A stretch of DNA of 64,000 nt, taken from NCBI GenBank assembly GCA_964016885.1, contig OZ024750.1, positions 8,618,001 through 8,682,000 on the forward strand, read 5' to 3'. The stretch is from Eledone cirrhosa (Eukaryota). Positions 1-64,000 of this stretch are shown here, one piece after another; position 1 is the stretch's first letter, and every line of letters begins with the position of its first letter. The notes below the pieces were generated by a model, which did not search any database, was not told where the DNA came from, and saw only the letters and a list, made by a program, of their open reading frames with translations. A program made the position numbers and the translations under genes.

Positions 1-403
1 CCTCAGTCTTCAGCTTAATAGACAAACATAGAGGAATCGTAGATGTTTTTCGTTAGCTGCAGTGTTAACACCGTTCGAACATTCCGTGCTAGTCTCATCT
101 TTTAAGTGATATATCAGAATGAATTATCAAGATTTCATTTGTTGTATATAGCAACGAATCCTCTGTATGGTCATTCAAAATTCAATAAGTATCAACTAAA
201 CTAACCTCAGATTAGATCATATCGTCTTCAAAATGATAGGACGCATTGGAAAACCTGCAAGTTCTTGTCATTAATCGAAACCTTCCAGCGATTAGTTGAC
301 ACAGTCTTTGAGTATTTTAAGTCATCTGCTAAAAAGGAGATTGGGATTCACTGTGCCTGAAAGAATATGAGATACTTTTATAGATTACACATCGTTGTGT
401 TGC

Positions 404-615
404 GAGGTGCATGGCTTACTGGTTAGGGTGTTTGTCTTACGATAATGAGATCGTGAATTGGATTTCTAGCGGCATGTTGCGCCGGCGAGCAAAGCTCTTT
501 ATTTCACGAGGTTACGGTTAACACATTTAGAAAAAAAAGTTGTACCAGGAATTCACAGGGTCTGCTTTGTTAACGGTCCTTCACCCTGAATTACTTTGCG
601 ATCTACATTAAAGAT
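404..615 (+). mobile_element. Decayed tRNA-derived SINE, CORE-like family B
   Basis: Head TGGCTTACTGGTTAGGGTG is A-box-like. The body GAGCAAAGCTCTTTATTTCAC aligns by eye to the copies at 8131, 7753 and 19266. Confidence 0.65.
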
Positions 616-618
616 GCT

Positions 619-716
619 AGTGGTGGCGATAATGATAGTGGTGATGGTAGTGGGGTTAGTGATGGTGACAGTGGAGTTGGTGGTGATGATGATGACGGTG
701 AAGGTGCTGGTGATAG
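619..716. repeat. Degenerate (GGT/GAT)n trinucleotide repeat
   Basis: Direct reading. Confidence 0.8.
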
Positions 717-2025
717 TTTGTTAAAATCTTCTGACACCGTTTCGTTGTATTGTTTTTATTTTTCGTTGTTTTTTCTCGATAAGCCATTGTACTTTACTTT
801 GTTACTGTCAGGCATCCAAGTGAGTAGAGAATGTTAAATGTGATAGAATGGCAAACGTCCAAGAAAAATATTTATCTCTCAACAGCTCCTCCATACTATA
901 AAAACTTTAATATCCTCCCAGTGTGTTTGTCTATCAGTTACTATGTAGTGATAATTTAGAAATGGAATCACGGTCTAATTACCAGATCAAATCTGATTGT
1001 ACATTAGTCGCACTACAGTAATTTGATAAATAACCTGATTGGATTTACATAGCTGAAGAAATACCTTATATATATATGTATGTGTATATGTATGTATATA
1101 TGTATGTATATATATGTCTGTATATTGACTACCGAAGTAGAAACACACACAGATACATCATACACATATATAGATACACTGCCCTCTCTCCTCTATGTGT
1201 GTGTGTGTATGTATGTATGTATATATATATATATATATATATGCATATATGTACATCGAATTGATAAAGCAAGTTTCATCGAGTTTTCATTTACACTAGG
1301 TAAACACTTAAACAATCATGTTCAAATATTTACATATTGTATTTACATTTGCAACCTTGTTTAACAGGTAACTGTTAAACTGTTGCATTGAAAGAAAATA
1401 GAAAATATAAAGTTTTGGTTATACATGCAATTTTATACATAGACATTTTTGAAAATAATAATCTATGAATTAATTTTTACATTAAGTATTCAATATATGC
1501 TTGTATTTTCCATAATTCAGAAATCATCTCCAGTAGTGGAAAAACATGGCATTGTTCAACATTTTATTGTATACCTACACATACAAAATCATCTTATTGT
1601 GAATTGTAAGCCTCCGGTAGATATTATTTTCAATGTAATTTCAATACAATATATTTGTAAATTACCTGACAACTTAACAACTGTCATCTTGTTACAATTG
1701 TGATTCTCATTATGGGTTTATGTACTGCAATCTTCAAAACAATAACATTAAAAAGATAGCATGAATATATATATATATGTATGTATATATATAATTGTCC
1801 TAATATATAACTGACCAATTTTGAATTTATTTGCTGTGTGACATTGATTAACCACGTTACTGTGAATCGGTATTAATTTCTGCAGAGCTGCCATCCTCTA
1901 AAATCCCAAAACGTGGGCGTACCATGTAAAACAGCCCCCAAAAGGGGAGAAATGATGTTAGAGCGACAGATTGGAAGAATTATTAGTGCGTCGTACAAAA
2001 TGTCATATTATTTTATTTGGCTCTA

Positions 2026-2192
2026 GGGCGGGGGATTGGCAGTATCAGTAGAGAGTCGGACAACATGCTTTGTAGCATAGAGTTATGGCCCTTTATAGTC
2101 TGAGTTCAAATCCCGCCGAGGTTCACTTTGCCTTTCATCCTTACGGGGTCGATACAATAAAGTACCAGTAATGTACAAAAGTAGAAACAATT
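2026..2192 (+). mobile_element. tRNA-derived SINE family A (short tail)
   Basis: A-box TGGCAGTATCAG, B-box GAGTTCAAATCCC, core GCCTTTCATCCTTACGGGGTCGATA..AAGTACCAG (recalled as Meta-domain-like), tail GTAGAAACAATT. Over 20 related copies in the window. Confidence 0.9.
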
Positions 2193-2781
2193 ATTTTATT
2201 GCATCTCTCTACAACTTGAGTTCTCATGGTCGATACGGAATGTGCGGACTAGCTTGGAGAAAAGGGGTGAGAATCTAAGATGAATTCAATGGGTGGCAGT
2301 AGTTCCAGCTACACGCATCGAAAGACTGGTGTAGTGGTTCTGAGAACAATGCGGTTTTGCAGATGATCAATGCAAATTGACAATGGAAAGGCGCGCTGGC
2401 TCGAGTTAGAAGAGAACTATTGACCTTCAGGAGAAGCAGCGATCCCTGATTGTATTCAGCAACTGAAACAAATATGAAGCACACCAAATCCAATACTCCC
2501 ACGGGCGGCCCTGGTTCTTCTTATTTGCGAGTGTCAACTCGGCCAGATTAGATTAGATTAAATGACATATATTCAATCTGAACGAACGAAAGAGAACATA
2601 CATTGCGAGAGAAAGAGAGAGCGCAGATAAAACTATCACGTGATAAAATCTAGAAAACAGATTACATACAACATGACCAAATAAACAGAAAACGGAAATA
2701 ACATTATTTTGTCTCCGTCCTATGTCTTTATAGTGTAGCTGTAATTTCATTGTATTTTAAGAGATGCATTAAAGAACTTGA

Positions 2782-2819
<38 letters not shown>

Positions 2820-3581
2820 GGAGTAAACATATTGTCGTTCCATTGTGAAGAAGGACGCGTGCTGACTTCATAAATCTTGTAGCATATAATAGTAGGAAAT
2901 GCAAGTCAGATGAATAACAGAAAAATATTTTAAACAATCAGCCTTTGAAATTCGTTCTCATCTTTTAGAATAATTTTTCGTAATAATGGAAAATATCGTT
3001 TTTCGTAATAATGGAAAATTTACGTTTTTCTTTTGTTTTTGTTTTGTTTTGTTTTGTGTTTTTGTTTTTGTTTTTTGTTTTGTTTTTTGTTGTTTTTTGT
3101 TTTTGGTATGACACTATATTCTGAGGTAACTTAATAAAACCAAAAAACCAAACAATCTAATTGGTGATGACAGGCGGAAAAAGCAAAAAGAAATCTTTAT
3201 AAATTATAGGAAAGTATTTTACACTGGAAAATAATTTTTAATTTTCTTAATTTTCTACCTTTGGAAACGTAGTTCTTTCAAAAGAAACAGACCTACTGGC
3301 ACACACAGGTATATATAAATATATATATATATCGCACACACACACACACACATACATATACACATAGATATATCGAGTGTATGAAATAAAACCTAATGTT
3401 TCTTTTCGAATGCTATAATTTAAACAGGACATACGGCTATAAAATAATTTATTTTTGGGAAAATTTTCAGTTCAGACATGCTATTCTCTTTCATTTACAT
3501 ATAGATAACATGAGAGATTACACACGCACACGCACACGCACACGCACACATTACACCTACACTACACGGCAATAATACAAT

Positions 3582-3766
3582 AATTGTTTCTACTTTTGGC
3601 ACAAGACAATTATCCTAGTCTATTACCGGTACTTTATTTTATCGGCCCCGTAAGGACGAAAGGCAAAGTTAACCTCGGCAGGATTTGAACTCGGACCGTA
3701 AAGGACCATAACTCTATGATGCAAAGCATGGTGTCCGACTCTCTACCGATACTACCAATTCACCGC
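3582..3766 (-). mobile_element. SINE family A
   Basis: Reverse complement of the family A consensus, including GGATTTGAACTC (B-box). Confidence 0.9.
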
Positions 3767-4519
3767 AATAATACAATATCTGAACCTAATACCATAACTA
3801 GACTTTTGTAAGACAAACATTTCTTTATATGTATGTAACATTTGCAAGTCAAAAACTGCAGTACAGCCGAGGAAATGGCCTAGTGGTTAGTCAGATATGT
3901 GGTATTCCTGATGGTATTTAATAGTTTCCAATTTTTCTTAATTGTAATCTGAATATTAAATAGCATTCTCTCATTTTGTGTTATATATCACTTCATAGAA
4001 TATATTTTTGTCCATTTCTTAGTGACTGTAGCATATCGGGGAAATAATGAAGCCAATTACAAAATATGTTATAAGAAATATTTTGTAAGAATGATGCAAT
4101 TAGCTCTAGGTTACATAGCATAGACACCATATATTTAGTATATACATAGCATAGACACCATATATTTAGTATATACATATTTAGTATATTCATGTTATGT
4201 AAACGAAGCTATGTCAGAATGTTGTAACTAGCTCTAGACTGTACAACGTAGACACAATTTTTATCATATACATTCAGGTTATCTAAAAGAAGCTATATTT
4301 AGAGTGATGTTTCTGTTTTCCTCAGCAAATATTATAATGGATCCCAAATATCAGATTACAGAGAGATCGTCTCTTTGAAATATACCTCTTATCAGAAACA
4401 ATGTAATTACTTCCTATTTATAACTTAAGGGTTGTGATGTAGGGGGATGCCTGAGTATCTTAGGGTTTCATTATGTTCTCATGAACGCCAAGGTGTTGAA
4501 AAAACCCTACCACCAACGA

Positions 4520-4700
4520 GTGAGGACCTGAATCGAAGCCTTTCTTATAATTCGCTGTGCCTCTCACATTGCAGTTTTTTTTATGATTTGTTGATGCTCA
4601 GGATTCCTCCCAGTTGTTTCTCTCTATTGTCATGTTCTTGTTAACATATTTGAGGTCCTGGAGGAATAGATGCCGACAGTCTCTAGATATTTGATACATT
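4520..4700 (-). mobile_element. Highly decayed RLE-type (R4/Dong-like) LINE C-terminal remnant
   Basis: Minus-strand IIKKTAM*EAQRIIRK resembles the R4/Dong end motif IQK.ALLGTA.ILRK. Confidence 0.3.
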
Positions 4701-5235
4701 AGTTTCTGGCAGTTCTTTGGCATGTGATTGGCAACAAAATCAAATCTGATTTCAATAAAGAATGCCAAACACACCAGGCAGCTTGATATGTCGATATTTT
4801 CCATTGACAAAGTGCTGTTAATCATTGAAAAATATGGTCAATTAAAGTTAGTTCTCTGTATCAGTATTTGATTATCAAACACTGATATAGAGAACTTCTT
4901 GTGATTTTCTATTCGGAAGCTGTTTTATCACATTATCAATCACGTCACTTGTATGTCTTTGATTCATTCCAATGACAGCACTGTTATTCTAATTTCGTAC
5001 GTACAGGCGAATGTGTCGATGCATGCATGTATGTACATATGTAAATTCGTATTTATGAATATATGAACAGATATATATAAACATTTATATATATTTTTGT
5101 GTTGAATTTACGCACGAATTCTTTGGGCTTTGTTCCTCAATATTTGTGTATGGGTAAAGAGCCCACGAGTAGTATAGAATGTCCTTGCACATATGTACGT
5201 AAGTATGTACGTAAGTATATATATATGTGTGTGTG

Positions 5236-5460
5236 TATAAAGAAAGTGCTGTAGCGCAGAAATGCTATAAGAATTGCTTATAAAATAGGGTGAAGACGGG
5301 AAAAAGTTATCATAGATCGCTATGTGGAATTGAACCCCATACCTTCCATATACCGGTTAGACGTCGATGGCAACTTCTTTTCCCATCGTTTAAAGGTCTT
5401 GACCCTATTTTATAAGCTATCTTTATATCATTTCTGCGCTGGAGCACTTTCTTTTTTATA
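5236..5460. mobile_element. MITE-like foldback element with ~60-80 bp inverted arms and a tRNA-like core
   Basis: 5236-5297 matches the reverse complement of 5396-5460, and 5298-5313 matches that of 5367-5384. B-box GGTTCAATTCC on the minus strand at 5326-5336. Flanked by TG/TA repeats. Confidence 0.75.
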
Positions 5461-5473
5461 TATATATATATAT

Positions 5474-5747
5474 AACAAAGGAATTGTGGTAAGGAACCAG
5501 ATGGACCATAACGCACCAGAGTACTCAATACATAGGGTAGTAGTGTGAAATAGGAAAAAGTATGACCTCGACGGCAGAGCTCAAGCCGTTTCGACGGCTA
5601 TTTCTGGACAGTGTTTTCGCATCGTGCGGGTGAAGAAACTTCAACTGGGCGGAAAAGTCGGGATATGGCGTGGTAGAGTCGGAAAGTGGTCTACTACAGA
5701 GATAGGAGCTAAATAACAAAGGAAATAGCCGTCGAAACGGCTTGAGG

Positions 5748-5788
<41 letters not shown>

Positions 5789-5903
5789 ATTGAGCTCAGC
5801 CGTCGGGGTCCTACTCGTTCCGATTACCCACTCTACTACCCTAAGTATTGAGTACTTTGGTGCGTTATAGTCCATCTGGTTCCTTACCACATTTCCTTCG
5901 TTA
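5474..5903. mobile_element. Inverted-arm element in (TA)n, related to 14325-15474 (putative Penelope-like pLTR pair)
   Basis: 5474-5609 and 5722-5903 are reverse complements apart from a (CT)n insert at 5748-5788. Both arms match 14325-14460. Confidence 0.8.
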
Positions 5904-6452
5904 TATCTATCTATATATATATATATATAATTCTCACCGCTTCAAAAACCGAAAATTCCTCTTCGTACATTATACTTTGAAAATCGATATATTTGCGTGT
6001 TTGTATGTCGTGATATAGATATAAAAGCCACCTATGTAATTCCCAAATTTCAATTACATCTCCTGTCGTTATATATACATAGTTCACTCATTCTTAACCT
6101 CCCGATGACGACATCGTCTATAATTAACTATGATTCAACGTGCCTGGTACCGAAATTATTCTTTCAATGGTGACATTATAACAAAGTCTCATGAATTACA
6201 TGAAGACTCAATTATTACAGTATCAAGGAAACAATCACTGCACAAGAACACACAATTAAAATTCGTAAATTCGATACAAATGCTAAACCTATTGGCTTTA
6301 AATAAATCATACAATGCCTTCTCATGTAACTGTGTCTGGTTTACATCCTAAAAATGATCCTTCCGCCCCAGGAGCAGAAAATATAGCTATCTTCATTAGA
6401 AAATACAGTCGTCTAATAAGAGTTGTAATGCTTAAGTGTGACTGATTATAGC

Positions 6453-6795
6453 CAGGTTTATATATACGATGCCATACTGCTGTTACATACATATACATGG
6501 TATATATATGAGGCAGCACTGTTGTTCATACATATACTTGGTTTTATATATGAGGCAGCACTGCTGCTACATACATATACATGGTTTTATATATGAGGCA
6601 GCACTGCTGCTACATACATATACATGGTTTTATATATGAGGCAGCACTGCTGCTACATACATATACATGGTTTTATATATGAGGCAGCACTGCTGCTACA
6701 TACATATACATGGTTTTATATATGAGGCAGCACTGCTGCTACATACATATACATGGTTTTATATATATAAGGCAGTACTGCTGTTAAGTACATAC
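6453..6795. repeat. 43-bp minisatellite, ~8 units
   Basis: Unit GGTTTTATATATGAGGCAGCACTGCTGCTACATACATATACAT starts at 6540, 6583, 6626, 6669 and 6712, with degenerate edge units. Confidence 0.95.
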
Positions 6796-7059
6796 CTACC
6801 ATAGACTTCATCTAAATTAAAGTGGTCTGAGGGATTGACAAAGTGTCACTTGATCATACTACAACTAAACCACTGGCTCACTTAAATACTCTTTCTTCTA
6901 ACTTGTCTCGTCTAACATTACCTCTACTTTCACTTTCACAATCTATGAAGTTGCGTATCAACTTCAACTCTTCTATTTACTGTCGATGTCATATCCCGCA
7001 GTAACAAGAGAGTAGAACATGTTAATAAAGTAAGAAATAATAAGTACGACGTTTGCAAC

Positions 7060-7091
<32 letters not shown>

Positions 7092-7752
7092 GTTGTGTGT
7101 GTGTGTGTGTGTGTGAGAGAGGGGGAGGGAGTCGTAGGGTCAACAATTTGGATGAGAAACAAAGGTGAACAGCAAGAGATGTAGCAGAGAATGTCATGAT
7201 GTATAAGTAAATAATTATCACGAGTTGCTGAGACTAATTAGGAAAATAAAGTAGGTTAGAAACAGTAAAATAACTAAACGTGAAAGACAATATTTTAATG
7301 ACACAAACAAATAATAATTATTAAAGTCTTCGTTCAGAAATTCAATACCAATATGTTCACCTGACTTTAATTTATTTTGATTACGATCCCATTTCTATAG
7401 ACTGGGCATCAGTATAATTCCTCTGACGGCGGTTGGGTGCTAATTGTGATTTACATACACTGTACCTACAGTATTATTTCTATTCTTGATTAAAACGCTA
7501 TTGATGTTCTTAATTAACATTTAGATATCGCCAGTTTTAAAAGGCAATCATTGCAATTCTAGAATGTTATCAGACTCCAAGGTCTCAAGAAAGAATTCTT
7601 CTCTTCCCGGAGCATATTCCGTTAAATATAATTTCCAAAGAATTAATTAATGATTAATCAGTGTTATTTATGTCTCTCTCTCTCCCCCTCCCTCTCTCTG
7701 TCTCTGTATACACACACACACACACACCACACACCACACACACCTAGCATTA

Positions 7753-8034
7753 CATCAATTACGACGGTGAGTGTTCCTGTTGATATAATTAACAGAAAAG
7801 ACTGCTCATGAAACATGAAACTAACGTGTTAGTGGCTGAGCATTCTACAGACACGCGTATCCTTAACGTAGCTCTCAGGGAGATTCAGCATGACACAGAA
7901 TGTGATAAGGCTGGTCCTTTGAATTACCGATGCAACAGATTTTTTTCCACCTGAGTAGACTGAAAGAACATGAAATAGTCTTTCGCGCCGCTGGGAATCA
8001 AACTCACGATCTTATGATCTTGATCCGAATACCC
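7753..8034 (-). mobile_element. CORE-like SINE family B
   Basis: GGGAATCAAACTC is the reverse B-box. The body is reverse-complementary to 8131-8433. Confidence 0.75.
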
Positions 8035-8130
8035 TCTCTGTAAATCATCTAAAAATATAATTTTGTGCGTATCTCTGGGGCTATTTTGATTTGTGTATGA
8101 TCATATATGGTAACATACATTTAAAATTTG

Positions 8131-8433
8131 AAGACACATGGCTTAGTGTTTAGTGTGTGTGCCTAACGATCACAAGATCATGAGTTTTATTCCTGGCCGA
8201 GTGTGGTTTTCTGGAGCTAAGCAGTTTATTTAACGTGGCTCTAGTCGACCCAGCTGTCAGAATTGAGTTGTATCTCTTATTCAATGCCCAGCCAAGCCAT
8301 ACATTCTGTCACGTTCTATTTCTCTGGGAATTACGTTAAAGATAAAACGTGTTCGGAGAATACGGAATAATTTGCACGTAATTTCACGTTAGGGACATGA
8401 GGAACAAGCATCGTTAGAACAGACGGAGATCCA
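8131..8433 (+). mobile_element. CORE-like SINE family B
   Basis: A-box-like TGGCTTAGTGTT, degenerate B-box GAGTTTTATTCC, and an (AAC)-rich tail. Confidence 0.75.
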
Positions 8434-8559
8434 ACAACAAGAACGTATTTAAAACAAGCTTCTTTACTGATTACATCATATAGAGGCGGCTGTAATTATC
8501 AGTCACCTCGGTTATCGGCTGCCTGGCAAAATCTGATTAAATTTTGAAATATCAGTTAT

Positions 8560-8563
<4 letters not shown>

Positions 8564-8623
<60 letters not shown>

Positions 8624-8624
8624 T

Positions 8625-8662
<38 letters not shown>
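8564..8662. repeat. (CT)n microsatellite
   Basis: Direct reading. Confidence 0.95.
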
Positions 8663-10388
8663 ATACACGCACCACTTACATATAGAAATTATTCTGAAGG
8701 AGTATATAAAGATACATATCTATATAAACATCTAGAGATTTATTAAGAGGGTAATCACTATATTAAAATACATTGAATTATTCATTGGTTAGTAGTCTTC
8801 CAGTTAGTAACTGACAGTAGGCATCAGTATAACTATAAACATCATTATAGGGAAGTAATGAAATGTCTATAGTCATGTGATGATACTAAATGTATATCTT
8901 ATCATTGGTACACTTAGTTGCGTAAGAAAGGCTGAGATTTAATATCAATCTAAAGAAGATGGATTTCACAAAAACGGAAAAGTCGTGACTATTTCACACA
9001 TCAAAATTACAAATTATTAATTTAACATATAAAATATTTCTGTATATATACACGCAATCACATACACAGAGAGAGAGTTAAGGCATGAAATATATTATTA
9101 GAAGTCACGGGGAAATATTTTGATGAATGTATATTTAAGGGAAATCATGAAGTTACAAAGAAAAAAGAAATGAAAGTTTTTATTGAAATAGTGGAGGTTA
9201 TTTGTAAGAAAGAGTTGATAAATAGAAATAACACTCATGGCTTCTGACCGTGGAATGACCTCTGAAAAACAGTTCTTTACTAAAACGGCTGAAGTTCGAA
9301 AAACAAAAGAAATAAAAATGATAGTGTTGGAAAATGGAATAATAAGATGAGTCGATGATATCTTGGTGTAGAGATGATATAGGATGAATAAAATCAAAAT
9401 AATCGAATAGTAACGAGACAATAACGAAGTTGTTTAAGTGGACGAACATAGCTTTGTGGTAATGACATGGGTTCGATTCCTGGACCGGATTGTGTTGAAC
9501 CATGCAACATATTTCAGCATCATATTTATTTAATAGTATTTGTCACGATAGATATGAAATGAATAGACCGTCAATTTACAACCATATCATCGACATAAAC
9601 TTTGCTCACAGCACTGTTAACCTCTTAATCTATGACTAGTCACAACAAACACGATTATATACGGGAAGCAACCATCAAATTATTCTACATATTTATCATC
9701 GAAAACAATTATTCAGCTATAATCCAATTACCTAAAGATCCTGTAAATCAACCAGCTAGTTAACCAACACACAAACCAACTAACCGTTCTTTAAAAATTA
9801 TAGAGGACAATAAGTTCGTGCTTCAGAGCTCTTTGAATTCAGAAACTGACATGTATTAATGACCAATTTTATGAAATAATCATTGGAGCGATAGATAAGT
9901 CAAATATTGGACAGGAAATCTTATAGTGATTTAACAAACAGGAGACATTAAGATTGCGCTGTTAAACAAAAAAGTTGTTTGAAGTAATTAAACTTCATAT
10001 TTGCTTTATAGTCTTCATTACACACTGACCAATATTGGGTTTTTGATTGGATTTGGCATTACATTTTCTAGGAAATGATTCTAATCGATTGACCTATTTT
10101 TAACATCACAACCTTCGTTTTTGTTTTTCTGTACAAGGAAATAGCTGTGACACAACTGACAATGTATTCCATAAAAACAAGAGTTGTTTAAGAGATTATC
10201 AACATACGTTTGGCAGTGATTAATAAGAGAGATAATGAAAAGAAACAAACCACCTGAAAGAGCAGGCTAAAGAAATAGTCGATGACTGAGGAATCAATCA
10301 TATATACTCTTTCTTTCTCTCTCATCTAAAGACATTTTTTCAAATTCCACTCTGTCCGTCCCTTCAATCTATCTTATTTCTCATTCTT

Positions 10389-10424
10389 TCTTCTGATGGC
10401 TGACTAGCGTCCGAAACATTAAGA
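10389..10424 (+). ncRNA. Degenerate minimal hammerhead-like motif (Penelope-type)
   Basis: TCTT-CTGATGG-ctGACtagcGTCc-GAAA-catT-AAGA. Stem I is TCTT/AAGA, and A9 is replaced by G. Confidence 0.35.
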
Positions 10425-10512
10425 CCCTCTTCCTGCTATTTCAAGCTTTAACCTAATATATTCCTTCCATATACTGTGGTGTTATTTCTGTTTACCTTTC
10501 ACACGCACGCGC

Positions 10513-10633
10513 ATACATACATACATACATACATACATACATACATACATACATACATACATACATACATACATACATACATACATACATACATACATAC
10601 ATACATACATACATACATACATACATACATACA
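10513..10633. repeat. (CATA)n tetranucleotide microsatellite, ~30 units
   Basis: Direct reading. Confidence 0.95.
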
Positions 10634-11465
10634 TGGTGGCTGCCAACTCGTTTTCGAGTACGGCCACTACTTTATATTCATGTAGGAGAACCCCTACCGA
10701 TGCGCTGAACGAGCGTGACTTTTTAGTCCAGCCAGCGACTTGAAAACTCTGGTACAAACACTACACTTGTGACAATTATTGACATATAGTGCTGGGCCCA
10801 TGGTACCATGTGATGACAAGTGCAGAGAGATCTCCAGATATAAAGCAATGCCTGTGCCGTGAATCTTTTATAGTGAGCAAAGGCACTGCACAAAGCCAGT
10901 CCCACTCTCTTAACCAAGATGATATTTACATGCCAGAAAGGCATGTCACCCATAAAATTATCTCCTGTGTTTGTTTCATGTTTTTATATGTTAATCAATT
11001 TCTAGCTGTTATATATATACACACACACACACACACGATTGATAACGTAAAAACGAGACTTAATAAAATAAATACTGGCGGTCGTATAGTAATACCACAA
11101 TCTAATGACTTTAACCAACAAAGGATTTAATAAAAAGCGATAATTAACTATCGAAAATGTCAGATGTTTCATATAAAATTAGTTATAATTTCATACAAGT
11201 TCATTCTAATTTCTTACAATTAGAACATATTTATTTATAATTAGAACATATTTATTCATTTTTTATTCAAGTGTGTTGAATTCTGATAAGGAAATACTGT
11301 GGAATGCCCACGAAAGTTTCAGAAACATATATGTCACGTTTTGCACCTCAAGCGATTTTTAAATAAACATATTTGGAGTTTTCGGAACAAAAAATATGTG
11401 TCCTGGTACCAAGTTAATGCTGATTGTTATACTGAATGAAGAATGAAACCGAGAAATTAAGAATG

Positions 11466-11516
11466 GTATATATATATATATACACCCCCACACATAATTA
11501 TATATATATATATATA

Positions 11517-11551
<35 letters not shown>

Positions 11552-11782
11552 GTATGTATTTTTATATATATGTGTATGTATATGTATATATGTATATATG
11601 TGTATGTATATATGTATATTTGTATATATGTATATTTGTATTTATATATGTATATAGGTATATATGTATATAGGTATATGTATATTTATATATGTATATT
11701 TGTATATGTATATTTATATATATATATTTATATATATGTGTATGTATGTATGTGTATTTGTGCCTGTCTCTGTATGTATGTA
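11466..11782. repeat. Compound (TA)/(TG)/(TATG) low-complexity tract
   Basis: Direct reading. It explains the Y/I/C/V-rich ORFs here. Confidence 0.9.
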
Positions 11783-12204
11783 AAAATGACTCTTTATCTT
11801 TATGTGTCGTATCTTTACATCGTTAAATTGAAATGCAAAATTTAGAAAGTGGAGATAATGGACAATATTTAGTTGAAATTTCCTAATGGTTGGTGATACC
11901 AATATCATGACTGCCAGACAGATACATTTGAAGTCTTTCAATAGTCGTAATCTCATCTAAAGTACAAATGTGTTTTGACTGGTGTCTGTTTAATGAACAT
12001 ATACACTTATACTGGCACACATTGTTGTCTATAGCAACCTCACTCACTGATATATACTTTTATACACTTATATACACTTATACACAGATATAGACTAACA
12101 CCCGCACGCACAAACGATCACACTCTCACATATCTATACAAACACATGATATATATTTAAGAAAATATATATAATATGTGTGTGTATGCATGCATATTAT
12201 ATTA

Positions 12205-12384
12205 TGGCAGTATCGGTAGAGAGTCGGACACCATGCTTTGCAGCATAGTTACGTCCCTTTGTGGTCTGAGTTCAAATCCCGCCGAGGTTAACTTTGCCTT
12301 TCATCCTTACGGGGTCGATAAAATAAACTACCAGTAATGCACTGGAGTAATTGCTGGCCTTGTGCCTAAAGTGGAAGCAATTAT
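12205..12384 (+). mobile_element. SINE family A
   Basis: Near-full copy with A-box, B-box, core and tail. Confidence 0.9.
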
Positions 12385-12540
12385 TTGACTATACGGAACT
12401 ATACAATTTCTAGTGAGCTTTACATTCATACTACCATCTCAACTATACACTGTGTGTGTGTGTGTGTACACATATACTTTGACTATGCCAAACTATATAG
12501 TTTCTATTGAACTCTACATCCATACCACCACTTCAGCTAC

Positions 12541-12579
<39 letters not shown>

Positions 12580-12927
12580 TCTCAGAGAGTAAATAACCAC
12601 ATGTTTTATATTTCGCACTAAATGAAAACTCGATTTGTGAAAGTAAATTCATTGTTATTTGGAACATTCGTCTTTATCAATCGAAATCAGTAAATATATT
12701 TAATAAAACTTACACCAACTTGATGTACCAAATATAGAAATATTTGTTTTGTCTGATAAAGGAAAAAAAAACGATTGATTTAGTTACACTTCTGTACATT
12801 TCTGCCTTTACTGTTTTACCTACAGTTTTGTGTTGTTTAGAGCGTTACTCTCGCTTTTAATTATTACAAAAAATACAAAGCCGAAAACTTGCACTGAAAA
12901 CCGACAACAGAGATCAAACTATGAAGT

Positions 12928-12985
<58 letters not shown>

Positions 12986-12989
<4 letters not shown>

Positions 12990-13468
12990 CTAGAAATGGA
13001 TTCTACAGGACTAGAACTGTTTCATTCGAAGGAAATCATCAGGAAAGTTTATATATAAAAATATATACTCTGCAATGTATTGAGTATCTTACATACTGTG
13101 GTTACCCCCGATTGAACCCGGGTCCGTTACACGCACGCATAAACATATAGATATATGAAATTTCACATAAATCACATTCTTCTACACATGACATTAGCAA
13201 GGAGGAAAGCAGAAGGGAAACGAATAGCAAGTTCAGTAGTACTCTGTTACTCAAATACGTGTTCCAGCCGATAGGTTGAGGCCAGGCTGGGGCACCACAA
13301 TTAACATTCAATAATTAAGCCGAACAATGGAAAAAGTAATGGGAACTAAAATAGAGCTAGAAAGCTTACACCTTGACATTTTATTCGGATACATTGGGAA
13401 TAAAATAATACATCTTTTGCAAATTTGGAGAAAATATGAAAAGTTGGAATTGTATTGTTATTTCTGTT
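12986..13468 (-). mobile_element. Insert between (TA)n tracts with a degenerate hammerhead core (putative Penelope-like fragment)
   Basis: Minus strand reads CTGATGA-tTTCcttcGAAt-GAAA-cagttcta at 13011-13042. Bounded by (TA)n at 12931-12985 and (CA)n/(TA)n from 13469. Confidence 0.4.
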
Positions 13469-13469
13469 T

Positions 13470-13537
<68 letters not shown>

Positions 13538-14274
13538 GAGAGAGATCGCAATTTAGTGTGTATATGTTTAATAATGATTAAAGAAAATATGGTAGAGAAT
13601 TATTGTAAATGATTAAATGAATGTAAAATGAAATACGGTGAAGGCCGGAGTGACAAAGAGAAAGGCAAAGAAAATAGATTCAAGCATAGTCGTATATACA
13701 TAGAATGTTGGAATTATTAAATTAAATATACTATAAGCTACATCATTCTGAAGGGTATTATGCTAGTGTATATATATAGATATATATAGATATCTAGCGA
13801 CACGCAGACATATTCATATGTATGTATACATACACACACATATATATATATTAGGGCGTCATTTCAATTGACAACTCTCGTAATAATATAAAACAGTGGA
13901 GGGGAAGTAATTTTTTGTTGTACTGTGTACAATACATTTTATTTTGTTAATAACAGTGCTGTGTGGAACTAAATGAAGTTATGTATAACTGCATAAAAAG
14001 GAATTCTGTATAGAAAGAAAATGAACACTTATAAAATCTCTTAGCTGTCAAAGATGCCCTGTTGTTGAAAGGTAAGGTATTCTAAAGGATAATTCTTTTT
14101 TTATGTTTTCATTTTGTCATACACATACGTATAGAAATCTTCCACTCACACACATAAATGTATACATAAATACACACACACACATATATACACAAACATA
14201 AAAAACGTACATATATACTTACACACACTGACATATATATTCATTCATACGTCCTCACACACATACACACGCGC

Positions 14275-14326
<52 letters not shown>

Positions 14327-14417
14327 CGAAAGAAATATGGTAAGGAACCAGATGGACCATAACGCACCAAAGTACTCAATACTTAGGGTACTAGAGTGGG
14401 TAATAGGAACAAGTATG

Positions 14418-14513
14418 ACCCCGACGGCAGAGCTCAAGCCGTTTCGACGGCTAATTTTGGACTAAATAAGAATTTTTACCCTGGTATATAAATAGCCGAA
14501 CTTCTCAGGGGGT
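14418..14513 (-). ncRNA. Type I hammerhead ribozyme-like motif, variant core
   Basis: Stem I ACCCC/GGGGU, core CUGAGAA, stem II CGGCUA/UAGCCG, GAAA, stem III ACGGC/GCCGU. GUC site with the predicted cut between 14423 and 14422. Confidence 0.7.
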
Positions 14514-15364
14514 AATAGTTAAGGGCTGAAACACCCCATCTGCCGATTTTGTAAGGGGTTACCCCTGCTTACTAAGGTAGACGTAAATCTTTTATCTTTT
14601 CCTTCTCTCCCCCCCCCCCTTCTCTTCCTAGTCCTTTCACCCCAGAACTCCTTCCTTATCCTTATCACCTTTTCGCCTACCCCGATGCAGCCCATCGGTC
14701 CTTTGTAGCTTCAGTACCCCCCACCCCACCCTAATTTTAAGATAGAATTGGCCGATTACGCCTTTTACAGCAGATGTGTTAGACCCCAGTAAATTGTTTT
14801 CTTTCTGGTTGCCGCTCCATTTCTGAGATTTCTAAATTTCTTAGTGGTATTTTTGTATTAGTATCCTTGTATTAGTATTTCTGTATTAGTATTACCAATT
14901 AATATTTCGTATTAGTAATTTTGTAGTAATAATTTAGTATTTTTGTTTTTAACCTGTCATTGTAAGATAGCATTGGCTGATTACTAACTAACTATAGCAG
15001 TGGTGTTAGACCCCCACCGTATTGTGGAAGGGGAGTTGTAACCAGAAATTGTTTTTTATATATTTATTTCCTAATTTTTATAATGGTTTCGTTGTTTACT
15101 CCCTTTCGATTTACCTATTCTTTCAACTCCCCCTCCTCTTCTCCAGTACACTTTTCTCGACCTTCTATACACTATCCTTAGAATATGGTGTATATATTTA
15201 ACTTTCAACGCTTGACTGGGTTTCCCCCACTCCCTCTTTGTTCTACCGGCAAGTTCAGCTACCCCTACCTCCCACCAAATGCCATGATAGAATCATCTGT
15301 CTTTACAACATATTTTTTTTTGACCAATCCTTTTGACAATTACTATCTTCCCATATAAGGAATT

Positions 15365-15460
15365 ACCCCCTGAGAAGTTCGGCTACTTATTTACCAGGCT
15401 AAAAATTCTTATTTAGTCCAGAATTAGCCGTCGAAACGGCTTGAGCTCTGCCGTCGGGGT
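15365..15460 (+). ncRNA. Type I hammerhead ribozyme-like motif, variant core
   Basis: ACCCC(15365-69) CUGAGAA(15370-76) G..CGGCUA...UAGCCG.C GAAA(15433-36) CGGC uugagcucu GCCG UC(15454-55) GGGGU. Confidence 0.7.
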
Positions 15461-15470
15461 CATACTTGTT

Positions 15471-15513
<43 letters not shown>

Positions 15514-15615
15514 AAACACGTCTGATGGAATATTTAGTGTGAAGTAGTGAGAGAGTGAATCAACTTCAAATGAAAGATATAATCACTACTAAATAAATAA
15601 TATTTCTCCTGTATG

Positions 15616-15843
15616 TACGGATGTGAAACTTGGAGGACAACTAAGAAGATGCAGCAGGAGATCCAGACATTCTTTAACACCTGTCTGAGGTACATCTACA
15701 ACTTCAAATGGCCGAAGAAGATCAGAATCGAATATCTGTGGGAGTGAGCGGGACAGGAACCAGAACCAGTAGCAAAGCAATTCCTGTGGAGGAGTTCGAT
15801 TGGACATACTCCCAGGAAACCAGCATCCAGCACCACACGTTAA
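15616..15843 (+). mobile_element. RTE-clade LINE ORF2 fragment (post-RT domain)
   Basis: Translates YGCETWRTTKKMQQEIQTFFNTCLRYIYNFKWPKKIRIEYLWE*...IGHTPRKP, matching the RTE pattern LYG.ETW...CLR.I..I.WP...LW...IGH.LRK. Contains an internal stop. Confidence 0.9.
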
Positions 15844-15954
15844 TCCTATGCCATTACGGGCTGGAACATCTCGAAACTTGTTTCAAGGTCGTTAAGCAAC
15901 TGAGAATACACGATTCCTTTCTAGAGTGACCCCAGTCCTTTTTTTTTAGCCTAC

Positions 15955-16100
15955 CCCTAGCTTCCTCTAGTTGAATGAACTGGAGTAAATGGAAGTAAAA
16001 TGTCTTGCACAAAGATACAATGTTTTCATACCTTGCGAGAATGGAAGTCACGACAATATGATCCTCTGTGGTTGACACTTTAATCACGAGGACTTGCACC
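15955..16100 (-). mobile_element. Partial CORE-like SINE family B
   Basis: TGAACTGGAG...TGTCTTGCACAAAGATACAA matches 19450-19495. Confidence 0.55.
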
Positions 16101-16306
16101 TTCATGAAACTTCTATAGTAACAGTAAATGAAGTAGAAAGAAATAAGAAGCATTGTCTGTAAAATATTTGATGTCGTTTTTGTTAAGTGCTTAGTTTAAA
16201 ATCAACTAAATTACTATATTTTGTATAGCTTACAGTTTCTTTTTTAATATACTTGTCAAGGAAAGAGGGAACATTTTCCAGGCTTTCGTGCAATAAGCAT
16301 CTAGAG

Positions 16307-16446
16307 CAGTCATGGGCAAACTGCGGCCCGAATTGCGTTCTGAATTGCACGCCTAATTGTCTTGAATTCTTTTTAGTAGTGCACTCCGCCTTATGATGAA
16401 TCACATCCTATGAGACCCACTGCTCATGGAAGGTTGCCCATGCCTT
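16307..16446. mobile_element. hAT (Charlie-like) MITE, 140 bp
   Basis: TIRs CAGTCATGGGCAAACT / AGGTTGCCCATGCCTT. Perfect 8-bp TSD ATCTAGAG at 16299-16306 and 16447-16454. Confidence 0.9.
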
Positions 16447-17019
16447 ATCTAGAGTATATTATAATTATAGATCTATAGAGATCTATTGTACAGGATTCAA
16501 AGGATTGCATAAACGGAATATAGTTACAGAAATCCCCATAAATAAAATTGATTAAAATCAGAACCACGTTTCCAATATGGCTGGATTCTCGCTAGAGATA
16601 TCCATAACATTAACCAACCACGACGATATAATAACTGACGTCTTGATATTTACGACTGTTTCATGCTGTAACCATCTGCTATAAGATTTCAATGAGGGTC
16701 ATACTTCGGGTCAGTTTGCGCTTCGTTTTCAAAATTATGTAAATATAACATGGTAAACGTCTTTAGTATGTTTGTTTCCATAGATACTCACACAGCCTCG
16801 GTTGAAATCTAAAGATTCTCTATACACATTCATGCAGCTTTGATAGAAGTGCCAAGACAGAGATATAAAAGAATATTAAACGTAATTATATATATATATA
16901 TATATATAAATACAATATATTACTTATATATACTAAGTTAAGGTATCGTATCAAACATATAAAATATGTATGATAATTATTTCACAATGTACAAAATACT
17001 GTTTCCAAAACGATATATG

Positions 17020-17248
17020 GCTCGCTCTCTCTCTCTCTAGCTCTCGCTCTCTCTCTCTAGCTCTCGCTCTCTCTCTCTCTAGCTCTCGCTCTAGCTATAT
17101 ATATATCTCTCTCTCTCTCTAGCTATCTCTCTCTCTCTCTCTAGCTATATATATATCTCTCTCTCTCTAGCTCTCTCTAGCTCACTCTCTCTCTAGCTTG
17201 CTCTCTCTCGCTCGCTCTCTAGCCTCCCCCTCTCCCCCTCTCTCCCTC
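17020..17248. repeat. (CT)n tract punctuated by CTAGCT units
   Basis: Direct reading. Confidence 0.9.
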
Positions 17249-17580
17249 TGTATAGATAATATGTATACTTGAAGAAATGACAACACAAATACAGGGATGC
17301 GAAAACTCTTAATATCACGCTTAATATCACGCTTAATATCATGCATATACACATATATATATTTTCATTTATGTGTGTGTGTGTGTGTGAAATTGCATAC
17401 AAGAAATATGAATATCAAAATAATAATTCTATCCCTATTGATATTTATTTTAATAATAATATTCGATGTTTCCTAAGATAATTTCTGCTTGTCCTTGCAT
17501 AAACATTAGATTGCAATGTTGTTTTTAATCTTTTATCCCTCCTTTTCAATGTTATTCACATTCTACATATACAGCATGAC

Positions 17581-17621
<41 letters not shown>

Positions 17622-17657
17622 TTATATATAATATATATATATATAATATATATATAT

Positions 17658-17841
17658 AATTGTTTCTACTTTAGGCACAAGGCCAGCTAATTATCCAGTG
17701 CATTACTGGTACTTTATTTTATCGACCCCGTAAGGATGAAAGGCAAAGTCAACCTCGGCGGGATTTGAACTCAGATCGTAAAGGGACGTAACTATGCTGG
17801 AAAGCATGGCGACCGACCCTCTACCGATACTGCCAATCCAC
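17658..17841 (-). mobile_element. SINE family A, inserted in (TA)n
   Basis: Near-consensus reverse copy. Confidence 0.92.
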
Positions 17842-18033
17842 ATAAAATATATATATATATATTATATGTATGTATGTATGTATGTGTGTGTTTGTATGTG
17901 TGTGTTTGTATATATGTGTGAGTGTGTATATATATATTATATAATGAAAACATTTTTTGAACAGGGACAAAAGAGAGGCAGTACAATAAATGTTTATTAA
18001 TTTCACGCTCAGGAGAGTGGGGGGTAGGTGGGG

Positions 18034-18068
18034 GACGACGTTTCGGGCATAAGCCCTTCCTCAGGTGA
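18034..18068 (-). ncRNA. Minimal hammerhead motif (Penelope-type)
   Basis: Minus strand AC-CUGAGGA-A-GGGC uuau GCCC-GAAA-CG-UC-GU. Canonical core, 4-bp stem II and palindromic ACGU in place of stem III, but stem I is only 2 bp. Confidence 0.55.
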
Positions 18069-18771
18069 GAAGTGTGTGGGAACAGAGTTCAAAAGGTGTG
18101 TAGGGGAGTGGTGGAGAGACATATAACGAAAAAAGATAAAAAATATAAAAATAAAGCATGATCAAAATACAAGGAATGAGAAAATTTAAAAATAAATATA
18201 TATTCAGAATTCCTTATTTCTCTAACGTTTTTATTTTGCCATACATACATACGTACGTACGTGTGTGTGTGTATGTGTGCAAAACGTGCATATCTCTGAG
18301 CGATATAAAAAACAATCATGTATATGATGAGTGCAATTTAGAAATCATGATACCGAACATTGTTTTGCTGGGGCCATCATTGACGTCAGTAAAATGGAAT
18401 CGTTGATTCCAGAAAAATCACTAAAGTTTTCCGCTACGATAACCTACCACGTAGAAGAATCCATAAAGCAGCACATAACATTAATACATGAAATTCACCG
18501 AAACAGTCAAAGAGGAAAGAAAATAATACATGTAGAATAAAAATGAAAGAATTCTATAACTCCATCAAATACTAAATGTCGCAGAGGTGAAATATAACCA
18601 CTAATTTATAATTTTAATAACCTGAAATTTAAAACATGTTGAGGGCAATTATCGATCCAAATTTGAGTACTTGAAATTATATGTTGAGGTTTTTAAGTAC
18701 ACATGCCCGCACTCTATGTATGTGTTTATGTAATATATATATATATAATTGTGTGGGTGTGTGTGTATTTA

Positions 18772-18802
<31 letters not shown>

Positions 18803-19265
18803 GTGTGTGTGTGTATTTATATATATATATATATAAACTGGTGGTTGTTATTACGATGAATTTGAACTATATGGTTCCATAACATTTGTAGATAATTATT
18901 AATTATAATACACAATCATGACAATTAATAACATCAGTAGAAACACAAGCAATACTATCTGTGAAATTAATAGTAGTATGGCTATCTTACAGTGGTATGG
19001 ATGTCTTAGTCTAGTTAAGGTTGCGTTGGTCCAGACCTTGAAAAACTAAAGTAAACTGATAAACTCAATAGATAGTGTGGAAAATTCTATGCCTTGAGTG
19101 ACTGATATAGCTTTGTGACGGTCATCATTTAGACATCCAGGGTCATTGACCCTTGGACTACTGTTTTGTTTTCTCTCAGCCAAACAGAGATTATTTATTA
19201 ACAATACTTAAAATCATCTGGAGTTTCAGTTAACCTATTTTGAATTACCTCTGTTTCCTGTTTGT

Positions 19266-19543
19266 CGTTGGATCTTCATCGATTGCGATGGCGGGTGTTC
19301 CAGCCTGCTCATGAAATGAATGTACAAGTATAGCTGAACATTCACATACACTATACACTTAATGTAATTCTCAAGCAGGTGGAGAATTACACATACTGCA
19401 ACATGACTGGCCTTTTATACTACAGATACAACTCATTATTTTTCAACTGATTGAACTGGAAAAACGTGAAATAAAGTGTCTTGCTCAATGACACAGCACG
19501 CCACAGGGACCCTAACATTCTAAACAATAAGCCATGCTCCTTC
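19266..19543 (-). mobile_element. CORE-like SINE family B
   Basis: Reverse complement contains CTGTGTCATTGAGCAAGACACTTTATTTCAC, similar to the CORE domain (CTGTGTGACCTTGGGCAAGTTACTT). Confidence 0.75.
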
Positions 19544-20634
19544 ACTTTTATATATACAAGATGTTGACAATGTACGAATTGATTGTTTAAAGTTTTGTAT
19601 TATCAACTTGCCGACAAATATATGTCGACGTATTTCAATGTACCTTTTGATTTCAATTCTTTGTTGAAATACAATAATCGATTTTTATTAAGTTGTTTTC
19701 CTGCCACAACCAGAAATGAGAAAGCAGCCAGCAGTCCAGTTTTCATTAATCACAATAACATGGGGTGCTATTAATAGAAAGCTTAATATAGGGGAAGGGT
19801 GGAACAGAAAATCCAGAACAGTATTTATAGTGGTCATTCAGTCTTAAAATTACATATACACTGCAGATTGTATGATAAAAATTTCGGCGTTTTACTGTGC
19901 GACTGCCACAGTAACAATTCGAATCGATTTCTAACAAAATTTCGTGTCTGCTCATTTTAAATAGAAGTGTGTTGTCGATGAAATCGTCCTCAGTATTTGA
20001 CCGTTGCCTATTTTATCGATCCAGGAAAAATTAGGTATGAACTAAAAATACAAAGTTATACAGGAATCTTAATTTATAGCCTAAGCCATGCTATAAATAA
20101 TAGATAATTTCCCTGAAAGCATGTGAATAAATAATAGACAAACGATAATGTAGTCCACTATAAATTTGACATGACTATGGGATAATCAAGGATGGAATGC
20201 TTTTGATTATAAGGCTACTCGATAAAGAAAATTGCCTTGGGCTAAGCAACACTTAGTAAATACATCACAACATTTTTCTAGCATTATATTCTGTGTTTCA
20301 GAGCTCCTGGTCTTTTTTTTTTTTAATAATTTGTTTCGAGGTAGAACACGGTTCTTTTTATCACTATGATTAATTATCAAAGACCATGGTTATCAATGGC
20401 GGACTTTCTATGCTGCCTTTAAGCATTCGCTGTATTTTAATGTGTCCCAATCTAAACAATACTGTCTGTCGTAATTAAACCACGCTTTAAAACACTCCTC
20501 AATCACTTGTGTATCTATGAGTTGTGTACTCCTTTTATATTTTCTATCCTTACTAAAAAGCTTCTCTACTTTGGATTTATCGATTGTATAATATATATTA
20601 AACTTTGCAATATATTCAGAGAGTCCAACAGAGA

Positions 20635-20832
20635 ACATCTATGCAGTCACTTGACGTATTAGAAATAGCAGCTAATAATTCTTCAAATCACGGTCTTAGA
20701 AAAAAAATGTGTGTGTGTGTGTGTGTTTAATACTGTTTAATACTGTTTATGATTCACTACACATGAACAAGAAATAAAATGTCCATGGCTAGAATACTTT
20801 TGATCTGAAGGCGTCTTCATCAGGCTAAAAAC
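20635..20832 (+). repeat. Old interspersed repeat family C (also ~20170-20250, 23310-23490 minus, 26390-26570, 29220-29410)
   Basis: Shared degenerate motifs TAGAAATAGCAGC..AAAT and GGAAT..TTTGATC..AGG...GGCTAAA.AAC. Confidence 0.45.
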
Positions 20833-22256
20833 ATGTTTTTTTTTCTATAATTTTCATATTGAATGTATCTCATTCTCTTGACGCTGTCACAAGCAATTTG
20901 TCAAGTGTCTGCTTTTTAGAACTATATTCTTCTGATCCTCATCCCCTGCCGATATTTTTTTCTAAATTATTGATTTTCCTTTATTCAACCCAAACACCAC
21001 CTGTAGTAACCCCTCTCAAAGATATCCCACACAACCCAGGAAAGAAATATATAGCTATGAAAACCACTCTCTCTATCTCTCATGAAGATTAAATGATATA
21101 AACATTCTTTTCATCATCAATTAACTTCAATGTTGCGTTTTTAATTAAATAATTAGTTGGAAATTATAGCGAAGCAGGAGTTCAGTCTTAATCATTGAAT
21201 GATACCAAGATAAAATGAACATTCTAAATAGTAATTTCTAGGTCGAGTGGCGTCAAATAAATAAATCTAACATTAGACAACAGCCTTAATACTGATTTGA
21301 CTTCATGAATAACTAACCGCTAATTTACTATGGCGGCCTTGTTGCTAAGGCAGTGATTAATTACTGAATATAATTGCATTGAAAGTAATTTATTGATCCG
21401 TTACACCAATGTCTAGAGTTATGATACACGTTTGGAGGTTGTTTCTTATCTTTAATTCTACTGACAGATAGGTGATTGCTAAATAGTATACTGTAAAACA
21501 AATATGACAAAACTTAAACGAGTGATGTCAATTATTTAAAAAAAAGGGGCATCAGAACCTGAATACAAATGACTTCAGCCAACTAATAACAAAGTTAATG
21601 AATGCATCAAGGAATTCTACTGTTTTCATTTGACAAAAGACCATGAATCAAAGCATAATAGAATTTCTAACTAATTCATTTCACAACCAACACATATTAC
21701 CATATAAGAAGCTGAATAGAAAGCCGCATTGTTATATATATTTTTATTATTTTCTAGAACGAAAATGAAATGACAGATAGGATCCCATTGATTTTTCACC
21801 AAGGGAAAGTCAAATTTCTAGGTTTCTAGGAGGAGTTTGACAGTAAGCACACATTTCAAAAATCTTGCAATTGACTCGTGATAAACGATTTGGTTTCTAT
21901 GTAAATATGAGAAGTAGTCAACTTGAAATTGATCGGTATTCCCCTCGTGGTTCTTGTGGAATAAGCTGTATAGACACACATACATATAGAAAATCCTGCT
22001 CCACACTAGCTCACACGGACATGAGTACATTATATTATATTATATTATATTATATTATATATATATATAATATTGAGAGAGAAAGACGGACATACAATAA
22101 TCATATATACATAAATACGCACCCTCCCACATACACACATGTGCGTGTATATATATTTTTATATATATATATGTATCAATATCTCTTTATATGCACACAT
22201 TCATATACGTACACACACACATATACATATGTATACATCACTGGCTTACACACACA

Positions 22257-22296
<40 letters not shown>

Positions 22297-22404
22297 ATCC
22301 GAATGATGGATTAGGTCTACAGCCACTGAAGGTCATGTTGAGATTAGATTTTTTGTGAAAAATATCTGTAACAAATACCGCCCCAGACTGGTTCCACATT
22401 TATT

Positions 22405-22530
22405 AAGTGTCGATGTGATGAAGGCAAAAATGACCTCGGCGTGATTTGAACTCAGAGAGCAGAGTGCGGAAACGAATACCGCAAAACATTCTATCCGATG
22501 CTCTAACGACTCTGTCAATTCACCGCCTTT
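22405..22530 (-). mobile_element. Older SINE family A head and core
   Basis: GATGAAGGCAAAAATGACCTCGGCGTGATTTGAACTCAG...AATTCACCGCC. Confidence 0.8.
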
Positions 22531-24366
22531 AAATAGCAACTAGCAACATATCAATGATGAAAACTACTGATATAATATATACAAAAAATTAGTTACAAAA
22601 CAAAATAACAGTAGTGAGAATAACAAGTCATTCCCCCTAAACCAATAAATACAGAATTTCACATATAATATATTAGCTACCACCACACCATCGAGATACC
22701 AATCCTGTATCAAAAACTGATGTATTAACATCGGAACATAATCAACAATAGTTTTGCAAATATTGCCAAATCCACATAGCGCCAAAGGAAGATTTAAACT
22801 CTTAAAAGCTAAGCAAATCGTGTCTCTTTTTAATATCGAATTGAAATAAGCCAGTATAAGTTACGAGATCTAGCCATTGGCACAAAGAATTAATACGAAA
22901 GATTATAAATGTTGACGCTATAACTGTAAAAGTAGGAATAGTAATATATTAGTTTGGGCCTTGGGGCAATAATGTATTGGAATTGTTAACAGAAATCATT
23001 TTCAGAAAAACATATTTAAAATCCATGGACTTATTGTTCTCTACCGTCGTAGATTTTTATGGAAGATTGAAACTTCACTGTTCAGGTATGGTACCGGAGG
23101 GGACATCACCTTACTATATGAAATATGTTAGTTAGAATTATATGTCTGTCAGTAACGAACATTTCTGGAATATCAAGCAATTTTCCAGTTAACTGTTATA
23201 GAAGAAAGAACAGCACTGACTATATTCCTATCGGGTTTCAACTTACATGCTGCAAGGACACTGTCATGATTGTAACTTAGTGATTTTATTTGCCTTTTTT
23301 ACAACGTCTGTTATTGTTTACAGCCAGATTAACCCTGATCAAGTAGATCTATGATCAAAGATGTCCTAACTGTTATCACCCCTCCTTTTTATTCACACAA
23401 CCTATCAAAGACCACATCACCTAATGTCTCCTTCGGTATTTTTAAAACATCAAACGTTCATGATTTCTGAGACGGTTAGTTTTATTTCTAATGTAGCTAT
23501 AATCTCATAAATATGTTTATACCAGAAAATATATTGAACAACGGCAATATCAGTAGTAACATCCATCAATACTGACAGGAGGAAGCAAATAAACTTCTCT
23601 TTTCAATCGCTTGAATGATAGAACTATCAATTAAATCTATCCCAGTTCACGCGCCACTGTCTTAAAAAGGAAAGACACGTTAACTTACGTGGTCTTTCAT
23701 TCTTTGATTCACTTTCCCTGAATACAATATGGAATGAAAATTGATGGAACGATATTGAACCTAGGTCTTCGTAATCACGACTGAACTGGAGGAGACAAGC
23801 AAAACAAGTAAAACAAGTAATAAATAATATAACATCAATAACTACAACAGTAGCAATTAAATCAAAGTACGTGAATGGATATCAGCAATTAAAACAGTAA
23901 TAATAGGCAGCAACAGTTGCAGTAGCGAAACAAAACAGTAGAAAAAATTGAAAGATGGAAAACAACTTTTAGAAAAGCAACTACAACACTAGATAGAAAC
24001 GTGATAACAGATGATAGATAAAAATTCCTCGTTTTCTGAGAAATTCTTTTTAATTCTTTGATTTCCCTGTTTGCAAAATGGTTATATGACACTCTACTTT
24101 GATATGCAAGAGATAAGCCAGAAGTTATATAGTGTGGCGTAATCTAGTCAAATAAAAATCAAGGGAAATTCTAGAACATTCACTCACTGTATTGGTTATA
24201 AAAACTATAATTTGGAAACCATTTTCGAACGAATAACGGAGAATTACTGACGAATTGAAACGCTAGAGAATTGATGATTTTATTTTATCATAATACATTC
24301 GCTCACATACACAAACAAACCTTAAAATGAACATTAACAAATATAAATAAAAAGGAAATACGATAT

Positions 24367-24435
24367 AATTGTTTCTACTTTAGGCACAAGGCCAGCAATT
24401 ACCCAGTGCATTACTGGTACTTTATTTTATCGACG
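24367..24435 (-). mobile_element. 5'-truncated SINE family A (tail only)
   Basis: Matches the consensus tail through ...TTTTATCGAC. Confidence 0.85.
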
Positions 24436-25262
24436 ATATAATAAACGTTGTCAATATGATGATAATAAAGAGTTGGAAGATATTGAATACTATTCTCACG
24501 CGTTTAGTTATTTCTCTTGCCCTATAGCTGGATGATAAAATCAATCTATATGCTATTAAGTTTCAGAATGTGTTCTCTTCACTATGTGTACGGACAAGTT
24601 AGTGAAAAGTTTTCATTGTTCGGCAAAAAATATTTAGACTAATATACTTTCACTCACAAGCCCCTTTGCCTCAAATACACAGGTTGTTTCAAAACGGCTA
24701 TATTTCAAAAGGCTATATTTTTAAAAACAAATGACCATATAATCATGCAGTGACTTGTACAATATATATCTGAATATAAAGGTTTATTCTTTTCTATAAA
24801 TGTTTATAAAGATATTTACATAGAGCATTTGGTAAAATTGTAAATAAAATCAACTGATTCTTTTTGGTACACTATGTGTGTTTGTATATTACTGAACGGC
24901 TATTACTCAGCACTGTATCTCTCGCAAAGTCTTTATCTAGAGGGTGAAGGATATTTCCTACACCACGTCTCAACCTGCAGTAGATCCTTTCAGTCCTTTG
25001 CCGAAAGAATTTCTATTAACCTTTTAGAATGTATGTATGTTCACTTACATGGCGGCGTCCTCAGTTGAAGTGCCGTCATTTGGTCTTTCTATTTCAGTGT
25101 AGAAGGGAGTCATACATAATATAATATTGACAACCTCATGTATTTATGTCTGTATGCATACATACATAAATAGATGCATGCTTGTATGTTTAGTAGAGTA
25201 TATAAATTTGGTTGTGCAAGCGCTTGTCACTGTGCTTCTATTTTTACATGAAAACATGTGGA

Positions 25263-25303
<41 letters not shown>

Positions 25304-25966
25304 CATGTGAAAGCATGTAGATGTATGGTTGGTACGCCTGCAAACACACATGCAAAAATATAAAAATATATTTATGTGTGCACATACACATATGTGTGCG
25401 TGTGTGTTTGCACACAACTGATAAATATGTATTTATCTATATATCTGTTAAAATGAGACTTTATTTATTTATGCAGTTGAAACTGGAAAAATAATTACCT
25501 TTTACTCGTGATTTTCAAAAGAAAATCTTAAAAAGATAAGAGACGAAAAATAAAATGTTGAAGCTGCCCATTTTAAATCCCACAGGACTACTATAATAAA
25601 CGTCACTAAATAGAAAAGTTTCGAATAAAAAATCTTAAGAAAACTTTAAAATCTGATTTTCTATTTAAATTGCCGCTAAATAAATAGCAGCCAAAACGCT
25701 AATTAAAAAAAACAAACTATCTGTTGTCATATAACTATTAACTATTAAAAGCATTTTCAAAAGAATTTCTGTACAAATGTGTCAATATTATTTTCAACGT
25801 AAAATCCTAATGACGATGTGAATATCCAACATATTAAAAGTCTGGTCAGCTTCTAGTCAAGTATGTTATAATCGGGATGTTTACATCACCGATGACACAT
25901 GTCACATTTACTCTTGAGAGGATTTAATTTCAAGCTTAATTTGCAAGCATGCATGGTGCATAGTCT

Positions 25967-26250
25967 CGTAGCTCCTGGGGAGGTTGTAGGGGACCGTACT
26001 GACATACGCCAATTCTAGGGCATTTCAAATCCTGGCGGAGCCCGTCTCCTACCCAGGTCTGAATACAGATTTATTCCAGAGGATGACAGACAGGGAGAGA
26101 GAAGAATCGATCTCAGTACTAGACTGGTACTTTTTTACCGACCTTGAATGGGTGACAGACAAAGTTTACATCGGCGAGACTCGAACTCAGAATGCAGAAA
26201 CGGCTACGGCCAAGCAGCCTATCTGACGTTGTAACGGCTCTCCAGTTTCT
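25967..26250 (-). mobile_element. SINE A-related long-tail subfamily
   Basis: Same head and core as family A, with a distinct ~150-bp tail shared with 57640 and 58560. Confidence 0.75.
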
Positions 26251-26760
26251 TCTATATAATTAATGAATATCATGATAGCATCTTAGCATTGCTTTTTGGT
26301 TTGATATGTTATTGCTAAGTATTTTTATTTTCATAGACAGTTTAATCTTAATCTTAAACAAATAGTAAATGTGAACTAACTAGGGGCTTCTAGACAGTCG
26401 ATTTTCTGGCTAGAAATAACAAACTTCTATCACAAATTTCTCTCTATTGTAACAAAAATTGAAAGACACAAACTATGAAATCCTCTTCAGAAAATCAATA
26501 ATATAAAGAAGACTCTTGGAATGTTTTGGATAGTAAATATGCCCGATTAGTCAATGTGGATAAACAATAACGACACCAACTATAACACCAAGAACAAAGA
26601 CGACGAAGATAACATTACCAGCACCAACTATAACGTAGACAACCCAGACGACAACGACAACAACAGCAATAACAACAAAGGGCAACAAGGATTTTTGAAA
26701 TGATATAATTCTAAATTTAACAAATGCTTCCCTCTAGACATATTTCTTGGTTTGTCAAGC

Positions 26761-26829
26761 GGTGGTGGTGCTGCTGGTGGTGCTGGTGCTGCTGCTGGCG
26801 GTGGTGGTGGTGCTGGTGGTGGTGGTGCC
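26761..26829. repeat. (GGT/GCT)n trinucleotide repeat
   Basis: Direct reading. No splice or ORF context. Confidence 0.85.
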
Positions 26830-27399
26830 TCTGCAACTAGAATAATTCAGGGATACGTTCTGTATGATAGAACATCGGCATATTTAATGCCTGCATTATA
26901 AAAATAAAAAAAAGTACAGTAGAATAAGATATCGTGGGGAAACATCCTAATGATTGATTGATATTGTCATGTCTGGAGTTGTTTCCATATTTAAACAAAT
27001 AATATTAGTCGTAGACAAATTTTGTTTTCGTGTTTCAATGTTTATTTTATTTTAGGTTAGCTTTTCTATGTTCAATTCATAATATAGTCGAGACACCCTG
27101 CTTATCATATGAGCATACTTATCATATAGACGCTATCTCAGTATTATTTTATTTCTATCAATTTTTAGTAACTAATGTTTACTCTGTTCTGAAGTTGATT
27201 CAGAAGAGTTTATTTCACGGTAGTAAGTTGTCACTATACCTGCATAGAAACTTTATATAAGTTTCTTTTATTATCCACCCAGCACTATCTCTTTACCATC
27301 CTGAACAATCTACATTAGTTTTTTATCTATTTGGGGTAATCTGCACTTAGCTTTGTTCACAGAGCTTAATATCTACAAATATCTGCCAAGATGCTTGAT

Positions 27400-27848
27400 G
27401 TTGGTTGAGGTGCGGAGGAGGTTTGAAAGATCAGTTTACGTGTAAAATGTGAGTGACTGCCTCCTAGTTTGGATTATGAAGATCCAAGTTATCAAATTGA
27501 TAGGCGGGAGAGATGTCTTTGGGTTTATTGATTTGTGGAATCTCTAATTACTGAGAACTATGTCGCTGTCTGAGAGTAGAGCTTTTCCTCTGGAATATTG
27601 TGGATAGTGTTAGTGAAGTTACTGGACACTTGGTCTAAAATGTTTGTGCTATCTTGTTGGTGTGAGCACAAGTTGGGACTGGGATACCTCATCCATAAAG
27701 TCGAGGGTTTATAGCGGATGGCTTGACACTTTCTGGCATTAAACAGCATGTTGTGATCAGTCTAATTGTATATGGCGTAGAAATCTTGTAAGAGAGTACA
27801 GGCAGTCGGATTCTTGATAGCCTGTGACACTTTTGTTTCATCAGCGTA
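27400..27848 (-). mobile_element. CR1/L2-like LINE RT fragment
   Basis: YADETKVSQAIKNPTACTLLQDFYAIYN*TDHNMLFNARKCQAIRY has a degenerate YADD plus the M.FN..KC motif, followed later by KLYS. Confidence 0.8.
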
Positions 27849-28972
27849 CCACCGTTTCACAGATATGCTTCTTTTACTTGTTTGTGTTTTTTTTATATCA
27901 GTACTGCGATGGCTTCTACCGTTCAGGATAACCAAACTACGCCACTTCCATTCAGCTTATTTATATATTCGTCCCATCTCATTTCATGCTTCCCACATAT
28001 TTCTAGCATAAGAACTTTGCATTAACCACTTCATTCAATCATTTTTCTCCCTCTATTACGATCGTCTGAAATGAATTCACAGCACATTTATTTTCTTCCC
28101 CCGAACCCTCTAGTAGGAATATGTTTAAGATTAACTATATCTGCCTCAATCTCACCATTCCTCAAATGTCATTGGTGATCTCTTTGCTCCGATTAAATTA
28201 TAGAAAATATATTGTAGAATATTGCAATTTTCCTAGGGTCTATGACAAAGAGCTGTTTTCAGAAGCAATTTGCCAAGATTTACGTGATATAATCACTTAT
28301 GGAGATTACACTAGAGATGTTTCTCTCAAGCAGAAACCTACTAAAATGTGCAGCTTTCGAAATACAATTGCAACAAGTCAACACTTAAAATGGTGGATTC
28401 AGAGAATAGTCAGTAATATGACTGCAATCAAGCAATGCACTGGCCCAGCTTTCATTGCATCATCTAGTTGTAACTGAAGTGCTTCCTATGTGATTCTTGC
28501 ACATTGTATGGTCATAAGTTGGACGTAACCTAACCGGTCTCAGCTTTATTTATCTGATTGACATCTTGAGAAAGTGTCAAGTATCTAAGCGTTATGTTGA
28601 TCTGCATCTTGTGAATAAAGCTGGGTGGGTAGATGGAAGCCATTTGGGGACTCGTTAAATAAAGTACTCGGCATTCAAGAGTCAGCCTTGTCACACACTT
28701 TGTTACGCTGAATCCTTCTAGAAAGTGCGTATATATATTTTCAACAACAATAGAGGATCCAAAGAAGAAAGACTTCAATAGAAGCAACATCTCCCTAAAA
28801 TTATACTCAACCATCTTAAAATGAGGTCATACAAAAAAACAACATTCTTCTAGAAACGTCCCTATTTTGACATAATACAGAGGGGAATGACTGACACGTA
28901 ATTAGCCAAATAACATCATCATCCATAAAAGTGGGTGGAATATAATAGTTTCGATTTTTCTCTGATATATGT

Positions 28973-29065
28973 TTGTTTCTATATTTGGCACAAGGCCAAC
29001 AATTTGAAGGAGGAAGGGGACGTCGATTAAAACAACCCTAGTGCGTTTCTGGTACTTTATTTTAG
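28973..29065 (-). mobile_element. SINE family A tail (older undeleted variant)
   Basis: TTGTTTCTATATTTGGCACAAGGCCA...GTCGATTAAAACAACCC...CTGGTACTTTATTT. Confidence 0.7.
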
Positions 29066-29480
29066 AGTGATTAGCCGTATTTCTCGCGTGTACAGTTGCT
29101 GTGCAGCTCCATGTGGGCCATATTCAGGTTTGTGAGCTCTGTGAAGGATATGAAGGACCATACCTAACAGAATGTTTCACACATCTCACTCCTGATGGAT
29201 CTGAGCTAAAGCATATTTGACACTAGAGACCTGTATAAATAACTGAAACATCTTTCATGTCACTCACTAACGTCTTAAATATCAAAGGATACATTGAACT
29301 ATGTAGATCTAAATATATTACACACTAACAAAAATAACTTTATAGTCACTACTAGAATATCTTTCATCGTACGTTTTCTCTATCATGGGTGGTATAAAGC
29401 AAAACAATAAAACTACAGTGTGTAAGATTCGACCTATCTTCCTACATTTGATAAATATATACATATATATATTAATATAT

Positions 29481-29615
29481 TAGGCCCGAAAATAATGGAA
29501 TCAAATTCCCATTGTCGCTACCTCCGTCTTCCTCTCTCTCCCCATTTCTCACTATTATAAGCAAATTGGGGCTCACGCGATGGCAGCCCAGGCGGGCAGA
29601 ATAGAGAAGGCATTG
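29481..29615 (+). mobile_element. Tc1/mariner-like terminal fragment, same family as 60987
   Basis: AGGCCCGAAAATAATGGAATCAAATTCCCATTGTC...TATTATAAGCAAAT..CACGCG..CAGAAT.GAGAAG is shared with 60987-61110. Confidence 0.55.
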
Positions 29616-29892
29616 ATAAATTAAATGGCAAAATAAACTGGCATTGAAATCAAATACAACGTGACAGTTTCCGCTTTTAAATATATATAATGTTTCACTA
29701 AGTCGAAGTAATTTTCAATTGTATACTACATCAGTTTCCTATACTAGATTACACGTCAAGCAATTGTTACTGGACATGATTGATTAGATATGGATTTCGA
29801 GTTTATAACACGTAGCTCAGTACAGGTGTATGTAAGTCTTCCCAATTCGTTAGCGGCAAAAATTTATTATTGATAAAGTATGACCTCACATG

Positions 29893-30022
29893 CACAAGCG
29901 CGCGCACACAAGCGCACACTCACAAGCGCACACTCACAAGCGCTCACTCACAAGCGCTCACTCACAAGCGCTCACTCACAAGCGCACACTCACAAGCGCG
30001 CGCGCGCGTGCACACACACACA
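29893..30022. repeat. 12-bp tandem repeat (CACAAGCGCTCACT-type) plus (CG)/(CA) run
   Basis: Direct reading. Confidence 0.85.
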
Positions 30023-30438
30023 CTCTCTGTCTCTGTCTCTCTCTCAGACAGACAGTAAAAATAGAAATGAAGAACCTCATGAGCTGGATTTCGAGCACAC
30101 TATTGTGTGTTTTGTTTTTGTTATGATTGACTATCAGCCACAAGAGACAAATAAAAACATGTACAGAACTGAATGTGCGACTAGATCTCGCACATTCCGT
30201 ACGGCGGTCGTCTACGCTACCAGTTACATGAAAGCAGAGTGATAAATGTTCCCATTCTTTTCAACCTTACCTCTTCAGCCTGTATGAAGATAGACAGGAG
30301 GTGCGGAAATAATCCCACGACGAAACACGCGTAGTCGACAGATGAAAACGTTATGATTGTAATTTAATTTTGTATATCATAACTCGCGCCTCGGAGTGGT
30401 CTACCGAATTTGGATATAAATTTCATTTTACGAAATTC

Positions 30439-30483
<45 letters not shown>

Positions 30484-30820
30484 GTCTCTCTCTGTCTCTG
30501 TCCCCCCTCCCATCTCTCTCTCTCAGTCTCTCCTCCCATCTCTCTCCCTCTCCTCTCTCTCTCTCTCCACATACACATACATACATATCATTGCATTATA
30601 TCTATGTATGTATGTATATATCATTGCATTATATCTATGTATGTGTGTATATATGTATTTATGTATATATATATATATATCCAGTAGGCATGAAGGCCAG
30701 CCGAAATGGAATACGCACTCCGTTGGGATTTTACAAATTACTATGCCAACTGTTTTGTGCTCTTCCTGCTCTGTGACTCATGGACACTTCGTATCTATCT
30801 ATCTTTCCACTTCTCTCTCT

Positions 30821-30863
<43 letters not shown>

Positions 30864-31267
30864 ATTACATAAATGTGTATGGGTGTGTGCATATGTAAGT
30901 GTAAGCTATTGCAGAGATACCAGAAGAACAGAAAGAACTTGAGTTGTTCAAATTACTAATGGAAATTAGAAAAAGAAAAAAAAACTTTAATGGAATACTG
31001 GGAAATAGAAATACAAGATAACAACAATAACAAAAGAAATAACAACAAAAGGAACCAAAAAACACAAACTATGGTAGCAGTTTCGTTGAAAAAAGATGTT
31101 TCAAATACATTGAATACAAAGGCCTTTGAAAAAATATGTACACCAATATTATCACAATTAACTAGGTGAAGAAGGAGATAAAAAAATCAGCCACATCTCT
31201 CACTCTTTCTCTCTCACACACTCACACACACACTCACATATACGTATATACATTATATATATATTTA

Positions 31268-31457
31268 GGGCGGTGGATTGGCAGTATTGGGAGAGGGTCG
31301 GACGCCATGCTTTGACGTATAGAGTTACGGCCCTTGTCATTCTGAGTTCAAATCCCGCCGAGGTTAACTTTGCCTTTCATCCTTACGGGGTCGATAAAAT
31401 AAAATACCAGTAATGCACTGGGTAATTGCTGGCCTTGTGCCTAACGTAGAAACAATT
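31268..31457 (+). mobile_element. SINE family A, full length
   Basis: Complete head to tail, flanked by TA. Confidence 0.92.
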
Positions 31458-31784
31458 ATATATATATACAAACGCACACATATATTGTTTTATGTATAAT
31501 ATATTTACACATATATAAACACACACACACACATAGTTAAACAATAAAGTAGACAAACAGATGTAAAAAGTATTATTAGAATATAGTAATAAAGAAATAT
31601 CTCAACATATTGGACATGTGTTCTTCATGAGGAAAGAGCAAAGTTCGAGAGGGATGTGGTTTGGACAATACGAAGGTTGGAGAGAGAAAATAAATGAAAA
31701 CACATTTTTCTAAGATGGGTGAAGAGACCAGACAGTCGCTCCAGGTTGAGTCACTATTTGAGAGATCACAGCTCTGATACTATG

Positions 31785-32150
31785 GTTAGAATAGGATTCC
31801 ACCGAAGTAAATTTGGAATAACGTTACTAGATAAAGTGCGTGGCTCGGAGATCACAGATATGCTCCAGGTAAAGCCACTACTTCTCCGAAGTGAGAAATC
31901 ACAGCTCCGATATTACAGGCTTGTGGTTAGAATGTCTCCAGTCTCAGGAAATATTCACTGGACAGATTGACAAGCAGGAGACCCAGGGGTGGACTCCGAA
32001 CAAGATGGTTGGATATCATCTATGAGTTCGGCTGGTCTCGCTTGGGGATCTAGACGGATCACTTGGAGACGGTTACATTTCACAGGACCCACTAGAAATA
32101 GTGCTTGAGGACTTTACTCCCCAGTGGTAGAAGAGATGATGGGTGCGGAT
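31785..32150 (+). mobile_element. RTE-clade (Expander/Rex3-like) LINE 3' fragment
   Basis: GITLLDKVRGSEITDMLQVKPLLLRSEKSQLRYY...RRPRGGLRTRWLD...WSRLGI. Homologous to 55750-56075. Confidence 0.88.
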
Positions 32151-32466
32151 GGCAGGCAAGTAGTCAGGTGTGCCGAGATGGAGAGTCTGTTTCATTTGGA
32201 CAGTTACATCTATGCAGGTGGAGTGCAATTCGTGAGTGTGCATTGCATTTCATATTATTTGGCGCGCGTGTCATTCATAGAAGTGTGTGCAGTTGTTTGT
32301 GTTTTTGTGTAAGTTTATGTAGGTATGCCGGTGTAAGTGGGAGTGTCCATAGGTGTTATCAGAGCGCACGCGCCCGCATGCGTACCAAGTGCGAAGTGAG
32401 ACATAGTATCCATAACTTATGTACAAAGTATAAGATCGAATGGTGTCTAACGGTCTATTGTCCGTG

Positions 32467-32507
<41 letters not shown>

Positions 32508-32510
<3 letters not shown>

Positions 32511-32689
32511 CTACTTTTAGCACAAGGCCAGCAATTACCCAGTGCATTACTGGTACTTTATTTTATCGACCCTGTAAGGTTGAAAGGCAAAGTAAATCTC
32601 GGCGGGATTTGAACTCAGGATGGCAAGGGCCGTAACTCTATGCATCAAAGCATGGCGTCCGACCCTCTACCGATACGGCCAATCCACCG
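32508..32689 (-). mobile_element. SINE family A, inserted in (TA)n
   Basis: Near-consensus reverse copy. Confidence 0.92.
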
Positions 32690-32731
32690 TATATATATAT
32701 ATATAATGTGTGTGTGTATATATGTATATTG

Positions 32732-32792
<61 letters not shown>

Positions 32793-32806
32793 ATATATGT
32801 ATATTG

Positions 32807-32884
<78 letters not shown>

Positions 32885-33175
32885 GACAAATTTCCTGTGA
32901 AGCAAGAAGTCCCCAAAGAGACAAAGACAATGCTATAATTTTTCATACAATTCAAAAGTTATTAATAATAGCTAGAATATTTTAGAAATGTCATAACTTG
33001 ATTAGAACAAAACCCAACTTCATGTCTAGAACAAACACTAAACTATTAGGTAAGTGCTTCATGCCTGTTCCAGTTTCTATTATACCATAATAGAATTGCG
33101 TGTATTTTTTATATTTCTAATAATAATCATGATTATCGTTATTATTATTATATCTATCATCATTATTTATTATTA

Positions 33176-33502
33176 GTTGACTTTGCCTTTCATCCTTACG
33201 GGGTCGATAAAATAAAGTACCAGTAATGCACTGGGTAATTGCTGGCCTTGTGCCTAAAGTAGAAACAATTATTTATTATTAGTATTATCGTTATTATTAT
33301 TATTATCGTTATAAAGGTGGATTGGCAGTATCGGTAGAGGGTCTGACGCCATGCATTGACGCATAGTTATGGCCCTTGCCGTTCTGAGTTGAAATCCCGC
33401 CGAGGTTAACTTTGTCTTTCATCCTTACGGGGTCGATAAAATAAAGTACCAGTAATGAACTGGTTAATTGCTGGCCTTGGGCCTAAAGTAGAAACAATTA
33501 TT
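33176..33502 (+). mobile_element. Two tandem SINE family A copies (33176-33271 truncated, 33316-33502 full) in an (ATT)n tract
   Basis: Consensus matches separated by (ATT)-rich sequence. Confidence 0.9.
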
Positions 33503-33779
33503 ATTATGCATGTTTCTAAACAAAACGTTTCAAACCCTTTCTTTTGTATAACGTCACACCTTCATTTGCTTTGGATAAAAAAATGTCGTCTTGTTCATCT
33601 TACACACGCATTCCAAATTTTAACGTGTCATGTAATTCTATGAAAAGAATTATATTATCATACGAGGCTAATTTAAAAACAAACAAAAAAAATGATTTGT
33701 CATATATTTGTTGCGTGCTGACTATATTACCGTGTGTGTGTGTGTGCGTGCGCGCAACGTCGTTTTGTAGCTTAGTACT

Positions 33780-34890
33780 TTCTACTATATTGAAAGTGTT
33801 CTTCGATATATGTAGCACAAATTTCTGTATAATGTATATATTTGTAAGTCCTGGATGTATGTTTCTGTATGTTTCATCATCCACATTCAGGTTATTTCTC
33901 TATATCTTTATATTTAGATACTTTCGCAATTCTTTTGATAGGAATATCATCGTCTGTGATGACATACGTCAATTCGGAAACATTATTTGAAGACTTTCAC
34001 TACAATACCTGGTCGGTTAACTTTGGTCTACCTGTCGTCTGTCAGTTGAATTAGTAGCATCGGTAGATAGAGGTGTGTCCCTTTAGGTACTGAGTTCAAA
34101 TCCCGCCGAGGTTAACTTTGCCTTTCATCCTTACGGGGTCGATGAAATAAAGTACCAGTAATGTACTGGATAATTGCTGACTTTGTGCCAAAAGTAGAAA
34201 CAATTATATATTCCAGTATGTATGTTTTCATTTTGTCATTCCTTGACGACCTCTCCTGTATGCCTATGTCACCACTTTGTTGACATTTTGTTATTCGGCA
34301 TACATTTAAGTGTATATAAATCCCTGCCATCTGTGTTCTACTTCATTTTGTACTTATACGAACACTTCAATCACAACGTTTCATTGTAAATCATCATCAT
34401 CTTTCTTTCTATACAGCATTTTGATCATTGTGTGTGTAGGAATGTATTTGTCATCGTCAGCCTAACAATCCGGAGATACACACCGAATTTAAATCTTTAA
34501 GTCTTTTCACTATTTCTGTTGTCCCTTTGTCTTTTCATTCATTGTTTTCCTAACTATGGCAAGTCAGCTTCCACTTTGCACCTGCTTTATACTTATTTGA
34601 ATTAAAACTCCTTTACCAACTCTTTTGATTTTCCTCGTTGTTAATGGGAAAAATAATCTTTTCATATTTGATTTGGAATGTTGCATTCTAACTACAGGCA
34701 GTATTGTTCGTGGTTTTGTATTCCGTCTTGTTTTTCTAGTTATTTTTCGTGTCCAGTTGATTAATAACTCATATTTACAGACATATGTACCTTTTCATCA
34801 TATTTTCTGTTCTTCTGCAAACACGATATTATTGTAGTTAACACTTTATAGGTTGTAAGAAATCTTGTCGTTCTGGAAGTTTATTGTGTC
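33780..34890 (-). mobile_element. Decayed R4/Dong-like LINE 3' half (post-RT and RLE domains), interrupted by a SINE
   Basis: Colinear minus-strand motifs RMQHSKSNMKRLFFP (cf. MHHPKSD..RLYLP), GIYIHLNVC, NRPGIVVK..CFRIDV (cf. NRPDIVV..C.LIDV), KVSKYKDIE and PGLTNIYIIQK. Confidence 0.8.
34045..34207 (+). mobile_element. SINE family A nested in the R4/Dong-like remnant
   Basis: B-box, core and tail intact, with an internal deletion in the head. Confidence 0.88.
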
Positions 34891-35982
34891 ATTAAATTAT
34901 TTCTCTCTGCCACCGCTAGAACAAAAAGATGAGGCTAGTCCTCTAAAACACATGGATGGATAATTTTAAAATGTTTATTTTAAAGAAATATCGTCCCTAA
35001 AGGCTATGACTGTTTTGAAAGATATTTCAATGCGCGAAGTTTATTAGAAATTCGTCAGTGATTGATAATGTTTATTTTAAAAAGTCTATTAAGATATATT
35101 GTACTGCTATCCCCATTGTCAACATCATTATTTTTACAATAATATTTATAATATATTCAGTCAACGGTATATCTGGTTTCTTTTTTTTGACAAAATTGAT
35201 TTTCTTCTACAAAAGACCAGCTACATAAAACCTAGCCTATGCTTATAAATTATGTAACACACGGCGATAAGAGACAAAATCGACCTCCGATGGGATTTAA
35301 TTCAAAAATACAGGAGTTGTCTCTATAAATTAGTTTTGAACCTATTTGCACCTGATGTTATAAGTACTTTAATACTTAATTGTTTCTAGAATTAGTTTGG
35401 TGCTACCCAATTAAATTACTCTGCATGGGGTATGTTCTATCAATGGAATCTGACGCAAGTTATGTATAATAACCATGTGAATTAGAATGTTACAACTGCC
35501 AAATTTAAGTAGTTCAGCAGCTTATTGAAACATCATTTAAACAAGGAGTCATATAGATGGAATCGAACATATGACACTATATAAAACGCGTTTAAGAAAA
35601 TTCATTTCAACACCATGATGTAGTTTTCAGAAACAGATTACGCTGTTTGTTGTTATTTTTTGTGTCACCACTCGTATGAGTGAAGAGTTCCGTGGAATAA
35701 TATTAATGTTCTGTGCATATTCTAGACTATAAACACCATTACAGAACATGGATACTAATATACAAGCATAGGCTTTTATGATTTTTTTCCCTAACACTGT
35801 AATATTCTATTCTATTCGTGTAATATAATGCAGCATAGTCTTTAACGTGGTTTTATAATTATCAGGACTCCATTGTCTGTATTTATAGGGGGATTTATTG
35901 TAATATTAAATTGCCAATTGTAATTTAATTTCTCCCGAGAGAGAGAGAGAGATAGGCACACGCGCACGCACGCGTGTATACA

Positions 35983-36019
<37 letters not shown>

Positions 36020-36507
36020 CTTCCATATGGCACTAATAAACTGTAGTCAGTTTACCAGATCATAAATGTAGTATTGATTTTGTGGATAAGCTTTATATTC
36101 ATGATTGGTTGTAAATTTTGTGCATTGATACAGGCAAAGAAATATATTTAACATTGATAGAGGGTGTTAATCTCACAGACATCCTTATCAACTGTGATAT
36201 ATTATTCCTTTAATTATTTATTCTTTTACTGGTTTCACACAATACCTAGCGACCATGTTTATCGTTAGGTATTGTATGAAAGGGGAAACACTTTTAATAT
36301 CGGCCCCAGTACTTGTTGCTGAAGCTAGCTGATAAGACCCACACAAAGGTTTCACAAAGACAGGCGAGGTCGACACAGACGTCTGAAATCTTTGGTAAAT
36401 GGAATAATTTTCTTATGTTGTTTATTACATAACTATATATATATATTCCAATATGCAATAAGCATATTTAGTATAACAAAGCATTATTAATATATATATA
36501 TATATAT

Positions 36508-36672
36508 AGGGCGGTGGATTGGCAGTATCGGTAGAGGGTCGGACGCCATGCTTTGCAGCATAGAGTTACCTCCCTTTATGATCTGAGTTTCATCCTTACA
36601 GGGTCGATAAAATAAAGTACCAGTAATACACTGCGATAATTGCTGGCCTTGTGCCAAAAGGAGAAACAATTA
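36508..36672 (+). mobile_element. SINE family A with B-box deletion
   Basis: CTGAGTT is joined directly to TCATCCTTAC. Confidence 0.88.
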
Positions 36673-36796
36673 TATATAATATATATATATAATATATATA
36701 TAATATATATATATATATAATATATATATAATATATATAATATATATATATATATAATATATATATATATATTATATATATATATATATAATATAT

Positions 36797-36838
<42 letters not shown>

Positions 36839-37108
36839 AATATATATATATATATAATATATATATATATATATTATATATATATATATATAATATATAT
36901 ATATATATAATATATATATATATATATAATATATATATATATATAATATATATATATATATAATATATATATATATATTATATATATATATATATAATAT
37001 ATATATAATATATATATATATATTATATATATATATATATAATATATATATATATATAATATATATATATATATAATATATATATATATATTATATATAT
37101 ATATATAT

Positions 37109-37151
<43 letters not shown>

Positions 37152-38880
37152 ATATTTAATATATTATATAGATATATTATATATATATATATTTAATATA
37201 TTATATAGATATATTATATATATATATATTTAATATATTATATAGATAAATTATATATATTATATATATATATATTTAATATATTATATAGATAAATTAT
37301 ATATATTATATATATATATATTTAATATATTATATAGATAAATTATATATATTATATATATATATTTAATATATTATATAGATATATTTAATATATTATA
37401 TAGATATATTTAATATATTATATAGATATATATTATATATATATATATATTATATATATATATATTTAATATATTATATAGATATATATTATATATATAT
37501 ATTATATAGATATTATATAGATATATTATATAGATATATATTATATAGATATATTATAGATATATTATCTATATATATATTATATATATAATATATATTA
37601 TATATATATAATGTGTATATATATATATAATATATCTATATAATATATATATATGATATATATATAATATATATATATGATATATATATAATATATATAT
37701 ATGATATATCTATATAATATATATATATGATATATCTATATAATATATCTATATGATATATATATAATATATATATATGATATATCTATATAATATATCT
37801 ATATAATATATATATAATATATATATATGATATATCTATATAATATATATATATGATATATCTATATAATATATATATATAATATATCTATATAATATAT
37901 ATATATAATATATCTATATAATATATATATAATATATCTATATAATATATCTATAATATATTTATATAATATATATATATATATAATATATATATATAAT
38001 ATATTAAATATATATATATATATATAATATATATATATATATAATATATATATATATATAATATATATATATATAATATATATATAATATATCTATATAA
38101 TATATTAAATATATATATATATAATATATCTATATAATATATTAAATATATATATATATAATATATCTATATAATATATTAAATATATATAATATATTAA
38201 ATATATATATATAATATATTAAATATATATCTATATAATATATTAAATATATATCTATATAATATATTAAATATATATCTATATAATATATTAAATATAT
38301 ATCTATATAATATATATATAATATATTAAATATATATATATAATATATTAAATATATATCTATATAATATATTAAATATATATCTATATAATATATTAAA
38401 TATATATCTATATAATATATTAAATATATATCTATATAATATATTAAATATATATCTATATATAATATATTAAATATATATCTATATAATATATTAAATA
38501 TATATCTATATAATATATTAAATATATATCTATATAATATATTAAATATATATCTATATTAAATATATATCTATATAATATATTAAATATATATCTATAT
38601 AATATATTAAATATATATCTATATAATATATTAAATATATATCTATATAATATATTAAATATATATCTATATATAATATATTTAATATATATATACATAT
38701 ATATATAATATATATATATAATATATCTATATAATATATATAATATATATATATATATAATATATCTATATAATATATTTAATATATATATACATATATA
38801 TATAATATATATATACATATATATATAATATATATATACATATATATATAATATATATATATATATAATATATTATATAT
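36672..38880. repeat. 2.2-kb AT-only compound array with 22-24 bp higher-order units
   Basis: Units TATATTTAATATATTATATAGATA on the left and TATCTATATAATATATTAAATATA on the right. Confidence 0.9.
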
Positions 38881-39100
38881 CACAGAATGTGTGACGAAAG
38901 AACTTTGACAATATATAAACAACCATCTGGTTGTGGAACCAACCAACCGGAAATTTATAAATTCCTAAATTTATAAATTTATTATAATAAATGGAAGTGA
39001 AAGCAACTGGTGTGTGTGTTTCTTATTGGCAACATGACCCTCCCAAAGTATAACAATATCGGTTTCAACACACGTTTTCAGATAAAGAATCTTGCTAAAC
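38881..39100 (-). mobile_element. Short repeat embedded in AT arrays, same family as 53641-53782
   Basis: Reverse complement GTTTAGCAAGATTCTT...TGTTGAAACCGATATTGTTATA.TT.GGG...CATGTTGCCAA matches 53641 onward. Confidence 0.7.
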
Positions 39101-39219
39101 ATATATATATATATATATATATATAAAATCTATATATATAAGATATATATATATATATATATATAAGATATATATATATATATCTTATATATATATATAT
39201 AAAATATATATATATATAT

Positions 39220-39425
39220 TAGAAAGTGAGGTTTTTTTACAAAATGAAAAATAACCGAGGTGTCCTACACGAGTGGAAGTATAAAGAAAAAGAGATGAAA
39301 TCGAAAATGCAACTGAAGTCTTATTTTTTTTTAAAATATATATATTTATTTGGTTCCTTTAACGGTTTCGCAGTTCTGCTTTTCAAAAGATGAGTTGAGA
39401 TGGAGGGTCTGTGGTTTTTCTCTTA
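39220..39425 (-). mobile_element. Short insert in (TA)n carrying a minimal hammerhead (Penelope pLTR-like)
   Basis: ~200 bp of complex sequence bounded by TA arrays, containing the motif at 39356-39390. Confidence 0.55.
39356..39390 (-). ncRNA. Minimal hammerhead motif, U3-A8 variant
   Basis: UCUU-UUGAAAA-GCAG aa CUGC-GAAA-CCGU-UA-AAGG. Stem I is UCUU/AAGG. Confidence 0.55.
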
Positions 39426-39458
39426 TATATATATATAAAATATATATATATAAGATAT

Positions 39459-39522
<64 letters not shown>

Positions 39523-39536
39523 TATATATATATAAA

Positions 39537-39570
<34 letters not shown>

Positions 39571-39582
39571 TATATATATAAA

Positions 39583-39641
<59 letters not shown>

Positions 39642-39658
39642 TATATATATATATATAT

Positions 39659-39755
<97 letters not shown>

Positions 39756-40225
39756 TATATATGATATATATAATATATATACTATATATATTATATATAT
39801 ATATATAAGATATATATAATAATATATATACTATATATATTATATATATATATATAAGATATATATAATAATATATATACTATATATATTATATATATAT
39901 ATATAAGATATATATAATAATATATATACTATATATATTATATATATATATATAAGATATATATAATAATATATATACTATATATATTATATATATATAT
40001 ATAAGATATATATAATAATATATATACTATATATATTATATATATATATATAAGATATATATAATAATATATATACTATATATATTATATATATATATAT
40101 AAGATATATATAATAATATATATACTATATATATTATATATATATATATAAGATATATATAATAATATATATACTATATATATTATATATATATATATAA
40201 GATATATATAATAATATATATACTA

Positions 40226-40264
<39 letters not shown>

Positions 40265-40622
40265 TATATATGATATATATATATATAAGATATATATAAT
40301 AATATATATACTATATATATTATATATATATATTATATATACTATATATATTATATATATATATTATATATACTATATATATTATATATATATATTATAT
40401 ATATATATATATATATAATATATTATATATGATATATATATATATAAGATATATATAATAATATATATACTATATATATTATATATATATATTATATATA
40501 CTATATATATTATATATATATATTATATATACTATATATATTATATATATATATTATATATATATATATATATATAATATATATTATATATATATAATAT
40601 ATATGTATAATATATGTATAAT
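39426..40622. repeat. AT-rich array including a ~48-bp unit minisatellite (…AAGATATATATAATAATATATATACTATATATATT…)
   Basis: Regularly spaced single G and C bases at 39760-40230. Confidence 0.9.
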
Positions 40623-41008
40623 ATTGCATAGAAAATGCTCTTATAGTATTTATAATTCATCAGCAAACAAAGCCGTCTACAAGCTGCAAATATGATACAT
40701 ATTGTTTAGCCAAATTTACTGAGCATTTGCTAAAAGTTGAAAGAATTATTTACAAATCATATTTATAAGCTTTGTCATAACAATCACAATTCAATGAATT
40801 TCAATGTGATGTGAATAAAAATAAAATATATTCTTATTGGATCTGATTTTTTAAAAAACACTTCGTATGCTTTATCTGAATGGTCTCTTAGTAGTCTGTG
40901 GTAATAAGTTTTCAATGCATCATCTTATGTTTCTATTTATTTATATATTAATATAATTATTTGTCTATCTGTTAGTCTATCCATTTATGTATCTATCTAT
41001 TTATCTGT

Positions 41009-41112
41009 CTATCTCCCCACCTATCTCCCCACCTATCTCCCCACCTATCTCCCCACCTATCTCCCCACCTATCTCCCCACCTATCTCCCCACCTATCTCC
41101 CCACCTATCTAT
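41009..41112. repeat. 12-bp tandem repeat (CTATCTCCCCAC) x8
   Basis: Direct reading. Gives the spurious (ISPP)n ORF. Confidence 0.95.
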
Positions 41113-44029
41113 CTAGTTATGTATATATTTATCTATCTGTCTATCCATGTAGCTCTCTATCTATATATATATGTATATATATACAGAAAATACAAAATAG
41201 AAAATTGTAACCTAAGTAAACATGAAAGAACATCCGAACTCCCACTGTCATCGGCTCCATCTCTCTCGCCCTCCCCATCTATCTATCTATATATCTATCT
41301 ATCTATATGCAGCTATCATTTTGAATCTGTCTCATTCTTTGTCTTCCTATACATCGATTCGCCATTGTTATATTATCCACAACTATTGTTTTATGCTTTT
41401 AATTCTTATTTTCTTTTAATATTTCTGTTGGAACATATAAGATAAGGCTTTTATCTAGATCTAGCTATCAAAGAAACCTTTTTATATTTAATTCATAGAG
41501 CATTAACAGAGAGAATCAAACAACTTTTTATAACGCAAATGCAACACACGAAGCCAATTAAATGTATTTCTTCTTCGAGATTTATTTATTGTGCTTTTCT
41601 TTTGAATTTTAAAATTAAATTTTAAACAACAGAAGTAAGTTTACTTTAAATGAAATAAAACCTGTTTGTTTTTGTGTATTTTATTATCAGTACCAACGGA
41701 AAAGATGAGTGCTGGAACGGAATAAACTTGATCTGAACAAGAGCGCCATCCTGACTCGATTACTGATAGTCCCACTTTCAGCTATTTTGCTACAGTAATA
41801 CTCCAGCAAAATTCATAATTGGCCGCCCGCAGTTGCGAGCCCCACGAGGTGGGTGGCTGTTCCAGCGTGTCTCCCTCGCCGTCTTCCGAGGTAGTCCTGT
41901 CGGCCGGGACCCATAGGTGGAGGGTAAGATAGTTGTAGATGGAGGATACTAGTTAGAACGTATTAAAGAACGTGAATAGGTTACTATAATATAAAATATA
42001 TTTTATGAAGTCAAAAGTACTTTCTACTGAATGCTATACTGGCTGGAATTTAAATAATATAGAATATTTTAGTGAATTAGTTGCCTTCATAAGCGCAAAA
42101 AGAAACGTTTGACAAAACAATAGAAAACTTTAAAGTAACGTTAATCCACCACTGTAAAATAATCGCAGCTGTTTAGTAGCTTTATACTACTCACAATTCA
42201 CTCACAAAACCAATTAGTAATAGCTTTCGTTTTAAAACAAATACCGTTAAACCAGAAACAATAATAGCTATTAACGGATGTATTATAACAGCAAAAAAAA
42301 AAAGAATTAAACAAAGCTAAATGGTATAGTTTTATCATTTTGTTTTAAATCAATAAAACATTCGAAGAAGTGAAGTAGCTAATTCAAAGAAAAAGAAAGC
42401 TACGAAGCTAAATTATAAATTAAGAAGCTACAATATAAAAAAATGAGATGTAGATTTATTGTGAACTGATGTACAATTCTGTAATCGAGCTTTGTATTGA
42501 GCAAAGAAGAAGGATTTTGATGTATCATTGAATATATACTTTTATGATAATCGCCTGTTTGTGGTTTAGAAACAAAAACGTGTTATTTTATTACTGTCGT
42601 GACAGCTGCTATGCTAAACTTTATCTAAAATGTGTAGACGGATTCAGCTATAAACCGACTTTATTGTTAAGGGTTACCTCATGAAATATGTTTCCTAAGG
42701 AAACACGAGTAATATATCTGTGTTTAAGCTATAGTAAACGGTGTAGTGTATGTGGGGAATAGACTAAACTCCTGAAATGGTAATATACGTTTTAACAAAA
42801 CTCGTATCAAATCATTTGATTAGCAAGTGAAGTGAAAACCGTAAAGAGAGAGAGAGAGATTCACAATTATATACAATCTGGATGAAGGCTACATTCGCAG
42901 GTTAGCATTGGGTGATGGGTTTCAACCTTAATATTAAGACAGTGTAGCTCTAACATTGAGTTCTGTAAGGTATACCATTGAGAGACTTTGTACATAGGCA
43001 ATGCAAATTTACTACTACAAAATATGTTCACCTTATTTTATTCTTGATCTCATAAATCAAATTATATTTTTTATTACATCACGATACACGTGCTGGTGTC
43101 ACGATATACTGTCATTAACATTAGTTTAATAAATAATTAGCTGAATAAACCGTCAGTATTTCATAGAAATTTGTTGTCCAAAGAAGAAAACAGAAAATAT
43201 GGATCATAAACAACAAACATAGGGAACATATCAGACCCATGGTCGTGTTCCAGCATTACGCAATCAGGTTCACATTGATTGATTTCAAGTAATCTATAGA
43301 TCTATTTTCATCATCGTGTAATACCTGTAATATTTGTGAAAGAGGTAAATATATCGTATTTAATTTGGAACGATGTTATTAGGTATCTAGTTTCACTGAC
43401 TAAGCTCTTGAATTCTGTAATAGTTGCAAAAAGCCTACGATAGCTGGTTTCAGTGTGTTGATTTTAATTTGATGTTTTCAATTTAAAATAATTGCTCTTT
43501 CCTTAGTGTATTTAAATTTCATTTGCCTAACTCCGTCATTATTTTGATATACCAGCTATTTAATACATCTTGTATATTCTGTAGCTGTTCGCTGATCAAT
43601 GTAATTAAATTTAAGCTCTTCATATATAGGAGAAAGTTCATAATTTCTCGTTAGTATGTAGGCACATATTGGCTATGTCATTCAGAATATTTATAAATGG
43701 ATGGACAACTAATTACTCTTTCCATACACTTACACCCCATATATATAGTTCTACGAATTCCCTTTAATATATATTTGAATTGTCTTAGTGTGGTAGTTGC
43801 TCACTTCATTTGAAATATATCTAATATACACTATGGAAGATACTCTCCTTGGGATTTCGTTTTTAACTTCACCATTAACTACCAATCATCCGAACAGTAA
43901 GCTCGCCATACCATATACATACAACTTCTTAGTATATTACAGGCAAACATGTTCAATGTGGGTGGATAGATTTTGAGAATCAATATAGATTTTTTTTCTT
44001 TGTGTAGTAACAAATGAACTTTAATCTTG

Positions 44030-44215
44030 TCGTTTTTCTAAATCATTGAATCTTGTCAGAAACTCATGAATACCAGTTGGATATCTCAGCCAGAAATGTG
44101 GGCGGTTGTTTAGTTCTGAGGACTTTCTCGTTGAGATTGCAGTCATTACCTTGTTGTTGAAGTCCTGGGTAGTTATGCCGGAACATGTTTGTAGCGTTAT
44201 TGCATTCTTCTCATC
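44030..44215 (-). mobile_element. R4/Dong-like LINE RT N-terminal remnant
   Basis: RKSSELNNRPHFWLRYPTGIHEFLTRFNDL resembles WK.PG.D.I.NFWLK.L...H..L...FN. Confidence 0.5.
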
Positions 44216-45795
44216 ACTTCTATTCTAAAACATTATTCTTTATACTCTTGTAGAATGATTTGATTCTTGCTCCTCACACAGTATTCGATTGATGTTTGAG
44301 TGTCGTTGAGTGCTATATGTTTTATTATTAATGTGCAAGTAAAATATTTTTCTGTTTATTTTAAAGATCACAGCCACATGAAAGACACGTTCACGATTTT
44401 CGCAGCGTTTTATCATGCACGGGTTTTTGATAAGCGCTTTTCAAAACATTCGTTTACTTTCAGGATATCTTTTTTTGTTAAAACAATTTATTATTAGAAT
44501 TTTATTTTTCATTGCTCATAGCCGAGAAATCTTTATTTTCATAAAGCCCGATTTCACTATATACTGCTGAATATATTAGAGTATTTAGGGTTTATATCCA
44601 CGTGTTTCCCTTTAAAAGGTCTGCTATAGGGTCCTCTTATACTCAACTACTGTTTCGTGGTTCTAGGATTGTATAGAGCTTGGTATTAACTTTCAGTTGA
44701 CCTGTCTTTATTGGTTGCAATATTTTTAATTTTGTTTATTTTTGTTTCTGATAATTTTTTCCATCTCACAAAAGAATGTTTAGATGTGATTTTGTAATGT
44801 GTTTATTTTGATGCGCAAAACTGTTCTGCTAGAGGACGGGTTACAGGTGGGAGTTAGTGATACAGCCACCATGTATGATGGTCAGTTAAGATATAACTGT
44901 CGGACCAAACAACGGTATACTACTAGAGACGGAACAATGAATGATACTGTAAACTCCCAAAGAAACTATCCCAAGCGATATTGTTATGGCAGGGCGAGTA
45001 AAGGCCACCTCTAAAGAAGCATATTCTTCGTTGGGTCTGCGGAAATTACCAATTTGGTGAGTGATTGCCAAACACCGCGTCAGAGGTCTAGACGGAGATC
45101 GGTGCAATGAAGAAGCCGTCGGTCAGGCAGAGTTTTTTTTTTCGCAAAAACCTTCTGTTGCACTTCTTGCCTTCGTAGTACCTCTGGATTGTTTTATAGT
45201 TAACAATTTTAGTGATTAATCTACATCTGTAAAAAGTATACTTTCTTAAAATTGAACTTTACTTGATTCTTGGTGAATATTGATTTTACTTAATTTGAAA
45301 ATTTGCGAAACTTTGATTTTAAAAAATATATATATAAATATATTATAAGAATAGAAAAAACTAAAACCACCCGACAATCTTTCTATAAAAATGTTAGTGA
45401 TAGCCTTGAACAATATATGCACTACCTTTTGCAATAATTTGAAATTAATTGAAGAGTAAGATATTTTAATGATATAAAAAAATATACATTTTTTTCTGCA
45501 AGATATAAAACTATATATATTTGATTTATTAGGTATTTTTCAAAGGATATTTTACATTCCTAATCGTGTTAACAGTAACTGTTAATATTGATATTTAAAG
45601 GCCCTTCGTAGTTTCTAGCATAATATTTATGGTGCAGTGTATTTAATGTCATATTTAAGTTTTTATATAAAATGATAATTTCCCATTACACATAGTCCAC
45701 ATTTTCCTCGAAATTAGTCATATAAATTATATATAGATATACTGAGCTAAATAAATATTACTTTTATTTAGTAAATTTGTAGCTTTTTCAATTGC

Positions 45796-45826
<31 letters not shown>

Positions 45827-45938
45827 TCTACTCTAATGCTAAAAGTACGACTACAATTCTAATATGCTAAAACAGAAAAGAAACATTCTCATCAGGTTAT
45901 TTCATGCCTATTATCAATAATCATGTGAAAACTAATAT

Positions 45939-46385
45939 ACAGAGTGAGACATAAGTAACGGGGCAGTCCAACATTTATATTCCAAATGATATGTACTGAA
46001 ATGATTGTACAGTACGAAATTATAAATACATTAAACACACGTATTTAACAAATATAATTAGAGTTTGAAAATGTTTGAAAAGCTGATCCCGTTCTTCAAT
46101 ACAGTCTGAAGCTCTATCAGGAACAAAATAACTTACATGTCCACACATAACTCAACATTAATTTCTGCACAAGAATTCACTACCATGGCCTTAAACTGCT
46201 GAACACTTCTCGGTTGTTCAGTGTAGACTGAATTCTTCAGTACACCCATCACCACCACCCTAGAAAAAAGTCAATCCGATCCATCTGTGTAGAAAGTATT
46301 CATCAATCCAGTTGCGTTCAACAATACTGAAATAAGAAGGTGTGCTATCTTGCTGGAACCACATCTCAGGAGAACATGTGCCCAT
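45939..46385 (-). mobile_element. Tc1/mariner-superfamily transposase remnant (DDxD type) with 3' TIR
   Basis: EMWFQQDSTPSYFSIVERNWIDEYFLHRWIG..DFFL..GVLKNSVYTEQPRSVQQFK. TA+CAGAGTG terminus near 45938. The WPPRSPDL block is deleted. Confidence 0.85.
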
Positions 46386-48489
46386 TTGATCTAATATAAA
46401 ATTATTAAGTTAAATCCTCTGATAAATATCAGGATTACACAACACAAATCTATAATATAATGTAATACTAAAGATCTTTACTATATTATAAATATATCGT
46501 ATCTGTCTTTAAAGTTCGTTTTGATTTTTCTTTAATAAATTTAGAGAATTTTCAATGAAACCTTGGTTGATGACAGTTTTTACAAATAAAGACTAATTCT
46601 ATTTCCATATTATAAGTCAATGTCTTGTGTGAAAGATTAAACTTCTTTCTTCCAGTTTATCTTTGATTGCCCTGAAAATGCCCAGAAAAAATATTGCAAT
46701 CGAAGAATACTCATACGAAAGGCTTCTTAATTAAACAATAGCTCTGGGCTATAACGCTGAGCTGCATTTCATTAAGCATTAAAGAAGAGACAAAAGAAAA
46801 ATATTGTCCAGAGTTTATAATTATCCATATTACTTCTGCGATTTCAATACGCAGTTTTCTCACAAAGGAATGTCTGGCGTTTGATGAAGTCCAGTATTCT
46901 AGGAATATTATTGTTATATAATGACGTCATGGTTCATTGAAAGAGGTTAATATATTTATAGGAGCACAGTTCTTCGCATTGTTGAACTAACCGCTAATTC
47001 ATTTAACGCACGACACTCCATACTGATGTGGTTGAATACTTCCACAGAAATCAATCAATAACGAATCATTATTTCCTATTGTTTTAAAGGCTAGATATTA
47101 ATGACTGATGGCGTTGGTATTAATTTGGTAATATTAATTAATTACACAACCTGCTCTATGTGCTAATTAGTTGATTATTGGCTTCCATCATACATAAAAA
47201 CGTTATCGGGAAAATGCAAATTATTTTTTTAAAGATTAAACGTTTATTTTAACACCACGACACGCATTGCGCTTACCGATAGTAGAGAGAGTAGAACTTC
47301 ATGTTCATGTGACTTTCATTTTGGATTGCTATTATCACTACTGCTAGTATCACAACGAATGTTACTACAGTTATTGCCACCAAGTTACTGCTTCGTACAA
47401 ATTCTGTGAGTGAAAGATAGTTTTATAGACGTGCGAAAGCTGATGGAATCTGAGAAATTGTCTATCATCTTAATTACACTCTATGGTCTGGGTTCAACAC
47501 AGTTATTGCCTGATTTGACAGTTTACTATTTCATATTAAGTAAGATTTTTATTCGTACTGAGGTGAATTCTAAAGTTTACGATTCTTAACCCAAACTTGT
47601 GCTAAAGAATTTATCAGTAAGGAAATGTATTTTCTATCACACACGTATATGTGCATGTGAAGATTTATTATCGAATATTATTTATTCATGATGTATACCG
47701 GTGAATAATATAGATATTGTCATATTTTCTGTTATTATGTAGGCTGTGGAGGAAATATCCATTGAAAATTGAAATGTATTCACCTCGTTTCAATTATGAT
47801 TTTTCCCTTTTATGTGCGTGATGGTATTACTTAAATTCCGTGTTATATTTTGTATGTCATCCTTTTATTGGGAACCGGTTTGCTTTTTATCTGGTGATAT
47901 TTTTCACAAGATTTATGCATCCAAGATCGATATACCTATTATCCTTTTAAAATTAGCTTCATTGATACGATTAATATTTTTACTGTGTCATCTTTTACAA
48001 GAGGGGACTGAAATGATCTGGTATTTTATATAACTTCTCGTACATAGTTTTAGATCACCGTCTGATATAGAAGATTTATACGGTAAAGATGAATAAAGTT
48101 TATTAGTATTACGTAGCTAATACTCAGTTAAATATTTAACATATTACAGAGTATTGTTTGTAATGAAGTATAAATTAAAGTAGTAATGAGTTTCAGTCTA
48201 GCGCTAATTTGAATACTACCAGGTATTCATAATATATTGTAATCGTTTGATATTATTGATGTAATTTGTTTGTATTTCAATAATTTTAATTAAATCCTCT
48301 AATATTGTGTGAAAATATAATCATTGCCAATAGTGCTTAGTTTCAGTTATTTATAGTGTTGACTTTTTAAATTACTTTTCTTCCCTTTCATCTTCAATGG
48401 CTAGAATTGTTAGAGGGGATATTTCCATCAATGAGTATAATATCGGAAGGTTATATGACTGAACTGCAATATTTACCTTGGTAAATATT

Positions 48490-48562
48490 GGGTTCTGATT
48501 TAGGCACAAGGCCAGCAATTTTGGGGGAGAGGAAAAGTCGATTAAATCTACCCCAGTGCGAG
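48490..48562 (-). mobile_element. SINE family A tail (undeleted variant)
   Basis: TTTAGGCACAAGGCCAGCAATTTTGGGGGAG..GTCGATTAAATCTACCCCAGTG. Confidence 0.7.
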
Positions 48563-49840
48563 AAATCTGTCTGTTGTATTCAAACGTGGAAAGGAGATGG
48601 ACTCTACCAGGTTTGAAAAAAAATGCATTATAAATACCATATGTCAATATGGCACCCCTACAACTCTCGCAGGAATTAAGTGTTCTTGCATACACGATAA
48701 CAATGATTGAAATTGTCTTTTTTTTTTTTTTTTTTTTTGCTATAATCTTTGTACTTTTCGATATACGTTAAAGTGAGTAATATGGAATAAGAATGTATTT
48801 TCTTTTCATAAATGTATATATATTAAAAGAAAGAAACAGTATCGAAACTTTTGTACAAGTGTAGACAGAGAGAAGGGAATAGTGTAAACAATAACATGGA
48901 AGCTTAATGAATTGTATGGAAAACTTTGTACCTAAAATATTTTAAAACGAGTATCATATATAGAGGTGATTGTTTTATAGAATTGGGGGACTATGTGAGA
49001 AAACGTACTTCAATAAGAGAGAAATATAAATCTGTAAGTGTTAAAGATTTTGAGCGTTACATATAAATGTGTTGAGAAAAACGATATATATGGATGGTAA
49101 GAGAGGGAGAACGAAAACGTTTATTGAATGTCTGTTTGGTTTTGAGAAATAGATTTGTATGCATATGTGTGTCTGAAATGCGTATGCACTAGGATAGGTG
49201 CGTTAGTGCATGGAAGTTTGTTTTCGCTATAACAACTTTATTAATCTTCTATTTCTATCAAGTCTGGAAATATAGCCCTTACATGCATACACATCTTACC
49301 CTCATTTCCTTTTTGTTATATTCACACACTAAAAAGAAATGAACACCCAACTACGTCACCTACAGGCAGGAAATATTTAACTTAATAAAATGTTGCTTTA
49401 AATCAATACCAAGTAGTTAACTGGAATTTCCTAAATTTAATTACAAACCCACCATGGTTATCTTAGTACAGACAAGGTGAAAAGGTGCAAAACAGATTAA
49501 AGATAAATACGATCACAATTAATCAAAGAAAGTGATAGATCAGTGCACATCATTTTAGTATTGTTATTTTTATTGTACTATGTAGTCGTATTTCTTCACT
49601 GTAATAATGTATAACAGCAATGCGAGTGGTAATCGTTATTGTTTCAGTTGCCAACGTATATCAGAATATATGGAAGTCATTCCTATTAATGATTTTTTTT
49701 CTTACGTAATTCTACTTACATCTTCCGCAATTACTTATATATAGGTGTAGAATGCAACAGTTATTTATATATGGTCTTACATGTTTTCCTGATGGAAATA
49801 ATACTGCCAACGAACAGAAAAATCACGACTTTAGTTGAAT

Positions 49841-50050
49841 ATTGTTTCTACATTTGATACAAGGCCAGCAATTCAAAGGGAAAGTCGAGTGAATCGACCC
49901 TGGTCTGTTTCTGGTACTTTATTTTATCGACCGCCGTAAGGATAAAAGACAAAGCTAATCGGCAGTATTTGAACTCAGAACGTAAAGGACCGTAACTCTA
50001 TTGTAAAGCAGATTTTCCGACGCTCTACCGATATTGTCAATCTATCGTCG
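49841..50050 (-). mobile_element. SINE family A, older full copy
   Basis: Tail, core and TTTGAACTCAG B-box present. Confidence 0.85.
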
Positions 50051-50329
50051 TACACTTCCGTTAAATATTGTAAAATGTTGAGCGGCATTTGGGAGATCTA
50101 AGATTCTGGTAAACCCTCTTCCATGACATACTTTCAACTCTATCACCGTGACCCATACCTACATGGGGGTATAGGCACCGAAATATGTTTATTATATTTA
50201 TTTAACCAGAGGATGGATATTATCGGTTATCAGTATTGCGCTTCTCATAAAAAAAAAACAGTTTTCCAAGTTTATATAGGGAAGTAATCTTTTTCCTAGC
50301 ATATGAGGAAGATCATAACATCAGGGTTA

Positions 50330-50585
50330 TATCATGGTAGTGAAGGAAAGATAGCTCGGTATTCAGTTAACCTCTATAGCAAAAGGTTAAGGACGAAAGA
50401 GCGTTGATTCCTCTTATGACACCCAGTAACCAGGTCGTAGTGATAAACTGAGTAACCGATAAATTCTCAAGAATCGAAACCACTGTCTACCAAATACTCA
50501 GGAGAATTCACTTGACCTGACGTTTTATTAGAAGACACATGTCCGATGTGCCGTGTAGGGGACCAATCCACAAATGCCACAATTA
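50330..50585 (-). mobile_element. Very old SINE-like remnant (CORE-like head)
   Basis: Reverse complement GGTCCCCTACACGGCACATCGGACATGTGTCTTCT...ATTTGGTAGAC resembles a recalled cephalopod SINE. No second copy in the window. Confidence 0.35.
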
Positions 50586-52725
50586 TAAACGCCTTTTAAA
50601 AGTGGTGTAATGGCCAGCACATTCTCTGTATTGCAAGTATCACTGTATGCTATTACAAAGACAAATATCTTTAAAAGCAACAATTTCATTTTATACAACA
50701 ATTTATTCTTAAAAGCGTATCTCTGTTCCTACTCCTTATTGCTCTAGTAAAAACAATGTTCTCAACTACATCATAAAAGGAAGATTTGTTTATCTTTGTC
50801 TAGGTTTTTGGTTCCAAATCTATTGAAATCGTATGACAGATTACGTAGGAACTAAATTCAGAATTTTATCAAAGCAGATAATCTTTATTCATGACAATTC
50901 AGATAGACTGATATATATTAATCCAGCATGATTGAAATCGCTTGCTGATACTTTTTCATTTAAAATAAATATCTAAATCTTAAATTATATAGACAAATGA
51001 ATCTTTCTACGTGAGAGGAATTGTTAATTACCTATTTAGATTGGCAGAATATTCTATATTACTTCTTATGATTGACACAGTTTAAATGTTAGCTTTACAA
51101 GTATGTTTTATTTTCTAAATTCGATCAAAAATAATACGAAAACAAAATAATAAATAAACTTCATAATAGAATATAAGAGGCGATAAGTATTTTTTGAGTA
51201 TGCTACTGTCTGCATGTTATATATGAAGAAGAACATTTGTTAAATGCTCTTGAAAAAGTGAAAGCCAGCAAAAAAAAAAAAAAAATTAAAAATATTATCT
51301 CAGAAATTTCCAGTTGCTTACACACTGAGGGAAAGTTTTAGATTTGTTATTTTTTCTCATCATTTTTCATTTCGCATTAATGAAAAGAAACAAGATGATT
51401 GTATTGAAATGCATACACTATATATTTCACTTGATTTCATTCCTTTTGAAATAATCGCAAGAGGTTCCAGTATAAATGCAAAAGATTGCGTATATTCTTA
51501 AGATTAAAAAGAAACAAAAACAAAACGCTCATACATTTAGTGGAAGTATTTTCACATGAGTCAATATTGGAAAAGTTATGCAGTTCATAAAATTATATTC
51601 AGTAGTTGCACATTTCGTATATATGGATAAAATCCGTATTAAAATGAAGTGAGCGTTCAGCGTGAAACAGAAATATTAAACTTAAACTGCTTAGATTATT
51701 CAAACAAGTGTGGTGACACATTTCCTTTTCATAGTAAGCTGCGAAGCAAAATACTTTCAGAAAACAGAAATATTTTGTAAAAGAAATAAAGCTGTGATCT
51801 AAAAGAATGGTTTTAAGATCAGTACAGAATTTGCGCTGCTGAGATATATCAATATTTCCCAAAGATATATTCTATGGTGATAGTAATCACCATTAAATTC
51901 TACTAAGATTAGCACCTTCTGAGAAAGTTCTACCCTTAGTAGAATTGCAATTAGGGATATAAAATATTGTAGCTAAATGTCATATGGTATATATACTACC
52001 GTACCAACAATAAATTAACCGAAACTGATTTAAATGATGTGTATGATCAATACAAATATCAGAAATTAAGCGATCGATGTTATTTGTTGTCACCTTTCGC
52101 TTTTTATTACAGGTGTAAAATAAACAACAGTAAAAAAGGTGAAGAACTTAATACAATACTATATTGCTTCTTCAGTTTCTCTCTACAAATGTTGTTTCTT
52201 CAGTTTTCTAGCAAAATTGGCAAAATCGCTTCAAGGCAAAACATAAGAGGTTTTGCCAGTTTTCTTTTTACATGTTATACCCAATTTTATTTAATCTTTT
52301 TACCTGTGTAATGGCCGTTGGCAACGCCGAAACATTAAATGAGTTACGAACGTTATTTTATCTTTTTCTTTGGTTAGATATGCTCTGAGTTCAGGTATAT
52401 CTTCTGTGTCTTTTTCTCTTAAAATATTTCTCACATCCTTCACCTATAACTACATAAACACATTCAGCTTTGTATATAACTATTTGGCTTTCGTATACAC
52501 CCCTATATAACTCTCTACATACAAATAAAGTTATATTTTTACCCTTGATACTTATAAAATAAAATAAAATATTTGATTAAAGTGTAGTAAGATGAGAAAA
52601 CATCTATACACATCACAATCCTCGGTTCTTCAGGAGTTTCAAGCGGACGATTAAATTAAGTTATCGACAATTAAATATCCTGTTGTTAAGGAGAGTTCAG
52701 GTAGCAGATCATTAATATATATATA

Positions 52726-52911
52726 GGGCGGTGGATTGGTAGTATCGGTAGAGGGTCGGACGTCATGCTTTCCAGCATAATTACGTCCCTTTACGATCTG
52801 AGTTCAAATCCCGCCGAGGTTGACTTTGCCTTTCATCCTTACGGGGTCGATAACATAAAGTACCAGCAATGCACTGGGTAATTGCTGGCCTTGTGCCTAA
52901 AGTAGAAACAA

Positions 52912-52912
<1 letters not shown>
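52726..52912 (+). mobile_element. SINE family A, full length, in (TA)n
   Basis: Near-consensus. ATTAATATATAT flanks both ends as a possible TSD. Confidence 0.93.
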
Positions 52913-52958
<46 letters not shown>

Positions 52959-53130
52959 GCTGTTTATCATAGGGTCATCAGATAAGAACAAACTAATGAA
53001 TATTAAAACTCTACTTCGTTATTGGGTGCTCTTTTCAATCAGCCATCAACCACATACAGATATATATGTACTCCTCAGTGTTACTATAACTACACAATCC
53101 AATACCACCTTCATATCTTTAGCTGGTATG

Positions 53131-53163
<33 letters not shown>

Positions 53164-53640
53164 CGGGAATCCGGCTGCTATTTCCTGTGCGTCAGTTGTT
53201 AGTGTAATGCTTTTTGAGTCATGAAATAAGTTCGTTATATATGAACCTATATGTTTCTAGATCATTTTATCAAGTCAACTCAAAGAGAAAGAGTGATAAT
53301 GAAGAGACTTCATCGCCAAAAGGTGATAATGATTTCTGACAGCTTTTTTTTATGTGCTTGCAATTTAGAACGTAGTTATGAGTCCAAAAACTAATGAACA
53401 TTGGCATACTGATGCCTTCGCCACATTAAGATTATATCTTTGCTAATCAAGCAAGAATGCACTAAGAGTTATGAGATTCTATTAAATATTTACAGGACAT
53501 CATAAGAAAAAAGAAACGTTTTTAACTTCGAAATAGAGCTGTACATATAAATGTGATGGTTCCTACATATGTGTGATTATATATGTACGCACCCAACCAT
53601 ATATACATGTTTACAGACGTTTGTGTGTGTGTGTGCATAG

Positions 53641-53782
53641 GTTTGCAAGATTCTTGAAATGTTGAAACCGATATTGTTATATTTGGGGACGGCCATGTTG
53701 CCAAGACATTCAATAAAAAGACACGCACTATTTGATTTCACTTCATTATTATCAAATCCCGCTGAGTATAAGAGAAAGTTGT
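53641..53782 (+). mobile_element. Short repeat, same family as 38881-39100
   Basis: Alignment by eye over ~110 bp. Confidence 0.7.
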
Positions 53783-54238
53783 GTATATATATTGTGTATA
53801 TATATTGTGTATATATATTGTGTGTATATATTGTGTATTGTATATATATATATATATTGTGTATATATATTGTGTATTGTATATATATATATTGTGTATA
53901 TATATATTGTGTATTGTATATATATATATTGTGTATATATATATTGTGTATTGTATATATATATATTGTGTATATATATATTGTGTATTGTATATATATA
54001 TATATATTGTGTATATATATATTGTGTATTGTATATATATATATATATTGTGTATATATATATTGTGTATTGTATATATATATATATATTGTATATATAT
54101 ATATTGTGTATATATATATTGTGTATTGTATATATATATATTGTGTATATATATATTGTGTATATATATTGTGTATTGTATATATGTATTGTGTATATAT
54201 ATTGTATATATATATATATATATATTGTATATATATAT
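53780..54238. repeat. (TTGTG/TA)n compound minisatellite
   Basis: Direct reading. Source of the 159-245 aa spurious ORFs. Confidence 0.92.
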
Positions 54239-54867
54239 TCAGACAGAGGCAGATTTGTAAATCAATCAAAATATTTATACCAAACTTTACTGTAGCTTTT
54301 TGTGGCGAAATACTATCAAGTGTATTGATTTCGTGGTCTAGTATTTATTTATATTATCGTTCCACGAGAGTAGAAATGGGAAATCACACCAATTAATCTT
54401 CTGAACTTATACTATATACGTAAAGAACGTAGTTGCTGCTTTACCAAAATATTTCATATTTGACTCTTCTAAAACGCTACAAATTAAAAAAGTTGCAAGT
54501 TATTCACCTTTCCCACTTTAATATTAAAACAAAAGGTGAATATTGATAGGCGGGGCTGACATTCGGAACCTCCCTTTTCTTCATAAACATACTATTGATT
54601 TATTTTAAAACAAATATGCAGCTGCTGTTTCCGTTCTTATGTGTAACTATATAAACTAAGAGAGACAGTGGTTTCTCGAATAATCCGATGGTTGTTAATG
54701 TAATTGTGTGTGTGTGTATATATATATATATTGTGTGTGTGTATATATATTATATATGCAATGTGTATGTAGTCGAAAGATAAGGAAAATAGTGCTCAAT
54801 ATGTTACAAAAGAGCTTATTTAGTGTAAAGAAAGTGTCATACTTTACATGTTAAATGTAAGAAACTT

Positions 54868-55166
54868 TATATATATGTATATATAATATATATATATGTG
54901 TCTGTGTGTGTGTGTCTATATATGTGTGTGTCTATATATATGTGTGTCTATATATATATGTGTGTGTGTCTGTGTGTCTATATATATATGTGTGTATGTG
55001 TGTGTGTGTCTATATATATGTGTGTGTATAAATGTGTATATCTATATGTGTGTCTATGTATGTGTATAAATGTGTATATCTATATGTGTGTCTATGTATG
55101 TATATGAATGTGTATGTCTATGTGTGTGTCTATGTATGTGTAAGAATGTTTATATCTCTGTGTGTG

Positions 55167-55200
<34 letters not shown>
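54868..55200. repeat. Compound (TG)/(TA)/(TC) low-complexity tract
   Basis: Direct reading. Confidence 0.9.
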
Positions 55201-55203
<3 letters not shown>

Positions 55204-55749
55204 GCACATATATATCTCGATGAAATTGTTTTACAGCAGAATTAGTATATATTACACATAATTATATATAGTTTCGTCTAAGAAAATCGTTCCTATTTCA
55301 GTATTTCATCCCATTTCCATAAAATGTTTATTGAATTTTGAAAGTGTCGCTTATAAGTGATTTTTTTTAAATAATGAAAAATGATTTCCTTCAATACCTA
55401 ATTCTTAAATGTCTCTACCAACTTATGTGAAAGCGTCATTTTATATTTCTGTAAGTATCTTAGTAAAAGTGTCGAAATATATATCAATAAATGGAATGAA
55501 ATCAACAGAATAAAATGTTATTACTTCTAATTTACATTCTATGATGTTTTCATATGAACAGAACTATTTCCAAATAATTGGACTATTTTAAAATGTAATA
55601 CATATCAAAACCGATCTGTCAGCCTTAATATAGACGAGTGTTTTACATTATCATTTTACTAAAACATATTGAAAGTGAGGTAATTTTGTATATACTTACA
55701 CATTTATATAGCGATATATACTAAATCATCATCTTTACTCGATAGGGTA

Positions 55750-56075
55750 TGTAGCTTGGAGATCAGAGAGTAAGCCAAGTAGAGCTGCTACTGCTCCGAA
55801 GTGAGAGATCACAGCTCCGATACTATAGGTATATGGTTAAAATGTCTCGGCGAAGAATCGCTGGACAGATTTTACGGGCAAAAGTCCAACAGGCAGGAGA
55901 CCCAGGGGTAGACTCCGAGCAAGATGGTTGGATAACATCCGTGAGCTCGTCTGGTCTCGCTTATGGGTCTAGCCGAATCAGTTGGAGACGGTTGCTTCTG
56001 ACAGGACCCGCTGGAAGTAGCGTTTGAGGATTCTGTCCCCACGACCCTCTCAGGGCTAAATGGGCGAAGAAGATC
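55750..56075 (+). mobile_element. RTE-clade (Expander/Rex3-like) LINE 3' fragment
   Basis: LLLLRSERSQLRYYRYMVKMSRRRIAGQILRAK, then after a frameshift PTGRRPRGRLRARWLDNIRELVWSRL. Confidence 0.88.
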
Positions 56076-56148
56076 TTTACTCTTTATATCTCATCATCTT
56101 CATAGCTTTCAGATTTTCCTCCTACACACATGTATTCTGATGTTTGTG

Positions 56149-56312
56149 ATCGGTAGAGGTCGGAGGCCATGCTTTCCAGCATAGTTACGTCCCTTTACGG
56201 TTGAGTTCAAATCCCGTCGAGGTTAACTTTGCCTTTCATCCTTACGGTGTCGAAAAATAAAGTACCAGTAATGTACTGGGTAATCGCTGGCCTTGTTCAA
56301 TAGAAACAATTA
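56149..56312 (+). mobile_element. SINE family A
   Basis: B-box, core and tail present. Confidence 0.9.
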
Positions 56313-56609
56313 TTATTTAACCCCATGTAAGTGTACAAGTGTTTCTGATGCAGGGTGATAATCGAAATCGTTCATTCAATGATCATCCTATAAGTTGATA
56401 TATATAGTTTCCTCAAATATTTCCTTTTCATAGACGGCTTTTACAGTTAGTTGTCTGGTGTATTTTGTAGTTATTATACTATGTTTATCCAACAATGCAT
56501 CCCTCTTGAGTTCTCTCACTTTGAATCATATTTACTATTTATTTTCCTCCCCATTCTCTTTCTTTGTCAGATATTTTAAATAACGCATACACACACGCGC
56601 ATATATATA

Positions 56610-56644
<35 letters not shown>

Positions 56645-57639
56645 GACAATTAATTCTAAATCCGTGCCAGAGGCGGTTTCAGAAAAGTTGATTGTGTGTT
56701 CATATTTTGTCGGAACTTCCGTGTACAGCTAAGAAAAAAAGAACGCCTGTGTTCTTTAAGTAATTAATCATCCAAATGCATTAGTAGAGGCATCCTTCTT
56801 ACCACTACCACTACTACTACCACTACCACTTCTACAACTACTACTTCTGCTAAACAGAAAGAAGAAAATAGTTTTTTCGGCATTTTGGAGTTTATTGCCG
56901 CTTCATAATCTGTTTTCTGTATATAAAGGGAGTAGTAGATGGAGTTTACACTTACAAGATCTTTGAAAATGATGGGTTTGAAATAAGACAGTACCCACAT
57001 CGAAAGTTAGAAATTAAGGTGACATGGTAAAGAGACGATCGTTTTAACTACACCATTCTTATCATTGCTTATTTCTTTTCATTTCATCTAACGAAAAGAT
57101 AATCCTTTTAATGGAGATGAATGTAGTTCTGGGAATATGTAATTCAATTCGCTTGTGATGTATATTTTGCTTGTTCCTTAGTTAAAAGAACTAACTCTGA
57201 ATCCAATGAGATTTGTACTCTAAACGATAGAAATACAAATCTAATAAAATATTGCAGTTCACTCGACGCTGTTTAACAACTTTTATATTATTTTGTCATG
57301 GTTTGCATATTATAGACACTTCATATTCCTGTATCGTTATGTATTTATAAAACTGTATCTTTCACAGAATCAGTTTAGCCTACGTTCACATGATAGGGTT
57401 ATGTCTAGAGTTATGTCTATATTCAAGGATTAAAAGTTTACTGCTTCTTTTGATCTTTTTAAATAATTCTGAACTTTTTTGATATATTCCCAAAAAGGAA
57501 ATGTAGATATTTTCTTCTTGATGAAAACATATCTGAGGTTTCATTCTTACCAATAAAATATTGTGTATCCTATTTTGTTTAACAATCTTTTCTCTGGTAA
57601 TTAACAATTGATATGTTATCATAATTTATCTTTTGATAC

Positions 57640-57960
57640 CCGTAGCTCCATCCTGAAGAAAGCGTAGGGGCGCCGTATTGACATAGGGTATTTCTAGGGC
57701 ATTTTTTCAAAGCCTAGCTGAGCCCATCTCCTCTCCAGGTCTGAATACAGCAGATTTTTTCTGAGAAGGATAAAGAGTGAAAGAGATGTAGTGGAAGAAT
57801 CGACCCCAGTACAAGACTGGCAAGTTCTTTTTATTGACCTCGAATAGATGAAAGGCAAAATTAACCTAAACGGGATTTGAACTCAGCGAGCAGATAGCTG
57901 CAATTAATACCGCAAAGTATTCCATCCGAAATGTTATCGACTTTGTCAATTCACCTCCTT
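57640..57960 (-). mobile_element. SINE A-related long-tail subfamily, full length
   Basis: GGGATTTGAACTCAG B-box, with the tail shared with 25967 and 58560. Confidence 0.82.
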
Positions 57961-58559
57961 ATAATTTATCTTAAAATCTTTCTACATTTCTGTATGTACC
58001 TCCCACGTTTTCTCTTCCTAAATGTCTGCAAATATGTTTGCAATTTTCCGATACAAAAGTCACACACAGATGGCAGATATTCTGCAATCATGATAATCTG
58101 CTATTTCTTTAGTATATTTTATTGAATTAAGTTTGAGAACTGCAGTGGCAGTCTCTATAACTAAACTACAAAGTTAATTCTACCTCTCATTACATTGAAG
58201 GTGGAGATATTTTCTATTTTGTTATGTTTGTTTTTTATGTTTCGATATAAATATTTGGGGATGCACAATTAGTACGGTGGTTTTATATCGAATATATTCA
58301 ATCACCTAGTGTGGTCCCTTCGAAACGAATTATATGTTCTCCGCCTGAAACAAAAACACATACATTATTTATTGTAGCTATATTATTTATTTTTTCCTAT
58401 ACTGACCGTCATAAACATCACGAGCTAAGTCCAAAACCTATGCCTAACACTGCTCATTAAATGTTTGAGAGGGAGTATTCTAATATTTAGTGTATAAAAC
58501 GAGCATGTCAATTGTTTGTTATTTCACCGAAATTCAGTTTTCATTTTATGTATAAACAT

Positions 58560-58822
58560 AGGTATTCGGTTCGGCTTTCTGCTCTCTGAGTTCAAATCCC
58601 ACCGAGGTCAACTTTACATTTCATCCATTCGAGGTCGATAAAAAAGTACCAGTCTTGGATCGATTCTTCCTGTATATCTCTTGCTCATTCTCTATCCTTC
58701 TCTCGAAGAAATCTGGTATATTAAGACCTGGAGAGGAGATGAGCTCCGCCAGGGCTTTAAAATGTCCTAGAAACGCCGTGTGTTAATACGGCGTCCCTAT
58801 GACTCCCTCTGAGGTTACGGGA
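58560..58822 (+). mobile_element. SINE A-related long-tail subfamily
   Basis: GAGTTCAAATCCC and core. The tail ends with the hairpin ACGCCGT-gtgttaat-ACGGCGT. Confidence 0.82.
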
Positions 58823-58935
58823 CGATGTATGCATAAACAGTTAACCATAGGCCATCTTGATTTACTTGATTGATAAGGAATACTTAGAATACGAACAGGA
58901 ATCAATTCACATTTCAATGTAGTCGCAGTAACGAT

Positions 58936-59050
58936 AATTGTTTCTACTTTAGGCACAAGGCCAGCAATTACCCAGTGCATTACTGGTACTTTATTTTATC
59001 GACTTCGTAAGGATGAAAGGCTAAGTCAACCTCGGCGGGATTTGAACTCA
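58936..59050 (-). mobile_element. 5'-truncated SINE family A
   Basis: Tail through B-box. GTCGCAGTAACGATAAT at 58922 recurs as TCGCAGTAACGATAAT near 59077. Confidence 0.88.
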
Positions 59051-59745
59051 AACAATTAGAGTTCCCATGCCGGGAATCGCAGTAACGATAATGAAACGCA
59101 TACGGAACTGTCAAGACTGGTTCAAAGATATGTCACATGCACAGTTAATATAATAAATTATTATAGAAATAGAAAACTACAATGAGTTGAAAGGTATAAA
59201 GGTGTTAACGTTGCAGTTAGGTATCACTATTTTCAGACTAGATGAAAGGAATACCAAATAGAAGACTGCTAAGAAAAAAACAGTACTTCAGATTTAATAA
59301 GAAACCATTAAACTATCGGAATGAATTCTCAATATTCTAGATGGACAGTTCACAAATTCCTGAGACAAGCGCTAATGCTTTGAATTCTTCGAGGGCATTA
59401 TTGCAATCCCCTTTCAATCAGAGCGTGTCAAAAATATTTATAGCTTATATTTATAGATTGTAATAACACAGTGCATGTTTTGAGCTGGCAACAATGGTCA
59501 GTATCAAGTACAAAGAAAATGTATATTACTTTTTATGCATCTTAAATCAATTATTTCCTTATAGCGAATCTATGTCGATTTATCGAAATTGTATACTTCC
59601 TATGACGTGAAGCCAGTCTGATTGAGTAGTTATTATAAAAATGAATATTTAGTCATATGCCTTTACATAATCATGCTTGCATTTTATATTTCATGTGCTG
59701 AACATCTGAAACACATCTAACATATTTGAACCAAGTTAGAAATCA

Positions 59746-60408
59746 TTGACTTTGCCATTCATCCTTACGGGGTCGATAAAATAAAGTACCAGTAATGCAC
59801 TGGATAATTGCTGGCCTTGTAGAAACAATTATTACTTTGGTGGAATTGGCAGTATCGGTAGAGGGTTGGACGCCATGCTTTCTAGCATAGTTACGTCCCT
59901 TTAGTCTGAGTTCAAATTCTGCCGAGGTTAACTTTGCCTTTATAAAATAAAGTACCAGTAATGTACTGGGTATTTGCTGGCCTTGTGCCTAAAGTAGAAA
60001 CAATTATTACTTGGTGGTGGATTAGCAGTATCTGTAGAGGGTCGGACATGCTTTCCAGCATAGTTACGTCCCTTTACAATCTGAGTTCAAATCCCGCCGA
60101 GGTTAACTTTGCCTTTTATCCTTACGGGGTCGATAAAGTAAAGTACCAGTAATGTACTGGGTAATTGCTGGTCTTGTGCTAAAAGTAAAAACAATTATTA
60201 CTTTTATTAATAAGGGCGGTGGATTGGCAGTATCGGTAGAGCGTCGGACATCCTGTAGAGTTCTGAGTTCAAATCCTGTCGAGGTTAGCTTTGCCTTTCA
60301 TCCTTATGAGATCGATAAAATAAAGTACCAGGCACTCATTGGGGTCTATTTAAACGACTTTCCCCTGTGCCCAAATTGCTGGCCCTGAGCCTAAAGTAGA
60401 AATCATTA
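59746..60408 (+). mobile_element. Head-to-tail array of four SINE family A copies
   Basis: Copies at ~59746-59831, 59838-60007, 60013-60198 and 60213-60408. Confidence 0.92.
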
Positions 60409-60986
60409 TTAAAGTTGGTCGGGTAATGGATTAGGTTTGCAATTATTTATTCTGGAAATTCTTGACACATGAACACAGACAGAAATAATTATTAATACAA
60501 TTGATACAATGTTGAATCTTTTATAAAGATAGTTCAACATAATAGTTCTACATAATAGAAATATACAACGGGTATAAACAAAGTAAGTAAAATATGTTTC
60601 TGTTGCGTACTGTAGCCCAATTTTTTGTTTAGTTGAATTACCGGTGGAAACAAACAAAAACGGATTGTTTATGGACATACACAACAACACCCACATAAAA
60701 ATATACTCCTGATATGTATAATGAATAAAACATATAGGCAGATATTACTTCGTCTGGTATATTTCGAATAAATTACAAAAATTTATCATGAATTTTTGAG
60801 TTTGTAAAACGAAAATAGAGACAATGAAAACAATATTAGAATTATAGAAATATATTTGTATACTAATAAAAGAAAATGAAATATATATTTTTTCAAAATA
60901 TTGTTATAGTAAATTATATGCTTAGTCTGAGAGAATAGGTGTCTTAATAAAGTTGTATATGTGGTGTAGTAAATAAATATATACAT

Positions 60987-61240
60987 ATACACCAGGTCCG
61001 AACATTATGGAACCAAACTTCCACTGTCATTACCTCTGTCTCTCCCGCTCTAATTATTATAAGCAAATGGAGGTCCACGCGCTGCCGCGGACAGAATGGA
61101 GAAGATGTTTCCCCGGAGGATGATGCGAGACGCGTTGGAAGAATCATTCCAGCTCACGAGGCTATTATTAGTCTTATAATCAAGAAGTAACATATCATTG
61201 AAAACATATATTGAAGGAGATAGTATTGAAATATAGCGCT
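60987..61240 (+). mobile_element. Tc1/mariner-like 5' terminal fragment
   Basis: Begins TA+CACCAGGTCCGAAC. Homologous to 29481-29615. Confidence 0.55.
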
Positions 61241-62695
61241 CACCGTTGTTCATAAAAAAACGGATAGAGATGGTGGGAAAATAGAAGCTAGCCACATAAC
61301 GAATTATTTCATAAGGTCAAATTATGAATGCTGTAATAGAGTTGCTTCATACAGTATACACGGTTCTCCCATATAGCGTATTGTTGATTTTAGCATCTCT
61401 GTGTACTGTGTATATAGCAACAATATCAATACAAGATATATATGCTATCATTTAATTTCAGAATTTGATGAAACCCTTATCGATTAAATAGACCTCGTGT
61501 TGTTTTCAACCGTGAAATATAGCTTCTGGTTGTCTCTATTTTCCGTTCGTTGCACCAGATCATATAACAATATTTTGTCTGGTTTGCAATACCAAGACTT
61601 TGGTTGTTTTGCTACCTGCTCGGCACCATAGAAAACCGATTAGGCTACAACAGTATGTAAAACGATATTATTAGACACGGCTTATTTCAGGATAATTATT
61701 ACGATTAAAGTGTTAATTTCCCATATGATAGGCATATATACATACGTTAATATGAATGTAACAATGACAATCTCTGCGTCTATTTTCACTTGAATCAACG
61801 TCTACTTTCCTGCTGGAAGAGAGGATATAATCGAAAATGATTCGTGGAATTTACACATATGTACAAACACATACATGCATAGAGATTATATGGATATATA
61901 CATATATGTTGACAGACTTAATAAACGTCTCTGAATAACCAATCACAAACATATGTAGCAGGGGGAAATATATTATATTGCCTTTCTGGACTTATCTGGA
62001 ATAGCAATTAAAAACCATGTCACATGACAATATTTTAAAGATGTAGTTAGTATGGAGAAATGTTAACTAAATCATTTTCTTCGTGCTAAACGGTTATCTG
62101 ACATGTGTTACTAAATAGTTCTCTAAAGATAATATTATGCATTATAATAACAAACTATCAAAGTAATAGGGAAGCAAATCCTGTCGTCCATCTTTAGAAA
62201 TTCCTATCTTTAATATAGGCAGTTTATAATTGCTATTTCACAGAAACCTCATTTCAACAATGAAAACAGGAATACCGATATCAGCATCTACATAAGATTA
62301 GTATTATGTTTATTCAATCATAAACTAAGAGTGTATATCGTAATTACAATGGCGGTATGTAGTGTTATCGTATATTATGACGGAGGAAAGCGCTTGGGAT
62401 AGAAAGTATATAACAGACATGAAGTAAATGAGATGCTTTAGAAAAAGAAATGATGAAAATTAAGTATTTTATTTTAACCCAGGTATGCTTATATAAAATA
62501 TTGTATTATACAAATATATCGGAGTTAAAATCCATGGTCCGCTTGCTCGTGTAACACGGATGCTAATATTTGTAATAATTAAAATAAAATTAAAAGAATT
62601 TATACCAAATTATGGTTTCCAGCTTTAGCACAAGGTCATTGAATGATTAAGTACGATTATATAGCGTATTAAATCGTGAAAACATAACACAACAC

Positions 62696-62733
<38 letters not shown>

Positions 62734-63674
62734 GTGTGTGTATAAGCAAGTATTGTACCAAGAAAATAAAACCTCGGCGTGAAGAGATTATGAATTTATT
62801 TGCTTTAACATAAGTTTCTATGTCGATTGTAAATTGTCTACATATGCTGACTACAATATATATTGTTCAATCATTCATTCCGGATATACATAAACAAAAC
62901 CTTATCTACCTAAGTATATATATATATTTATGTGTGTGTATATATATATATTTATGTGTGTGTATATATATATATGTGTGTGTGTGTGCATATATAAATA
63001 GTTATGTGTGTGTATGTATATATATATATTTATGTGTGTGTGTTTGTATATATGTGAAAATATATATTTAGCTGTTTAAGTATTTTGTGTCATAACACAA
63101 CTTTGTTTCAACTATCTCGGTTCGATAAAATAAATCTAGCGAAAATTTAAAATAAGTCTTATATTTCTCCTAAAAATTGTTATATTTTCATTAAAATAGT
63201 GAAATTCATTCAAACCATTTTCCTTTTATGTGTATTTCACTCTACATACCTTATCGTGCATTATTCCTCTCTTTGAAGTAAGAAATTATACAGCAATCTT
63301 AAACAGCTATTGTAGATGACTAAATTCAAAATATCCGTAATTGCTTCAATTTATTGCATGTAATTTTGTTATGACATTTTAACCGATGCGGAATATTATT
63401 AAATGTTGCTTTTGAATGTATTAAAATGAAGCATAAAATAATGTAAGCTGTATCTGAATTTCAACAAGGAATCTGAAATTGTTTTCATAATTGCTTGGAA
63501 TCTTACATCGGCATTTTCTGTTATTTCGAAAGCCTTTATCAAAATACAAAAATAAATAATATTTCAGGCAAATATATTTCTGTTTGAAATGTGGCGATAA
63601 TGCATGATAAAGAAAAAGATGAAAGAATATGTATGACAAGAAGAATATTTTGAAGTATGTGTATTTATATGTAT

Positions 63675-63885
63675 CTAGGGCGGGTAAAATTCCCGAGATC
63701 CATGAACGAGTTCTCTCCAGCGGTCTCTGTCCCTCATTATCGCTGCCATGTCCTGCGTCTCCAACAGACCAGTGTCTGTCCTTAGGGCATCAACATACGT
63801 AAACATTGGTCTTCCTCTTCCAGTGTGTCCATGTAAGGGCTCCCACAGGAACACTGAGTGCAATGTCAACTCTGGATGTCTGTGT
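63675..63885 (-). mobile_element. RTE-clade LINE 3' end
   Basis: RHPELTLHSVFLWEPLHGHTGRGRPMFTYVDALRTDTGL...MRDRDRWR. Confidence 0.9.
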
Positions 63886-63906
63886 CACTTTTGAGCTGAC
63901 TTTTGG

Positions 63907-64000
63907 GAGAACGGCTTCAGAGAGGCAAGATCAACTACCAGTCACATCCTGATGCTGAGATGGATATTAGAGGGAGCTAGAGCAAAGTGCCTTCCTGCGG
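63907..64000 (+). mobile_element. RTE-clade RT domain fragment, inverted relative to the adjacent 3' end and running off the window
   Basis: ENGFREARSTTSHILMLRWILEGARAKCLPA matches the RT motif QNGFR..RST...IL.LR.I.EG...KNLPA. Confidence 0.88.

What the first reader, a model, noticed from the sequence alone, without database searches (positions are those of the whole stretch)
14325..15474. ORF-less 1.15-kb element bracketed by two outward-facing hammerhead ribozyme folds, inserted in (TA)n
Seen: the 113-bp inverted arms (14404-14516 / 15362-15474) each fold as a type I hammerhead. Each has a 5-bp stem I, a long stem II, GAAA, a 5-bp stem III with palindromic GAGCUC in its loop, and a GUC site. 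All 4 arm mismatches fall in distal stem II, none in the core or stems I/III. Known: Penelope-like elements carry hammerheads in pseudo-LTRs that can be inverted, whereas metazoan retrozymes carry type I hammerheads in direct tandem repeats. Inference: this is a non-autonomous, microsatellite-targeting family with one ribozyme per strand polarity. A transcript from either strand could self-cleave near its 3' end, and the arms could fold into a panhandle.
Basis: partly seen in the sequence, partly recalled or inferred. Interest (0 to 1): 0.75.

Follow-up and report, generated by a model that had tools for sequence, protein, structure and literature searches.

The report
Hydra-type Penelope stub, recorded ribozyme cuts
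This stretch is a shortened, back-to-back copy of the tail end of a common protein-coding jumping gene, a known layout, but across the genome hundreds of its relatives begin at exactly the letter where its self-cutting RNA motif is predicted to cut, which likely records that cutting in living cells.

Summary
The inverted arms and hammerhead-like motifs are real, but this is not a non-autonomous family with one ribozyme per strand. It is one 5'-truncated insertion of an autonomous Hydra-clade Penelope-like element: a forward 3'UTR/pLTR (14521-15474) plus an inverted, shorter pLTR end with an 80-nt tail (14326-14516), in (TA)n. Sister copies run into a 722-aa TERT-like RT plus GIY-YIG ORF. The same layout is published (Penelope-13_HM). 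The family-wide record is the interesting part. 642 copies start exactly at the predicted cut site, against 50-197 at the four neighbouring positions. In the youngest subfamily 26 of 100 such hits are arm pairs that both start there. A larger pile-up lies inside loop II, a likely transcription start. The cut-site peak is clear for U3-A8 copies and inconclusive for this window's subfamily. No RNA data or assay was available. The scan noted the loop II stop (same genome) and Hydra end pairs (another genome) before.

The parts
14278..14325 (.). (TA)n target, left part
14326..14405 (-). 80-nt tail between the two 3' end sites; its first 3 nt (TAT) are shared with the (TA)n target. In full-length tandems it continues into the 5'UTR and ORF
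14404..14516 (-). Inverted 5'-truncated pLTR end with the second hammerhead copy (core starts at 14508, predicted cut after 14423)
14508..14520 (+). Inversion junction: GGGGGTA matches the G-run at the ORF end of sister copies, followed by a few untemplated bases (14517-14520)
14521..15474 (+). Forward copy: 3'UTR/pLTR of the Hydra-clade element, truncated just past the ORF end, with a private 102-bp deletion at 15019/15020
15365..15460 (+). Type I hammerhead: stem I 15365-15369/15456-15460, core CUGAGAA 15370-15376 (C3·A8), stem II 15380-15385/15425-15430, GAAA 15433-15436, stem III 15436-15440/15450-15454, predicted cut after C15455
15415..15421 (+). Main 5' end of short family copies (AGTCC, inside loop II); likely transcription start (inferred)
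15473..15510 (.). (TA)n target, right part; the forward copy ends at the tail-less site

Best explanation
The 1.15-kb stretch is one 5'-truncated, ORF-less insertion of an autonomous Hydra-clade Penelope-like retrotransposon, made of a forward pLTR and an inverted shorter pLTR end with a tail, likely produced when the element's enzyme cut a (TA)n run and primed reverse transcription from both DNA strands at two fixed points 80 nt apart on its RNA. Shown: family identity, the ORF, the two end sites, one tail per inverted pair, and covariation of the hammerhead across subfamilies. Inferred: twin priming; joining of the two cDNAs through the G-run match; that transcription starts inside loop II; and that the family's hammerhead cuts a small share of RNAs in vivo, leaving copies that begin at the scissile bond. 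The two opposed hammerheads are a by-product. This copy's own ribozyme (C3·A8) is probably weak or dead.
For: Sister copies continue into RT and GIY-YIG coding sequence. 11 of 14 long-ORF loci have open frames of 776-819 aa, a 722-aa ORF from the ATG in L061. The model (pLDDT 93) has TERT as best fold match, E 8e-9. Hydra motifs are present and conserved in 115 aligned homologues. 94 of 96 short inverted pairs and 7 of 7 window-like pairs have exactly one tail. The window's long arm lacks the tail and its short arm lacks the 850-nt body, so neither arm can be a fold-back copy of the other. Covariation on 22 rows: 3-8 pair U-A 13, U-G 4, C-G 2, unpaired 3; three stem II pairs change on both sides. 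Cut-site starts number 642, against 197, 170, 113 and 50 at -2, -1, +1 and +2 nt. 30 of 30 inspected ends are true truncations and 23 of 30 have no G microhomology.
Against: No RNA run was available and nothing was assayed. Stem III shows no two-sided change and stem I only one, in a possibly misaligned row. The rows are related and were partly picked by stem motifs. The cut site is also the start of a G-run and lies next to the base of stem III, and the control patterns do not have identical pass rates. Per copy, cut-site starts are similar in the C3·A8 subfamily (45 of 3,026) and the U3-A8 subfamily (256 of 15,634), which a purely cis-catalytic reading does not predict. In the former only 31 of 40 inspected are true truncations and 19 of 40 lack G microhomology. 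Target-site duplication cannot be read in (TA)n.
Confidence: 0.85

Rival explanations
1. A non-autonomous family built with one working hammerhead per strand, so that either transcript self-cleaves and the arms form a panhandle.
For: Two complete motifs face outward, and all four arm differences avoid the core and stems (about 1.4% by chance if counted after the fact). Outward pairs are common: 17 pairs among the first 100 hits.
Against: No second copy has this layout. Spacing varies about twenty-fold. The middle is a 3'UTR with a private deletion. The core has C3·A8 and the active fold holds about 3% of the ensemble. The same layout is published as an inverted truncated copy.
Confidence: 0.04
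2. Same element, but the pile-up at the cut site is a reverse-transcriptase stop or a joining preference at the G-run or the base of stem III, not ribozyme cutting.
For: The site begins a GGGG run next to stem III. 7 of 30 mixed and 12 of 40 window-subfamily ends could take one to three G from the partner arm. The C3·A8 subfamily also has such copies. Frangieh 2024 saw no RNA reads ending at the cut site of another PLE.
Against: A stop before stem III should include C17, and that position has 113 copies against 642. Neighbouring positions inside the G-run are 3-4 times lower. 13 arm pairs among the first 100 youngest-subfamily hits both start at the cut site, joined by one extra base. Among the other 74 hits the preceding base is T 49, A 25 (p 0.007), as expected from an added A at a template end.
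Confidence: 0.3
3. Same element, but the loop II pile-up is a structural or protein-bound block to reverse transcription, not the RNA's 5' end.
For: Ends are spread over about 8 nt. 8 of 10 mapped long-ORF copies run past the site. The extra-G signal is confounded by partner arms (16 of 40 G cases).
Against: Loop II is weakly structured and differs between subfamilies, while TYAGTY is kept. 10,886 copies have a non-template base directly before AGTCC (a few are a full-length variant with C there, 5 of 32 C cases). One full-ORF copy starts at +2 of the site (L065). Unexplained preceding bases are G 24 of 40, C 9 of 32, A 7 of 9.
Confidence: 0.3
4. The arms are terminal inverted repeats of a TA-targeting DNA transposon (MITE).
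For: 113-bp inverted repeats near both ends, TA flanks, no ORF.
Against: The left arm is internal by 80 nt. Copies are 5'-truncated at many points, occur in direct tandem, and are attached to an RT ORF.
Confidence: 0.01

Closest known systems
Hydra clade of C-terminal EN+ Penelope-like elements, especially Penelope-13_HM (Craig et al. 2021, PMC8557442; section 11, passages and supplement part 2 of 59 read)
   Same: RWK/DKT/CxCx5C/CxxC/CxH motifs, (TA)n target, hammerhead near the 3' end. Penelope-13_HM is listed with a 5'-truncated inverted copy and the same hammerhead on both strands.
   Different: The unit is about 3.55 kb (published units 1.1-3.0 kb) with a 1.2-kb UTR. All 26 Hydra hammerhead rows in File S2 have C3-G8 cores and loops II of 3-10 nt; here the core is U3-A8 or C3·A8 and loop II is 37-39 nt. 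The listed Hydra-1_oBim hammerhead is a different sequence. The tail is 80 nt, against the 30-40 nt usually described.
Poseidon_Ac (PAc) internal initiation at two sites (Frangieh et al. 2024, PMC11167929; parts 1-3 of 4 read)
   Same: Two fixed 3' ends that define the tail. Both target strands are cut and extended in vitro. The hammerhead is not needed for insertion.
   Different: There the start sites are not homologous to the target; here both are followed by TAT, matching (TA)n. There no RNA reads ended at the cut site; here genomic copies pile up at it.
U3-A8 hammerhead variant of Schistosoma Cercyon PLEs (Cervera and de la Pena 2014, PMC4209133; parts 1-2 of 4 read; Perreault et al. 2011, PMC3088659, passages)
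   Same: U3-A8 in place of C3-G8, G10.1-C11.1, palindromic loop III. Pairs of hammerheads 100-700 bp apart on opposite strands were already noted.
   Different: Stem III is a full 5 bp, so a monomer could fold. All four states C-G, U-G, U-A and C·A occur within one genome's lineage.
Metazoan non-LTR retrozymes (Li et al. 2026 preprint 10.64898/2026.07.22.740005, part 1 of 5 read)
   Same: Type I hammerhead related to PLE pLTRs, non-coding.
   Different: Retrozymes are direct tandem non-coding units. This is a single inverted pair derived from a coding element.

Membership tests
EN+ Penelope-like element | Single ORF with telomerase-like RT | tested here: met
   722-aa ORF in sister copies, FDI / MGA / YRDD motifs, best fold match TERT. 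Pfam and PDB sequence searches miss it.
EN+ Penelope-like element | C-terminal GIY-YIG endonuclease | tested here: met
   VIY591...YIG606 with conserved Y, G, E and N; one homologue carries PF01541. Assigned by motif; the fold search listed no GIY-YIG chain in its top 50.
EN+ Penelope-like element | Partial tandems forming pLTRs, inverted 5'-truncated copy, one-sided tail | tested here: met
Hydra clade | RWK motif, DKT for DKG, no GxKF/Y | tested here: met
   RWR37 (K in 70% of aligned homologues), DKT117, GxKF/Y absent
Hydra clade | CxCx5C linker; CxxC and CxH around the EN's E and N | tested here: met
   C572-C574-C580, C670xxC673, C698xH700, each conserved in 97-100% of 115 rows
Hydra clade | (TA)n insertion preference | tested here: met
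Hydra clade | Placement in the Hydra branch of an RT tree | not tested
   No named reference proteins were available as tool output.
Type I hammerhead ribozyme | Three stems around CUGANGA / GAAA / NUH | tested here: inconclusive
   Met at family level with the U3-A8 variant; this copy has C3·A8. No Rfam match.
Type I hammerhead ribozyme | Covariation in stems and the 3-8 pair | tested here: met
   3-8 pair and three stem II pairs change on both sides, 0 of 500 shuffles reach the score; stem III shows none; rows are related.
Type I hammerhead ribozyme | Self-cleavage after H17 | not testable with these tools
   Indirect genomic footprint only.
Non-LTR retrozyme | Non-coding direct tandem units, each with a hammerhead | tested here: not met
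   Tandem units here are 3.5 kb and coding; the window copy is an inverted pair.
MITE / TIR DNA transposon | Terminal inverted repeats at both very ends, uniform length | tested here: not met
   One arm is 80 nt internal and lengths vary.

The most novel reading that the evidence does not exclude
The insertions of this family are a DNA record of both 5' ends of its RNA: a capped start inside hammerhead loop II and a ribozyme-cut end. The primary transcript then begins with only the substrate half of a hammerhead, which the catalytic half at the RNA's own 3' end (or another copy's RNA) completes. Such a split ribozyme could trim both ends to a unit-length RNA that closes into a circle, giving the tandem and more-than-unit insertions, and could let subfamilies with a broken C3·A8 core still be cut in trans.
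Probability: 0.25. Interest if true: 0.75.

Novelty: new variant of a known kind. Interest (0 to 1): 0.45.

Why it matters
The locus itself is an ordinary dead fragment with a published layout. What matters is the family. Whether Penelope hammerheads cut in vivo is open: Cervera 2014 says in vivo evidence is lacking, and Frangieh 2024 found no RNA ends at the cut site. Here a young family with intact ORFs leaves a single-nucleotide excess of copies at the predicted scissile bond, and offers natural core variants (C-G, U-G, U-A, C·A) as built-in controls. That makes the question directly testable with short RNAs and one protein. No paper reporting such a genomic pile-up turned up in searches. 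Lunse et al. 2017 could not be read, and most supplements were not seen.

Tried and rejected
Rfam: no hammerhead match. Pfam on the ORF: nothing above cut-off. PDB sequence searches: nothing relevant. Single-sequence fold: pLDDT 31, discarded. No RNA holder listed, so expression is untested. Contigs of two runs of unknown kind and one sample show joints clustering at 15410-15421, but may be the source sample and are not counted as independent. I first assigned the element to Neptune from the linker; the Hydra criteria fit better. I first read the listed hits as showing no cut-site peak in the window's subfamily (2 of 100); exact counts overturned that (45 of 3,026), and inspection left it inconclusive. 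Reading the core as CUGA-GA with N7 deleted: rejected as the family's register because position 7 varies (G, U, C, A) in the seven-letter reading; it cannot be excluded for this subfamily alone. Twin hairpins behind the two end sites (earlier scan note): weak here, z -2.1, -0.5, -1.8 and 0.3, with a different fold at site 1. Extra G from a cap: suggestive only. In one search the values scored against reference B are 1 nt too long and reference C came out empty; the fifth fold (family C) did not run.

Full report
Observation. The arms are real: 14403-14516 and 15362-15475, 96% complementary, between two (TA)n runs. Each has a 5-bp stem I, GAAA, a 5-bp stem III with a palindromic loop, and GUC, with the predicted cut after C15455. 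The core, however, reads CUGAGAA, which sets C3 against A8. Stem II is 6 bp plus one pair, closing a 39-nt loop. The four arm differences lie in that loop and are private changes from the subfamily majority. The arms fold no better than shuffles, the hammerhead fold holds about 3% of the ensemble against 35% for a copy of the youngest subfamily, and Rfam does not recognise them.

What it is. The genome search returned 142 matches from the 40 best of 6,422 candidates; only the window matches end to end. Sister copies carry a 102-bp segment that the window lacks and continue upstream into coding sequence. A protein search found many near-identical young copies; 11 of the 14 fetched for long frames have 776-819 open codons. 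The 722-aa ORF has no Pfam hit, but its alignment-based model (pLDDT 93) matches TERT best. It carries the motifs that Craig et al. 2021 give for the Hydra clade, conserved across 115 aligned sequences. The window therefore holds a forward 3'UTR/pLTR (14521-15474) and an inverted shorter end with an 80-nt tail (14326-14516), joined at a G-run match. In tandems the tail continues into the 5'UTR. Craig's supplement lists Penelope-13_HM with an inverted truncated copy and the same hammerhead on both strands, and Cervera 2014 noted opposite-strand pairs. The layout is known.

How it was likely made. Copies end at two fixed sites, both followed by TAT. 94 of 96 short inverted pairs carry exactly one tail. 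In the window the long arm lacks the tail and the short arm lacks the body, so two separate priming events are needed. This fits the in vitro behaviour of Poseidon_Ac, which cuts and extends both strands and starts at two RNA sites. Twin priming is inferred here, not shown.

The hammerhead across the family. Exact core counts in the G-N-U-CGGCUA context are U3-A8 2,868, C3·A8 1,433 and C3-G8 10 (the last pattern was slightly looser). An older family (414 matches) has mostly UUGAUAA, with minorities UUGAGGA and CUGAGGA. On 22 hand-picked rows the 3-8 pair is U-A 13, U-G 4, C-G 2 and unpaired 3, and three stem II pairs change on both sides; stem III shows no such change. The window's C3·A8 is most simply a derived mismatch. 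Its subfamily is older (median pairwise identity 94.6% among copies picked for likeness to the window, against 97.9%) yet left over 3,000 ends, so an intact 3-8 pair was not needed to amplify.

Where copies begin. The tail start has 42,304 exact matches. Of 91 tail-anchored copies taken in order from contig C1, only 8 extend past the hammerhead, and 43 begin about 52-59 nt upstream of the first end site, inside loop II. 10,886 copies have a non-template base right before AGTCC. One full-ORF copy begins at +2 of that site, while 8 of 10 run past it and so needed a longer-than-unit template. An unexplained G precedes the site in 24 of 40 G cases, against 9 of 32 for C and 7 of 9 for A. An initiator-like motif (consensus recalled, not from a call) and this G suggest a capped transcription start; D. 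virilis Penelope has an internal promoter in its pLTR. An earlier scan note reached the same reading on other DNA of this genome.

The cut site. Patterns that require two non-template bases upstream give 197, 170, 642, 113 and 50 copies beginning 15, 16, 17, 18 and 19 nt upstream of the first end site; 17 is the predicted scissile bond. All 30 inspected ends are true truncations; 7 could take G from the partner arm and 23 could not. In the youngest subfamily 256 of 15,634 ends start there, against about 24 and 27 at the flanking positions (scaled from the 100 listed hits). 13 pairs among its first 100 hits have both arms starting there, joined by one base. In the window's subfamily 45 of 3,026 match; 31 of 40 inspected are true and 19 of 40 are free of microhomology, against about 24 and 10 uninspected controls, so the peak is inconclusive there. 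I put in vivo cutting at about 65% for U3-A8 copies. A G-run or structure stop remains the main rival, and other scan notes on other genomes found such peaks weak or explained by short matches.

Verdict. The locus is an ordinary Hydra-clade stub with a probably impaired ribozyme. The family differs from published Hydra elements in its U3-A8 core, long loop II and 80-nt tail, and carries a testable genomic footprint of cleavage. Papers seen: PMC8557442 (passages, section 11, supplement part 2 of 59), PMC4209133 (parts 1-2 of 4), PMC11167929 (parts 1-3 of 4), the 2026 preprint (part 1 of 5), and passages of PMC6765202, PMC3846280, PMC2377424, PMC3088659 and PMC13282606. Lunse et al. 2017 was seen only as a title in a reference list; it and unseen supplements may describe similar core variants.

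Noticed in passing
window 5469-5904: A second insertion of the same family between (TA)n runs: half hammerhead plus tail on each side, an inverted piece of the 5'UTR, and a (CT)n run sitting in loop III with TTGAG on both sides.
   Followed up: partly
genome-wide; e.g. L211, L243, L264: The commonest product of the family is a roughly 200-bp near-palindrome of two half hammerheads with one tail; about nine in ten tail-bearing copies lack the catalytic half.
   Followed up: yes
G000:C1:91473243-91493732: Five hammerhead cores in direct tandem at 3,542-3,543 bp spacing plus one inverted copy, i.e. a multi-unit insertion.
   Followed up: no
L061:2891-5059: The ORF has 2,006 homologues at E<=1e-10 among 7,998 scored candidates, about 40% identical and mostly unnamed, yet no Pfam RT or GIY-YIG hit; the Hydra clade looks far larger than the 27 families listed in 2021.
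   Followed up: partly
L075, L076, L083: Three copies with the window subfamily's 3' tag share C3-G8 and an AGAAATAG variant, possibly a small lineage with a canonical core.
   Followed up: no
G000:C2:276983081-277001116: Six cut-site matches with the same two preceding bases within 18 kb, probably a local duplication; counted as six.
   Followed up: no
window 15601-15930: Short frames with a YGCETW-like motif resemble a decayed LINE reverse-transcriptase end (resemblance recalled, not tested).
   Followed up: no
window 36671-40624: A 4-kb degenerate (TA)n array, GC 9-13%.
   Followed up: no
L115-L144: A still more diverged family with the same tail and half hammerhead, also mostly as tiny inverted pairs; its catalytic half was not recovered.
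   Followed up: partly
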